Below, in pieces: positions 1 through 64,000 of a stretch of DNA of 64,000 bases. The stretch covers positions 192,001-256,000 of the forward strand of contig CAWGVG010000060.1 in assembly GCA_963825865.1 (NCBI GenBank), read 5' to 3'. Under the pieces are notes generated by a model. The model was not told the origin of the DNA. It ran no database searches and saw nothing but the letters and a program-made list of their open reading frames with translations. Each line of letters begins with the position of its first letter. The first letter of the stretch is position 1. Origin of the DNA: an uncultured Nitrososphaeraceae archaeon. GTDB taxonomy: Archaea; Thermoproteota; Nitrososphaeria; Nitrososphaerales; Nitrososphaeraceae. Both the position numbers and the translations under genes were made by a program.

Positions 1-107
1 TGGAACCCACAAGGACAGAACCACCAAGTTCAATAACACCATCTTCAGGATCATCACTACAGCCTATACCTGGAATATTACCCATGACTACCAATAGCAC
101 TCAATGA
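1..107 (+). CDS. 3' end of an upstream gene (Pro/Ser/Thr-rich tail), partial
   Basis: Open frame from base 3 (EPTRTEPPSSITPSSGSSLQPIPGILPMTTNSTQ) ending TGA at 105-107; composition like the tails of secreted proteins elsewhere in the window. Confidence 0.35.
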   Translation, partial: EPTRTEPPSSITPSSGSSLQPIPGILPMTTNSTQ

Positions 108-1175
108 TCTAGGTAGTCGTCAGAAGGTCTGATAAAACTAAAACCTTTTTCACAATCATAACTACATTTTTCATAAAATCCAACGCTTCTATTTCAAAGG
201 TGACTATATATTGATAAAAACTTGCTTTACGATTACTGAACCATAAATTTTATTGTATGAAAAACAGTTCAAAATGCGGACACAATGTATATGAACGTAG
301 GATAATACTTATTTTGCAGTAGTTCAAAGTCTAAACTTCAAACTCGGTTAGATAAGATTGATGAGAAAAAAAAGGTTTTCAAACAAATACATTTCATGCT
401 TTGTGAGTCATGCTTTTGGTGTGCATCATATCTTAATTCTAATAGCACATCCATTTCTAAATGTTTTTCCTGTTGCAATAACAGAATAAAGTGGATGCCA
501 ATATCTTCCGTTGATACGTGAGAATTATATTAAAACTACACAAAGCATAATTTCTCTTTGGAACTATAGACAGCTATCTAGTCAACATCAACACTAACTT
601 TGATTGCAATTGAAGGGCAGTCTTAGTGTTATTGAGGATGCCACTTTCACATGGTTTGAGAAATTCATCAATCTGCGATCTCCCTGTGAAGATAAAAATT
701 TGTCACAGCGAAGGCGTGTTCACCGACAGACACACAGATATAAAACTATAACTCATTCTCTTACTACATGATTCAGATGCATCAGTACGGAAAAAATGGA
801 ATGATTACTTAAAAAAGATGCTGTTCCATTCTATCCAATAACTTCAAATCTTATAATAAATGGATCACCTTTAGTACACGCAAGTAATATTTGTGAACCA
901 GCTGTGGAGGATTAGAAACCTAGAACACCTGATACGAAAGTAGGAATGAACCCACACATAATAGTATATCCGGAAATCCTTCTTTAAATTGAATTGTTCG
1001 TGTCTCATACTTTCAAGTTCCAAAACCTAATGATGAACTATTAACTCCATCAAATGTGAATCACAAGGATATTTCCATAATTTTGGACGTACTCAAGGTT
1101 GTCATTCAAACACGTTAGGAGATAAAGAGTATACGCATTAGCAAGTGCTGTATTAGTTGGAGTGGGTTCCATTGA

Positions 1176-1691
1176 CTATACATCAGTTCCATTACCGATT
1201 TTTACAACAAAGGCACAGCTCATCTCAGGCTTAAAAGAGATTCCTTTTATTAACAAACATCTATCAGAATACATATAATATTTGCAATCCTTACATTGGT
1301 ATCCTTCTGCTCCCTTATTGATGATATGGCCGTCTTCATATTCCAGTTTGTTTCCTGTTTTTTTTATAAAGTCCCATACAATGTCACCCGGCAACATTCC
1401 ATCACCTTTTGGAGAAAAGAAAATTGAAACACCATAATCATTATTAATTTCCCCTTCTACAATGTGACATTTTTTTTCATCAGGTAGATTGAACTTGCAC
1501 TTTATGCATGCTTTATCATTATTGCTCGTTCCTTTAATTACTCGTTCTTGATAACCTGCCTCGTCTTTTGTCATCTTTTTCCTTGATCTTAGAACACGGT
1601 ATAGTGCACCATCTTGTGCAGCTATATCCTTCTCTTCTTGTTCACCTGTTGACTTGGCTATAACCGATTCCTCTACGTCATAATTATCCAT
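1176..1691 (-). CDS. Tandem HiPIP-like (high-potential iron-sulfur) domain protein, no signal peptide
   Basis: Domain 1 KMTKDEAGYQ..CIKCKF..CHIVEGEI..GVSIFFSPK and domain 2 YQCKDCKYY..CLLIKG..PEMSCAFV match the short (Iro-type) HiPIP pattern K..A.YQ..CxxC.F..C..V.G.I...G.C..F. Confidence 0.65.
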   Translation of the reverse strand: MDNYDVEESVIAKSTGEQEEKDIAAQDGALYRVLRSRKKMTKDEAGYQERVIKGTSNNDKACIKCKFNLPDEKKCHIVEGEINNDYGVSIFFSPKGDGMLPGDIVWDFIKKTGNKLEYEDGHIINKGAEGYQCKDCKYYMYSDRCLLIKGISFKPEMSCAFVVKIGNGTDV

Positions 1692-1779
1692 ATTAGTATG
1701 ACACCTGCACTATATTATATTTAAGGAAAACAAGAGAAAAATGAAAATGTTTTTGAAAGCACTCAAGACACTCAAGACA

Positions 1780-1952
1780 ATGTTAACAGTATCGTGTAGG
1801 GATGAACTTTAAGTATGTTCATAGCAGAGACAGATGAAGAAATTATGAAATATACTGGAGGACATGGTGTGACAGACCACGTATTTAAGAAGGACCTATT
1901 GACTCCAGGATTGCAACTGAAAATAAAATCACATATTCGTCGATTTAATTAA
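1780..1952 (+). pseudogene. DUF1059-like small metal-binding protein remnant
   Basis: MLTVSCRD(stop/shift)..AETDEEIMKYTGGHGVTDHVFKKDLLTPGLQLKIKSHIRR follows the C-x-D...ETxEE...H...H...TPE..KIK pattern. Confidence 0.55.
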
Positions 1953-2302
1953 CTACCACTCCTTCTCCCACAAACATAATATACCACCAAATACTCTTTT
2001 TTGAAACAATAAGTATAGCAATTACAATACGTTTAATGCAGTAGCCTATCTAATCATCAACGAATCCAAACCGATACTTCAAATTTTCAAGGATATTTGT
2101 ATTGTGAGGCCGCAGCACTTGACTGAAGTATAATCCTTGAACCATCTTTTCGATTCTTCCGATAAGACGTATATTAAGTCTCAGATACAAGATTATAAGA
2201 GTAATTGTGATTACAATACGAAAAGAATACGAAGGAAGGGCTAGGAAAAATAGAGATGATACATAGGATCGAGGATTAGACGATCTACATATAAAGAAGC
2301 CA

Positions 2303-2593
2303 ATGAACAATAGATTAGACATGTCACAGGATTCTACTCAAAAGATACCACAAGAGGCAACAAAACTCCAGAAGTTAGCAAAAGTTACTGCCAGATATAT
2401 GGAAATGGAGGAATTCAAAGACTCTGATCATCATACTGGATATTTCTGTTATAATTGCATATACTTTATGAAACCTAAGCATTGTGCTATTGTTACAGAT
2501 GAAGGACCAGATATATATGGTAAAAAATCTAGTGAAATAGCACCTCATGGAATATGTGCATTATGGGAACCAAATAAAGAGGAAATGCGCTAG
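2303..2593 (+). CDS. HiPIP-like iron-sulfur protein (probable start ATG 2321), no signal peptide
   Basis: KLAKVTARY..CYNCIYFMKPKHCAIV..IAPHGICALWEP: four Cys in HiPIP spacing with conserved Tyr, Phe and terminal G-x-C-x-x-W. Confidence 0.7.
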   Translation: MNNRLDMSQDSTQKIPQEATKLQKLAKVTARYMEMEEFKDSDHHTGYFCYNCIYFMKPKHCAIVTDEGPDIYGKKSSEIAPHGICALWEPNKEEMR

Positions 2594-2740
2594 AAAACAA
2601 ACATAACCTGTGATGCCGCCTTGATCCAGAATATGATGTTAAAATATAATAACAACTATAATTGCCGCCAGAGCATTAAAAATTAAACTCTTAAGATATT
2701 AAGCAAAACACTGACAATGGCGAAAATATTTTTATCCTAG

Positions 2741-2758
2741 CTGTTAGAATTCTAACAG
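2741..2758. repeat. Perfect 18-bp palindrome CTGTTAGAATTCTAACAG
   Basis: Self-complementary sequence read directly; intergenic. Confidence 0.5.
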
Positions 2759-3227
2759 GGTTTACAACAAATATCAGGATTCGTTATTAATTCTGCTAGG
2801 CGTCAAATTCTTTACACATATACTAAACACAAAGAAATTGTCAAACTCTGCTGAAACTCTTATTCCGATAATTATAGCTTTCATAACACCGTATGATCGT
2901 CTTCTGACAACACAAAGAAAAAGAAAAATAAGAAATTGTTTTGGATTTCGTCATTTTCGTTTTTTGAAAAAATGACTAAGCAATATGCTATAGTTCCAAA
3001 CGGGAGTTAAAATGCTTAAACTTAAATCAACTGTCAATTATCATATCTTCCTTTCGTCTCTTCCATTCCCACGTGTGTGCCAATTAGACAACAATATAAT
3101 AGCTAATATCTAACTTTGCTTTGATAATGGAAGAAAAACGTCATAATTGTCTGGATTAGATAATAGAAAAACAAGTTGATATATCTATTATAAGTGTGTA
3201 TACATAGTAAAGTGAAATAGTAGAGAT

Positions 3228-4502
3228 ATGCAGTCTCAAGAAACAGATGAGTCTTGGTCATTTAAGGAATTAGGAAGGGCTCAAACTTCATACCTCACTC
3301 ATGATTATCATAAATATCCTGCTAAGTTCATCCCTCAATTAGCAGAAAGGCTGATCAAAGATAACAGTCAGCCTGCAGATCTTATTTGTGATCCCTTTAT
3401 GGGTTCTGGGACTACAATGGTCGAAGCTATTTTAAACAGCAGACGGTCATATGGGACTGACATAAATCCTGTATCAGTATTGATTACCAAGGCCAAGACA
3501 ACCCCTATTGAACCAGGTTTTTTGAACTCTCAAATATCATCATTGCTCAGGCGAATTAAGGCAGATATTGAAACTAAAGATGGACAGGTGTTTCTTCTTA
3601 AAGCACAGGATTTTGAGGTCAGAGTACTTGATAATAAAAGAATAGACTACTGGTTTCCAGAAAAACAGAAAATAGATCTGGCAGTTATATTGTCCAGGGT
3701 TAATTCTATATACGATCATGAGGTCAGAACCTTCTTACTTTGTGCATTTTCTAACATTTTGAAAGGATGTTCAAGATGGATGATGAAATCTGTCAAGCCG
3801 ACTATAGACAAGCACAAAGTAATAGCAGATGCATACAAGAATTTCGTCCTTCAAACCAAAAGAATGGTATTAAAAAACGAAGATTTTTGGAAGAGGATCG
3901 GCAGAAATGAAGTTGATTGTACTATAGACAATAAAGACGCTCGCAAAATGAAAGTTCAAAATGAATCTACCACATTGGTCATTACTAGTCCTCCATATGT
4001 TACTTCGTATGAATATGCAGATCTGCATCAACTCACTGCTATTTGGCTAGGATATACAAATAAGTTATCAGATTTTAGAAGAAAATTCATAGGCGCGATA
4101 CAGAAAAATAATGTTCACGTTAAACTACATAGTAAACAAGGAAGGGAAATAGTAGATGAACTTTGGCCAGTTAACTTTAGAGACGCCAAAGCAGTCGAAC
4201 AATACTTCTTTGAAATGCAGGAATGTTTCGAAGAAATGTATAGAATTGTTAAACGAGGAGGACGGATATGCATAGTTATTGGAAATACAGAGTTGCGAAG
4301 AATTAGCATTCAGAATACAAATGTTTTTGTTGAGACAATGGAGGAGATAGGATTAAAAACTCATAAAATTATCAAACGACCAGTTCCAAGTAAGATTCTT
4401 CCTTTAACCAGAGATGAAAGGACGGGCCGATTTTCTGCAACTGTAGCAGCAGATAGGTTGTCTTACCCAATCGAATACATCCTCATTATGGAAAAAGTCT
4501 GA
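3228..4502 (+). CDS. DNA methyltransferase, N4-cytosine type (motif I before motif IV), orphan
   Basis: THDYHKYPAKFIPQ, motif I DPFMGSGTT, catalytic motif IV TSPPY; no restriction endonuclease next to it. Confidence 0.9.
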   Translation: MQSQETDESWSFKELGRAQTSYLTHDYHKYPAKFIPQLAERLIKDNSQPADLICDPFMGSGTTMVEAILNSRRSYGTDINPVSVLITKAKTTPIEPGFLNSQISSLLRRIKADIETKDGQVFLLKAQDFEVRVLDNKRIDYWFPEKQKIDLAVILSRVNSIYDHEVRTFLLCAFSNILKGCSRWMMKSVKPTIDKHKVIADAYKNFVLQTKRMVLKNEDFWKRIGRNEVDCTIDNKDARKMKVQNESTTLVITSPPYVTSYEYADLHQLTAIWLGYTNKLSDFRRKFIGAIQKNNVHVKLHSKQGREIVDELWPVNFRDAKAVEQYFFEMQECFEEMYRIVKRGGRICIVIGNTELRRISIQNTNVFVETMEEIGLKTHKIIKRPVPSKILPLTRDERTGRFSATVAADRLSYPIEYILIMEKV

Positions 4503-4575
4503 GTTTTACCTCGAAAAATCAAACAGTGTTTAGGTTTACATTTTAACTGACGACGTCTTATGTATACTTTAAATG

Positions 4576-4893
4576 TTAGCTTGTTGTATCGAGACATTTG
4601 CATTCTTCAAGAACAGTTTCATAAGTTGTCAAAGGAACTATCTTTATTTCATTAAACTTTGACCATTCTGATTCAATCATAAACCTCTGTATTGAATGAG
4701 CACTTTGTGCATTTACTATCCATAGAAATGTGTGTTCCAATCCAGAATGATAACGATTAAGTATGTTTGCATTGTTTCTATCGGCAATTTTGTCGAGATG
4801 TTCATCCATTTTTATGACGAGCCTTCTATTCTCTGCATTGTTTAGTGGGCAGCTTTCCACAGAATGTTTTCCGAATATGCCATACATAGCCAT
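4576..4893 (-). CDS. Conserved hypothetical protein (DUF3303/GYD-like)
   Basis: 105-aa ORF with H-x4-CP start and EH-x-F-x-W-I-V-x-A pattern. Confidence 0.5.
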   Translation of the reverse strand: MAMYGIFGKHSVESCPLNNAENRRLVIKMDEHLDKIADRNNANILNRYHSGLEHTFLWIVNAQSAHSIQRFMIESEWSKFNEIKIVPLTTYETVLEECKCLDTTS

Positions 4894-5478
4894 GCGTATA
4901 TGTAATTATTCTGTATAGATGCTATTAATAACAATTTGTTGATTCACATGTATGTCTACATTAATTACCAACTTAACATTTCAGTCAGAAACAAGAATGA
5001 AGTTAAAAATGATGAAAAGATAATATTTGATATCTTGTTGTTTATCAAATCCTCTTTTATGCTTTGCTTGCAAACAGCAGTTGATCAATTGTGACAGCAC
5101 CTATTATTCAGCATCTGCTTGTAAGAAGCCAAATTGTGAACCAAAGAGAATTATATCAATTTCCTAAGCGCGTATATGTTGAGGTAAAAATAGCAGTACT
5201 TTTGCAGGAAATTTGGAATTTCTTAAAGTGAATCAAGGTGGGTGCTACATAGGTCCAGCCACCTTTTTACGGAAACAACCCGCTGCACGGTTTGTTAAAA
5301 AAATACAAAATACTCTACTTTTAATCTGAAAAAGCCTCCATAGCTCATCTTTTATTGTTTATAATATAATTATCTTCACACGATTACAGTAGCAGGGCGT
5401 GTACTGTAAATAGATAAATGTATATATATATCTACAGTATATATATTCGAAAATATATATTAACGAAGAAGAGATGGA

Positions 5479-5736
5479 TTATCTGTTATTTCTGTGCAAT
5501 GATATTCTATATACATACTTATTATTGTCTGGATTTTTGCCATACATTCCCCATATTTCTTCTAACTGTTCACCACTTATTTTTATAAAAAAACTATCAT
5601 ATTTTTTAGTCTCTTTAAACCGTTCTTTGATGTGATCTACCAAGTATTCATTACTAACAAATCGTAAATAGTCAGGAAGCTCATTTGTCTTTTTAATAAT
5701 ATCGCTAAGCTCTACGCTCTTCATACTTCTGGTCAC
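5479..5736 (-). CDS. Hypothetical protein
   Basis: 85-aa ORF with protein-like composition; no motif recognised. Confidence 0.45.
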   Translation of the reverse strand: MTRSMKSVELSDIIKKTNELPDYLRFVSNEYLVDHIKERFKETKKYDSFFIKISGEQLEEIWGMYGKNPDNNKYVYRISLHRNNR

Positions 5737-5989
5737 CGACTTTCTAATGCCTTTTTATTAAATAAAACAACCGGTGTCAAATCTTTATGACACAGTTCAT
5801 ATGTTATATTTATTTTCTTTAGACCATCACTTAAAATGCATACACAGCAAATGTAAAAGGTCTTGCTGGCGGAGTATGTAAGGAAACTGGATCTTCACAT
5901 CTGTCATTATCAGCAAATAATTATCAGATGATCATTATACGTGTTGGTGAAAGTTACGATTCAGCGTGCTAAAATATGTAGATAAAAAT

Positions 5990-6249
5990 TTAGAAATCAC
6001 TCCAGCTTTACCGGTAATAGACGTGCAAAAAATGGCTTTGCCATCAAGGACACTTTGGTAATTGAAATCTCAAAATATATACAAGGGGTTAGTAGCGTTT
6101 GCCATTTGATCGATATCTGTAGAAAGTCAGAAATTCCAATCTTTTTTATACATACCATACGCGAATCTTCTGGAATAGAATTTTTAGCAAGTTCCACAAA
6201 ATTCTGCCAAGGTTCAGAGGAGGATAGTGAGGAGTACCATAACCATTAG
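5990..6249 (+). pseudogene. Isochorismatase/cysteine-hydrolase N-terminal remnant
   Basis: PALPVIDVQ(shift)NGF..LIDICRKSEIPIFFIHTIRE resembles ALLVIDxQNxF...LxxxxRxxxxPxxF; catalytic C-terminal half absent. Confidence 0.55.
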
Positions 6250-6337
6250 AGGCTAAAGGGGATGATGTAAAAACAGAAAGTAGAGAAGAAAGATTCATAC
6301 AGATTATTTGTTACAAATAGATGGAACATTCATATTA

Positions 6338-7624
6338 TTATTTATTATCTATGTCTTTTGATTTAGAAGTACTTGCAGCTAACGGTGCTCTGCCATTTAT
6401 TATTATGCATCTGTATAACCAAGCATGCTGCTCTGCAACTATATCCCACTTCAGTTTTTCCTTAAAGCTAATGACTCTTTGCAAGTACTCTTCATAGTAC
6501 TTATCAAGAGCTCTCAGAGCGTTGGCAAATGCAGGAGGATTTCGTTTAACAGTTATACCTAATCCTTTTGAAGAAAATTCTTTAAAAAAGCCTAAGTCAG
6601 TTGCAACAAATGGTAATCCATGGGCAAGGCCATCAAACATCACCCCGGAACCCGCACTTACTTTATACGGAAGTATTAGTGCATCAGCTGCATACAGTAA
6701 AAGAGATAACTCTTCATCACTAAGGAAACCCTTTTGCAAACAGACTATATTGCCAGTTTTCTTTTCCAACCTTAGAATAATCTTTTCGTCGTCCAAGCCA
6801 TACTCATTTTTTGAAGAGTTTATTATGATATTCCATCCATCAGGAATTTGCATATTTTCTAGAATGTCCCAACCCTTAACTGCAGTTCTAAAACCAACGG
6901 CAAGTGCAATTCGCCCATCTTTCGGGAGAGAAAATTTTGTTCTTGCTGCTTGCTTTGTTGCAACATTTGGTATAGCTGGTTCAGCACCATGATAAATTAG
7001 TTCACCACCGCCAACCATTTTTGCCATATAGTGAGAAAAAACTATGCCTGCTTGACTCTGCTTTAATTTCAGTTTATCTAATTTACGAAGAGAGCTGTAA
7101 TTCAATATATACTTCCAATATTCAATAACAGTACCTAATTTTCCGGTTTGACTGGCTGACTTGACCGCTTTTACTCTGCTAACCCATTGCTTAAAATTAT
7201 AAGTAGAATGAAATGTTGTAACTATCGGTGTCTTGCACCGTTCGTAAAATGAATCAATATTCGTACTGATCCTTCTTGGATTGATAGGATCCAATTTCAA
7301 TCCATAAGATCCGTGTTCATATTGCACATGTACGATATCTGGATGTGATTTATCTACTATTTTTAATAAGGTATCTGAATTGTGCACATTTGTCGGTGAA
7401 AGCCCAAAGAATTGTCCATGGCCCTTTTTATTACACGCTACGTATACTTCACAACCTAACTTCATCAGATTTTTGGTCAAGTTATATGTATAACGTCCTA
7501 TACCTCCTTTTATCGGCGGATACTCTACTGAGACCATCAAGATACGCATTGTTTTTGCTTTTGTCCCGATCAAGTCCTTTGCTCCCGTTGCAACGTAGCC
7601 ATCGATCTCAAGGCTCTTAACCAA
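6338..7624 (-). CDS. Glycosyltransferase family 4 (GT-B)
   Basis: MRILMVSVEYPPIKGGIGRY, PDIVHVQ, KGWDIL, ADALILPY..GSGVMFDGLAHGLPFVATD; true start may be the Met of MRILMV. Confidence 0.9.
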   Translation of the reverse strand: MVKSLEIDGYVATGAKDLIGTKAKTMRILMVSVEYPPIKGGIGRYTYNLTKNLMKLGCEVYVACNKKGHGQFFGLSPTNVHNSDTLLKIVDKSHPDIVHVQYEHGSYGLKLDPINPRRISTNIDSFYERCKTPIVTTFHSTYNFKQWVSRVKAVKSASQTGKLGTVIEYWKYILNYSSLRKLDKLKLKQSQAGIVFSHYMAKMVGGGELIYHGAEPAIPNVATKQAARTKFSLPKDGRIALAVGFRTAVKGWDILENMQIPDGWNIIINSSKNEYGLDDEKIILRLEKKTGNIVCLQKGFLSDEELSLLLYAADALILPYKVSAGSGVMFDGLAHGLPFVATDLGFFKEFSSKGLGITVKRNPPAFANALRALDKYYEEYLQRVISFKEKLKWDIVAEQHAWLYRCIIINGRAPLAASTSKSKDIDNK

Positions 7625-7714
7625 GTGCGACTCAACATATATAGCGCTCTTAATTTTAGGTTATGGATTTCTTAAAAAATATCAAAAGATATAATGTCTG
7701 ACTCTGTCTATATA

Positions 7715-8971
7715 TTATCTTCTTCTATGGGATAATATCAATTCAGTGAGTATATGCTGGAAGCCTTTAATATAATGAGAGTTCGAAAACTTGTTCACAC
7801 TATTGCTTATCTGAACTCTTTCTGCATATTGTAAATGAAAAGCAGAGGATATAATTTCGGCAGCTTGTTCTAATGTCCTGTATTGATATTCCTTTGAAAC
7901 AAACTCGGTAGGACCGCCTATATCTGGAACTATGGGTATTAATCCCGCAGCCATAGCTTCCACTATAGACATACCAAACTGTTCTCCTCGCTGGATTGGA
8001 GCTTCTCCTCCTGTTGCTGGATGAAAGTATACTTTAGCTTCCTGCATAATGGAAAGCAGTTTATCTAAGCTCGCATTAACTTCAAATGTAATGTAATCAG
8101 CCAAATCTAGATCTCTAACCATTTGTTCTAGATAGGAGTAATACTTGAAATTATAATAGTAAAGACTTCCAACAATTTTCATTCCTCTGCCTGTATTCCT
8201 ATCCTTTAATATTTTTGCGAGCTTGATTGCATTTTGAATTTCCTTGGAAGGATCAATTCTGGATACTATAAGAATAATATCATTTTTTATGTTATCATCT
8301 GATCCCAATAGGGCATTACGAAAAGTACTAATATCTACTGGCGGGCTTAGGATGTAAACATTGTCTATTCCAAATGCATCAATTATTGCTCTGCGACTAA
8401 ATTCAGAATTGGTAACAACAGTTGAATTTCTCATCAAATTCCAATATGCATTTTTTAATATTCTGAAGCATTCTTTTTCTCTATTAAATGGAGTGTAGGT
8501 ATCGTTCAAATATTCTGAATTACTATTATTAGTTTTATCGCTATTATTCGCAGAAGTATTTGACGTCATTCCAATGTTAAGATCTCTTTGAAGATAACCT
8601 CTATTTTCAGATTCTATATAGCATTTTGCAGTAGGAAAATGGCAATATGTAATGGCATTATCCTTAGAAAAAAATGAATCATAAAGAGGAACCTTATCGC
8701 CCTGTGTATTTATTGTAATATCATAATTATCAGTGCATTGTGGTTCTCGAAGTTCTTCCAATATATTTACAATCTTTACTTTCTTTATGTTTTTCATAAC
8801 TGAAGCAAGGTTTTTGCCAAAAGCATTTTCTAGTTTTGATAACTCAGGCCTTCTAAAAGTAGTAAGATCAAAATCGATCCCCATTCCTAATAGTGCTTGC
8901 ATAGTTACAAGTGATAATCGTTCTCCACCGCCACAAGGATTTAGATCTCCAAATACAATATTTGCTTTCAT
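7715..8971 (-). CDS. Glycosyltransferase family 4 (ALG11-like)
   Basis: GGGER, YCHFP, NSEFS, SRIDPSK, EQFGMSIVEAMAAGLIPIV..GGP. Confidence 0.9.
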   Translation of the reverse strand: MKANIVFGDLNPCGGGERLSLVTMQALLGMGIDFDLTTFRRPELSKLENAFGKNLASVMKNIKKVKIVNILEELREPQCTDNYDITINTQGDKVPLYDSFFSKDNAITYCHFPTAKCYIESENRGYLQRDLNIGMTSNTSANNSDKTNNSNSEYLNDTYTPFNREKECFRILKNAYWNLMRNSTVVTNSEFSRRAIIDAFGIDNVYILSPPVDISTFRNALLGSDDNIKNDIILIVSRIDPSKEIQNAIKLAKILKDRNTGRGMKIVGSLYYYNFKYYSYLEQMVRDLDLADYITFEVNASLDKLLSIMQEAKVYFHPATGGEAPIQRGEQFGMSIVEAMAAGLIPIVPDIGGPTEFVSKEYQYRTLEQAAEIISSAFHLQYAERVQISNSVNKFSNSHYIKGFQHILTELILSHRRR

Positions 8972-9422
8972 TATATATCAGATATCAATATATATAATGC
9001 CAACTTATAGCAGTTTTACTTACTGCAACCTGATTAATGGGATAATCTTGGTAGCATTAGCCTAATTTGACCAGCACATTTGTAAGTTTGTTCGCTGCAA
9101 TCTGCAAAAAAAATTTTAACTTTATGTTTACATTTGATAGTACATAATACAGATATTTATAAAAAATATAATATTACTAATATAATTGATCCTTTGTATT
9201 TATATTACTCATTAAAAATAGAGCAAACTATCTGCACTAAACATGGGAGTAGTTAGTCACCATTACCATTTTATGAAGTCTATTGGCAATATCCGAATCT
9301 GGGCGCCCGCACATACACAATCTAGCCAGCTATTGTTAACTACAAAATGAACAAAAAGCCCCATATTATAAATTTTCCAAAGCAAACTGCTATTAGATTT
9401 ATAGCGCCTATGTATCACTACA

Positions 9423-10654
9423 TTGAAGAATTCAAAAGTATCTCATACAATAATAGCCGCGGTAACATTGGTATTCATCGCATCGAGTACGTTAACGGCT
9501 CAACATCTATCCATGGCATTACAAAATACTACAGAAGTAGTAGAATCTTCTGGCACAGGTACATTAATTGCTCCCGCTTCTTCGTCGCTCAATAATATAT
9601 TCAAACAAGTCGAAAATGCTACTGTACAGGTAACGAGTAAGGTTCCAACACCGTCTAACCCACAGAATCCACAAGCACCAAATGCTACTACTGCATTAGG
9701 TTCTGGTTTTGTCTATGATAAGCTAGGACGGATAATCACTAATAATCATGTCGTAGGCGATGCCAAAATAGTGGATGTAACATTTGTAGATGGTAATAGA
9801 TATACTGCAAAAGTGATAGGGAATGACATCTATAGCGATATAGCAGTATTGCAAATTATTGAGAATATTACTCAGCCTTTCAACCCTCTTGTAATTGGAA
9901 ACTCTTCTGATCTCTGAAGTAGGAGACCCCGTAATTGCTGTCGGTAATCCATTTGGACTTAGTGGGACCATAACAACAGGGATTGTGAGCGGAATAGGGC
10001 GATTGCTTCCAGCTGCTGCAGGGCTTGGTTTTTCTATACCAAATGCCATTCAGACAGATGTTTCAATTAATCCTGGTAGTTCTGGTGGACCTTTGCTAAA
10101 TATGCAAGGACAGGTCGTTGGAATAAATACTGCTATACTTTCATCTGGTACAGGTGGGTTCTCTGGAACAGCATTTGCAATTCCATCTACCACAGTAACA
10201 AAAATAGTCCCTACATTAATTGAAAAAGGAAACTATACCCACTCGTATATAGGGCTTGCAGGGGCTACTTTAACTTCAGATTTGGCAAAGACGATAGCTG
10301 GATTACCAAGTAATTTCAAAGGCATATATGTAGATTCAATTAAAAAAGATGGTCCTGCCGATAAAGCAGGGATACATGGCAGTACTGACTGATCAATACT
10401 CAAAGAAACATGGTGGCGATATAATAACAGCCATAGATGGACATACTATGACAAAAATAGACGATTTAATCTCATATATTGAAGAACATAAATCTGTTGG
10501 CAATAGTATGACATTTACTGTATATAGAAATGGACACACTCTAGATCTACAGACAACTCTGACGGCTAGACCATCTCCACTTCCATTTCTGACCATAATA
10601 TCATCCGCTCCTCCTATACAGCCACATCCTCCATCTCCACGGCCTCATCCATAA
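9423..10654 (+). CDS. htrA: HtrA/DegP-like trypsin serine protease with PDZ domain, two frameshifts (~9915, ~10390)
   Basis: Signal peptide, GSGFVYD, ITNNHVV (His), SDIAVL (Asp), [16 protein letters not shown] (Ser), [19 protein letters not shown]; spread over three overlapping ORFs. Confidence 0.85.
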
Positions 10655-10834
10655 CACTTTTTTTGTTAGATGCTAGTCACTCGTTCAAAATCTGAATTAA
10701 AAGATTATAGTCACGATCACTGGTTATTAGTTGTGTTAGGTTCTAAATCGTTAACATTATTTTTTGTTTGTTAATTCTAGCATCCACTTAGATTATCATT
10801 ATACAAAAAAAACAAAATATATTATATGAATTTT

Positions 10835-11392
10835 TTACTCTACTTTTACTTCTTTAGTCTTTGCTTTTGGATCGTGTTTTAACTTGATCTTAAGCTCCAA
10901 TATCCCGTTTGAGTAGGTTGCTTTTGCAGAAGTATCGTCCAGCTCAACATCAACTGGTATATTTGTATGATATTTCTTGTCCCCTTTCTCGGCATGTATT
11001 GTAACGTATCGGTCAGCCACGTTAACTTTAATATCCTCTTTGTTGATACCAGGCATCTCTGCAGTAATTCTCAATGTATTTTGTTTCTCGTCCAGGGTAG
11101 TATCTGCTAAGGGAGCTCTTACACCAGTTTGTTCTATCAAGCCTTTAGTTGATCGACGAACGTTGCCGAACTCTCTTACATGTGGTCTGCCATCAGGACC
11201 TATCGTTATTTGATAGCCATAATAATACGGAGAATTTGCTGCAACGTCAGCTGGAATTATTTCAGGTAATGTCCTGAACATTCTATTCAACGTCTCTTCT
11301 GCCTCTGCAAATTCCCTGTCCATGTCTCCAAAAATTCCACTTATGTTTCTTAAACCCCAAAATGGTTCTTTCACTTTGTTATCACCTAACAT
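10835..11392 (-). CDS. hsp20: Archaeal small heat shock protein Hsp20
   Basis: PYYYGYQITIGPDGRPHVREFGNV, AEMPGINKEDIKV, AKATYSNGILEL (alpha-crystallin domain). Confidence 0.92.
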   Translation of the reverse strand: MLGDNKVKEPFWGLRNISGIFGDMDREFAEAEETLNRMFRTLPEIIPADVAANSPYYYGYQITIGPDGRPHVREFGNVRRSTKGLIEQTGVRAPLADTTLDEKQNTLRITAEMPGINKEDIKVNVADRYVTIHAEKGDKKYHTNIPVDVELDDTSAKATYSNGILELKIKLKHDPKAKTKEVKVE

Positions 11393-11425
11393 AATGTAAT
11401 AAATATTACATTATTTATACTTTTC
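11391..11425 (-). promoter_or_regulatory. hsp20 promoter: BRE/TATA plus 10-4-10 palindromic operator
   Basis: Minus strand GAAAAG-TATAAATA about 20 nt before the ATG; perfect inverted repeat ATAATGTAAT-aaat-ATTACATTAT at 11391-11414. Confidence 0.6.
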
Positions 11426-11489
11426 TTAATTATCACAAAGAATTATTACAATTAAACAGTAGGCGAATACACGGCATTGATTCCTCAAG

Positions 11490-11700
11490 CCATAAAGACA
11501 GATTGTGTTATAGGAATTATTTACAAAGCGGATAATGGTATAGTATAGCAGTATAGCCGCTCAAATGCAGTATCGGTAATACAGCACAACTAGTTGTGTA
11601 ATAGCAACAATTCCCGTCGGCATAATCCTAATGGAATAATATAGAAATACTAACAATGGAATAAATCGTTTTTCCAATAATGTGACTCAACCGATACCGT
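11490..11700 (+). pseudogene. YVTN beta-propeller repeat remnant
   Basis: GIIYKADNGIV*..SNAVSVI(shift)STTSCVIATIPVG(shift)NPNGI fits the GIAYNPDNGxVYVxNxxSNTVSVIDxxTNxVIATIPVGxxP repeat. Confidence 0.5.
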
Positions 11701-11798
11701 TTGGAACAAGCCGTAATGCGAAAGACAGCATCTAAGTGACAAATAGCGTCTAAAATATTGTTTCTGCAATCAGCGAGCTTATAGATGCACTTCAGTGC

Positions 11799-11963
11799 TC
11801 AGTGTATCATATTTTTATTCTTTTTTCTTTCTCCTCTTCCAGAATGAGCCTTTTTTTGATGTATATCTAATCTCTTTTCGTCCTGAAATGTCATAGTACA
11901 TTTTTTACATTTGATAACTGTATTACCAGTTATTTTTCTTTTTCTTTTGAACAATAAACTCAT
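11799..11963 (-). CDS. 54-aa C2H2 zinc-finger microprotein (not in ORF track)
   Basis: MSLLFKRKRKITGNTVIKCKKCTMTFQDEKRLDIHQKKAHSGRGERKKNKNMIH: C-x2-C-x3-F-x5-L-x2-H-x4-H. Confidence 0.75.
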   Translation of the reverse strand: MSLLFKRKRKITGNTVIKCKKCTMTFQDEKRLDIHQKKAHSGRGERKKNKNMIH

Positions 11964-12618
11964 TTTGCAGTATAGATGTATAGAATGCCTTATTAAGATT
12001 GAGTAATGAAGTTATTTTATAATTATACTCCCTAAATATGAATTTAACGACATTAAACTTTGAGTGACTCTGTCCCTTTAGAAGTAAAGTAACTTTTAGC
12101 ATTCATAAAGACTATTAGGAACGATTACCCAGAACTCCTATAATCTCTTGCAGCATCAGTTTGAATCACATAGGGTTGAACAAAAAATGGATTACGTTTC
12201 ATTGCTTACTGTTCTGTGGATTGGGTCCGTATCTAGTGGGAAATATGACCTAGATTCATTATCACGAGTTTTCTATCGTGTCAATATTCAAGTGGATCTG
12301 ATCACATCATAATTACACGTTTTTGTATTTATCACTACCCACGTTACGTGAGGTGGTTTTTGGAAAGTTTTTTGAAACAAATTTGTACATCGTTTTGAGC
12401 CTTTTATACCCATCATTAAGTTTTTTTTACTTTATAAAACTTTTGACAAAAAATCGTTAAAACTTATCCTTATTGCGTTCATTAATGTATTTGTCTAGAG
12501 TCATAACATACGCCAGAAAATAATCTCTCTTTAACAATATATTATTATGTCACATACGGTGCGATGCATAGCATAAGGAATTTTTAGCTTATAATCTTAT
12601 ACACCATAACAAGTGAGC

Positions 12619-12846
12619 TTATTCAACTTCATTGAATGATTGACAATTCGGACACTGAAAGACTGCATCTGAGGCTATTTCACCTTGAGAAACATTTTCA
12701 ACAATAATGTTGTTACACCTACCACAAATATAATCTATATCACCTTTTCCCACCATAAATGGTTCAATCTTACTGCTATTCTTTCTGTATATGGGCCTTG
12801 TTCCTTCTTGAGGTTCTGGTATTAGCCTGCAATTAATTCGAGGCAA
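12619..12846 (-). CDS. Small zinc-ribbon protein
   Basis: YICGRC...FQCPNCQSFN (two CxxC pairs). Confidence 0.65.
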   Translation of the reverse strand: MPRINCRLIPEPQEGTRPIYRKNSSKIEPFMVGKGDIDYICGRCNNIIVENVSQGEIASDAVFQCPNCQSFNEVE

Positions 12847-13505
12847 ATTCTTCCTTCTCTTACTTTCAAGATAGTATCTATTTAAGGTTCTTTAGTGAAT
12901 TTCTATTGAAGCGCTAAAGGTCTTGTTGTTATTGTTCTTCTTCTTGTTCACGCACAACGACAGAATTTCAGGTAGGTCAATCAAGAATTCTAAGAATATT
13001 GAAAATTACTAGTGCATCTGGTAAATATATGAATAATAATTTTAGAGCAATAATGAATTTTGCAATCCTACTGACTCTTATACTACAGCTATGATTGGTT
13101 TTGTATTACATTAGTGTTACTAATGTTAGTTGTACCAAAAATTAGCGTTGCTTCCTTTTGCTGTCGATGCAACCGTACCAGCGATTACTAAAATAGACAT
13201 CGTGAACATGGAAAAACTTTGACAAAAAGCAGTAATCATTACAAAATTGCAATATGTATTATTATATATTGAGTATATGGATTTCAAAATTAGGATTATC
13301 TCCAATGCACTCAGATCCTGTCTAAGATGATTTTAGTTTGGTTATGCATTAGTATTACAATATCGTGGATGTCCATAGTGCTTGCCATTTTTGAGGTATT
13401 TATTTGAAAGAATAGCTCAGGATAAACAGGTAGAATCATACAAGGTGGAGATATTGTATATTATATATATAATTAGCCGATTAACTTACAGCTGATAAAT
13501 AAAAT

Positions 13506-14144
13506 ATGGGTTTTCTGTCATGGGTACGCTCCAATGATAAGGAGATTATTGGCGTATTAGAAGAACAGGCTGCAATTTTAATTAAGGCAACATCAGCCTT
13601 GGTTGAATTTATGTCAAATTATAAAGTGGATGGCGAATCCAGATCCAAGATAATAAAGGATCTAGAGCACGAAGGGGATATAATTACCCACAAATTATTT
13701 ACAATCCTAGATAAAACCTTTGTAACTCCTCTGGATCCCGAAGATATATCCAGACTCACCAGTGCGATACATGAAGTGCTGGACGCTACTGAAGGAGTCG
13801 CCAATAGATTTGTGCTGTTTATGATGCGAGAGCCTACACCATACATGGTAGAACTTGCAAAACTATTACTTTCAGCTTCCCAAGAAGTTCAGCGGTTGGT
13901 AATGCGAATAAGAAGCTTAAAAAGCTCAAGTGACCTAATATATCATTGTAAAAATATAATAAACTATGAACATCGAGCAGATACCATCTATCGTACAGCC
14001 ATTGCAGAATTATTTAAAACAAACAATGCTATTGAAATAATAAAGTTAAAAGAAATTTATGAGACCCTCGAGGGTGCCCTTGATCGGTGTGCTGATGTTG
14101 CTGATGTTGCAGAAGACATTGCCCTAAAATATGGCAATGGGTGA
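13506..14144 (+). CDS. DUF47 family phosphate-transport regulator (PhoU-like)
   Basis: IKDLEHEGDII, TFVTPLDPEDI, EHRADTIYR, IYETLEGALDRCADVAD. Confidence 0.9.
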   Translation: MGFLSWVRSNDKEIIGVLEEQAAILIKATSALVEFMSNYKVDGESRSKIIKDLEHEGDIITHKLFTILDKTFVTPLDPEDISRLTSAIHEVLDATEGVANRFVLFMMREPTPYMVELAKLLLSASQEVQRLVMRIRSLKSSSDLIYHCKNIINYEHRADTIYRTAIAELFKTNNAIEIIKLKEIYETLEGALDRCADVADVAEDIALKYGNG

Positions 14145-14475
14145 GCAAATAAGCAAATGGTTTTTTAGTGTTGTTGTTGGATATGTCGTTCGTTATTGCT
14201 AACAGCTTGTCATGTTAAGATTTATTATTTATGTTAAATTTGTAAATATAACAGATAAATAATCGTATCCTGGAAAATTAACAATTGCCTTCAACTTTGG
14301 TTTCATATATCTGTTCATCATATCTTAATATGGAACATTAGTTGCACCACATACTTCATATAATCTTGCCTCTTTCATTTTATAAAGAAGGTAGCTTTCC
14401 TTTATTATACGTGCTGAGCTTTTATTTTTATAAAAGAGCATAATTTTTTTACCAGTTAATTCAACCTGATAATCA

Positions 14476-14952
14476 TTGTCATTGTGGTACTCAGCAGGTA
14501 TTGGTTTACTTGGTGGTATAATGGCCACTGTTCTCATGACTATGATAGAGACGCCCTTGTGGAAAAGATGGGGCCTTCACGGAGTGTTTGAATGGCATGA
14601 GAATCAGGTTATTACAATGCGTGTATTTCATCTTTCAGATAAAAGTAAGATTCACTTTAAGGGAATCTTTTTCTTTCATTTCCTCAATGGTGCTTTAGCA
14701 GGAATAGCTTTTCCATTTATTGCTTCACCCTTTACAATTGTTTTCCATTACATGATACCCTTGGGAGGCATATATGGTATTATACTATGGATTCTTACTC
14801 TTGGACCGATACATAAGCCAATAACTGGATTTTCACCATGGAATCATCCTTTGGGTAGCCTACCGACACTAGCAAGTCTTGGAGGACATGTATTGTATGG
14901 TATTGTACTTGGAATCGTAGTTTCTTCGTTGATGGGACAAAATGTTGTCTAA
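14476..14952 (+). CDS. Conserved 4-TM membrane protein
   Basis: Four hydrophobic segments with conserved-looking His residues (HFLNG, GHVLYG) and WGLHGVFEWHENQ loop. Confidence 0.7.
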   Translation: MSLWYSAGIGLLGGIMATVLMTMIETPLWKRWGLHGVFEWHENQVITMRVFHLSDKSKIHFKGIFFFHFLNGALAGIAFPFIASPFTIVFHYMIPLGGIYGIILWILTLGPIHKPITGFSPWNHPLGSLPTLASLGGHVLYGIVLGIVVSSLMGQNVV

Positions 14953-15232
14953 TGTCAACCAATTTCTTTGATCATTAGTTATCGGTTGATATAGTTTCTG
15001 AAATTTCAATTACAATTTATTAAATCAATGCGTTTCAAAAATAGTTGATATATCATTGTTGTTTTTTCTGCTGTTAACTATTACGTTTTTTTATTAATAT
15101 GTAGTCCGGCCTATATAGAATACCCATCTTGAGTATATTATCGCTTTCGATAAAAATTATGATCGTATTATGGTAGAGATGAGTTTTGAGTCATAAATTA
15201 AAACTTACCAATAGATAGTTACAAGAGACCAT

Positions 15233-15451
15233 CTAAGGTAAGGATCTGCAGAATGAGCTGGCTCTTTGTTGTTCCACCCTTACCCAACCCTTACCATCAC
15301 AACAATTGCATCTTTCTTCACTTCGTCGTGGCAGTGAAATACAGAAAGAATTTAGACAATCATTACTGTTATTACTGTTATCTTCTTTACACTGTACAGA
15401 GCCTGATCCATGGCACACATGACACTTTACAACATCACTAAATAAGGTCAA
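15233..15451 (-). CDS. Small protein with DnaJ-type CxxCxGxG zinc motifs
   Basis: CHVCHGSG and CNCCDGKG. Confidence 0.6.
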   Translation of the reverse strand: MTLFSDVVKCHVCHGSGSVQCKEDNSNNSNDCLNSFCISLPRRSEERCNCCDGKGWVRVEQQRASSFCRSLP

Positions 15452-15470
15452 TGGAATAGCTGATCTCCTA

Positions 15471-15656
15471 TCAAAAACGTTCCTCGGTTTTTGATACCTT
15501 TAATGGATCTGGAATTTTAATTATATCACTATTTTTTCTGTGAATTGTATTTAAAAGCTCACATTCACAATCACTATTTATCCTAACATATCTTCCACAA
15601 TTCGCACACAAGACATACTGGGGATCGTATTCCTTTGCATAGAGAGCAATTATCAT
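15471..15656 (-). CDS. Small Cys-rich (zinc-ribbon-like) protein
   Basis: CANCG..CEC; AT-rich TATA-like upstream region; co-oriented with 15233-15451. Confidence 0.5.
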   Translation of the reverse strand: MIIALYAKEYDPQYVLCANCGRYVRINSDCECELLNTIHRKNSDIIKIPDPLKVSKTEERF

Positions 15657-16117
15657 AATATTATATTTACTCTGAAATATATAAAATTTACTTATTATCC
15701 TATTTAATCGAAATTTACTTATTAAAGTTAATTGTTTGTTTAATATTTATATGTATTTTAATACAAATGTAAGGATTCTACAAATATGATAAAATGGATT
15801 CTGCTTTAATCATTGTTTATTTAATTTTGGAAAGGACAATAATTTAATTAGTTCTGGATAATTCTCATTGTCGACCGGAACATTATGTTCCTAATAGAAT
15901 CGTGGCAGCCAGGAGCTTTAACCAAAGTGGCGTTGAATGTTTTATTTAATCAATATCTACAAACTAAGGATACACAGCTTCAGCAGAATGGCATTATGTT
16001 ACATCATTCTATCTAACATTCAAAGACTAAACGTGCAAGAAAAGTAGCGATACCGGTCAAAAGAGAGGAGGAGAAGAAGAAGGAGCACTTAGATATCGTA
16101 AAGTACGATATTGAATG

Positions 16118-16501
16118 TTATTCTCTTATACCTTCAAGGTTTGATACAACCTGCCATAGCATCGTTCTAATATGCGATTTCATTGCCTTGTCTTGTGTCA
16201 GTCTATCTAGCATGCTAACGGCATTTGCCGCTCTTACAGATAAGCTAAATTTTTGCTCTTTATCTTTCAATAAAACAAGTAATTCATTTATACTACCTTT
16301 TATACTTCTATTAACTTCACGATAATGATTTCGATTTATATTTTCAAGTGTCACTATTGCAGCATTTAAATTTTCGTGGTTAGTCTTATTCTGTAATAGT
16401 TCTTTTTCTTTCTTTGTTGTTCTCTTATGGGGTGTGCCAGCTATTGGTGTTGTTTTTTCTATGTCTGTCATAGTGAACTTTTCATTATATGTGCATGCCA
16501 T
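16118..16501 (-). CDS. UPF0147 family protein
   Basis: SVRAANAVSMLD..QD..M.SHIRTMLWQVVSNLE. Confidence 0.85.
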   Translation of the reverse strand: MACTYNEKFTMTDIEKTTPIAGTPHKRTTKKEKELLQNKTNHENLNAAIVTLENINRNHYREVNRSIKGSINELLVLLKDKEQKFSLSVRAANAVSMLDRLTQDKAMKSHIRTMLWQVVSNLEGIRE

Positions 16502-16709
16502 TATAAATTAATATGTTCATAGTGAATTATGAAATATAAATGATATTTGGACTACAAAATCTGGAAAAAGGGAAACAGGTTGGTGGAATGTCGGAGCAGA
16601 TTTGACTCATATTTACCACGTAAAAGAGCATTTTTCATAAATCAAAAGATGATGATCATCATTATTATTAGCTCCAACAAAGATATTTTTGCGGTACTTT
16701 TGTAAACAT

Positions 16710-16841
16710 CTACTGCTTGTAACATTTCCAATGTTCATATTGTTTTACCCCGCCTCCTCCTGCTTTATCAACTTCTATCATATCTTTACAATATCTGCAC
16801 CGAATGGGAGCCTTTTCAATACTCTCCTGTTTTCTGTTCAT
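16710..16841 (-). CDS. 43-aa CxxC...HxxC zinc microprotein (not in ORF track)
   Basis: MNRKQESIEKAPIRCRYCKDMIEVDKAGGGGVKQYEHWKCYKQ. Confidence 0.45.
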   Translation of the reverse strand: MNRKQESIEKAPIRCRYCKDMIEVDKAGGGGVKQYEHWKCYKQ

Positions 16842-17749
16842 TTTTATTATATTTATGTACATATGTTTCTAATATTTTTATAACACAACGATTAGCCATC
16901 AATATGATTGGTACTTTCTTTAGAAGTCTATCAATTGAAATAGCGATTAATACTTCGGATTCTTTTTTCTATTGTTGTCACTAAATGCCAAAAACTCAAT
17001 TCTATCATATCATCTAGGCTACTGTATTCATATACTGTTGATGTTTGTCTATTGCAGTTTTTGTTTTTATGGTATTTTGTAATTTGTAGTTTTTCTTTCA
17101 TTTTTTGTTTCAAACCTCAAGTCCTTCATGAAAAACAGTAAGATTTTTTTCTCTTCAATCAAAAGAGTAAGACTTTCTCTCGAAGAAATTATCTACGTAA
17201 AAAGTTTAATCAGGATTGAAAGTGATTCTATGCAATAAATTCATCAGCTTGTAAACCATATGTGATGAGTATCACAAGTACAACAAACCTGAAGCAACAA
17301 CAACTAAAAAACAACAAATAGCAGGTAAAAAGAATATAAAACAACTATTCATAGCGCAGTGTGAAAATTGTTATTGACAATTTGAACTACTGTATATGAT
17401 TATTTAATTTGAAAAATGTGTTAGTCACTCTATGCTCCTGACTTAAATAGTGCCCTTCCTGAAACAACAATTAGTAAATTAAAGTCTGGAGAATAAAACT
17501 AATATTTTATTACGAAGAATAAAAAGAATAGAAACATGGGATTAATTGAATTTTTATTCTACCCAACTATGATTATGAAGTGAACAGATGTTCTATATCT
17601 CATCAAGTATGAGGGCTAATAGTAGACACAGCTATCATTATGAAACGCTTTGCTAATCATAATCTCTTTATATAAATCATAAGGGATTTTTATTAAATTA
17701 GAATAGTAAGTTACAAGATTGCTATAGATGTAGGAAACCTGATATTGGT

Positions 17750-18031
17750 ATGAGAGATAGAGACAAACTGAATTAATTGCATCTATTCTAAAAGCCACCA
17801 ATGAAAGAAATGTAAATGCGAGCACAAATAATGTATAAGGCATTTTTATCATATACCCGGATGAAACAATATGTATCAATATTAGTTGATGCGGGCTTAA
17901 TAAAATATCAAGAAGGAAATCGAAGAGCTTATAGAATAACTGACATTGGAATGAGGTTTTTACATTTACACAATCAGCTTGGTGAATTGCTTACCAATCC
18001 TTCCCACTCAAAAACAGTTATTATACACTAA
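17750..18031 (+). CDS. Winged helix-turn-helix regulator (HTH_45/DUF4364-like), frameshifted N-terminus
   Basis: MRDRD/TELIASILKA../MRAQIMYKAFLSY..KQYVSILVDAGLI....YRITDIGMRFL. Confidence 0.75.
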
Positions 18032-18081
18032 TAGTTATGAAAGAGTAAAAATCAGAGAATCAGCATATTTTGATTCTTGTT

Positions 18082-18478
18082 CTACACCTTGGCAACACAC
18101 CTAATCTCGATCATGAGCTCCGGGAACGCAAGACGCTGAATTTGCACGATGGTGCTTGCCACAACTGGGATGCCGAAAAAGACCTCCTGCCTGCATTTGA
18201 CTGCCGCGGCGAAGGCCGCCTCCATATCCGTCACGAAGAGTATCTCATCGGCTATGTTATCCATCGTTGCCCCATACTGTGCGAGCACCTTCCGGATGTT
18301 GGCATATGCCTGGCGCATCTGTGCCTCCATATCTCCGAGACCGATGATACTGCCACCTGTCGTCATGACTCACCTGCCCAGATAGATAGATGGTGTCCCC
18401 AACTTTCACCGCCTGGGCGTAACCGTACTCTTTCTCCCAAGGCATACCAAAGCTCTTAGTTTCCTTGTCGATTGTCAT
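18082..18478 (-). CDS. RidA/YjgF/YER057c family protein, GC-rich, one frameshift near 18355; putative integron gene cassette
   Basis: PWEKEYGYAQAVKVGDTIYLSGQV / MEAQMRQAYANI..FVTDM..PVVASTIVQIQRLAFPELMIEI; bacterial-type RBS AAGGGAG 7 nt before ATG; 53% and 63% GC in two counted 60-nt lines versus AT-rich flanks. Confidence 0.88.
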
Positions 18479-18510
18479 AATGTGTCTCCCTTAATGTTAA
18501 TTGTGAAACT

Positions 18511-18569
18511 TCCTAACGCATAAGCTAACCAGCGCGAATAGCGCATCCGAGTTGAGTTCCATGTTAGGC
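18511..18569 (-). mobile_element. attC: Integron attC recombination site (59-base element), solitary
   Basis: Minus strand GCCTAAC-ATGG-AACTCAAC-TCGGATGCGCTATTCGCGCTG-GTTAGCT-TATGC-GTTAGGA: R'' RYYYAAC, L'' with an extra C, GC-rich central stem, L', R' GTTRRR; exactly 59 bp. Confidence 0.8.
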
Positions 18570-18994
18570 ATATCCAAAATCCTTGGGTCTAGGTGCAGCA
18601 CCCATCATGTTTTTTTATGGAGTTAGTTAATAATAAAGTTATTTGACAAACTTTATACTATATCTAATTAATACTGCCACATTTCTATAACTAACTGTTC
18701 GTGGTATATATAAACAAATTGAGTAAACGTGGTCATATACGTTGGATCAACAAGATAAGAGAAAATTAAAAATAATAATGGCTATAATAGCTGCGAGTGT
18801 AATGGCAAGAATATTAATATTTTATATAATTTCTAAATAGATAGCCTCCTGTTCGTCTCTAGCAAATAAAGGTATTGACCTCTCCTATATACGACCAGAA
18901 TGCTTCTCTTAGATCTGTGGTAACCTATTGAATTTCTACAATTCATACAATAGAGTTTAAACCTAGTAGTGAGCTCTCAAAGTGTCATCGTTCT

Positions 18995-19213
18995 ATGGAC
19001 AATCTAGTTGCAGCTTTCGTTACGTTAGTGATAATGTTGTTTGTGGGAATGGGAATTCTGATGGTTGGACCTGCTAACGTTCCTGTTATTACATCACATG
19101 CTGGATTATTTGCAGTAGTTATGACTTTAGCATCTGCCTTTCTGGTTATAGGTTTGGTTGGACTTACAGCGATAGGATTTATTATAGTTTCAAAGGAAAA
19201 GGAAAAGAAATGA
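18995..19213 (+). CDS. Small 2-TM membrane protein
   Basis: Two hydrophobic helices and a basic tail; TATA-like TTTAAA upstream. Confidence 0.6.
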   Translation: MDNLVAAFVTLVIMLFVGMGILMVGPANVPVITSHAGLFAVVMTLASAFLVIGLVGLTAIGFIIVSKEKEKK

Positions 19214-19665
19214 CCGATTGAAGGTTATGTATATTGCATCGTGATGAGGCTAGTCTAATTCTTTTCCTCATAGCATGTTCTTTGATAGTTTGAACGGTTA
19301 GTGACAATACACTAGAGATGTGTCAGACGTATTCAAAAATCTATTTGCACCTGTTCCAAACTTATTGAGTAAAATATCAAGAACTCACTTTAATTGTTAG
19401 AGTTACTGCAGAGATTTTTTATACTTTTATAGTCCGATGCATTATCCCAAAAGTAGATCGATATTATATTATCTTGAGGAGCTTCAGTTTACCGATGCCT
19501 TCAAACAACAAACATGCAAACTAAGTGACACTATTCGAGAAAACAGTTTATTCCCCTCAGGAGATATGACCCCTTTTAATCTTTGAGTATTTTATATGGT
19601 ATAAGCATACTTGGAAATAGTTGGATCACCTAGATATATTGTAGGGATGTACTGAGCAATTTACT

Positions 19666-19884
19666 TCATGTTCTACTACGTATATTTTCTTCTATTCTAT
19701 ACAAAGCTGTGCCGATATAATCATCAGTAATTAATGATGGTATATCAATACAACATGTTTTGGGAAGTAGTGAGTTAATTTTGTATAGAATTTGAACCTT
19801 CTTATCTATATCTAACTCATTATAGCAATCTTCAACTAGTTTTGAGATCATAGCATGGTTGTGTATTGTTGTAGCCGTAGTCAA
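19666..19884 (-). CDS. Hypothetical protein
   Basis: 72-aa ORF, helical composition (PSLITDDYI motif). Confidence 0.5.
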   Translation of the reverse strand: MTTATTIHNHAMISKLVEDCYNELDIDKKVQILYKINSLLPKTCCIDIPSLITDDYIGTALYRIEENIRSRT

Positions 19885-19908
19885 TTTGTTACTATCGACT
19901 CCTGATCC

Positions 19909-20082
19909 TTAGCAAATGTTTATTTTACATGTTTCGCATTTATCTGTTATAGACCTTCTATCCGGTGAAAATTCAGCTTCCATTTTCATATGTGCAAAAA
20001 GTAGGCCATATTGCATACATTGGCGAATATGTAAAATTACGTGATTTCTTATGCTCTTGATAGTAGATAATCTTATGTTCAT
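19909..20082 (-). CDS. 57-aa hypothetical protein, degenerate zinc-finger-like
   Basis: MNIRLS..RQCMQYG..DKCETCKINIC; co-oriented upstream of 19666-19884. Confidence 0.3.
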   Translation of the reverse strand: MNIRLSTIKSIRNHVILHIRQCMQYGLLFAHMKMEAEFSPDRRSITDKCETCKINIC

Positions 20083-20199
20083 ATCTATGTATTGCTTATA
20101 AAATATAAAAAGAGTTGCATACTAATGTATATGCTTAACTACTTCTTATGTATATACTTATATATTTCTATATTTTAAGGGTATATGTAGCAATTCAAT

Positions 20200-20394
20200 A
20201 TGACCTCCCAGACTAAAACAAAATTATATAAAGTTGAGTCTAAATCGGCAAAAACAGGAGTAAAAACTTATAGACATTCGATATTTTTAGAAAAGGCTTT
20301 TGTAGAGGATAGTTTATTTCCTTTCAAACCTGGTGAAAATTTGATGGTAAGGATAGATAAAGATAGACTAATTGTTACAAAGCTCAAAGATTAA
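20200..20394 (+). CDS. AbrB/MazE-like swapped-hairpin DNA-binding protein
   Basis: HSIFLEKAFVEDSLFPFKPGENLMVRIDKDRLIV. Confidence 0.6.
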   Translation: MTSQTKTKLYKVESKSAKTGVKTYRHSIFLEKAFVEDSLFPFKPGENLMVRIDKDRLIVTKLKD

Positions 20395-20789
20395 ATGGGT
20401 TATATCCTTTATTAAATGAGCTCATCGGATACTTAACGATCGAATGCTATGCGTTACTTTTTCATAAATCAAAGTCAATTGATGAAGTTAATTGAGCACC
20501 CAATATCTTTCGTTTACCCCATCTGCTTTGATATTTAATTCAATAGCTGCTTGAACCTTCTGAAACGAATTTGAAAGCTTGACTTCGGCGAGGTTTCATG
20601 AATATTGTAAATGCAGATAGTCTAGAATAAGTTCGATAAAAAAGCAAAATATCAAAACAACCGAACCCCTTTACATGCGAGACTTAATCCAGCGTATAAC
20701 AGTACAGCTAATAGGATATTTTGAAGTCATTGTAACCTTCCTTTTCTATATTAAAAGAATGCTTCATTTATCAAAGAAGGGTTGCAAGC

Positions 20790-20915
20790 CAACAATAAGG
20801 AGACTTTTCGCCATTTTTTAGCTACCAGAACAATACGAACATTCGCGTATAGTTTTTTGAGCGTAATTCTTGCAATTTATCTGAAACTAATTGAATTTAC
20901 CGATCTGTATATTTG
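20790..20915 (+). pseudogene. MFS transporter N-terminal remnant
   Basis: FLATRTIRTFAYSFLSVILAIYLKLIEF resembles the first helix of archaeal MFS permeases; no continuation. Confidence 0.45.
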
Positions 20916-21201
20916 GCTTTGATGTCATTATCAGGAGCAATATTTTTGTAACAAGTAGCTACATAGCATTAATAATATTTGCCGTCATTGGAACAATTAA
21001 TGTAACTGGAGCTGAAAATGGCTCTTCTTTCAATAGAACAGGCAATACCATCCCAAACAATCAATTATACCAAAAAAAAGTGCGATGCTATTTGTTACTA
21101 TTTCTTACAAAAATCACAAAATGACTCGATAGCATTCAGTTAAGGTAATCAAAGAGCAACTAGTATTATATATTTTGTAACACTAAAGTGAGAGCCTAGA
21201 G

Positions 21202-22530
21202 ATGACAACAACTACTAAAACCACATCATTTCAACAGTTAGGACTAAGCGCAGAATTAATTAAAGCATTAAAAACAAATGGATTTGAAGAGCCTTTTCCT
21301 ATTCAAGAGGCAGCTATACCATTGGTTTTAAAAGGTGTAGATGTAATAGGTCAGGCACACACAGGCACTGGCAAGACAGCAGCTTTTGCACTACCAATAT
21401 TGAATAAGATCAAACGTAATGGTCCGATACAAGCACTGATACTTGTTCCGACAAGAGAACTGGCGGTACAAGTTACAACTGAAATTAATAAATTTGCAAG
21501 ATATACGGGAATAAGAACTCTTAGCATATACGGTGGACAAAATATTGGCCTTCAATATAAGCAGTTAAGAAGAGGCATACAAATAATAGTTGCAACCCCC
21601 GGTAGATTGATTGATCATGTAAAACAGCATTCAATTCATCTTGACAATGTAAAGTATGTGGTACTTGACGAGGCAGATAGGATGCTCGATATGGGCTTTA
21701 TTGATGATATAAAGTTCATATTATATTACATAAATAAAGATAGACAAACATGTCTGTTTTCTGCAACTATGCCAGCTGAGATTTTGAGACTAGCACAGGA
21801 ATACATGCATGATGCTAAAGAAGTAAGACTTAATGAAGAAGAATTGAGTCTTGATACTATAGAGCAATCTTATCTTGTTATTCAGGAAAAAGATAAATTC
21901 AAACATCTTTGTAATTTCATTAAGGGGAGAGATAAAAAACAAACAATTGTTTTTGCTGCTACCAAACAAAGGACACGAAGGCTTGTAGACGAACTAAATC
22001 AAGAGGGTTTTGAAGCAATCTCAATTCATGGCGACCTTTCTCAAAGGGAGAGAGACAATGCAATGTATCGATTCAAAAATGGAAGGGAAGACATTCTTGT
22101 AGCTACTGATATTGCAGCAAGGGGCATTGATGTTCCAGCAGTAGGTCATGTAATCAATTATGATGTTCCAGCGGAACCGTTGATGTACTTTCATCGAATT
22201 GGAAGAACTGCTCGAGCTGGTGCCCCAGGTAAAGCCATATCGTTAGTATCACAAGATAGGGTTGATGACTTTGGTCGAATTTTGAAGAGAACAAAACAAA
22301 CAATAAAGAGACTCAATGAAGAGATGGGGATTACGGTTCCTGTTTTCCAACAGCGCCCGTATGACAGATATCAACGAAGAAGCAGTTATTGGCATAAAAG
22401 TCGTGGCCATGGAAGTAAAGGTCATGGAGGATATAATAGTAGTAGAAATAAACGGAGACATACGGAACAACGAGATGATAAGCGCTACAGTAGATATGGT
22501 GGCAGAGAATCGAGCAAAAGATATCGCTAA
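21202..22530 (+). CDS. DEAD-box RNA helicase (CshA/DeaD-like)
   Basis: Q-motif FEEPFPIQ, AHTGTGKT, PTRELA, TPGR, DEAD, SAT, ARGID, HRIGRTAR; basic Arg/Gly/Tyr tail. Confidence 0.95.
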   Translation: MTTTTKTTSFQQLGLSAELIKALKTNGFEEPFPIQEAAIPLVLKGVDVIGQAHTGTGKTAAFALPILNKIKRNGPIQALILVPTRELAVQVTTEINKFARYTGIRTLSIYGGQNIGLQYKQLRRGIQIIVATPGRLIDHVKQHSIHLDNVKYVVLDEADRMLDMGFIDDIKFILYYINKDRQTCLFSATMPAEILRLAQEYMHDAKEVRLNEEELSLDTIEQSYLVIQEKDKFKHLCNFIKGRDKKQTIVFAATKQRTRRLVDELNQEGFEAISIHGDLSQRERDNAMYRFKNGREDILVATDIAARGIDVPAVGHVINYDVPAEPLMYFHRIGRTARAGAPGKAISLVSQDRVDDFGRILKRTKQTIKRLNEEMGITVPVFQQRPYDRYQRRSSYWHKSRGHGSKGHGGYNSSRNKRRHTEQRDDKRYSRYGGRESSKRYR

Positions 22531-22897
22531 TTGAAGAGATAAAATCAGAAGATATCAGACTAATAGCGGCAGCTCCTATTCCCATTTTCGCAATAGCAAT
22601 ACCAAGAATGTATACAATATTGTCAAATCAACTTGTATGCATTAATAATTCTTACCTGCCTTCCGTTGCTTATCGAATTCAGATAGAGATGCTTATCTTA
22701 GAAGTTCTTTCCCAGAAAATGCAGTCGTAGCAGAATTGCATCGAGAATAATGTTGTTGATGACACCTAAAAGAGCAAGGCAGTACCGACTGAGAAGTTGC
22801 TATGTACTATCTGCGCAAATATTTTTTTAATTCCACAATAAAGAAATATAAGAAGTTGATTATTTTGTGCAACATGCTTCAAAGATATATGCTCGTC

Positions 22898-23396
22898 TTA
22901 TACGTTTTCTCTGGCCAATTTTATACATTCTTGTAGATGTTCTTTTTCCTCCTTTAAAATTGATTTTACTTTATTTTTAAATTCTGAATCTTTTACATCA
23001 TTTACCATTGCATCTAAGACTTCATAGTGAGCAACTTCTCCACCTTCTGCGATACATAGGGTACTCTAATGCTTCTGATGTGTCGGCATCATTGCCAAGA
23101 TATGTACTCATCATTTTTGAAGCCTTTTGTTCAGTTTCAGCTGCGATACTCTTAACATTTTCAAAATCTAAGTTCTGTTCATCTGATGATTTTGATAGTC
23201 TCTCACATAATTCTTCAATCTGAGTTAAATTACGTCTGGTGGTTTTGAGCTTCTTTCTTTATCTCTTGTACTTGCTGCTTGATATCTGATTTATCTAATA
23301 ATTCATTTGAAACAAGTTGTTCCACTGCTTTTTGAGAGCCATTTCTAAACCCAGAACTTCGCCTATCTTTTCTTCAATCATTTCACTGTCTGTCAT
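22898..23396 (-). pseudogene. Ferritin-like four-helix-bundle protein (DUF892/YciF-like), several frameshifts; not in ORF track
   Basis: MTDSEMIEEKIGEVLGLEMA/QKAVEQL..KEAQNHQT/..EALEY/LCIAEGGEVAHYEVL..ILKEEKEHLQEC: ExxH-type diiron motifs. Confidence 0.65.
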
Positions 23397-23559
23397 AATA
23401 ATTCTGTCTCTATCTCTAGACTCATATTGCTAATAAGCGTAACAAATCAACAATATTTGTCATCTTTTTAATATTTTCTTGTACTTATGTCCTTTTGTCC
23501 TTTTATTATAACAATCAGCGTAGAAGATTGTGTCTGCTGAGGAGGAAATTAGGTATTAG

Positions 23560-23725
23560 TAGCAATAGATGAAACAACATTACAAACTTGGAAAATGAAA
23601 GAAATATAACGGGAATTAAAAATAAAAAATGAATACCTTAAGATAACAACTCAACGTCTTATATCAGACAAGCAATTAAAAGTTCTTAACAATATGCAAA
23701 AAGAGTTTACCAATATGAAATGAAG
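23560..23725 (+). pseudogene. Sensor histidine kinase remnant (helix leading into HisKA)
   Basis: ELKIKNEYLKITTQRLISDKQLKVLNNMQKEFTN resembles the QLKxHDKMQKEFIN segment before the H-box. Confidence 0.35.
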
Positions 23726-23867
23726 ACTCCTATTTAAGCAATCATAGGATATGCATTGTTAAAAGAAGAAGAATCAAAGGCTATTTTCTCATAATCATAA
23801 AAATGGTTTTTACATCGTTGTCCTTTTAATAACATACATACTGTAACTTTTAAGAACGAAGCCACAT

Positions 23868-24491
23868 ATGACAATATCAATAGACAAATCCATAGAAAAA
23901 GAAAAAGAAAACACAATTCAAGCACAAAGAAGACCATCAACATCCAAGAAGCATTAATCCTAAACAGACGGTCTTCCAGGTCTATGACAGGAGAAGAATT
24001 AGATGAGGATACTATAATGAGTCTTTTTGAAGCTGCAAGGTGGGCACCAACATCCTACAACAATCAACCATGGAGATTTATCTATGCCAAGAGAAATACT
24101 GAGAATTGGAATAAACTTTTCAATTTGCTAGCAGAACCCAACAAAGTGTGGACAAAAAATGCTGCTTTGTTGGTTGTAGTAGTATCAAGGAAAAATTCCG
24201 AATACAATGAGAAATACTCTATAACACATAAATTTGATGCTGGAGCTGCTTGGGAGAATATAGCTTTAGAAGCGTCATCAAGAGGATTGGTAGCACACGG
24301 AATGCAAGGATTTGATTATGAGAAAGCAAGAGTAGATTTGGAAATCCCAGATAACTTTGATGAAATGGCTATGATTGCAATAGGAAAGAAAGGACCAAAA
24401 GAAAATCTCCTAACAATTGCAAAATAAAGAATTTCCTAACGATAGAAAATCATTGAATGAAATAGTGATGGAAGGCACATTTAGAAAATGA
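23868..24491 (+). CDS. Nitroreductase family protein, frameshifts near both ends
   Basis: LILNRRSSRSM, LFEAARWAPTSYNNQPWRF, FDAGAAWEN, HGMQGFD, AMIAIGK; tail PNDRKSLNEIV in a shifted frame. Confidence 0.85.
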
Positions 24492-25050
24492 AGTTTTAAT
24501 GCCTTTTTTCATATATCTGGTTTAACTTTTTATTCCTACTTTAAAAGCAGGTTCGCCTCTAATAACAGATTTTACTCCTTTGGAATGTTTTGGTAAATCC
24601 ATGCTTTGTGCAAAATCAGGATCTATAGTATTCCAGAAAGTAAGCAAATCCTAACATAACAAGGGGATGATAATTATTATCACTATTATTATTTTTAATG
24701 TTACTAGCAATTATTCTTGGTAATGCTTGAGGATAAACAGTACCATTTGCTTCTCTTATCTGAAGATTTTCCATAGAAGATACGCACGACAGATATTGCG
24801 GATCAGAATCTATTGAGAGCATAATTTTGCAATATCATCAGCACCAACCCTTCCGCCCGAATGCATTAATCAAAAAAATTCATCGACAACACCTCTTTTG
24901 GATTTGAAACATTGAACGAGAGTAATCAGATAGATAGATCAAGATAAAATGCGGATATTTGATTTTAACAGCTGATTTTTCTATCACTGAGTATAATAGG
25001 TGTGTTTACCAAGTCTTATAAATTAACAAAATATATTTTATTTCTAAACA

Positions 25051-25770
25051 TTGTCTTCATTAAGGAAAAAAAACTTTAGTTTGATAACAACAATATGCAC
25101 AATTGGCATAATAACGATGTTATTGCACGCTTCTAATTTAGCACTATCACCATTAGCAAATGCAGCGGGATCCCGTAATAGTTTAGGGATTGGTAGTATG
25201 CTACCAATCCCCGATAACTTAATGACACCGCCTAACCAAAATTATCCTCTTCCTTCCAATGCAGTTTCAGGCAGCGGTATTCCAAAAAATATGATAGTAG
25301 GACCATCGTGTGTAAGTGGTTGTCAAGCAATAGTTGGCACAAACAAGGATGACATCATTTACGGAGTGCCGGTAACAGACGCCACGATATATGGTCTAAA
25401 CGGTAACGACTACATAATAGGAGGAGCAGGTAATACTAAACTATATGGGGGGGATGACAACGACAACATTAATGCAGGTTTTGGAAATGCCCAAATGTAT
25501 GGTGGAAAAGGAGATGATGTACTCATCGGTGGAAGTGGAAATAATATCATTGTCGGTGGACCAGGAAACGATCAGCTATTTGCTGGAACTGGTTCTGATA
25601 CTTTGATAGGTGGGCCTGGTGCAGACATTTTTAATTGTGGCTCACAAACCAGTAGCGGTGGCTCACCATCGTCTGCTGTGATACTGGACTTTAACCCAGG
25701 AGAGCAAGATACCAAGTCAAGTAACTGTAAATATGTGTTTACGCAAGGTAGTTATCCAGCAGTTCCATGA
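25051..25770 (+). CDS. Secreted RTX (hemolysin-type Ca-binding) repeat protein
   Basis: Signal peptide, GGxGxDxLx nonapeptides, C-terminal GADIFNCG..ILDFNPGEQDTKSSNC. Confidence 0.85.
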   Translation: MSSLRKKNFSLITTICTIGIITMLLHASNLALSPLANAAGSRNSLGIGSMLPIPDNLMTPPNQNYPLPSNAVSGSGIPKNMIVGPSCVSGCQAIVGTNKDDIIYGVPVTDATIYGLNGNDYIIGGAGNTKLYGGDDNDNINAGFGNAQMYGGKGDDVLIGGSGNNIIVGGPGNDQLFAGTGSDTLIGGPGADIFNCGSQTSSGGSPSSAVILDFNPGEQDTKSSNCKYVFTQGSYPAVP

Positions 25771-26129
25771 ATGGAATAACTGTCTATATATGTATAAGGT
25801 TGATTCTGCGTAAACAACAAACTACAGTTCCAATATGATTATAGCATTATCTCATTAGATTGTTGCATTGTGCCCACTTTACTTCTACTACCAGTTATTC
25901 TATTTTCAGATTATGCACACACAATAAAAAACATGAAAACTATATAATAATGTGGCAATTCAGACGGAAGTTGAGAACAAGAATTAGTGATTAACAAAAA
26001 TTTTGCCATAATGAATAGAACAACATGAAACCTCTACGGCGATTTTATTCTTCTTCTTGTTAATTTGATATTGCGGTCCGCGATAATTTTTTCTGTAGAA
26101 CAAAAACTAACCTAATTAGTGAATCAATA

Positions 26130-26936
26130 GTGGTAAAATTGATACGAGTGATTTTTGGATTACTTAAAATACCTGTTTTACGGTTATATACTAGTAGTAG
26201 GCTGCTCTTAAAAATGATAAGTCATTATCCTAATGCTGATAATAATAGTTCCACTATTGCTATGAAAGTGGAGAGTCTTTGTAGGGTATTTAAATCCTCA
26301 TCAGGACAAGTGGTAGCTGTTAGGAACGCTAATTTTATAGTAAGTAAGGGCGAGTTTGTATCAATCGTGGGTCCATCTGGTAGCGGAAAGTCTACTTTAC
26401 TAAATATGATTGGAGCCTTAGATAAACCTAGCTTTGGTAAAGTCGTAATTAATGGAATAGATATTTTTTCATTAAATGATAACGAGATTTCACGTATGAG
26501 AAATAATTTGATAGGTTTCATTTTTCAATCGTTTAACTTGATCAATAGAGCCACAGTTCAGAAAAATGTAGAGTTTCCAGCCATAATCTCTGGTCTGCCC
26601 AGTAAAGAAAGGAAGTATCGTTCCTTGAAGCTTCTAGACCTTCTGGGCATCAAACGTAAAGCTAATTTCAAACCGCCTGACTTGAGTGGAGGAGAACAAC
26701 AGAGAGTAGCAATAGCAAGAGCACTTATGAACAATCCTACAATAATCCTTGCTGATGAGCCTACAGGGAACCTAGATACTAAAACAGGAAATGAAGTTTT
26801 TGATTTGCTCACGACTCTTTCCAATAAATTTAGAAGAACCATAATAATGATTACCCACAATCCTGAACTTGCTGAAAAGACAGACAGGTCAATATACATA
26901 AAGGACGGAAGAATTGAAAAAGAAGTTACCAATTAG
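26130..26936 (+). CDS. ABC transporter ATPase (LolD/MacB/FtsE type)
   Basis: GPSGSGKST, IGFIFQSFNL, LSGGEQQRVAIARAL, ILADEPTGNLD, ITH; real start probably Met at ~26215. Confidence 0.93.
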   Translation: MVKLIRVIFGLLKIPVLRLYTSSRLLLKMISHYPNADNNSSTIAMKVESLCRVFKSSSGQVVAVRNANFIVSKGEFVSIVGPSGSGKSTLLNMIGALDKPSFGKVVINGIDIFSLNDNEISRMRNNLIGFIFQSFNLINRATVQKNVEFPAIISGLPSKERKYRSLKLLDLLGIKRKANFKPPDLSGGEQQRVAIARALMNNPTIILADEPTGNLDTKTGNEVFDLLTTLSNKFRRTIIMITHNPELAEKTDRSIYIKDGRIEKEVTN

Positions 26937-26985
26937 ATACTACACCTACATCAGATCAGAAAAGATAATGGAGTGGTGAGGGGGC

Positions 26986-29080
26986 ATGGCTCATAATCCA
27001 GCTAATAAAACAAAAGTAAAAAGAACCGTAACATCAAACATTCTATATTGTATATCTCTCATAGGATTGATATTTTTTTCAGCCGTTATAAATCCAAATA
27101 ATAGTGATAAAGTTATTGCTACTTATGCTCAGTCAATTAATAATAATAATAATAATAATGGTAATAACTCTGCATTTAGTGTTAATGGCCCCTATAGTGA
27201 TAAGGCGCCTACATTCTTAGATGCATACTGGACAAACAACCCAAGCGGTAACTTCATCGGTACCCACTACTACCCCCAATTCGCCGCCACTAAAGACAGA
27301 GGTTGGTCCTGGCGATGGTGTAGCCACTCTCGCGGTGGTGTTATCTAATAGGGGACGATCAGATATCACTGGAGTCACTGGCTACCTAGACCTTCCGGCT
27401 GATTTCAAGCCAATTGCAGGAAAAAATAACGGAACTTCTCAATCTGTAGCTGGATATTATTCCGTAGTTAAAGCAGGAAGTACATTTGTTTTATATTTTG
27501 ATATGTCTGTTCTAAAACAGGCTAAAGTGGGAGGATACTCTGCGTCACTCAATATTAAGTATACAAAGATACTAGAAGTTGGAGAACTAATGGCAAGAAT
27601 TACTATTCCTTTTAGACTTACTGGAAAGGTAGTTTTGAATACAGTGTCAAAGAATACAGAATTAATCCCAGGGATGCCTAATTACATAAAGATGGCTCTT
27701 CAAAATATTGGTACAGCCAATGCGACAGGGGTCGTAGTTACGGTTATAGGGGTGACAGGGAGCAACATTATTAATAGTGTTAGTGGTAGCACTGCTCCTA
27801 CTACTACTAACACCAACAGCAATGTGAGCGTTACGGGGACAAGTACAGGACAACAACCATCCTCTCTTTCTTCTATTCCAGCAGCAAATCTGGGAGCAGA
27901 AACATTCAATGTTGGCACAATACCAGCAAATGGCGTAGTAGAAATAGATCCTATAGTGTATCCAACCGCATCGGCTGGTGAAACTGCAGAGAATCTAGCT
28001 CTCCAAATATCTTACGGGGATGCGTATGGTAACCAAAAGGCTATCAATCCACAAGTCGGATTCGTAATAACACCGAACCCACCACAATCTGTTTTGAATG
28101 TCACTAGCAATAATGGAAATGCTTTGATTCTAACAGCTGGCAAAATACAGAATATGAGTTTCACCCTTGCCAATAATGACAAAAGACCAATAACTAATGT
28201 AGTAGCTACTCTTAGTTCTCAGTCTAGTTCCTTGAATATTCTTGGAGATTCTAGATGGACAATGCAAGCCGTGTCAGCACAATCCAAGCTGAATTTGTCG
28301 ACCAAAGTGTTTGCATCTGCTAATATAGTTACTCTACCTTCTCTATTTACATTAACAGTACAATACATATCAGCAGGACAATCAAAGTCAGACTCGCTTA
28401 ACCTTGGAGCATATATCACTGGTGAAATCAAAATACGGATATACGATGTAAGTTTCAATAAAATAGGCAATATCCCTAACCTTGTTGGAAATATATTAAA
28501 TGAAGGAAATACAGTTGGATTGTTTACTACTGTGGAAATGGTGAAGCAAACCTCATCAACGCCTACAAAAAGATCAATAAGTGACCTTGTGACAACTGTG
28601 CCTCCTCCTCAATATCTTGGAGATCTTGATGCAGATTCCCCGCTACCATTTAGTATTCCGCTTAGCATCGACAACAAGACAATATCAAGAATGCCTCCTG
28701 GTATTTATCCAGTCACACTTAAAATTACATATAGTGATGATTTGAAGATTCCACATCAGTTAATTCTTAATAATACAGTTAATTTCCAGCCTGCACGACA
28801 GCCTAGCACTAGTGAACACCTAAATTTCTTTGGGATTGACTTAGGAGCAGTAAGGGGAGGCATAGGCAATAACTTCATAATAACAGCTATTGTTGCTGCT
28901 ATAGCAATAGTCACAGTATATGCTATTATTAGAAGAAGGTCTAAGAATCGCAGGTTGAAGACAAGTCAAGAAGAAGTAGCCAAAGAGTCCTTCCTAGATG
29001 ATTTTTCTCCTGCTTCTTCCTCCTCTTCTATCGATCAAGGTATATCTGATGACGTGAGAAAGAAGAAGAAGACGACATAA
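26986..29080 (+). CDS. COG1361 S-layer-domain-like membrane-anchored protein, frameshift near 27240
   Basis: Signal segment, PTFLDAYW, EVGPGDG.ATLAVVLSNRG, repeated Ig-like beta domains, YLGDL, C-terminal TM followed by RRRSK. Confidence 0.8.
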
Positions 29081-29273
29081 AAAAGATCATGATATGATAT
29101 TAGAGAAATATTTCTTGATGGTTTCATATTGCGATGTGGCCATGAAGTTCTTTTCTTCTTTTTGTTGTCCTTTCTTTAATTAATTTGATATTATTGAAAA
29201 ATTATGGCTAACAATATATTTTGTCGCAGCCGCTGACTCGAAGAGACGTATGTGTCAAAATATAGGAATACTC

Positions 29274-29875
29274 CTATCCGCTTTGTATTACTTCACAATT
29301 GCCTGCTGTATCGTCACCTTGAGTTAAATTAAAGTCCAATACAATATCTACTCCATCTCCGCAGTCAAAGTAATCTGCACCAGGCCCTCCTATCAGAACG
29401 TCATCTCCTGCTTCTCCATACAATTTGTCGTTGCCATTTCCCCCTATCAGAACGTCGTCATCGTCACCCCCAGCAAGGATATCATTTCCATCTCCTCCTT
29501 CTATGTAGTCACTTTGAGCGCCTCCTTGAATTATATCATTGCCCTCGTCGCCAAATAATGAATCGGCATCTTCATCACCCTGAATTATATCATCTCCTCG
29601 CGCTCCGTGTATAATATCATTTCCTGCTAAACCGATTATAACATCACTTGCATTAGTACCCGTTAAACGGTCATCTCCAGTTGATCCGACCGTCACAGTG
29701 AATTGCGCCGTTGTACGCACGGCACTAGCGTTGGTACTTTGTCCTCCACTAATCGACAGTGGTGCTAGGATGTCTGCTTGTTGTGCCAAGGCATTTGAAA
29801 CCGAGAGAATTAAACCAATCTTTACTATGGAATTATTATTATTATGGCGATAGCTGCTTCAATTGATCTTGTCAT
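29274..29875 (-). CDS. Secreted RTX repeat protein (signal peptide frameshifted; ORF track 29274-29789)
   Basis: GGxGxD repeats; ends GGPGADYFDCGDGVDIVLDFNLTQGDDTAGNCE. Confidence 0.85.
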
Positions 29876-30054
29876 TATAATATTTCACTTTGAATAAATT
29901 ATAATATGTTTAAGGACTTTTTTTTGAAAATCAATTCATTAAAACTAAACCGTCGTTGATATTTATCTGTAACTATAATGACAGCCTTTGTATTTTAGAT
30001 ATACAATAGTTGAGAACGTTGCAGATAGTAGCATTTTCTCAAAATTTTGATGAA

Positions 30055-30465
30055 TTGGTGGATTCACCCGTGGGCCTAGCAGCATTCATGATCGACCACG
30101 ACCCGCGTAGTTACAAACTAATCTCACAGGCGTTTGATGGACACCCCGGAGGCCTTACCTGAGACGATGTACTCGACAATATCACGCTCTTCTGGCTGAC
30201 GAACACGGGGATTTCTGCGGCTTGTCTCTATTGGGAATATTTATATATTGACAAGGGCAGCCACTTCGACGTCAAAAATGTCTCGATCCCGGTTGCCGGG
30301 AGTGTTTTCCCTGACGAGATCTATCAGGCCCCGCTGGGCAGAGCGGGCGTATCCTAAACTCATCCATTACAACAAGTTCGACAGAGACGGACACTTTCGG
30401 CCTGGGAACAGCCGCAACTCTTTTCAGAAGAGGTTCGCGCGGGCTTCAGACCACTGCGGAAATAG
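30055..30465 (+). pseudogene. Bacterial-type epoxide hydrolase C-terminal fragment, GC-rich
   Basis: DSPVGLAAFMIDHD..LT*DDVLDNITLFWLTNTGISAA.LYWE..SVFPDEI..RWAERAYPKLIHYN..GHF/AWEQPQLFSEEVRAGFRPLR; stops and shifts. Confidence 0.8.
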
Positions 30466-30500
30466 GGGAGCAGAGGATGTTCTGATACCTGAGTAGAATT

Positions 30501-30668
30501 TTAGATGATAAAGTAAAGATATGCTTTTTGACAGCAAGTGGAATAAATCACGAGGAGTTTAAAAAGAAAGCAGCTATTGCTAGCATAAATGATATTGAAA
30601 ACTGTTTTTTTATCAAGCCAATTGAAAATGAAGAGTTGATAAATAGAGTAAAGGCACAATTATCGTAG
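30501..30668 (+). pseudogene. Response regulator receiver domain, C-terminal remnant
   Basis: DDKVKICFLTAS..CFFIKPIENEELINRV; phospho-Asp half missing. Confidence 0.65.
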
Positions 30669-30971
30669 TTGTTGTAGTATTTTATCTTAAAAAATCAGCC
30701 AATATTTAGATGGTACAGCTTGTTAATCTATTAACTTTTGTCAAGAATGTAATTTGTCACTTTAAATTAAAAAAGTGTAATTTAATAATGGGTCAACAAA
30801 GACAACAAGAAAATCAAATGAATGTTAATAGCGAGCAGTAACAATCACGAACCTGAAATCCTAGAACAAGGTGATATCTATATCAAATGACAATAAATAA
30901 AATGTATAACTATAGTTCATTAATTAGAAAAAACACATAGTAAAGTTCTAAATTAGCATGTACAAACTAAC

Positions 30972-31842
30972 CTAAAAATCTGAAAGTGTCTTCTGCTTTT
31001 CTGATAGTAATAAGGAAGAAGGCGGTCCTTTACTTATTTCCTTATCCTCCCATCTTGCTTCAGACAATCCAATCATTTTTCTGAATGTGTTTGCAGTCCC
31101 TGGACCAAAACCAGCATAATGATTATTTGCTGATACTATTGCCAGTTTAACGTCAGATTACTACGTGGTTTCTTCTTCTCTCCTTTTTCAACCCTTTTTA
31201 CATAGTGAGCCCATCTTTTCATTTCACTAGCTCTGTCTTTCTGTATCTTGCCAAAATCCTTTTCCTGTATAGTTCTATCACCAATCAGCCTAAGATACAG
31301 AAAATCTGTAGTTACTACTGGAGGAGTTCGTATTTCTGTTAGTTGACTCCATGCCAAACAGATATTGTTATTGGCAAAGAAATTGTATGCCAAATCCTGG
31401 AACCATGATCTATCTCTTACTTCTACTGCATATCTGTAGCTGGAATCGAGCAGCGGTACAAGATTCTTTAAGATTTGCAAGTCCTTCGACTATACCAAGA
31501 GACGGAGGTAACTGGATTAGCAGAGCCAAGATCTTTTGTCTAAGTCCAGAAATTGATTTAAAGAAATAATTTAATTCCTTTTCAGAGTCTTTTTTCAATC
31601 TTTTATCATGAGTTATAACTTTTGGGAACTTTGGCAAATCTAAAATTATCAGGGGTTCTATTGTACCAATTCTTTACTGTAAAAGGATTAGGAATCCTAT
31701 AAAATGAAGAGTCAATTTCTACAAAATCAAACACTTTGGAATAATATGCCAGCCATTCAGAGTTTTCAATATGATGAGTAGGATAAAATGGACCTTGCCA
31801 TGCTGAGTAACTCCAGCCTGAGCAGCCTATATAATATTTCAA
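30972..31842 (-). CDS. DUF72 family protein, three frameshifts
   Basis: IGCSGWSY, VEIDSSFYRIP, KFPKVITH, LLIQLPPS, AVEVR, YLRLIGDR, ANNHYAGFGP. Confidence 0.85.
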
Positions 31843-32526
31843 TTATTTGTAGAAAGTATCCGTAAGTTTAATATTTTTTGGTACTATTGACTATTGACAT
31901 TTGAAAACTACATCGGTTTATGAAATGCAAGGTATGTTACTATTAATTGGTTACATAGTAATATCGTATTCCTAGACTCAGGATTATTGTCAAGTATTAT
32001 GGGAATGATATCGACATAGTTTGTAGTGCAAAATGTTATGGAGATTATGCTTTACTTAAATAACGAAAAACCTCATTGATCATGATATGTCTATCCAACA
32101 TATAAAGTCATTGCAAAAGCTATCCTTTAATTGATATTTAAGATGTATTTCTTTATTAAAGTCCACTGAAACCTAAGCTTAACCAGTTATTTCAGTGTTT
32201 GGTTTAGGAAATGAACCGACACTTATAACATTTATTAACAGAACCAAAAATAAGGTTCTGTACGTTAAAGGACATAGAAAATGCTGAAATATATCTTGCA
32301 ATCATCTGGATACAATTACTATTTTGATAAAGACGACCTGATGTATTTCCAGTGATGAGAGATGGTATATCATCATTGTTGTTAAATACTGCACAGAACT
32401 AGTATTATCTATATCGTTAATGGTGGCGCATTTGCCAATCAATTCCGTACAGAATATAAACGGCGCTAGACGGCAGGATGGGGTGCTATGACCTTGCTAC
32501 ACAATAACTAATAGTTAGATGTTAAA

Positions 32527-33789
32527 ATGATAACAACTAGTAAAAAAACAATCATTGCGATGCTGGTCACGTTGCTGGTATTATCGATAGGATTGGCAAA
32601 TACCTCTATCAAAGTAAACGGAAAGGCTCTATATGCTACAGCGGCATCAGCTAGGTCAACAAATAAACTAATAACAGCAACAGTTATACCCTCTACTACC
32701 CCATCCTCGAAATCATTGCAATCAGTGACACGCAATGTTCATCTTCAACACTCATAGTCAAAATAAAAGCTGGTAATAGTAACAATTTAACAAAAGGTCA
32801 TTCTTTTCTACTGGATACAAATCTCCACCACAACAACCCTTCCAAGGGCAAGAGCACGATAACTTCAACTTTTAAAAATGCAGTTCACAATACCGCAAAA
32901 TTTGATAGGAAAATCAATATTGCATTTATCAAACCTTCATTTACAGCAACGCAGCATATGATAATTCATTTTATGACTTTTATACATTGTACAGGATACA
33001 CCAGCAGGAAAAAGTGTTGCCACAAACCTCAATTTGCTTACAAGCAAGGTAAATACTCTGACAACAGATTCCTCATCCTCAGCACTTGCAATGCTCTATC
33101 TATCAAAAAATATCAAATCTTTACTTCCTGGATCCAATACAGTAATTTTGACTGATGCCGATGTTGATGATGGCAACATATTTACTGCTAAAAATAAATC
33201 TAATAAATACGATATTCTAATAATTGGCCACCAAGAGTACGTCACCCAGCAGGAATATGACAACCTTAAGCAATTTGTAGCAGGCGGCGGAACAATGATT
33301 GTCCTAGATGGCAATATCTTCTATGCGGAGGTAAAGTATGACAGAAACACGCAAACTGTAACCCTAGTTAAAGGCCATGGTTGGTCATTTAATGGTATGT
33401 ATGCTTTGAAGAGTGTTGCTGAGAGATGGAAAGACGAGACCTCACAATGGGTTGGCAGCAACTATCTTTGTTATCGATGCGGTATAACATTTGATAACGA
33501 TCCTTTCGAATATAAACAACATGAGGAACAATATATTACAAATCACAAAGATAGGATACTGTTCAATTATAATGCATTAATGCCAAAACAACTCAAGCTA
33601 TTATCAGCGCAACCATCATCATCAACAACAACAGCAGCAGAACAAGGAAAACATATTATCGCGACATACGAACTAAGTTATCAAAAAGGAAAAGTCATAG
33701 TCATTGGAATTTACTCAGATGACATAATAACTAATAGCAAGTTTGACAAGTATTTTTATACTCTGCTATTAAGATATGCTAAGGATTAG
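32527..33789 (+). CDS. Secreted protein with N,N-dimethylformamidase beta-subunit-like (DUF6605) domain, frameshifted
   Basis: Signal peptide and S/T linker; IAFIKPSFTA/AYDNSFYDFY; YDILIIGHQEYVTQQEYDNLKQFVAGGGTMIVLDGN. Confidence 0.7.
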
Positions 33790-33899
33790 GTAAACAATAA
33801 CAATAACAACATTATTACTTTATCAAATTTGAGTAGTTTTTTTCACGCCATACAAACTAAGATTTGCATAATGCCCCGATAACACTTTTTTTATCAACA

Positions 33900-34420
33900 C
33901 TTGTTATGTTAATATCTGGCTGTTTAATTTGAAGGAGCGGATGACGACTTTGTTGTTGTTCCATTAGATGATGAGGACGATAACACTGGCGATGATGATG
34001 ACGATGTACTACTACCAAAAGCGGGATCATAAGTAATTCCCATTGTTATTTCTTTTACTAATTTATTGTATAGTTTCTCAGCCTAGCGGCATAGCGGTGT
34101 AATGCTCAGTAAAGTAATCTTGTGATGATATGTACTGTTGTTGTTGTCGTCCTGGACCGCTGGTGGCCCAGGTAAAGAGATATTATTATTTTTATGATAA
34201 CAAATTAGAGAACTATATTTTATTGGCTCATTTCGTATTGATTCAATTAAGGAGTATAGGGCCAACCTTGAGAGTCCTTTTCCATCTGATAAAATACTAC
34301 TCACTTTATCTTTTACGGTCTGATTGATTTTCAAATATTCCTCATTATTGTTTTCAAATTGCCTTACAAGATCCTCTAGCGCTATCTTTTTTGATTGTAG
34401 GTTGGATATCTTTATTCATC
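33900..34420 (-). pseudogene. Remnant of a lineage-specific coiled-coil protein
   Basis: LEDLVRQFENNNEEYLKINQTVKDKVSSILSDGKGL.RLALYSLIESIRNEP.KYSSLI; fragmentary. Confidence 0.4.
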
Positions 34421-34603
34421 AAATCTCACGGGAAAATATCCAACTTTTCTTGCACTATTATGGTTGTATTTTATGTAGTAACGATAACTAAAATCCAACT
34501 AATATTTTCTCCTTCAATGTGAAAAACCTTGGTTGCCATTATCTATTCTCCTAATTATTAATATCCTTAGGTCTTAATGTGATAGTATTCATGTCCAGAC
34601 CAT

Positions 34604-34924
34604 CTATATAGGGGCGTAAAATGCAAGCATATCGTCTTCATTAATTGTTGTTGTTTTGCTGTAGAAATGCTTTACTGTCAAAAAACATTCCTTTTCATAT
34701 CCGAATAAAGCGGGATTTACATTTACTATAAAACTTTGTATGATACCATTACAAACCATCGTATTGATTCTTTCCTTGATAGCATTCGGAGTTATGCCAA
34801 CAATAGAAGAAATATCTCTATAGGATACTGTACAATCTCTAGAAAGGCATCTGATGATTTTGAGATCAACTGCGTCTATCTTGTCTTTTGGTTTACAAAC
34901 ATATTTTGAGCCTGCCATTTTCAA
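34604..34924 (-). pseudogene. Lrp/AsnC family regulator, C-terminally truncated
   Basis: IDAVDLKIIRCLSRDCTVSYRDISSIVGITPNAIKERINTM...II..F...VNPALFGY. Confidence 0.75.
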
Positions 34925-35064
34925 TACTTATGTTGTTTGATTTACTTGTATTACTTTATCTACTTGTTCCATTTTTTGATCTTATGTTCTTTTGTATGGC
35001 AACATGGTAATCTAATTGATTGAAAAAAGAAAAAGAATAGACTACTCCCCCTTTCCATTAATTG

Positions 35065-35511
35065 TTACCTTAGCTGTTCTTTATCAACTACTTTTATGCT
35101 TCTTTCCTTGGCTAGTATTACTGCAGTTATTGCTATATAGGCGACTTGCGCCAATTCACATGTCATATCAACTGCATCAACATCTCCACCTCTTCCAGTA
35201 ACAGGATTGCCAGGGAACCGTGTTATGACATATAATATTATAAAAGCAATATTTCCTACAATTCCTATATAATACCATATTCTTCCCCATCTCTTTATCA
35301 TAGGTAATATCCAAAATATCTGTGCAATTCCGGAACCCAGAAAGAATGTGGCTGTTGGTATATTTCCAAGCATTCTCGGATGCGAAAGTGGCATATACAG
35401 ATGTACTATTCCAGCTATTGCAGTGGCAACCGCGGCAGCAATGAACAAGTATTGGTAGTTACGAAATGAGGATCGTTGTTGTTGACTAGCAGTATTATTA
35501 TCTTTTGACAT
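35065..35511 (-). CDS. Conserved 4-TM membrane protein
   Basis: AGIVHL, FFLGSGIAQ..W, WYYIGI.GN..I.LY..TR motifs. Confidence 0.75.
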   Translation of the reverse strand: MSKDNNTASQQQRSSFRNYQYLFIAAAVATAIAGIVHLYMPLSHPRMLGNIPTATFFLGSGIAQIFWILPMIKRWGRIWYYIGIVGNIAFIILYVITRFPGNPVTGRGGDVDAVDMTCELAQVAYIAITAVILAKERSIKVVDKEQLR

Positions 35512-35574
35512 ATTGTATTCTTGTACCTGCTCTATACATATCTCTCTCAGATTCCTTATGCTGTTACTTTTCCT

Positions 35575-35811
35575 TCAATAGGCGTATTTCCAAAATGTTG
35601 ATATCATTAGTGCTAATGCATTCAACACAGCAGCATTTGTTTGAGCATATGCATCTGGTATTGCTCTGTGGTTGGTCATGTTCATTGGCAATGCTACCGA
35701 TGCAATGAGTAACGAGAGGGAAAGTAAAGCTAGGCTAATTTTTCTCATTATGATTGTATTTGTTTTCATAATCACTTTTCTATTAGGTAGTTGATTTATT
35801 GATGGAAACAT
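35575..35811 (-). pseudogene. Secreted protein N-terminal fragment
   Basis: Signal peptide ending AYAQ, then the frame degrades. Confidence 0.35.
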
Positions 35812-36110
35812 TATTCTTCCGAAATATGTCGCAAACTAGTTATTATTACTTTTAGCAATTTCGTATAGTCTTATCTTACATACTTATTGGGAGCGAGCGG
35901 AATAATTATTGATATTGATACCAAGAAATATTATCTCTCTTGGCATGATTTATTGATTGAGAAATATAGTCGTATAAAAGCAACTCATTTGGACAGCTAG
36001 CTTTATGTGAACTTCGATACTTTTCCCCACGTTCAACGGCTTGGTGTCCGAAAAGAGCACCATAGCTTGCACCGTGACTAAATACTATATAACATTACAA
36101 TATTGTTATA

Positions 36111-36582
36111 ATGGTAAAGATTACTACTCACAAGAATATCAAAACAAAAATATCAAAGATATCTGAAACAAAGGTTATGACAAGTAGTCACTATTTGTTG
36201 CTCGTCTTATCGGTGGCAGCAATCATGATTACGTACACTTCTTTTACTTCTTCTATCAATACAGCTCAGGCACAAACTGCAAATCAATCAACTTCTTCCA
36301 CTCCTCCTTCTAACGCATCATCCAATCTCGGGAACGTTACCAATCTGAGTGATGCTGTAACAATAGCTCAAAAAGCGGTAAGTACAAACACTTCAGCTAC
36401 TTCAGCTTTCATTCGTTCGCTAAATGGGTATTTGGTATATGATGTGCATGTGAGGAATAATAGCAACAACACAACCGCTGCTTATAGTGGATGCAGAAAA
36501 TGGAAAAGTTCTCTATAAGCAGTCACCGCCATCATTGGTATTTGGTGATTTTGGTTCTGGCCATTATGGTATGTTTGGTTAA
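36111..36582 (+). CDS. Secreted PepSY-domain protein, frameshifted
   Basis: Signal peptide; LSDAVTIAQKAV..LNGYLVYDVHV../IVDAENGKVLY. Confidence 0.7.
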
Positions 36583-37417
36583 GGTAAAATGGCACCATTT
36601 TCTGAAGGAAAAATCTCTATAAATCATGAAATTTATGGCCATTCAATCCTTGTCACCTTATTGTGTTGACTGTGTCAATCTCATTTTTGGATGCACTTTT
36701 CCACAAGTCCTGGACTGAACAATTGACTTGAATCGCGACATTTTTTCAAAATAAACACAGATTGATTCAAGATATTCAGTTTGCTTCAGGATTAGCTCAG
36801 GATTGTTGATTTTGCCATAATCTAATGGATCTGAGCTAATTAACATGTGCAAAGGCTAAGATTATACCAAGAGAAGGAGGTCTTGTTCAACATGTTTACT
36901 ACCTTTATTAGTTCTGGTCGTTTTTCGTCCAAATCATTGAGAACCTTTGTTTCGATATCTATTGAAAGGACCTGCATTTGCTTTTCTTGAGGATATACAC
37001 TTATTCAATGAGAAATTGACTGACATGTGTATTTTCGATTGGTTGTTCTGACTAAGAAAAAGTATTGATGAAAGTTAATTGGTTATTCATGGCCCCCTCT
37101 CCCTTTACCTTGAGTACTCTCTTATCTATATACTGAGTGTGTGAACTGAGAATATGCAAATTAAAGACAAAACAATCTCTAGCCGGATAGAAAAATCTAT
37201 TGATGAAAGTTTATACGAAATTATCGAATTCAATGAAAGTGAACCAATAATATTTCAAAAAGATAAGAAAAAGAAACAGCAACAGTTATGTAAAACTGCA
37301 AAGAATGAAAGTAATAAGGAAGTTATACTCGTAATACCTAGCGAGTTCACAAGTAGAAGGATTAATAATTAGAGAAACTATAGCTAGGAATATTTCTTCA
37401 ATAATAGAATAAGGATT

Positions 37418-38764
37418 GTGTTAATGCCGTCTGATAAAGCAGCAGCTATTTCTTATTTAAAATTTCCATTTTACCTTAAGAAAAATCAGCTGGAAGCTGT
37501 AGATGCATGGATTTCTAATGGTTCGAGAGGTTCAATCATATATTGTAGTGGTACAGGCAAGACAGAAATAGCCTTTGAGTGTGCAAGGAAAACAGCAGGC
37601 AGCAGGAGCTGGTATTGCTGCTATTACTACTTTTAATATTCTATATCTGGTTCCACGCATTGTATTAATCAACCAGAACTATGAAAGACTCCTAAAATAC
37701 GGCATACCAGAAGAAAGCATAGGAGTATATTTTGGAGAGCGAAAAGATGTCAAAGAAATAACAATAAGCACTTACCAGAGCATAATCAACAATCTTGATC
37801 TTATACGTAAATCTGACATGGTAATATTTGATGAAGTGCATTTGGTAAGCGATACAGCCAAGTCATTTAGCAAGATATTTGATGTAGTGGTAGAGGATCA
37901 TGGCAAAGCTATCTTGGGATTGACTGCTACAATACAAGATGAAGATTCCAGGTACAATACCATTCTGACCGTATTGCCGCCAGTCAAAAAATATAGGATA
38001 ATCGATGCCATTAAAATGGTAGACTTGTAGGGCCTATTGTTATTCCCTTAAAGGTAAAGTTGACAGATAAAGAACAAAAAATCTATGACACTTGTTCCAC
38101 TAAAATTAAGAATATCTCAAACCGTTTTAAGAGATATGATGTCAAAGCAATGTCCCTACTACTAAAGAAAGGTGGCTTTCCATCATGGATGGCTAAGGCA
38201 TGGTTCCTAAATATTCGCAAGAGAAAGGTGTTATTGAGTTGTGCAGAAAATAAAATATTAGCAACAGTTGATTTGATTATAAAAAAGCATCCACGCCAAA
38301 GGGTTATGGTATTTAGCGAAACTCTGGATTCTATCAGCAAATTAAGAGCTAAACTACAAGCTGAAGGTATAATCTCTAAGGTCATTGATAGCAAGATAAA
38401 TTTTACAGACAGACAAAATATCCTATCTAAATGGGGTAGAGAATTTTGTCCTCTTTTATCAGTACATACTTTGGAAATAGGCTACGATGTTCCGCAGGTT
38501 GGAATAGAGGTTATTTTAGCAACCACATCAAATATGAACCAAGCAATTCAGAGAATAGGCAGAGTAATACGAAAATATGAAGGAAAAGATTCAGCATTCA
38601 TCTACGTTGTATATGTTTCAGATACTAAGGACGATAATATATTAGAAGTAGTAAGAAAGGCTATAGAAACAACAGGGAAAGAAATAGGAGATAAAGAAAG
38701 AGCAGCAGAAGTAGCAGGCATAATAACTAAAGAGATAATACAACATCCTTCAAAGAGAAGATAG
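37418..38764 (+). CDS. XPB/Rad25-like SF2 helicase, frameshifted
   Basis: LKKNQLEAV, SGTGKT, LVPRIVL, STYQS, DEVH, LGLTAT, MVFSE, LEIGYDVP, QRIGRVIR across three ORFs; 37154-37372 may be its N-terminus. Confidence 0.85.
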
Positions 38765-38860
38765 CATTACAACCGATCTAGATATACGTGCATTAAGCCC
38801 TCATTTATGAGATTCACTCTCCCCCTCTCCTAACAGTACGTCACATGTTATTAGCAAATT

Positions 38861-39265
38861 TTGCTAAGTTATATGTCCATGTCAACAACTACAACAATTC
38901 AAGCGGAAGCATCTAAACCGCAAAAAAAGATGCAAGAATGTAACAGATGTAAGGCGGCAGGATTTCCTAATCAGCTAATAGGCTTTGAAAAGATAGGAGA
39001 AGATCCTGTAACAGGTAAAATCAACTGGAAATTAATTGACGAGAATGGTGAACAGCATAAACACAAAAGCAATAACCAGGATGATTATTCCTCATCGAAT
39101 CGAAATGAAAAGCCTGTTTCCCAGCGTAGACGAGTTGTAGATTTATCGACTGTGACTGATGTAGAAGAGGCAAGGAAGCTGCTTTCATCAGGATGGGAAT
39201 ACAAAACCTCATATGCTGCCAACGATCGCTAATATACCGCATTATGTACTGGTGAAGAGAGAATA
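38861..39265 (+). CDS. Hypothetical protein with CxxC...HxH putative zinc site; frameshift near C-terminus
   Basis: ECNRCKAAG..WKLIDENGEQHKHK; tail LSSGWEYKTSY/ATIANIPHYVLVKRE. Confidence 0.6.
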
Positions 39266-39611
39266 ATTTGTGGTAATACGCCCATTTACATTTTATTATT
39301 TTGCTATTAGATGACAAAACTCTTCGTTATCCTCTCTTGGAAAAGTAGATGACTTATGTGTGGTGTGGTATGGTGGCTGTCTGGATTGTAAGTAATTATG
39401 AAAAGCTATTGATTAAAGGGGCAGAAGCAAAAATGAACTTTTATAAATGGTTTTTTCATAGAAGAGCATCTGCCGCAATATGATATTTAAGGAAATTATA
39501 TGAAAATGATAATGTAGTTGCGGTTGGTGTTGGTGATTAAGTTCTTCATGATTTTACGATGGTTTGACTATCAGTATGTTTTAATATTTTATGGAGCTTT
39601 AGTAGTAATGG

Positions 39612-40160
39612 ATGAACGCTGATAGAAACCAAAATAGAAATAAGGAGAAGGATGTCTCACTTAATGACAAAGAAAGTAAAGAAAGTGATGAAGAAGAAAA
39701 AGAAGGAGCTGTAAAAAGCTCTGCTCATACAGCGGAAAGAAATGTAATGGATACTGCAGATGTATCTAGAGCAAGCATAGCTAAAGGAATAAGAGCTCCA
39801 GAAGATGTTTCTGCTGCAGATATAGTTAAAGGAACATTAAGTTCAGATGACGTAATTTCATATTCTACAGGAATTAGACCTGAAGATGGCAAGGTAATAG
39901 ATCCCGATAAAGAGGTAAGCATTGCCAAACATCTGAATAAAGATATAATAACAAATACAGAAGATGTATCTAAAGTTGCTAGTAGTGGAACTTCATCAAC
40001 AACAGAATCTGGCGGCATTGATAGAGCAGGCATATATTCAGATGATGGTACCAGGCATATAGATAGAGCTCAAAATACACCAACAGAAATAGTAGATGAT
40101 AAACAGACAGGCTCTTGGAAAATCAAAGAAAAGGATGAGAAGAGAAGAGCAAAAGAGTGA
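39612..40160 (+). CDS. Acidic hydrophilic hypothetical protein
   Basis: 182-aa ORF, D/E/K/S-rich with few aromatics. Confidence 0.65.
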   Translation: MNADRNQNRNKEKDVSLNDKESKESDEEEKEGAVKSSAHTAERNVMDTADVSRASIAKGIRAPEDVSAADIVKGTLSSDDVISYSTGIRPEDGKVIDPDKEVSIAKHLNKDIITNTEDVSKVASSGTSSTTESGGIDRAGIYSDDGTRHIDRAQNTPTEIVDDKQTGSWKIKEKDEKRRAKE

Positions 40161-40199
40161 GGTATTGGTGTTTCCTAGCATTTCCTCATTCTTATCAAG

Positions 40200-40705
40200 C
40201 CGGCACTTTGACCACTCTCTCAAGGTAGAAGCGGCTGATGTTACTAGCGAATCTCATCAAGGCAGTCCTCCACAGCAAAGTGTCCTGAATCAAGCCTGTA
40301 CATCTCGGCATCTCGTAGATCCTTCAGGTAAGCTTCGCCTCCTTCTCTGGTAAAGAATATGTCGTTCTGTCCCCAGAAAATCAATGACTTTGGCTGTCTG
40401 TCCTGTAAGAACTTTGCCATTTCAGGTACAGTGCCACGTTAGTACGGTAGTCGTAGAACAAGTCTATCTGCTCGAATAAGCGGTCGAATCCTAGTTTACC
40501 TAAATTGTATATGATTGCTGAAGATTCAAATCGCTTTGATAACATTTGAATTGTTGTAAAGAATATTGGAATGTTTGATTTGCGTGCCAATTCTACAATT
40601 GAGTTCAGATTCCTACTAAATTCTTCTTTATTAAAAATCATTTTTGCCAACGCACGTAGTACATCCCATACCACTAATGCTGTATGCGAAGGAGATAGGA
40701 TTCTT
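40200..40705 (-). pseudogene. Chimeric remnant: isochorismatase N-terminus joined to alpha/beta-hydrolase C-terminus
   Basis: LSPSHTALVVWDV..ARKSNIPIFFT..FEQ | IDLFYDYRTNVALY.KWQ/LQDRQPKSLIFWGQNDIFF..GGEAYLKDL..LDSGHFAVED. Confidence 0.7.
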
Positions 40706-40929
40706 CAATAGTATTATAGACTATTTTATCTCCAATCTTTTGCATGTTATATTATGTGCACACCATGAAAAAATAGGTAGTCAAAGTATTTATCTAGAGT
40801 GCAAGCATGGCTAAAAATATTTTTCCCGGTTACTTTGCGCTCATCGACTTTAAGGCTGACAACCACTTTGAGCTGCTTTGCTAATAAGCCAATTTCAATA
40901 GATACTTTGGCCAAGTTATTAAATAACAT

Positions 40930-41060
40930 CTGTTATCTTCTAATAGTTCCATGCCAGCAATAATTGGCATAATTGGAGTGCGTAACTCATGAGCTGCTAT
41001 ATTTATGAATTCATCCTTAACACGATCGGTTAGTTTAAGCTGTTCTACTAAATTGCTTTG
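40930..41060 (-). pseudogene. Histidine kinase HisKA fragment
   Basis: QLKLTDRVKDEFINIAAHELRTPIMPII (H-box); ATPase domain absent. Confidence 0.75.
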
Positions 41061-41243
41061 CTCGCCAGAGACTATCAAATATAGAAGCAAAAGATAATGC
41101 AATTGGTTCGCTATTTGAATAAATTGTAATATTGCAAAGCTCTAATACAGTAATAATTAAGGTGCTACCAGACCAGAGGTTTCCTGGTCCCTAAAATATC
41201 AAAGGTTAAGAATTACAATTTTTGCTTAAATTTATAACCTTTA

Positions 41244-42182
41244 TTGGTTTTAAAAGCAAAATATCTTAGTAATGGTTTCAATATGCAAATAGCTGCCATA
41301 CTGTCTGATTATGATGGAACTCTATGCCCCACTGGCTCTCTTAGATGCCAAGGCAAAAGTGTTATACCAAAAAATTTAGAGGATATCTTATCGGACATTT
41401 CAGATAAGATTCCTGTTTGTATTGTGTCAAGTAAGGATTTTAGTTTTCTACATGCTAGAGCAAAATTTGCCAAAATTATTTCTTGTATTTTAGGTATCGA
41501 AACCCTTACTCTGAAAAACCATAAACAGGGAGCAATGATGAATGTTAGTCGTAGTATTGATAGTTTAAAATGTAGTGAAAATTTAGATTGTATAGAATCC
41601 CGTCATCTGTTGTCAAACGATAAAATATTGCAGGTTAACTCAAGATTGTTATCTAGCATAGCAAAAGAGATATTGCTGAACTTCAATCAAACAATAACAG
41701 TTGAGCGAAAATTTACTAGTGATAAACAAATCTTGGCAGGACTTACGATAGATTGGAGAAATATAAAAGACTGGAAATCTTTTAAAGTAGAATCGGAACC
41801 ACACTTAAAAAAACTGATAAGGAAAAAGCAACAAGAAATATCTCCTAATAATAGATGTAAGATGCATATTCAGACCTATACTACTCATCCTTTCATTGAT
41901 GTGTATGCTGCGAAATGTGATAAGGGTATGGCATTTGATTTTATTACTTCCCAGATTCCAACCTCAATAGAAGGAAAACCACTGAATATAATGTATTTGG
42001 GCGATTCAGAGAATGACAATCCTGCATTTAGAAAGGCGGCGGTTTCAATTGGTGTACATTCTGATATTAGATTAAAACCAAAATTAAGTTGCAAATATAA
42101 TATTTGCTTTGACGAGCTCCCAATATTGCTAAAAGACCTTCTGGATAAGGATCTTCAATTCTCAGATACTATAAATACATAA
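41244..42182 (+). CDS. HAD-superfamily (IIB-like) phosphatase, trehalose-phosphatase-like
   Basis: DYDGTL, IVSSK, DKG, YLGDSENDNPAF; probable start Met 41283. Confidence 0.85.
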   Translation: MVLKAKYLSNGFNMQIAAILSDYDGTLCPTGSLRCQGKSVIPKNLEDILSDISDKIPVCIVSSKDFSFLHARAKFAKIISCILGIETLTLKNHKQGAMMNVSRSIDSLKCSENLDCIESRHLLSNDKILQVNSRLLSSIAKEILLNFNQTITVERKFTSDKQILAGLTIDWRNIKDWKSFKVESEPHLKKLIRKKQQEISPNNRCKMHIQTYTTHPFIDVYAAKCDKGMAFDFITSQIPTSIEGKPLNIMYLGDSENDNPAFRKAAVSIGVHSDIRLKPKLSCKYNICFDELPILLKDLLDKDLQFSDTINT

Positions 42183-42573
42183 AAAAAAGGACTTTCTACA
42201 ATTGGCCTATTACAAAGCTTTGACGCGATAGAAAAAGTGTGGTTTCTTCAGAACCATGAATAGATTATATTATGACTTCTAAAGTCTTCCATTGCAGCAG
42301 ATTATCAACCGGCTATAGCATAAGCAAACTCTTTTGTTTCTAATATATTATCTCTCAGTATTATACTCTTTTTTGATACATGTGCTTAATAGATAATATT
42401 ACTATAATATAATAATGATATATTTAAAAAAATTCTGAGGGGATTTGTAGACTTGCTATTTCATTTCGACGCAATCAAATAAAATTAAATAGTGCTCCTT
42501 CTATAATGCTATTCGTAAAAAGTAAAATCTATGAGTTATGCTGCATTTCACTTCTTGGATAAGATCAATAACT

Positions 42574-42964
42574 ATGTCAAAAGACTCTTCGTCTCAGAAT
42601 AAATTCAGTTCAAGCCAGATTATATCACAACAGGCAACATCATCAAAAGACTTATGAAGTTACCGACAGTTAGTGCACGGTATATAGAGTTAAATGAGTT
42701 TACTGGCTCTGATGTTCATAGAGGTTATTTCTGTTACAACTGTGTATCTTTTTTGAAGCCAAATCATTGCAGTATTGTTACAGATGAGGGAGTGGATATA
42801 CTAGGATACTAGGACAGTCCTGTGATGTCATTGCACCCCATGGAATATGCGCTCTATGGACCCCAAACAAGAATGAAATACATGCAAATGACAAATACTA
42901 TATCAACATACCAAAAGCAATGTGGCCTGACGTGCAACCGTATTACCAGATCAAGGCGAACTGA
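42574..42964 (+). pseudogene. Paralog of the 2303-2593 HiPIP-like protein, disrupted (not in ORF track)
   Basis: MKLPTVSARYIELNEFTGSDVHRGYFCYNCVSFLKPNHCSIVTDEGVDILG[8-bp duplication]QSCDVIAPHGICALWTPNK. Confidence 0.8.
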
Positions 42965-43148
42965 AGGCAATAGTGGCGTTCCTTAAATGGAGCAACGATT
43001 GTCCTTGTTAGGAGGACTACCCCCTTTTTTTGACATGGTATATTCATAAACGTTAGATTTAACCATTCGTCCGACGAATTGATACAGTTTAGAAAATTAG
43101 TTTATCCGACGTTAATGCGACAGAACCAAAAAAATAGATACACATATA

Positions 43149-43804
43149 CTACAATATTTTAGTACTTCCATCAGGATATCTAATCATTACGTTTTCCTTT
43201 TTAGTATTAATATTAATTTTCTTATTTTCGGTAACTTTATTCTTGCTCATTACTAATTCTCCGAGTTTTACTATTCTTTTGCTAATTACTATTTCCTCAC
43301 CTAAAATGGGGATTACTTTTTTAGCAGTTGCTTTATGGTTTATACTATTACTGCTAGTATCATCATTATTCTTTCCATCATCATCAAGTAATGGAACCAA
43401 TTCTCTTTTAGTTTCATTTTGACTTGTTATTGAATATTGCTTCTTTTGACTATCATCCATATCTTCAAAACTCTGAATTATTCGTTTATTCAATTCAGAT
43501 AATACATTATCGTCTTTCCCACGTGATTTAATATTTTTATCATTAATGTACACTTCTTCAATAGATACAGGTACATCGATATTTTTAGTTACAATAACCC
43601 ATTTTTTTCTATTTTTACATTTTCGGTAACAGTTTTCTTTGAAATGGAAAACTGTTCTTCTATAACTGGAATGGTGTTAACATCCTGCGATGATTTCTTC
43701 TGCTCATTACGTAACTCTTTGGGATAATTATTGTCATTAGTTTTGTTCATCTTCTCCTTTTTCTTTCTTTCTAATGCTTTTATTTCATTTAGATTTTTTG
43801 CCAT
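43149..43804 (-). CDS. YsnF/AvaK (DUF2382) domain protein, frameshifted
   Basis: IPVIEEQFSISKK..VKIEK/..IDVPVSIEEVYIN..IPILGEEIVISKR..GELV..K. Confidence 0.75.
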
Positions 43805-43921
43805 TTCTATGAATACTATAGTGATCTATTGGTTATAATAGTTGAAAACTATCGGATAAAAAAATACTAGTCTAATAATGGGTACGGATTAATAATTCAC
43901 AAAAGGTTTTAGTCCTTATCA

Positions 43922-44662
43922 CTACTGCTTTTTCACTTCGTCTGCTACTACTTCCTCCCCATTAGCGTTTCTAACACTGACTTTTTCACTTGTTACCTGT
44001 TCAGTTATTTTTTTAGTCTCAGTAACAGCTTTTTTCCTTATCACTATTTCTTCTTTTATATATGGTTTCTTTGAAACCACCACATCTTCTCTCTTTAACG
44101 GTATATTAATCTCTGTTTTAGATTGCGTTATTTCGTGAGATGATGATGACGACTTGGCTGGTACTGTTGAAATTGTTGATGATTCCGTCGCCTTGTCTGC
44201 TTCTGCTACCGATCTCCTTTCAATAATTAACTCTTCATGTGTTAACTCTACTTCTACTGTCTTAGTTTCCTTTACTGGTTTCTTTATAACTTTTGCTTGT
44301 ACTACAGATTCTTTTTTAGACACCTCCAACCTTTCCTCAGTTACGGGAATGGGGCTTTCAGGATCTCTTGTTTGAACTTTTGATCTCTCTCCTCCTCCTT
44401 CAGCTGCTTGCTGCTGATGTGTTAGCGATAAATTTCTCTTTTGCTTCTTCCTCTGTGATTTCAAAAAGTAAAATCCGACCATTATATCCATGTGGAATAG
44501 ACTTTGGAATGCAAAACTTTTCCTTGCTTATAGTTCCTTTTTGTGTAAGAACATAATTTTCATTTACCTGTTGTACTTCTCCTAAGTCTGCTAAGACCTC
44601 TCAGCTTCTTTCTTCATAACTTCGTTCCAGTCTGTAACATGACCAAAAGTACTGTTTTCCAT
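43922..44662 (-). CDS. YsnF/AvaK (DUF2382) domain protein with N-terminal PRC-barrel-like region, frameshifted
   Basis: IPVTEERLEVSKK..VEVELTHEELIIERR..IPLKREDVVVSKKPYIKEEIVIRKK; N-terminus DWNEVMKKEA/LGEVQQVNENYVLTQKG..KEKFCIPK. Confidence 0.8.
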
Positions 44663-44840
44663 ATTATCGAAGCGATATTATATTCTGTTACATATGATAT
44701 AATGCTTCTTAATAATTTTCAGTTTAGCCGATGCAATATAGAGAGTATAATAATAATACGCCACTAATTTATCTACAGGGACTGATAAGAATTTTTAGCA
44801 TAGTTATTTTAAACTTAAAGAGCAATTAGACATTGTATCG

Positions 44841-46347
<1,507 letters not shown>

Positions 46348-46656
46348 ATTTATTTTTTTTCTACAAATAAAGGAACAATTGTGTCGTCTGCTGTGTTTAT
46401 ATCATACTTGCTTGCAACATTAATTTCAGACTAATTTTATGGTCATATAAATAGTGTCCTTTAAGATGATCGTTTATACTTGTAGGACCTTGTTTTTTTG
46501 TGATCAAAGATTTCAAAACCTTGGAAATAACATATTAAAGTTGACAGCAAGGATAATAAAAAATATAACGCCACTAAATATTGCATTTCGAAAATTAAAA
46601 TATGTAATCAATACATGCAAGCTTTATGTATTTTTGTTATCTAATAGTATCATAGT

Positions 46657-47385
46657 ATGTCATTAAGAAAAGAAGATAAAGAACGAAAAGAGAAGATGGC
46701 GTCCAATCAACCGTCGCAAGACATTACGCCAACAGAATCGGTGAACACGGCGACGACCACTACCACAGAGTCCTCACAGTATGCAGAACAACAACAACAG
46801 CAGTATGCAGTAAATAGAGCATTAGATGATACTAGAGATAACATCAGAAAATCTATAGATGAAGCAAGAAGCCAGATTCCACACTATACCCAATCAGTCA
46901 ATGATTATCAAGAACAGACTATCCAGGCCAGTAGAGAAATTGCTGATAATTATATAGAATCGCAAAAAGAGATTATCAATTCGCTACAGGCAGCGTGGGT
47001 TCCGTTTGCTGAAAATACGTATAAAATGAATTATGAGTGGTGGATATCTCCAAGAAAAATGACTCAAATATATGCTAATATGGTTAGCAGTATTGCAGAC
47101 AATACAATTGCTGCAACCAGACTAGCAAATAATATGATATTTGCAAATATGGAAGTATTTAAAAATTCAATGCAGCAAGCAAAGGATAATTCAAAAGAAT
47201 TATCTAGAATAAGTGTAAATGCTATAAAGTCTGCTGAACAAATATCAAGGGATACTCCTGCTACTGTTTCCCGATTCTCTGGTAAAAGAGGATATTTTGA
47301 AGTAGAAGAAGAACAAGAGCAACAAATTCCATCAAGAGGAAATGAAGAAGAAACTCAGAGCAATAGAAGCACAAGATCACATTAG
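46657..47385 (+). CDS. Amphipathic helical protein, phasin-like
   Basis: VNRALDDTRDNIRKSIDEARSQIPHYTQ..QEQTIQASREIADNYIESQKEIINS..SPRKM..YANMVS; Q/A/N-rich helices. Confidence 0.6.
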   Translation: MSLRKEDKERKEKMASNQPSQDITPTESVNTATTTTTESSQYAEQQQQQYAVNRALDDTRDNIRKSIDEARSQIPHYTQSVNDYQEQTIQASREIADNYIESQKEIINSLQAAWVPFAENTYKMNYEWWISPRKMTQIYANMVSSIADNTIAATRLANNMIFANMEVFKNSMQQAKDNSKELSRISVNAIKSAEQISRDTPATVSRFSGKRGYFEVEEEQEQQIPSRGNEEETQSNRSTRSH

Positions 47386-47619
47386 TGGGGGAAGGAGAGA
47401 GCAAACCATAAGTGATTTTCCTGGGACTGCAGCAGTTGGGCAAGCTCTAAAGGGCTTAAGATTTCCGGCAGACAAAAATAAGATAGTGCAGTTTGTACAA
47501 CAACAATCCAAGACCAATCCAGACTGTCAAAAAATGGTACCTTTACTACAAAGAATTGAAAATAGGCAGTACCAGAGAATGTATCTGATGTTACCAAAAC
47601 AGCTGGTCTAGTTGAGTAA
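47342..47619 (+). CDS. DUF2795 domain protein, frameshift near C-terminus
   Basis: VGQALKGLRFPADKNKIVQF...LQRIENRQYQ/NVSDVTK. Confidence 0.75.
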
Positions 47620-48213
47620 TATACATGCAAACAATTGTAATATTAATAGCATGGAAGTAGAATTTTTTTATTACTCATGTCCCTTGGTATACTTTATCAA
47701 AAAGAATACTGGATAGAGAAAAGACAAAGATACTTTAAAAATACTGAAAATCTTTCTACCTTTATTTTTCTTACTACAAAAAATGATCAATTAAATGAGC
47801 GATAGGATAACAAATATTCTTTTTTATAGAAAACTATTATTTCCTATAAAAAATATCTGTTTTTTTGTGAACTAGGAACTTAAATCTACAATTGATAAGA
47901 TAAAACAGTATCAGATTCAACAATAACATGAAGTTTAATATAGTTGGCAAAAAATTCAAATGCAATACTAAAAAACATAGACGACAAGAACACTAGGTAA
48001 ACCGCATAATTATTATTCATTCATTAAATGAAGCTTCGATTATGAAACAGGCACCATTTTTATTATATCATAGGCGAACTTTATACTAACAAGTTCAGAA
48101 TAACATCAATACGATACAGTAAGTGTAACCAATAATGTAGAGAAAATATAATTAATTGTTATATAATAATCATATAGATGCGTTAATACACTTAAGAAGA
48201 TTATACAATAACA

Positions 48214-48631
48214 ATGAGTGGCATTACAGATAAAGTCAAGAAAAAAGTAACAGACGTCAAAGACAAAGTAGCAGGTACTGCGAATAAGGCAACAAGCAGG
48301 TACTAAAGAAAAGGTCTCGTCCTCGACCTCTCCTTCATCTAGTAGTGATAGCAGTCAAAGTAGAAGATATCAAGAAGGTGCTGCTGCTGACACTAGGAGT
48401 GAGAGAACAAAAGACTCTACTCAAGAATATGATGAAAAAGAACCAATGTCTCCAGCTAAAATAAAACAACATGAACCAACTGCCGTACGCAGAGATCCAA
48501 ATGATCAAAAGATTGTAGAAAGAACACAGAAATCAGAAGCAAGCGCTGAAGATGCTAAAGAAAAAGCCAGAAGAAGTGGCATGACAAAAGGAACTGCAGG
48601 TGCTGCCGAAACTGATAGTGAACACGAATAA
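48214..48631 (+). CDS. LEA-like hydrophilic stress protein, frameshift near 48300
   Basis: MSGITDKVKKKVTDVKDKVAGTANKA/..EPMSPAKIKQHEPTAVRRDP..AEDAKEKAR; no hydrophobic core. Confidence 0.55.
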
Positions 48632-48982
48632 GGTGCTGCTGGATCCAATAAGTATTAGTATTAGCAGCATATAGATAGCAATCACAAATAAAAGAAAGAT
48701 CCTGTGATCTTCTTTTTTTACTATAGCATGTAGCTAAGTAAAAAATAATTGATGTTTGATATTAGTTTTTGAAGTATTGATCAGGGGAGAACTGAATTGA
48801 CTCAGTTTTCCTATAATGTTTTCTGGATATTATTAACGAAATGTACTAACTAACGGTTTTGCCTTTTTTTCTTAACTTGCTTATTCTCTTTTTTAGAGTA
48901 AAAAATTATTCGCTCTCGTTTCCAATTGGGGAGGCAAGAGCTTCTGTTGTTTTTCTTGATGGTCTAATCTATTGTATCACTG

Positions 48983-49579
48983 CTATTTACCACCGAAAAT
49001 CTTTCCTATTATTGGAATCTTGGCTAGTGGATTTCCTGTATTGTTTCCAGTCTGACTAGCTGGTTGCGACGGTTGTTGTTGTTTGGCTGCTGCAGTTGTT
49101 TGATTAGCTGCTGGCGATGGTGAGGCTGGTTGTTTGGTTGCATTACCTGTTGAAGTTGTTGACACATTAACTGGCGCGGTTGTTTGATTAATTACTGTAG
49201 TCGTTGCTTTTCCAGCAGGTGTGACGCTTGTTTGATTGCTGCTCACAGGCGGTAATTTCGCTTGACTGCTCGTCAAAGATGATAGATTTTTTGTTTGATT
49301 AACAGAAAGAGGTGTTTTTTCAACTGGCTTGGCTGTTTTTTCAATTGTAGTACTCGTCTGATTTGCTGGTATAGTTGTTTGGTTAATTATTTTTGTTGCT
49401 TGTTTTCCAGCAGGTGTTACTGTTGTCTGGTTGCTATTAGAAGAGGAGGAGGTGGATGCTTGGGTTTGATTTTTTTGTGCAAATGCGACTATTGCTGGTC
49501 CTACAGAGCCGCTCGACGCCAATATGACACCAAAAGCAAGTGTTAAAACAATGACCAAGGATGTTATTTTTTTTTCCAT
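48983..49579 (-). CDS. Secreted T/Q/N-rich low-complexity protein
   Basis: Signal peptide ending AFAQ, many NQT sequons, internal repeat SNQTxVTPAGK..INQTT, C-terminal NPLAKIPIIGKIFGGK. Confidence 0.8.
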   Translation of the reverse strand: MEKKITSLVIVLTLAFGVILASSGSVGPAIVAFAQKNQTQASTSSSSNSNQTTVTPAGKQATKIINQTTIPANQTSTTIEKTAKPVEKTPLSVNQTKNLSSLTSSQAKLPPVSSNQTSVTPAGKATTTVINQTTAPVNVSTTSTGNATKQPASPSPAANQTTAAAKQQQPSQPASQTGNNTGNPLAKIPIIGKIFGGK

Positions 49580-50097
49580 AAAGTATTAGGTACAAAAAAG
49601 CATTTTAACAGTTGCATCTCTAGGACTTTGCTTATGCTTTAGAAACTGGAGTCACAGAAGCAGGAAGAACAACAACATGCAGTCCATGCTGGAGAAGCTG
49701 ATTGCAGGCGTAAGTAAGGACCTTATGCTTGTTCATTTCACATTGGTTTTTATCATATAATCCATTTACGTTGAAAACATGGAATACATACTTATTTAAC
49801 AAACAGTAGATAATAATACTCAGTACAAAGCGAAGTTCCATATAAATACATAATTTACAACAGTTTTTCGAATGAAACGAAATACTTTTGCGTTATTTCG
49901 ATTTCGTTATAGTAGTAGAGGCAGGTTGCAACAGTAATCTTGTATTTTATATCTATATTTTACCATTTTTTATCTGCATTCAGATCAGTTGTTGCGAAGG
50001 ATGTCACTTACCAAAATTCAAGAGAATACGGAAGGCATCTAGATTAAAATGTTTTACATTTTCTCGCAACAGCGAGCTAAAATTTGGATGACAAATT

Positions 50098-52135
50098 ATG
50101 TCTAGGCTAATAAAACAGCTTTCTACCTTTTTTACAATTGCGCTGCTTTTAACATCTATTATTGTTATTTCTGGTGGCACTGATGGTAATGGTCGTAGGT
50201 TTGCATCTGCTCAGACGACTTCTGTGAATCATCCGCCTTCACCTGATCCCAAGGCTGTTACAACAAACGAAAATACTCCAATCGAGATCACTTTAACAGG
50301 CACTTACCCCGACCCTGGAGATACTGTGACATTTACTATTCTGGACAGGCCACTGCATGGAGCTCTATCAGTCGGTTCTAGCCATAACAGCGTCACATAT
50401 ACTCCGATGGCAGGATATGTTGGACTTGATGCTTTTACATACACGGCAACAGATAACCATGGATTTGCTCGTACCAAGGCACTGGTGAGTATAACTGTCA
50501 GTGGGCCTACTACAAATCCTCCACCCCCGACTGTTAATGCTGGTCCGGATCAAATAGTTAATGAAAGCTTACCTGTTACACTTGATGGAAGTAAAAGTAC
50601 TGACCCACGTGGTGGTACGCTAACGTATTCGTGGAAACAGACTGCTGGTCCTGTTGTGACGTTAAGTAGTAACAACTTCTCCCATAACTACATTTACAGC
50701 TCCTACTATTTCGACTAATTCTGCAGTACTTGCGTTTGAATTGACAGTTAAAAATGGAGATGGTTTAACTGGCAGTGCCACAGTCCATATTACGGTAAAT
50801 CATGTAACTCAACCGCTCTGTCAAAAGATTCCAATAAGTAATGTTGCAGCCATTGATGATGATGGTATTAATCACCCTACTAATGCCATAGACAATAATC
50901 TTAATACACGCTGGTCAAATTTGGGTGTAGGTTCATGGATACAAGCAGATCTAGGATCACAGATGACTACTTGTATTATAGATATTACATGGTATAATGG
51001 TAATCAGCGGCAGAATAATTTTGTTATATCTGTTTCAAGTGATGGAAGTACTTTTACTCCTGTATTTACAGGAAAAAGCACTGGAACAACTTTATCATCA
51101 CCTGAGAGGTATAACTTGCCTGCAAATACTGTCGGTAGATTTGTAAAAATTACAGTCAATGGAAATACACAGAATAATTGGGCATCCATAACAGAAATTG
51201 CTGTTAATGGACTTGCAGGTAACACTCCAGCACCGCCACCGCCTCCACCCACACATTCCAATGGTATAATCCACGGCGCTATGACTGATGAGGCAGGCCA
51301 CGAGGATGGTAATGCAAATTTGGTAAACGCGTTTAACAATCTGGCTGGAAAAAAGATAGGTGTTGCATTTTTTAGCGATAACTGGTTTAATGGGATACAT
51401 TTTCCACTTGATAAATGCATTTCCATCAGGACTACCGGCGCTGTTCCTTTTATCAGAATACAGAATTGGGTTAGGGAAGGAGATACACTTTCCGATGCCG
51501 GGCCATATACCCATAAAAATATCATAGCAGGGATGTTCGATACTCAGTTAAGAGCATATGCGCAAGCAGCCAAAAGTTTTGGAACGACATTGATAATAGA
51601 ATATGGGGTAGAAGTAAATGGTAATTGGTTCCCTTGGAGCCAGGAAGGACCAGAGCCTTACAAGGCAGCATACAGACATATTGTAAACCTTTTCAGAGAA
51701 CAGGGTGTTACAAATGTAAGATGGGCGTTCCATGTTGACGCTACAGACAACAATAATGGCTACAAATGGTACCCTGGGGATGATATCATAGATTGGATAG
51801 GAACCAGTTGTTACGGGGCTGAATCAAAGAAAGGCTGTATTAGAACTTTACAAAATACCTATGATTCATTTGCCAGTATTTCAACAACAAAACCGCTAGG
51901 CATCTTTGAATGGGGCATAGGTGATGCAACAGATACAACAAATACACTTCATGCCTTAGCTACAGACCCTAGATATTCGAGGATAAAATTACTACAGGTT
52001 TGGAATGAGGGCGTTGTGCCAGGCCACCCCGAGGACAAAGTTCCTGACGGAAGGATCAACGTAACTCCACAAAACCTTCAAGCCTATCGCCAAGGCATTG
52101 CAAATCAAGCCTATGTATCGACATATCATGATTAA
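50098..52135 (+). CDS. Secreted multidomain GH26-like glycoside hydrolase (Ig-like, PKD, F5/8C/CBM32, catalytic), frameshift near 50680
   Basis: VTTNENTPIEITLTG..YTP..G.DAFTY; VNAGPDQ..LDGSKS.DP..YSWKQ; NAIDNNLNTRWS..WIQADLG; VEVNGNWFPW, YPGDDIIDWIG, KPLGIFEWG. Confidence 0.85.
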
Positions 52136-53030
52136 CTAGCTGTTGTACTTGCTGCCTAAGAAAAGCATAAGTTTAATTAAAGAAAGAACAAACTTTTTTC
52201 TTTAAACAATAATAATATTCTGTAATCTTTTCTTTCATTCGTGAACTATCTTTGTATGATTTTAGCAGTAAATGAATATTTTAACATATCGACCTATCTC
52301 TAAGAGAAGCAGTTGCGATGATATCAATATAACTGACATGTTTGCAGATAATGGATTTGGTAATTTACTATTTCTTAGATCTTTGAATCTCTCTCCTTTA
52401 ATAGATCGATTAAAATTGGTCGCTTCCCTTCTTTTTTCATTTTTATATATTAACTTTTATTATTAATCTTGGCGACAACCTCATTTAAGCGCAGATTCAT
52501 AGTGGTAAGTTTTTGAAAGATGCAAAATAAGCATTCCAACATCATCATTAAAATACCAGGAGAAATTCTAACATCAAAAAACTCAAAGCCTTCTTCCTTT
52601 GAATGTCTTTTGATAGATTCTAATAGTCCTCGTTATTGATTCAAAAAGACTAAGAAATCATAAGCAGGTGTATTATTATTTTAAACTTTTTTAACTGCTT
52701 TTTTTACTCCACTTTAAGATATTTGCAGCCTCTGAACAAGGTAATTGGTCTTGTCTATTGCTGTCAGTCGTACAGGTTATAGATAACTTTAATGCAATCT
52801 GTTGACCATAGAAATATATATTCTAAGATATATAATAATACGCATAGTCATGACAGTGTGAAGTGGTTCGATACCGCCAAATATGCTCAAGGATACAAGA
52901 AATACAAAAAAAATTTGATGACTGAATGATGATTAGAGCAAAATATTTGATTAGTAAAATGTTCTACTCCTCTATAATTATATCTGGGGCTAGTTCGTTA
53001 TTATTATAATTATTATCACCTAGTGATTGC

Positions 53031-53043
53031 TTAACATAGTTAA
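53031..53043. promoter_or_regulatory. TTAAC-N3-GTTAA palindromic motif upstream of 53080
   Basis: TTAACATAGTTAA, identical to the copy at 59897. Confidence 0.5.
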
Positions 53044-53079
53044 TTCAAGTTTATTAGTCATGCATTAAAAACGCAGATA

Positions 53080-53698
53080 ATGTACTTAATAGTAGTGTCA
53101 GTAATAGCATTGTCTCTTACTTTGGCTCTTGTTTTAGGTGCAGTCTTGCCATTTTTTAAATATGGATATGTTTTTGCTCAAAGTGACCAGAACACGTCGT
53201 CAGAACCGCAAAGGCTAGGAACAAACACTATTCTATCCTTTCCAGATGTAAATATGACAGATATCAATGGTCAATCCATCACTTCACTTGATGAAGAATT
53301 TATACTGACGCAGAATCCTGGAAACAATAGTCAAATCAGTGCGGCAATAAAGAATCCTAATTATTCATTATCTATACCCATTCCTAAACTGATTGTAGGA
53401 CAAAATTTTAAAATAAATTCAACTTCTGATCAAGATATCAGATATATCACGGGTAGTGTAAAAATGGCGCCAATACTATTTACTCCCAGCAATGTGTCTC
53501 TATCAGATATTGATCCTGAGGATGATATGCAAATAGGCCAACCAATCGATCTTGGAAATTATAATAATGATACGAGTGGTACTTTTGTTATACCGCAAAG
53601 TACACCAGCCTGGAAATTATATTCTATATGTATACCTATACTATCCAAACGGTGTCATAGGAGTATTCAGTAATGAAGTGACCGTAGCTAAGCAGTAA
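53080..53698 (+). CDS. Secreted hypothetical protein, frameshift near 53610
   Basis: Signal peptide ending VFAQ; beta-rich; tail GTFVIPQSTP/GNYILYVYL..GVFSNEVTV. Confidence 0.6.
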
Positions 53699-53725
53699 AA
53701 ATCATTAATAAGACAAGGTGATCAT

Positions 53726-54918
53726 ATGACAAAAAACTCATTTGATTTGGGATCTAACGAAGTTTTCAATGATAATATCCGGTGGTTACTTTACTCTGGC
53801 ATTAGAATAAAAAATGGTCCTCGAAAAGGAGCTGTTTACGGTTGGAAAAATCTAAATCCACCGTATCCTTTTATATATACTGAGATCACAGGGTATGCAT
53901 TAACATCATTGATATACATTTACTCAGAATTGTCACAGCCTGAAGCATGCTGCCAAGGATTCTGCAAATTGGTTAATCCAAAATTTAAATAATTCAGCAT
54001 CACAGTCATCATTACTACTGCCAGCAGGGATCATAGAGGCAGATAAGTTCGATCAAAAAGGAGATTTATCAAGCAAATTTACGCATTCGATAACGGAATG
54101 GTAATAATAGGGTTGTTAAGCGTTTATAAAATTACAAAGGATCGAAATCTTTTAACAGCTGCAGAGAATATGGCAAAATCATTAATTAGAAGATTTTTCG
54201 ATGGATCGAAATTAGTTGCTGTTTTAGATAATTTATTTAACCCTATAACTCGCAATAATTTTGGAAGTATTGGTATTAAATGGTCAACTGTTTCTGGCGC
54301 ATATCATTCTAAATTATCATTGTGTTTATTAGAGCTGTCACGCTTAACTAATAATGACAGTTATACAAAAGTATCCGATTCGATTTGCAGATTTGCCCTA
54401 AAATTCCAGAAGGATGATGGTCGATTTATAACCAATCCTGATCAGGAAAATATAACATATATTCATCCCCATTTGTATGCCTGTGAAGGTCTCATTTATG
54501 GAGGGACCAGCCAGTTACAATGAACGATATCTTTCAGCAGGCATAAAAGGTGTTATATGGGCAATGAAACAAATCGATCCGTCAACCGGCGGGTTGCCAA
54601 GAAGTACCAGCAGAAAAGTCGATAGAGCAATCGGATTGTATGGCTCAACTGCTGCGTCTGTTAATTTTATGTCGTTCACAAATACAAGGATTCGTGAAAA
54701 ATTCTTATGGCTTCATAGATAATCTTATCAATAGACTACAGCTAAGACTTTTGGACTTTTATATCGCTGAAGGGGCGGATCGAGGAGGAATAAGGTATCA
54801 TCTTTCTTTGGATACCGCGTGTAGCTGGTGCACTATGTTCACGACGCAAGCTTTAAGACTTTGGATAAACAGGAAAGAATTCGAAAAGGAAAATAAATGG
54901 ATAGACTACTATGTCTAA
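53726..54918 (+). CDS. (alpha/alpha)-barrel protein (six-hairpin glycosidase/epimerase-like), several frameshifts
   Basis: FIYTEITGYAL, YAFDNGMV, WSTVSGAYHSK, QKDDGRF, HPHLYACEGL, EQSDCMAQLLRL, CSWCTMF. Confidence 0.6.
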
Positions 54919-55086
54919 TCAAACAAAACTCTTGCTCTCTAAATAAATATAACAAAAAACAACGTTTTTCATCAATGGGAGGCGGTTCTAAATGCTATCA
55001 AATAGACACTGAAAAACTGCATGAAATTACATTTAAAATATCGGGCCAGATCCATAGAAATAACGAATCTATATTCATACAGTCGA

Positions 55087-57994
55087 TTATTTGCTATTAT
55101 TGTTGTTTTTGTCCAATGCAAATGTAGGCTCTATTTTATATATTACTCCATCTGTATCAGGTGGAGGCTGAAATTGTTTATTTTGATGATAACTTTTGAG
55201 TGAAAGAATATAAAAATAACCATCAGGTCCTACCTCGATGTCAGTAATATTGCCAAATCCTGCACCAAAGACCAATGGTTTAATCTCCTGCACATCATCT
55301 GCAACCTTGTCTGCAAGCGGTCCACTAAGCAGAAATTCTGTTCTATTTTGATTTAGTTTAAAGTCATAAATATCTCCATTGTTAAAATCTCCAACAAACA
55401 TGTCATTTTCATACTTTTTTCCCAACTTATCAGAGCTGAAGAACTTCAGAGCTGTAGGCATAATTGGCTTGTACCATATAAATTCGGGGACCCTGTATTT
55501 TCCTTTTCCATCAAAATCTACCAAATTATCTGGAATTAATGTGGTGCCTCCTGGTCTAGTATAATTTATTGTCTTCCAAATACCCTGTACCTGGTTCCAT
55601 CCGCTATTAAATCCAGGTTCGACCAAGTTAACCTCGTCGCCATAGGTTGGGCCAATTTCTGTATCCCATAGATTTTTGTTTAGGGGATCAAAGTCCATAC
55701 CAAAAATATTTCGTATTCCATAAGCATAGTAGTATTTATTCATAACTTGTTTGTTGTCACAAAGTATGCTGTTAACTACCTGACCATCTTGTGTTATTCT
55801 AAGTATTCCACTAGTACCATCAGGTGCCTGTCCGCCCTTTACATTTTGAGCTTGAGTTTTGTGACCGTCAACATCTCCAATAGTAATATATACATTGTCA
55901 TCGGGTCCGATAAGTACTCTCCCACCATTATTATTTGGGCCAGGAGAAGCAGGAAGATTTATCAAGAGTTTAGGGTTTACAAGTTTGTTGTTAAGTATTT
56001 CATATCTATAAAGACGATTGTTCAATATATTTTGTGCATTTTCTATAGTGTTGTTCTTACTGCCTTTTGATAGATACTCAGTATAGTATAGAAAGACATA
56101 TGTTTTTCCGTTTTCTTTATGATTTGCTACAGCGATTCCTAGCAATCCCCTTTCACCTTTGTTTGAAATATTAACGTGAAGAAGAGGTTCTTGCAAGACT
56201 GTGCCATTTATTATCCTTCTTACATTACCTTCATTTTTCTCCAAAACAAGAAGGTCGTTTGGGCCTACAAATGCCATCCCTATAGGGAACTTGATGCCGC
56301 CGCCGACTACCGGTTTTGCAATAAAGTCGCCTCTTTTCAAAATATCGTATTGTTCATTTTCGTAAATAACATGATATGATTGCCTCAAAACTCCATTTCC
56401 AACAGACTGCCACCTCGCAAGTAGATCATCTATTTTTGATTGCCACTGTCCCCACATGTGATAAGTAGGTTCTGCTCTGTCTTCCTGTGTAGATGACCTA
56501 TCCAAAACAATATAGTCTGCATATACCCAAGGATTTGCTTGGGAGGTATTCCAGTATTTTCCACTTCCTATATCAATGAAATTCCTAAGAGGTATACCAC
56601 TTTCAAACATTATTTCCTGACCATGCTGTGTTCCAACGAAGAGTAAGATATCACCTTCAGTATACAATTTCTTCAGATCCCTACCAGTATTAAGCGCAAC
56701 TTGATCACTCCTTAAGAAAGGTATCATAGAGTCAGCATCGTGTAAAGCAACAACTTTCCCTATATCGAAAATCTGGGTTCCTGCCGTAAATCCCCATAAT
56801 ACCATCACAAATATTATAGCCGGTATAGTTAAAGGAAACCGAAGTAAATGCAAAGAATGGTGCCATAAATACAAGGTATCGACCATTAGACCATCCGCCG
56901 TTTTTATCTGGAAATATCTCTTGGTAACCCAGCAGAATAGAAGCAAAGTCGCTTAGCGTTGGAATGATTAACATAATCGGCAATAAGAAGGTGAATGGAA
57001 GGATCTTTTTTCCTCTATACATATATAAATATAACGAGAATCCCACAACGGAAAGAATTAACACCGGCATACCGTACATTGATTTAGATACATCAAATAT
57101 TATTGATAACAAACCTGTAGGATTAAGATATAGATAGTTGCTAAATGGCATAAATGAGGTTTGTACTTTAGCAGAATAAGGACCGGTCGCAAAGTACAAA
57201 GGATCTTTTTGTACTAAAAAATTCCATATAGTCCACATAAATATGCCAGCAAAACTATATGGAATAGCAGCTGCTATAATTGCTCGAATTCTGTATATCA
57301 CGGCCTTCCTGCGTGACGTCAATAGAATAGCTAATAATATGAATACAAGAGCAAAAGGTAGGAACCAGCCATCATAGCCTGTCAAAGTAGGCAGCAGATA
57401 TAGCAAATGCAGATTTAATAATAATTCTATATTGTTTCCAAATATCGGTATCGTTCGTAGCATAAGTATGATACCATTTGTGAATATAATAAACAGAGAG
57501 TATAAAAAACATCATAAATGGAGATTCCATCATGGGGACCACTCCCATATACATGACAGAAGGATTGATAAGATAAATACAAGAAGCCAAAATACCTGCT
57601 AACGCACAATCAAATTGTAGTCTTACTATCCTGAATAATAATACAGCCGTTACTACTGTAGACATTGTGCTTACGACAGTGCCTGCCAGTCCACTATGAA
57701 ATAGAAAATTGTTGGTAACAAATGGCAAGAGCAAAAGGTGAGTTAGAGGTGGCCATACTGATCCAAGCTGCCCAAGACCAGGAGTTAGTGAGTCAAGAAT
57801 CTCCCTAGATATTACCAAATGTGATATGGCATCGCTGTAATATATTATAGAATTCGGATCATATCCCAATATGAAAATAGGAAAATAGTACATTGGTCAG
57901 TATTGCTCCACAAATAATGAATATTTCTGAATGTACGTTTTGTATAATCATGGTGACTTGAAAATATTTTCCGAATTTTTGTAATACTTGCCAT
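55087..57994 (-). CDS. GT-C membrane glycosyltransferase (PMT/ArnT-like) fused to a PQQ-dependent sugar dehydrogenase (GSDH propeller); frameshifts in the GT-C part
   Basis: YYSDAISHL..ILDSLTPGLGQLGSVWPPLTHLL, PMMES, YDGWFL, NGRY; then in frame FPIGMAF..LVLEK..GERGLLGIA..GGRVLIGPD..YGIRN.FGMDFDP..DEVN..PGFNSGW..ITDIEVGPDG. Confidence 0.75.
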
Positions 57995-58004
57995 TCTATT
58001 ATGT

Positions 58005-58614
58005 CTAATTTTTCGTTTCAATAGAGAATCCGTGGTATGTCTTGCGCCAAACTTTTGGTCTAAAAAATAATTCAAAAATTGCGATTGTAGAAGGAATGCT
58101 TTGTAAGAATAGATAGAATGGCATCAAAAAAGCAAACTTTACTTTCTTTAGAGCATCTTGATCACCTTGTCTAAATAATGCTTCTTGCGCCATAATTGGA
58201 GTATAGAATATACTAAAAATAAAGGCCAACAATGACCCATAAAAGATAAGGGTTTACTAAATTTGGAAGGGTTAACTCCTCTCTATAGACTGGTAGCAGT
58301 ATAGATATTACGGGGAGTCTAAAATCTGGTATTTCATTTGTTTCGATATCCTGTACCTCAGTTATCTTGGTATTTTTCCAAAAAACTTTGATTGATAGAT
58401 ATATCAATAACAGGTCTGTGAAAATAAATATTCCCATAGCAAAACTAGCATAAACTAATATGACAATACTGGCAGGATTCAAAAGGATCCACTGTTACCT
58501 ATGTCATAGATGCCTACTGTGCCTGCTTGGTATATCATTTTATCTCGAATCGCAGCAAATACCGACCATAATAATAATGATGATAAGGATAACAACATGA
58601 TTTAAGCTTGCCAT
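58005..58614 (-). pseudogene. Processive-type GT2 glycosyltransferase with most of the catalytic domain missing
   Basis: N-terminal TMs and LPVISILLPVYREE..LPNLV join directly to C-terminal TMs ending LMPFY.FLQSI..AI.ELFFRP..WRKTYHG; no DxD or QxxRW. Confidence 0.7.
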
Positions 58615-59761
58615 TATCTTTTTTGTATTTAGAGGCAAAAGAGGCTCTTCCTTTCCAAGTATCTCAACTATTTTCTCTGCTGAATTCCCGATACCGTAAG
58701 GACTACCAACTTTTTTTTCTGGAAGTTCCCCTAATTCGATTTTCTTAATTGACAGCTTAATTTTATAATAGTCAACCTCACACATTACAGTATGGCCAGA
58801 TAGGACGGACTCTGGTCTCTCTGTAGAACTGCGCAGGATCAAAGCATGCTTATTTATATGTGGAGAAGTCACTTCTTCCTGTACCTCCACCCGAGTCGCT
58901 GATTACAAATTTACATATTTTAAGAAGAGTTAAAAAATCAAAATAGCCAACTGGTTCAATTACTTTAATCGTCTTCGAAATGAGATCTTCAAGTCCAAAT
59001 TCGTGAATCCTTTTGACAGTGCGAGGATGCATAGGACAGATACAATAAAGAGCTGAATCAGACAACGCATTAAGTATTTGTTTTAAAGAATCGCGATTGT
59101 CTACATTCTCTTCTCTATGAAGAGTTAAAAGTACACAATTTGCAGGATCCATTTTTAATTTAATTTTGCTTAGAATATTCTCTCTATTATTATGGTTATG
59201 ACCATATCTAATACTGTCCGACTGCAAACATAATTCCACAGCATCTATGACTGTATTTCCTACCATGAATATACTTCCTTGAACTTGTTCATTTTTTAGA
59301 TTTCTTGCCGATTGGACAGTGGGAGCAAGAAGAACATTTGACACATGGTCCACCATGATCCGATTATACTCTTCAGGTGTTCTCCAGTCATAGCTTCTTA
59401 ATCCCGCTTCAAGATGAATTAGTGGAATTTTAGATTTTATGGCAGCTAATGCAGCAGCAACTACACTGTTGGTGTCCCCTTGAACTATAACCGATGATGG
59501 CTGAATTTCTTTTAGAAGACTGCCAACCTTTGGCATTATTTCAGAAAACTGTTCTATTGAACCAGAGCCTGGTGTTAAATTGATACTATGGTCAGGTTTT
59601 CGAATGTTAAAGTCTTCGATAAATTTGAGGAACAGTTCATAGTCATGATGCTGACCTGTATGGATAAATTTATAATCGATCCCCTTTAAATCGAATAATC
59701 TCATAAGAGGATACATTTTTATTATTTCAGGCCTCGTGCCTGTTATTAAAGCAAATGTCAT
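58540..59761 (-). CDS. wecB: UDP-N-acetylglucosamine 2-epimerase (non-hydrolysing), frameshift near 58890
   Basis: GTRPEIIK, HTGQH, VQGDTNS, HLEAGLRS, PEEYNR, GNTVID, TLHREEN, SDSGG/VQEE..LRSSTERPE, PYGIG. Confidence 0.92.
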
Positions 59762-59896
59762 TTTGTATCCTTTAAATTTTTTTTGCTATGATGAATTTCG
59801 CGTTCTCTTCACTGTTATGATTGTTTACAATGTTTTTGCCGATGGTTCTTATATCCATTTCACATTGTAAAATAAATTTTTTTTATTAAAGATTGA

Positions 59897-59943
59897 TTAA
59901 CATAGTTAAAGTTGTGATTAACCATGTCAATTAACATAGTTAG
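59897..59943. promoter_or_regulatory. Three TTAAC-N3-GTTAA-type boxes between divergent wecB and GH26 genes
   Basis: TTAACATAGTTAA (59897), TTAACCATGTCAA (59918), TTAACATAGTTAG (59931). Confidence 0.6.
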
Positions 59944-59984
59944 CTAAACTTGAATAAATCCTAACCTCTCCCCTGATCTAAATA

Positions 59985-61229
59985 TTGTCCAGAGAATATA
60001 GGATGACGATAAATGCTGCTGTTACTACTTTATCATTATTATTATTGTTATCTGCGATAGTGATGCCTGTGACGAATATACGGGCAGACAGTATAAACAT
60101 AGAGCATAAAAATAACACTGTTCCTGTGCGCACTAGCATGAAAGACGGGATTAGTACCTCTCAAAATATATCAGCTTTGTCTATAAAGGTTGGTCCACCA
60201 AGTAAGGGAGTATATCAGAGCGCTCTTACGGATTTTGGAGGCGCTGAAGATGAAGTTACTTCACAAAAAATTATTGATTATGAAAAGTTGATAGGCAAAA
60301 AAATTGTATGGGCATATTTTTCTAATAACTGGGGATCAGGAATAAAATTTCCAGAGACAGCCGTCAGGGCCATTCACAGTGTTGGTGTTATACCCTTTAT
60401 TAGAATGATGCCCCGTACTGCTTATACAGATGGCGTAGCGGATCCAATATATACTCTACAGGGTTTTATTGAAGGGAAATTCGATATTGATTTGAAAAGG
60501 TGGGCTCAAGACGCAAAAAGAGTTGGTATCCCGATAATGGTAGAGTTTGGAACAGAAGTTAATGGTGGGTGGTTTCCATGGAGTGGAATACTTAATGGTG
60601 GAGGAAAAACAGATGCGTACGGAAACACTAATTATCCTGATGGTCCAGAAAGATTTAGAGACGCTTATAGACACATAATAGATTTATTCAGAAAAGAAGG
60701 TGTGAATAACATTACATGGTGTTTCCATGTTTATCCACCACAAGAAACAGGAGAAATAAAGGAGCTCCATCAATCTTGGAATAACTTAATAAATTATTAT
60801 CCTGGTGATGATTATATTGACTGGATAGGAATCAGCATATACGGAGCCTTCGATCGAGGAACAACATGGAATTCTTTTACAGATATACTTGACCGCGTGT
60901 ATCCGGAACTTTCAGCAATTTCCCTTAAAAAACCGCTTGCTGTTTTTGAATTTGGTGTTCTGGAGGATCCCACTCAGGGAAACAAGAGTGCATGGATCCA
61001 AGATGCATTACAGTCGATTGAAAATGGAAGATATCCACGCATTAAAGCTATAAGTTACTGGAATGAACAGTGGAATGACTGTACTGTTGTATGTTTACCT
61101 GGATTAAATGGCGTCATCAATCTAAAATTAGATTCCTCGACTAAAACCGCAGAAGTATATAAAAAAATGATCGCTTCCCCATTCTTCGTAACAGAACCTA
61201 ACTACTCTTACGGCAAAGGCAATAGATGA
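59985..61229 (+). CDS. Secreted GH26-like glycoside hydrolase
   Basis: Signal peptide; PFIRMMP, GTEVNGGWFPW (acid/base Glu), YYPGDDYIDWIGIS.Y, KPLAVFEFG (nucleophile Glu). Confidence 0.88.
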   Translation: MSREYRMTINAAVTTLSLLLLLSAIVMPVTNIRADSINIEHKNNTVPVRTSMKDGISTSQNISALSIKVGPPSKGVYQSALTDFGGAEDEVTSQKIIDYEKLIGKKIVWAYFSNNWGSGIKFPETAVRAIHSVGVIPFIRMMPRTAYTDGVADPIYTLQGFIEGKFDIDLKRWAQDAKRVGIPIMVEFGTEVNGGWFPWSGILNGGGKTDAYGNTNYPDGPERFRDAYRHIIDLFRKEGVNNITWCFHVYPPQETGEIKELHQSWNNLINYYPGDDYIDWIGISIYGAFDRGTTWNSFTDILDRVYPELSAISLKKPLAVFEFGVLEDPTQGNKSAWIQDALQSIENGRYPRIKAISYWNEQWNDCTVVCLPGLNGVINLKLDSSTKTAEVYKKMIASPFFVTEPNYSYGKGNR

Positions 61230-61344
61230 AAAATAGTTTGATTGAGGCTTATTGCTCATCGTGATATATGTTATGTTACACTTTACTTTTTTGTTATATC
61301 ATCATTGTTTCTAGAATTAATTAATACCGAATTTGGAGTAATTA

Positions 61345-62472
61345 TCACAATACTTTTCTTTTTAGGTGTTGCTGCAATAGAGCTAGATCCTGAATAGAAA
61401 TTGTGTTCAAACTATTCTTTAACGATCCAGAGACTTTAGGTGTAATTTTTAATGATCCTTCAATATCTGAAATAAGATGACTTTTATCTGTTATAAGCCC
61501 CATTTTTTTTTCTGTAGGTCTATGAGTGGCATTATTGCAGTCGGCCGATTCAGTATCACCTTTTCGGGGATCAAAGCCTATAATTGTGTCAAAACCTCCA
61601 GGTCCGCATATGAAGTGTTGAGGACCTGGGCCTCCTATCAGAGTATCATCGCCAGCACCTCCATTTAATGTATCATTTCCTGGACCGCCAATGAGTACAT
61701 CATTGCCATTACCGGCTATTAACAGGTTATCTCCACCACCACCAACTATAAAGTCATTATCATCGTTACCTTGAAGTACATCGTTTCCTGGACCGCCAAC
61801 TATTACATCGTCTCCTGGACCGCCTTGAACATTGGCACCACTTTTTGATAGAGCGAATATTTTATCCTCTCCAAGCCCGCCTTGAATTGTGTTGTTGGTA
61901 CCATTAAACGCAAATATCATGTCATCTCCAAGCCCGCCTTGAATTGTGTTGTTGGTACCATTAAACTCAAATATCATGTCATCTCCAGGACCACCATCTA
62001 TTTTGTTGGTGCCGAACATGGCAAACATAGTATCATTTCCCTCACCACCATTGACTACATTCCTACTACTACTGCTGCTAACAGTCATTATTGTGTCATC
62101 TCCGGGACCACCATCAATAAAGAAATTGCCAGATAAACCAAATATTGTGTCATCCCCCAGACCCCCGTCAATATGGGAACTGCCAGCTCCACCAAATATT
62201 GTGTCATCTCCTAAAGCACCAATAAGTGTGTCATTACCACCGTTACCAAATATTGTGTCATCTCCAGGTCCACCATATATAGTGTCACTCCTATCAGTAC
62301 CTATAAGAAAGTCATCCTGTTCTGTACCATTTATCTTATCTCCTTGCGCATGTGATACTGGTAGAGATAATGAAAGGAGTAATGATGATAGAGCAATTAA
62401 TCCGGATATTAAGAAAATCGCATACATATTTCTTCCTTTGCTTGTCGCGGTGATATATTTTATTTGATTCAA
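61345..62472 (-). CDS. Secreted RTX repeat protein
   Basis: Signal peptide, many GGxGDDxI nonapeptides, cap HFICGPGGFDTIIGFDPRKGDTESADC. Confidence 0.9.
   Translation of the reverse strand: MNQIKYITATSKGRNMYAIFLISGLIALSSLLLSLSLPVSHAQGDKINGTEQDDFLIGTDRSDTIYGGPGDDTIFGNGGNDTLIGALGDDTIFGGAGSSHIDGGLGDDTIFGLSGNFFIDGGPGDDTIMTVSSSSSRNVVNGGEGNDTMFAMFGTNKIDGGPGDDMIFEFNGTNNTIQGGLGDDMIFAFNGTNNTIQGGLGEDKIFALSKSGANVQGGPGDDVIVGGPGNDVLQGNDDNDFIVGGGGDNLLIAGNGNDVLIGGPGNDTLNGGAGDDTLIGGPGPQHFICGPGGFDTIIGFDPRKGDTESADCNNATHRPTEKKMGLITDKSHLISDIEGSLKITPKVSGSLKNSLNTISIQDLALLQQHLKRKVL
61868..61987. repeat. 57-bp tandem duplication (19 codons) inside the RTX gene
   Basis: Two units starting at 61868 and 61925 differ by one base. 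Confidence 0.85.
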
Positions 62473-62569
62473 TATGGTCTATTTTTATTAGTATTACTGC
62501 TGCCTGCAGTAATATCGTTAATGAAACTCTTGCTTCCTATGACTTTTTTAACTTATCCAGCATACCTTA

Positions 62570-63133
62570 ATAGCAAATCATCAAAGTATAGTTATCGTAT
62601 GCAGCGGCTGTAAATGAAGGTTTGATAAATGCAATATTGATTTTTTTATTAATCCCTCCACCATGAATACCTTTTTCAAAAGTTGACGGTATTATTCCCT
62701 TACTTCTGAGGGAGTTGTGCGGAAGGATATGATTTTTAGGCAGGGAAATAGAATGTGCCTTTAAATAGTCACCATTCTTATTATCTACATTATTATTTAT
62801 GTTGTCTCTTTTTATTTCGTTTATAATTGAAGGTAAAGATCTTGTAACTGCTCATAATGTTGACTTTAAATGTGAGGAAGATGAGGAGGTTGCTGTTATT
62901 TCTGTTGTAGGTGTTACCTTATTTGTCGATCTAACTGATGTTGTGGCATATAGAGGCTTTTCATTTACTTTGGCCGGATAACTAATTTCGGCTGCATAAG
63001 CGCAAGATTTGTTATTTAATAAAAACCATGCTATAGATGAAGCTATAAGTACGTCAAGAACTAAAATTACAAGTATTGAAAATATGCATCTTGGCCGTGC
63101 TTTAATATTCCATTTTTTTAACAATAGCAACAC
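62570..63133 (-). pseudogene. Truncated paralog of the 32527-33789 dimethylformamidase-like secreted protein
   Basis: KVNEKPLYATTSVRSTNK versus KVNGKALYATAASARSTNK; KINIAFIKPSFTAAAYDN near 62590-62645, then breaks off. Confidence 0.65.
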
Positions 63134-63194
63134 CTATTTTGCTAATATGCATTTTTTCAGAATAACCGCAGAATGTTTAATATATTGATTAACA

Positions 63195-63838
63195 CTAGGG
63201 TATTCCTGGAATTCGTGGTAGTCCAGATGATGTAATAGCAGTTGTTGCATCATCAGAACTATTGTTTTTTTCTAATGTTCCTGACTGTTGTTGTTGTAGC
63301 TTCTGTGGTTGTTGTATTGTTGCCGCAGAAGTCACAGCCGGTGGTATCCGGTAACATTTACACTATTATATGAGACTACAGAAGGATCGTTTATACAACT
63401 ATATTTAGATGTAATCCTGTTATTTGGTCCCGGTGCAATTGCAGCATATTTGGGGGTTAGGATAAAGTTCCATTTTGAGTAATCTTTAATCCCCCCTAAT
63501 CCAGTGGCAGTAGCTGATTGATACGGCTTGACATGATTTACAATAACAGAAACCTGGCAATTGGAACTTGCGTTGGCTAGAGAAGTACCAGTGATTGTAA
63601 GGTCTTTTCCAATTGGTACTTGTTGACTTTTGATAGGTGAAGCTATTTTTACAGCATGGATCTTAGAGGATAATGGCGATGGAGTTGGCGATAGCGATGG
63701 TGGTGGTTTTGATTGAGCGGGTTGTTGTGGCTTGATTGGCTGTGCTTGGGATGTATTTATCAAAACAGACGGAGTCAGCATCATAAATAGTGCAAAAGAG
63801 ACAAGCATGAATGCTTTTGAATTCAATTCAAAATTCAA
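63195..63838 (-). CDS. Secreted protein with an Ig-like domain containing two Cys; frameshift near 63345
   Basis: Signal peptide, Pro-rich linker, VKIASP..QQVPIG..LTITGTS..CQVSV...KPYQ..DYSKWNF..NRITSKYSC. Confidence 0.7.
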
Positions 63839-64000
63839 TTACAGCATAGCCTTTGTCATAATACAATTATAAAAAAATTCCTTAACTAAGTTCTGTCTGT
63901 TCATTTGAAGACATGTCTATCTTGGGACGTGCCTATCTATCTATATATCTATGTCACTTTACTGAGATTACATTCTATATGAAATTATATGCAACTCTAT

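Follow-up and report, generated by a model that had tools for sequence, protein, structure and literature searches.

By what route did a GC-rich gene of the Rid family come to lie in the AT-rich chromosome of an ammonia-oxidising archaeon? That ammonia-oxidising archaea have received bacterial genes is a frequent conclusion from trees and composition, and the vehicle of such transfer is, to our knowledge, almost never visible. An earlier note on this DNA had read the gene, together with the 59 bp ahead of it, as a fragment of a bacterial integron cassette array acquired across domains. The present study followed up that reading in the whole 64,000-nucleotide stretch that was analysed (the window), in the genome that carries it and in homologous loci from other organisms.

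The only direction of archaeal integron traffic that we know to have been tested is the recruitment of archaeal cassettes into bacteria. In the available parts of their paper, Ghaly et al. (2022) report integrons from nine archaeal phyla (75 MAGs), together with experiments in which bacteria recruit archaeal cassettes and 8 of 9 archaeal attCs recombined with attI1 (PMC9668308). The terms 'Nitrososphaer' and 'Thaumarchaeota' are absent from the main text of that paper (PMC9668308), and its supplementary tables might list such genomes. The literature matches listed include no report of an attC relic or of an integron-derived Rid gene in the Nitrososphaeraceae.

Materials and methods

Searches for attC sites were performed with a home-made covariance model (R1) trained on 11 real class 1 cassette attCs and containing no Rid-family sequence. 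Six of the 11 training sequences are near-identical, the structure was supplied by hand after the fold of the aadA1 site, and the resulting E-values are rough. All real attCs were taken from class 1 integron arrays in plasmid records. Besides the window and the genomes, the model was run on 160 loci with Rid homologues (876 kb). Contigs of other sequencing runs, two of DNA type (X1 and X3) and one of RNA (X15), were compared with the window; a further run, X2, has no cover over 17600-18721 and is uninformative for the locus.

An attC-like element ahead of the Rid gene

The minus-strand sequence that the earlier note had given for the element matches the window letter for letter, and the ribosome-binding site and start codon that it had placed nearby are also there, AAGGGAG lying at 18492-18486 and the ATG at 18478, 32 nt past the last base of the element (Table 1). 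The R'' end box follows the RYYYAAC consensus and the R' end box follows GTTRRRY at 6 of 7 positions, with six complementary pairs between them, and no other such pair of boxes occurs in the window. Candidate L'' and L' boxes can be recognised, carrying a mismatch and a bulge; the 5' module is low at 5.8 bits and the 3' module normal at 10.2 bits. The site had been described as drifting toward AT, in part on the final A of R'. Within an array, an R' box is a hybrid of two cassettes, and this A need not be drift; the site folds weakly and is read as a relic.

Upstream of the element, a putative promoter is placed at the AT-rich, TATA-like stretch. A small frame (20-80 codons, stop to stop) runs through the element on the minus strand at 18497-18601, and its stop lies 16-18 nt upstream of the Rid start in most of the loci that share the leader. 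This frame may encode a leader peptide, may be the end of the preceding cassette's ORF, or may have arisen by chance.

Table 1. Coordinates of features at the Rid locus of the window and of attC-model matches in homologous loci
Feature	Coordinates	Strand	Evidence or remark
Window: Rid (YjgF/YER057c/UK114) family gene, 131 codons, split by an extra base	18082..18478	-	PF01042 on both pieces
Window: extra base breaking the Rid reading frame	18356..18356	-	left out in all depth of the X1, X3 and X15 contigs
Window: proposed 5' part of the Rid cassette, beginning at the TT of R'; 5' UTR containing a Shine-Dalgarno-like AAGGGAG (18486-18492)	18479..18510	-	UTR alignment with L108 and L117
Window: proposed relic attC of the cassette formerly preceding the Rid cassette; R'', L'', degenerate central stem, L', R'	18511..18569	-	covariance model, aadA-type similarity
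Window: upstream part of the conserved unit; TATA-like AT-rich stretch (18626-18638) and start of the small open frame	18570..18650	-	homology with archaeal loci
L071: attC-model match	1411-1474	gene strand	54.2 bits; 118 nt downstream of the Rid gene
L117: attC-model matches	252-332 and 1302-1383	gene strand	39.7 and 23.8 bits
L168: attC-model matches	897-984 and 196-273	gene strand	38.3 and 17.6 bits; Rid gene flanked on both sides
L056: attC-model matches	5464-5549 and 4755-4840	gene strand	37.7 and 19.8 bits; Rid gene flanked on both sides
L046: attC-model match	1494-1578	gene strand	28.0 bits
L108: attC-model match	257-337	gene strand	23.6 bits

With filters off, the covariance model returned a single significant match in the window, covering the element over its full length on the minus strand (25.8 bits, E 4.8e-4), and the runner-up reached only 10.2 bits. 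In the 5-Mb genome, the element was likewise the only match at E<=1 (E 0.037, with 150 of 281 candidates scored). A search of 60 other family genomes under stricter filters, in which 82 candidates were scored in each, gave no match at E<=0.1. When the model was applied to eight real attCs that had been left out of it, six were detected at 15.3-50.0 bits and two were missed; 25.8 bits is therefore an ordinary score for a genuine attC, and it exceeds those of four of the six detected sites.

Similarity to the aadA-type attCs extends over the whole length of the element. Its global similarity to them stands at z 5.0, with none of 500 shuffles as high, and the better-kept archaeal copies as a set (the window element, L100, L107, L010, L016 and L104) gave z 4.2-5.8, again unmatched by any of 500 shuffles. 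Fixing both end boxes still left the same set with z 2.1-4.9, namely 3.2 for the window element and 4.5-4.9 for L107 and L010, and the more diverged archaeal copies reached z of only 1.2-2.7 against the aadA-type sites. Combined, the genome-wide unique match of the home-made model and the whole-length similarity bear out the earlier note, which had seen an attC laid out like the short aadA-type sites and had proposed a covariance search of this kind.

Simpler searches were less informative. End-box weight matrices alone do not discriminate, as 54 genome sites score at least 16 bits and are as good as the element. Two sites elsewhere in the genome (C46:60679-60810 and C5:105308-105444) that pass these matrices and a fold filter had no match to the covariance model at E<=1 and are probably false positives. 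A scan by the earlier note's own attC rules recovers only 2 of 11 real attCs, so that its negatives on the homologue loci and its genome counts (15 sites observed vs 24 in the shuffled genome) carry little weight. Rfam at E<=10 gave no match over 17500-19200. This null says little, since Rfam is not known to hold an attC family. A BLAST search of the GC-rich island and the element against 72,556 plasmids returned only distant Rid genes and chance matches at E 2-7.

The homologous loci place Rid genes of this kind beside attCs. Across the 160 loci, every model match at E<0.01 is next to the Rid gene and on its strand, and the matches other than the sites of Table 1 are archaeal copies of the element only; an IntI-like gene was found in none of the 160. 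L071, L056 and L046 belong to MAGs labelled Myxococcota and Cyanobacteria, and for L108, L117 and L168 the contigs are unbinned, with a GC of 51-56%. Protein identity to the Rid of the window is 84% for L108, 82% for L117 and 73% for both L168 and L071. The sites of L071, L108 and L168 and the upstream site of L117 fold at -17 to -27 kcal/mol, and the third L117 site folds no better than shuffles, though it has 23.8 bits in the model. The cassette of L168 opens with bases complementary to R'' in its downstream attC, as the cassette model requires.

Two pairs of these loci are of interest for the movement of the cassette itself. The same Rid cassette, at 92% protein identity, is found in L056 (4755-5549, a cyanobacterial MAG) and in L168 (196-984, an unbinned soil contig). 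Additionally, the Rid proteins of L071 and L073, from MAGs labelled Myxococcota and Binatia respectively, are 99% identical, with the 54-bit attC in L071 only, suggesting either recent cassette movement between phyla or a binning error.

The window shares the register of the cassette-borne genes. The distance from the end of the attC to the start codon is 32 nt in both the window and L117 and 36 nt in L108, and L', the spacer, R' and the UTR of the three align column by column, including a common 14-nt UTR block that is present in L046 too. By this register and by the UTR homology with L108 and L117, the Rid gene has its cassette start at the TT of the R' box. Upstream of R', the elements of the window, L108 and L117 are unrelated, as they should be if the cassette ahead of the Rid cassette differed from array to array. 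A donor array with the same upstream attC was not found.

The 59 bp might instead be a native archaeal leader or small upstream ORF that came to resemble an attC by chance. This explanation draws on the weak fold of the element and the lack of covariation described below, on a frame that stays open through the element with all four length differences among homologues being multiples of 3, on the 54 equally scoring end-box sites and the unfavourable rule scan, and on a leader motif found in Nitrososphaeraceae records only. It does not account well for an element that is the one match in the genome to a model trained on unrelated real attCs, whose interior likeness to aadA-type sites persists once the end boxes are fixed, and whose L' and R' stand in the same register as those of L108 and L117 with a homologous UTR behind them. 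Moreover, the small frame evolves almost neutrally (pN/pS 0.5-1.2 vs 0.10-0.21 for the Rid gene). We therefore consider a chance resemblance unlikely.

Weak folding of the element and lack of an integrase

The element folds weakly, at -7.5 (bottom strand) and -7.3 kcal/mol (z -1.4 and -0.5), and its bottom-strand fold is no better than that of 17 of 200 shuffles. The real aadA1 attC, of 60 nt, folds at -18.8 and -18.3 kcal/mol (z -3.9 and -3.6), and six real 60-nt attCs gave -14 to -19 kcal/mol by the same bottom-strand measurement. A hairpin test passed by 9 of 11 real cassette ends is failed by the window on both sides of the gene, even by the best 80-nt stretch upstream. The same test picked out strong hairpins next to the Rid gene in a few GC-rich homologue loci, and the elements of L117 and L108 have two ends resembling canonical attC ends. 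Of the 19 pairs that the covariance model lays on the element, it marks 6 as non-standard.

The archaeal copies point to decay of an attC. In 22 archaeal homologues, the proposed pairs are kept in 69.0% of cells vs 69.2% in shuffles, with no covariation, and RNAalifold predicted zero pairs on the archaeal leader homologues, giving no support for a riboswitch or structured leader. Among the same 22 copies, likeness to an attC is graded from 20.7 bits to negative values and the 3' module is kept longest, which is the pattern of a decaying relic. Scores of the covariance model on archaeal copies run from 28.9 bits (L098, L100 and L101) through 23.5 (L107 and L144) and 19.4 (L010) to 13.9 (L104). 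The best reading of the element is a decayed relic attC that has kept its boxes and lost its stem, and it would also have lost its recombination activity.

The genome, which is 82% complete, yielded no IntI: the best match to TIGR02249 has 38 bits vs a cut-off of 265, and tblastn with IntI1 gave one weak match (33% over 97 aa). The covariance model and the end-box search found no second attC-like site in the 64-kb window, and a 3' attC of the Rid gene's own, sought downstream of 18082, appeared neither as a model match nor as a hairpin. The earlier note had reported that the window has no intI and no downstream attC, and on all of these searches that statement holds. Under standard criteria, as given in the available parts of two papers, a locus counts as an integron or CALIN if it has an IntI gene or two or more attCs spaced by less than 4 kb, and singletons are excluded (PMC9668308, PMC9024848). 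The locus, with no IntI and no second attC, is neither.

A site of this kind could still be a working attC, usable by an integrase in trans, and the locus a live single-site integron remnant. Both R boxes and L' are intact and the 3' module scores like those of real sites; the score of the whole element lies within the range of detected real attCs and above most of them; and archaeal attCs recombined with attI1 in the experiments cited above (8 of 9; PMC9668308, available parts). Set against this are the non-standard pairs, a fold far short of that of real sites, pairs that decay freely among the archaeal copies, a genome without IntI and a window without a second site. We judge continued activity to be quite improbable, and hold to the reading of the element as a decayed relic.

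The Rid gene is probably intact and under selection

On the split gene, PF01042 matches at profile positions 10-31 and 36-120 of 121, and the intact homologue finds Rid structures in the PDB, the nearest being 5v4f_A (E 2e-13). The protein falls below the curated cut-offs of the subfamilies, with 52.5 bits vs 106.25 for TIGR00004 (RidA), and it stays below that of the RutC model as well. The earlier note's RidA-family gene is thus a member of the Rid family (PF01042) and not an archetypal RidA. In one source, the close homologues are named 2-iminobutanoate/2-iminopropanoate deaminase. Most likely the gene encodes an enamine/imine deaminase that removes reactive intermediates, an activity that is predicted here, since the protein lies below the RidA and RutC cut-offs.

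As assembled, the gene consists of two ORFs, 18478-18257 and 18366-18082, a break that the earlier note had missed. An alignment with 13 homologues attributes it to one extra base, and this base is absent from the contigs of all three covering runs, the DNA-type runs X1 and X3 and the RNA run X15. A 131-aa database protein (P0002) is identical to the Rid protein at 127 of 131 positions, with all four differences at the break. Relative to the window, the X1 and X3 contigs show further indels at 17764 and 17820 and only 0-1 substitutions over 523-806 nt. The frameshift is probably an assembly or consensus error.

The further indels concern a neighbouring ORF. Positions 17764 and 17820 lie in or near an ORF at 17816-18031 (+), where X1 and X3 each show one insertion and one deletion relative to the window. 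This winged-helix ORF matches HTH_45 at profile positions 23-74 of 77 only, and it has probably been truncated by an assembly indel of the same kind as that in the Rid gene.

The Rid gene has a pN/pS of 0.10-0.21, indicating purifying selection. A contig of the RNA run X15 covers 18088-18640 at a depth of 56 vs 2.4 on the flank, suggesting that the gene and the relic are transcribed together; such RNA contigs are blind to transcript ends, and graph branching may cut them at the edges of the unit. With purifying selection, presence on an RNA contig and a frameshift that is very probably an artefact, the gene is not decaying.

Foreign composition and continuity of the island

The composition of the locus departs sharply from that of its surroundings. 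In 300-nt windows, GC is 0.47-0.55 over 18000-18599 vs 0.27-0.37 on both flanks, and the Rid gene has 53% GC in a window of 35% overall. Its GC3 is 0.67, compared with 0.24-0.33 in seven host ORFs of the window, so that the GC-rich gene of the earlier note is indeed compositionally foreign. The host assembly is 82% complete with 2.8% contamination and encodes an archaeal AmoA (383 bits). As AmoA is encoded and the flank of the island at 19675-20396 recurs in other genomes of its family, this host belongs to the ammonia-oxidising archaea.

Both edges of the island are spanned by contigs from other runs, those of X3 at 17612-18418 and 18389-18903 and those of X1 at 17916-18439 and 18506-18825. 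Since both junctions are bridged, the region is not a chimera, a point on which the earlier note had advised a check. That a bacterial fragment was misjoined into an archaeal contig, as the abrupt GC jump, the assembly indel errors and the contamination of the bin might suggest, is hardly credible given these bridges, a contig of at least 256 kb around the unit, the flank common to the family and the same unit in AT-rich contexts in many Nitrososphaeraceae records.

Distribution among the Nitrososphaeraceae

The conserved unit is single-copy in this genome and extends over 18080-18650, its homology ending at 18079-18085 for all 156 matching loci and at 18642-18650 for the closest archaeal loci. 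No terminal repeats or target duplications flanking it were found. In other family genomes it is patchy, being present in 19 of 60 and in 8 of 18 genera (that of the window counted), and it lies in differing neighbourhoods across the archaeal loci. The archaeal Rid copies are 78-89% identical to each other at the protein level.

The closest relatives of both the gene and its leader are in records labelled Nitrososphaeraceae. Of the 154 loci with enough upstream sequence, 25 share with the window the 170 nt that lead up to the gene and contain the element, and all of these that are named belong to Nitrososphaeraceae, to whose records the leader motif is confined. Several Nitrososphaeraceae have the relic and some 80 nt ahead of it in common, so the uptake is not private to this genome. 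The earlier note had looked to bacterial closest homologues lying next to attC sites: the closest homologues are archaeal, and homologues beside attCs do occur in bacterial-type contigs. Two trees, on 131 columns, supported neither a direction nor a number of transfers.

Several features of the neighbourhoods may be recorded here. In one archaeal locus, L016, the unit lies between mobile-element-like ORFs (3558-4605 and 5917-7011); those on the upstream side are split, and the downstream one encodes a coiled-coil-like protein of 364 aa. In the window, the region around the island (11400-21200) has a low coding density and many short ORFs without family matches, and the window holds no tRNA gene. 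A nitroreductase-family ORF at 23984-24427 (+), RutE-like and below the cut-off, lies 5.5 kb from the Rid gene and divergent from it, and in the archaeal loci L025, L064 and L161 a nitroreductase homologue is found 443-674 nt upstream of the Rid gene and co-directional with it. Among the 160 loci, only 7 have a neighbour of this family next to Rid.

Proposed origin of the unit

Overall, we think it likely that the Rid gene originated in an integron cassette and arrived along with the attC of the cassette before it, now a decayed relic. The earlier note's cross-domain cassette-array fragment would then be essentially right, with the amendments that the uptake is not private to this genome and that the closest homologues are archaeal. 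The unit would be a domesticated piece of a cassette array, in which the attC of one cassette is followed by the neighbouring cassette as far as the stop codon, and the Rid gene with its 5' UTR would be a former cassette that began at the TT of the R' box. The fragment may have entered a Nitrososphaeraceae chromosome from an integron-bearing donor of about 50-58% GC, most likely a soil bacterium; this direction, from a GC-richer integron-bearing donor into archaea, is read from the composition and from the relic. The downstream attC of the Rid cassette itself would have been lost after entry, and the unit would then have been inherited or exchanged within the Nitrososphaeraceae. With no integrase to use it, the attC would have kept its boxes and much of its sequence and lost its stem. 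The roughly 80 conserved nucleotides upstream of the relic fit less readily and were counted against the cassette reading, as was the open frame through the relic with its frame-preserving indels.

If the gene did come from a cassette, the vehicle of the transfer has left its mark here, as an attC and a cassette boundary before a gene that is under selection and on an RNA contig in soil populations. The locus would then be a testable case of traffic in the opposite direction, into an archaeon, followed by domestication, in a lineage important to nitrogen cycling in soils. It also suggests that single relic attCs can be recognised with homologous cassettes as a guide. According to the available parts of the survey papers, standard surveys omit single attCs because false positives are frequent among them (PMC9668308, PMC9024848); single attCs can nevertheless be true, and CALINs are thought to be degraded integrons (PMC9024848). 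Because standard integron surveys discard singletons, footprints of this kind go unseen. More speculatively, and with doubt, the cassette arrays of soil bacteria might be a recurrent donor pool of accessory genes for ammonia-oxidising archaea, with decayed single attCs as footprints, some of them perhaps still substrates for an integrase in trans. Should such relics still serve as integrase substrates, cassette traffic between the domains would run both ways.

Comparison with known integron systems

The element is closest to the short (~60 nt) aadA-type attCs of class 1 integrons, sharing with them a comparable length (59 nt), the R'' and R' ends, candidate L boxes at the usual spacing, a short distance (32 nt) to the next start codon, sequence similarity and a full-length covariance match. 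It differs from them in its degenerate stem (-7.5 vs -14 to -19 kcal/mol on the bottom strand) and in its setting, being without an integrase or array, located in an archaeal chromosome and carried with the gene on one RNA contig. The protein shares PF01042 with the Rid family and lies below the cut-offs of RidA and RutC, its activity being predicted.

Among the IntegronFinder categories, as described in the available parts of PMC9024848, the locus resembles CALINs and single attCs in having an attC-type site beside a cassette-like gene without IntI. Unlike a CALIN, it has one site, below the default threshold of two (PMC9024848, same parts), its host is an ammonia-oxidising archaeon, and it is common to related lineages. 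With the integrons of archaeal MAGs, as presented in the available text of PMC9668308, it has in common the presence of integron components in Archaea and of cassettes that cross domains. In that study bacteria recruit archaeal cassettes, whereas the footprint described here points into the archaeon, where the cassette appears to have been domesticated.
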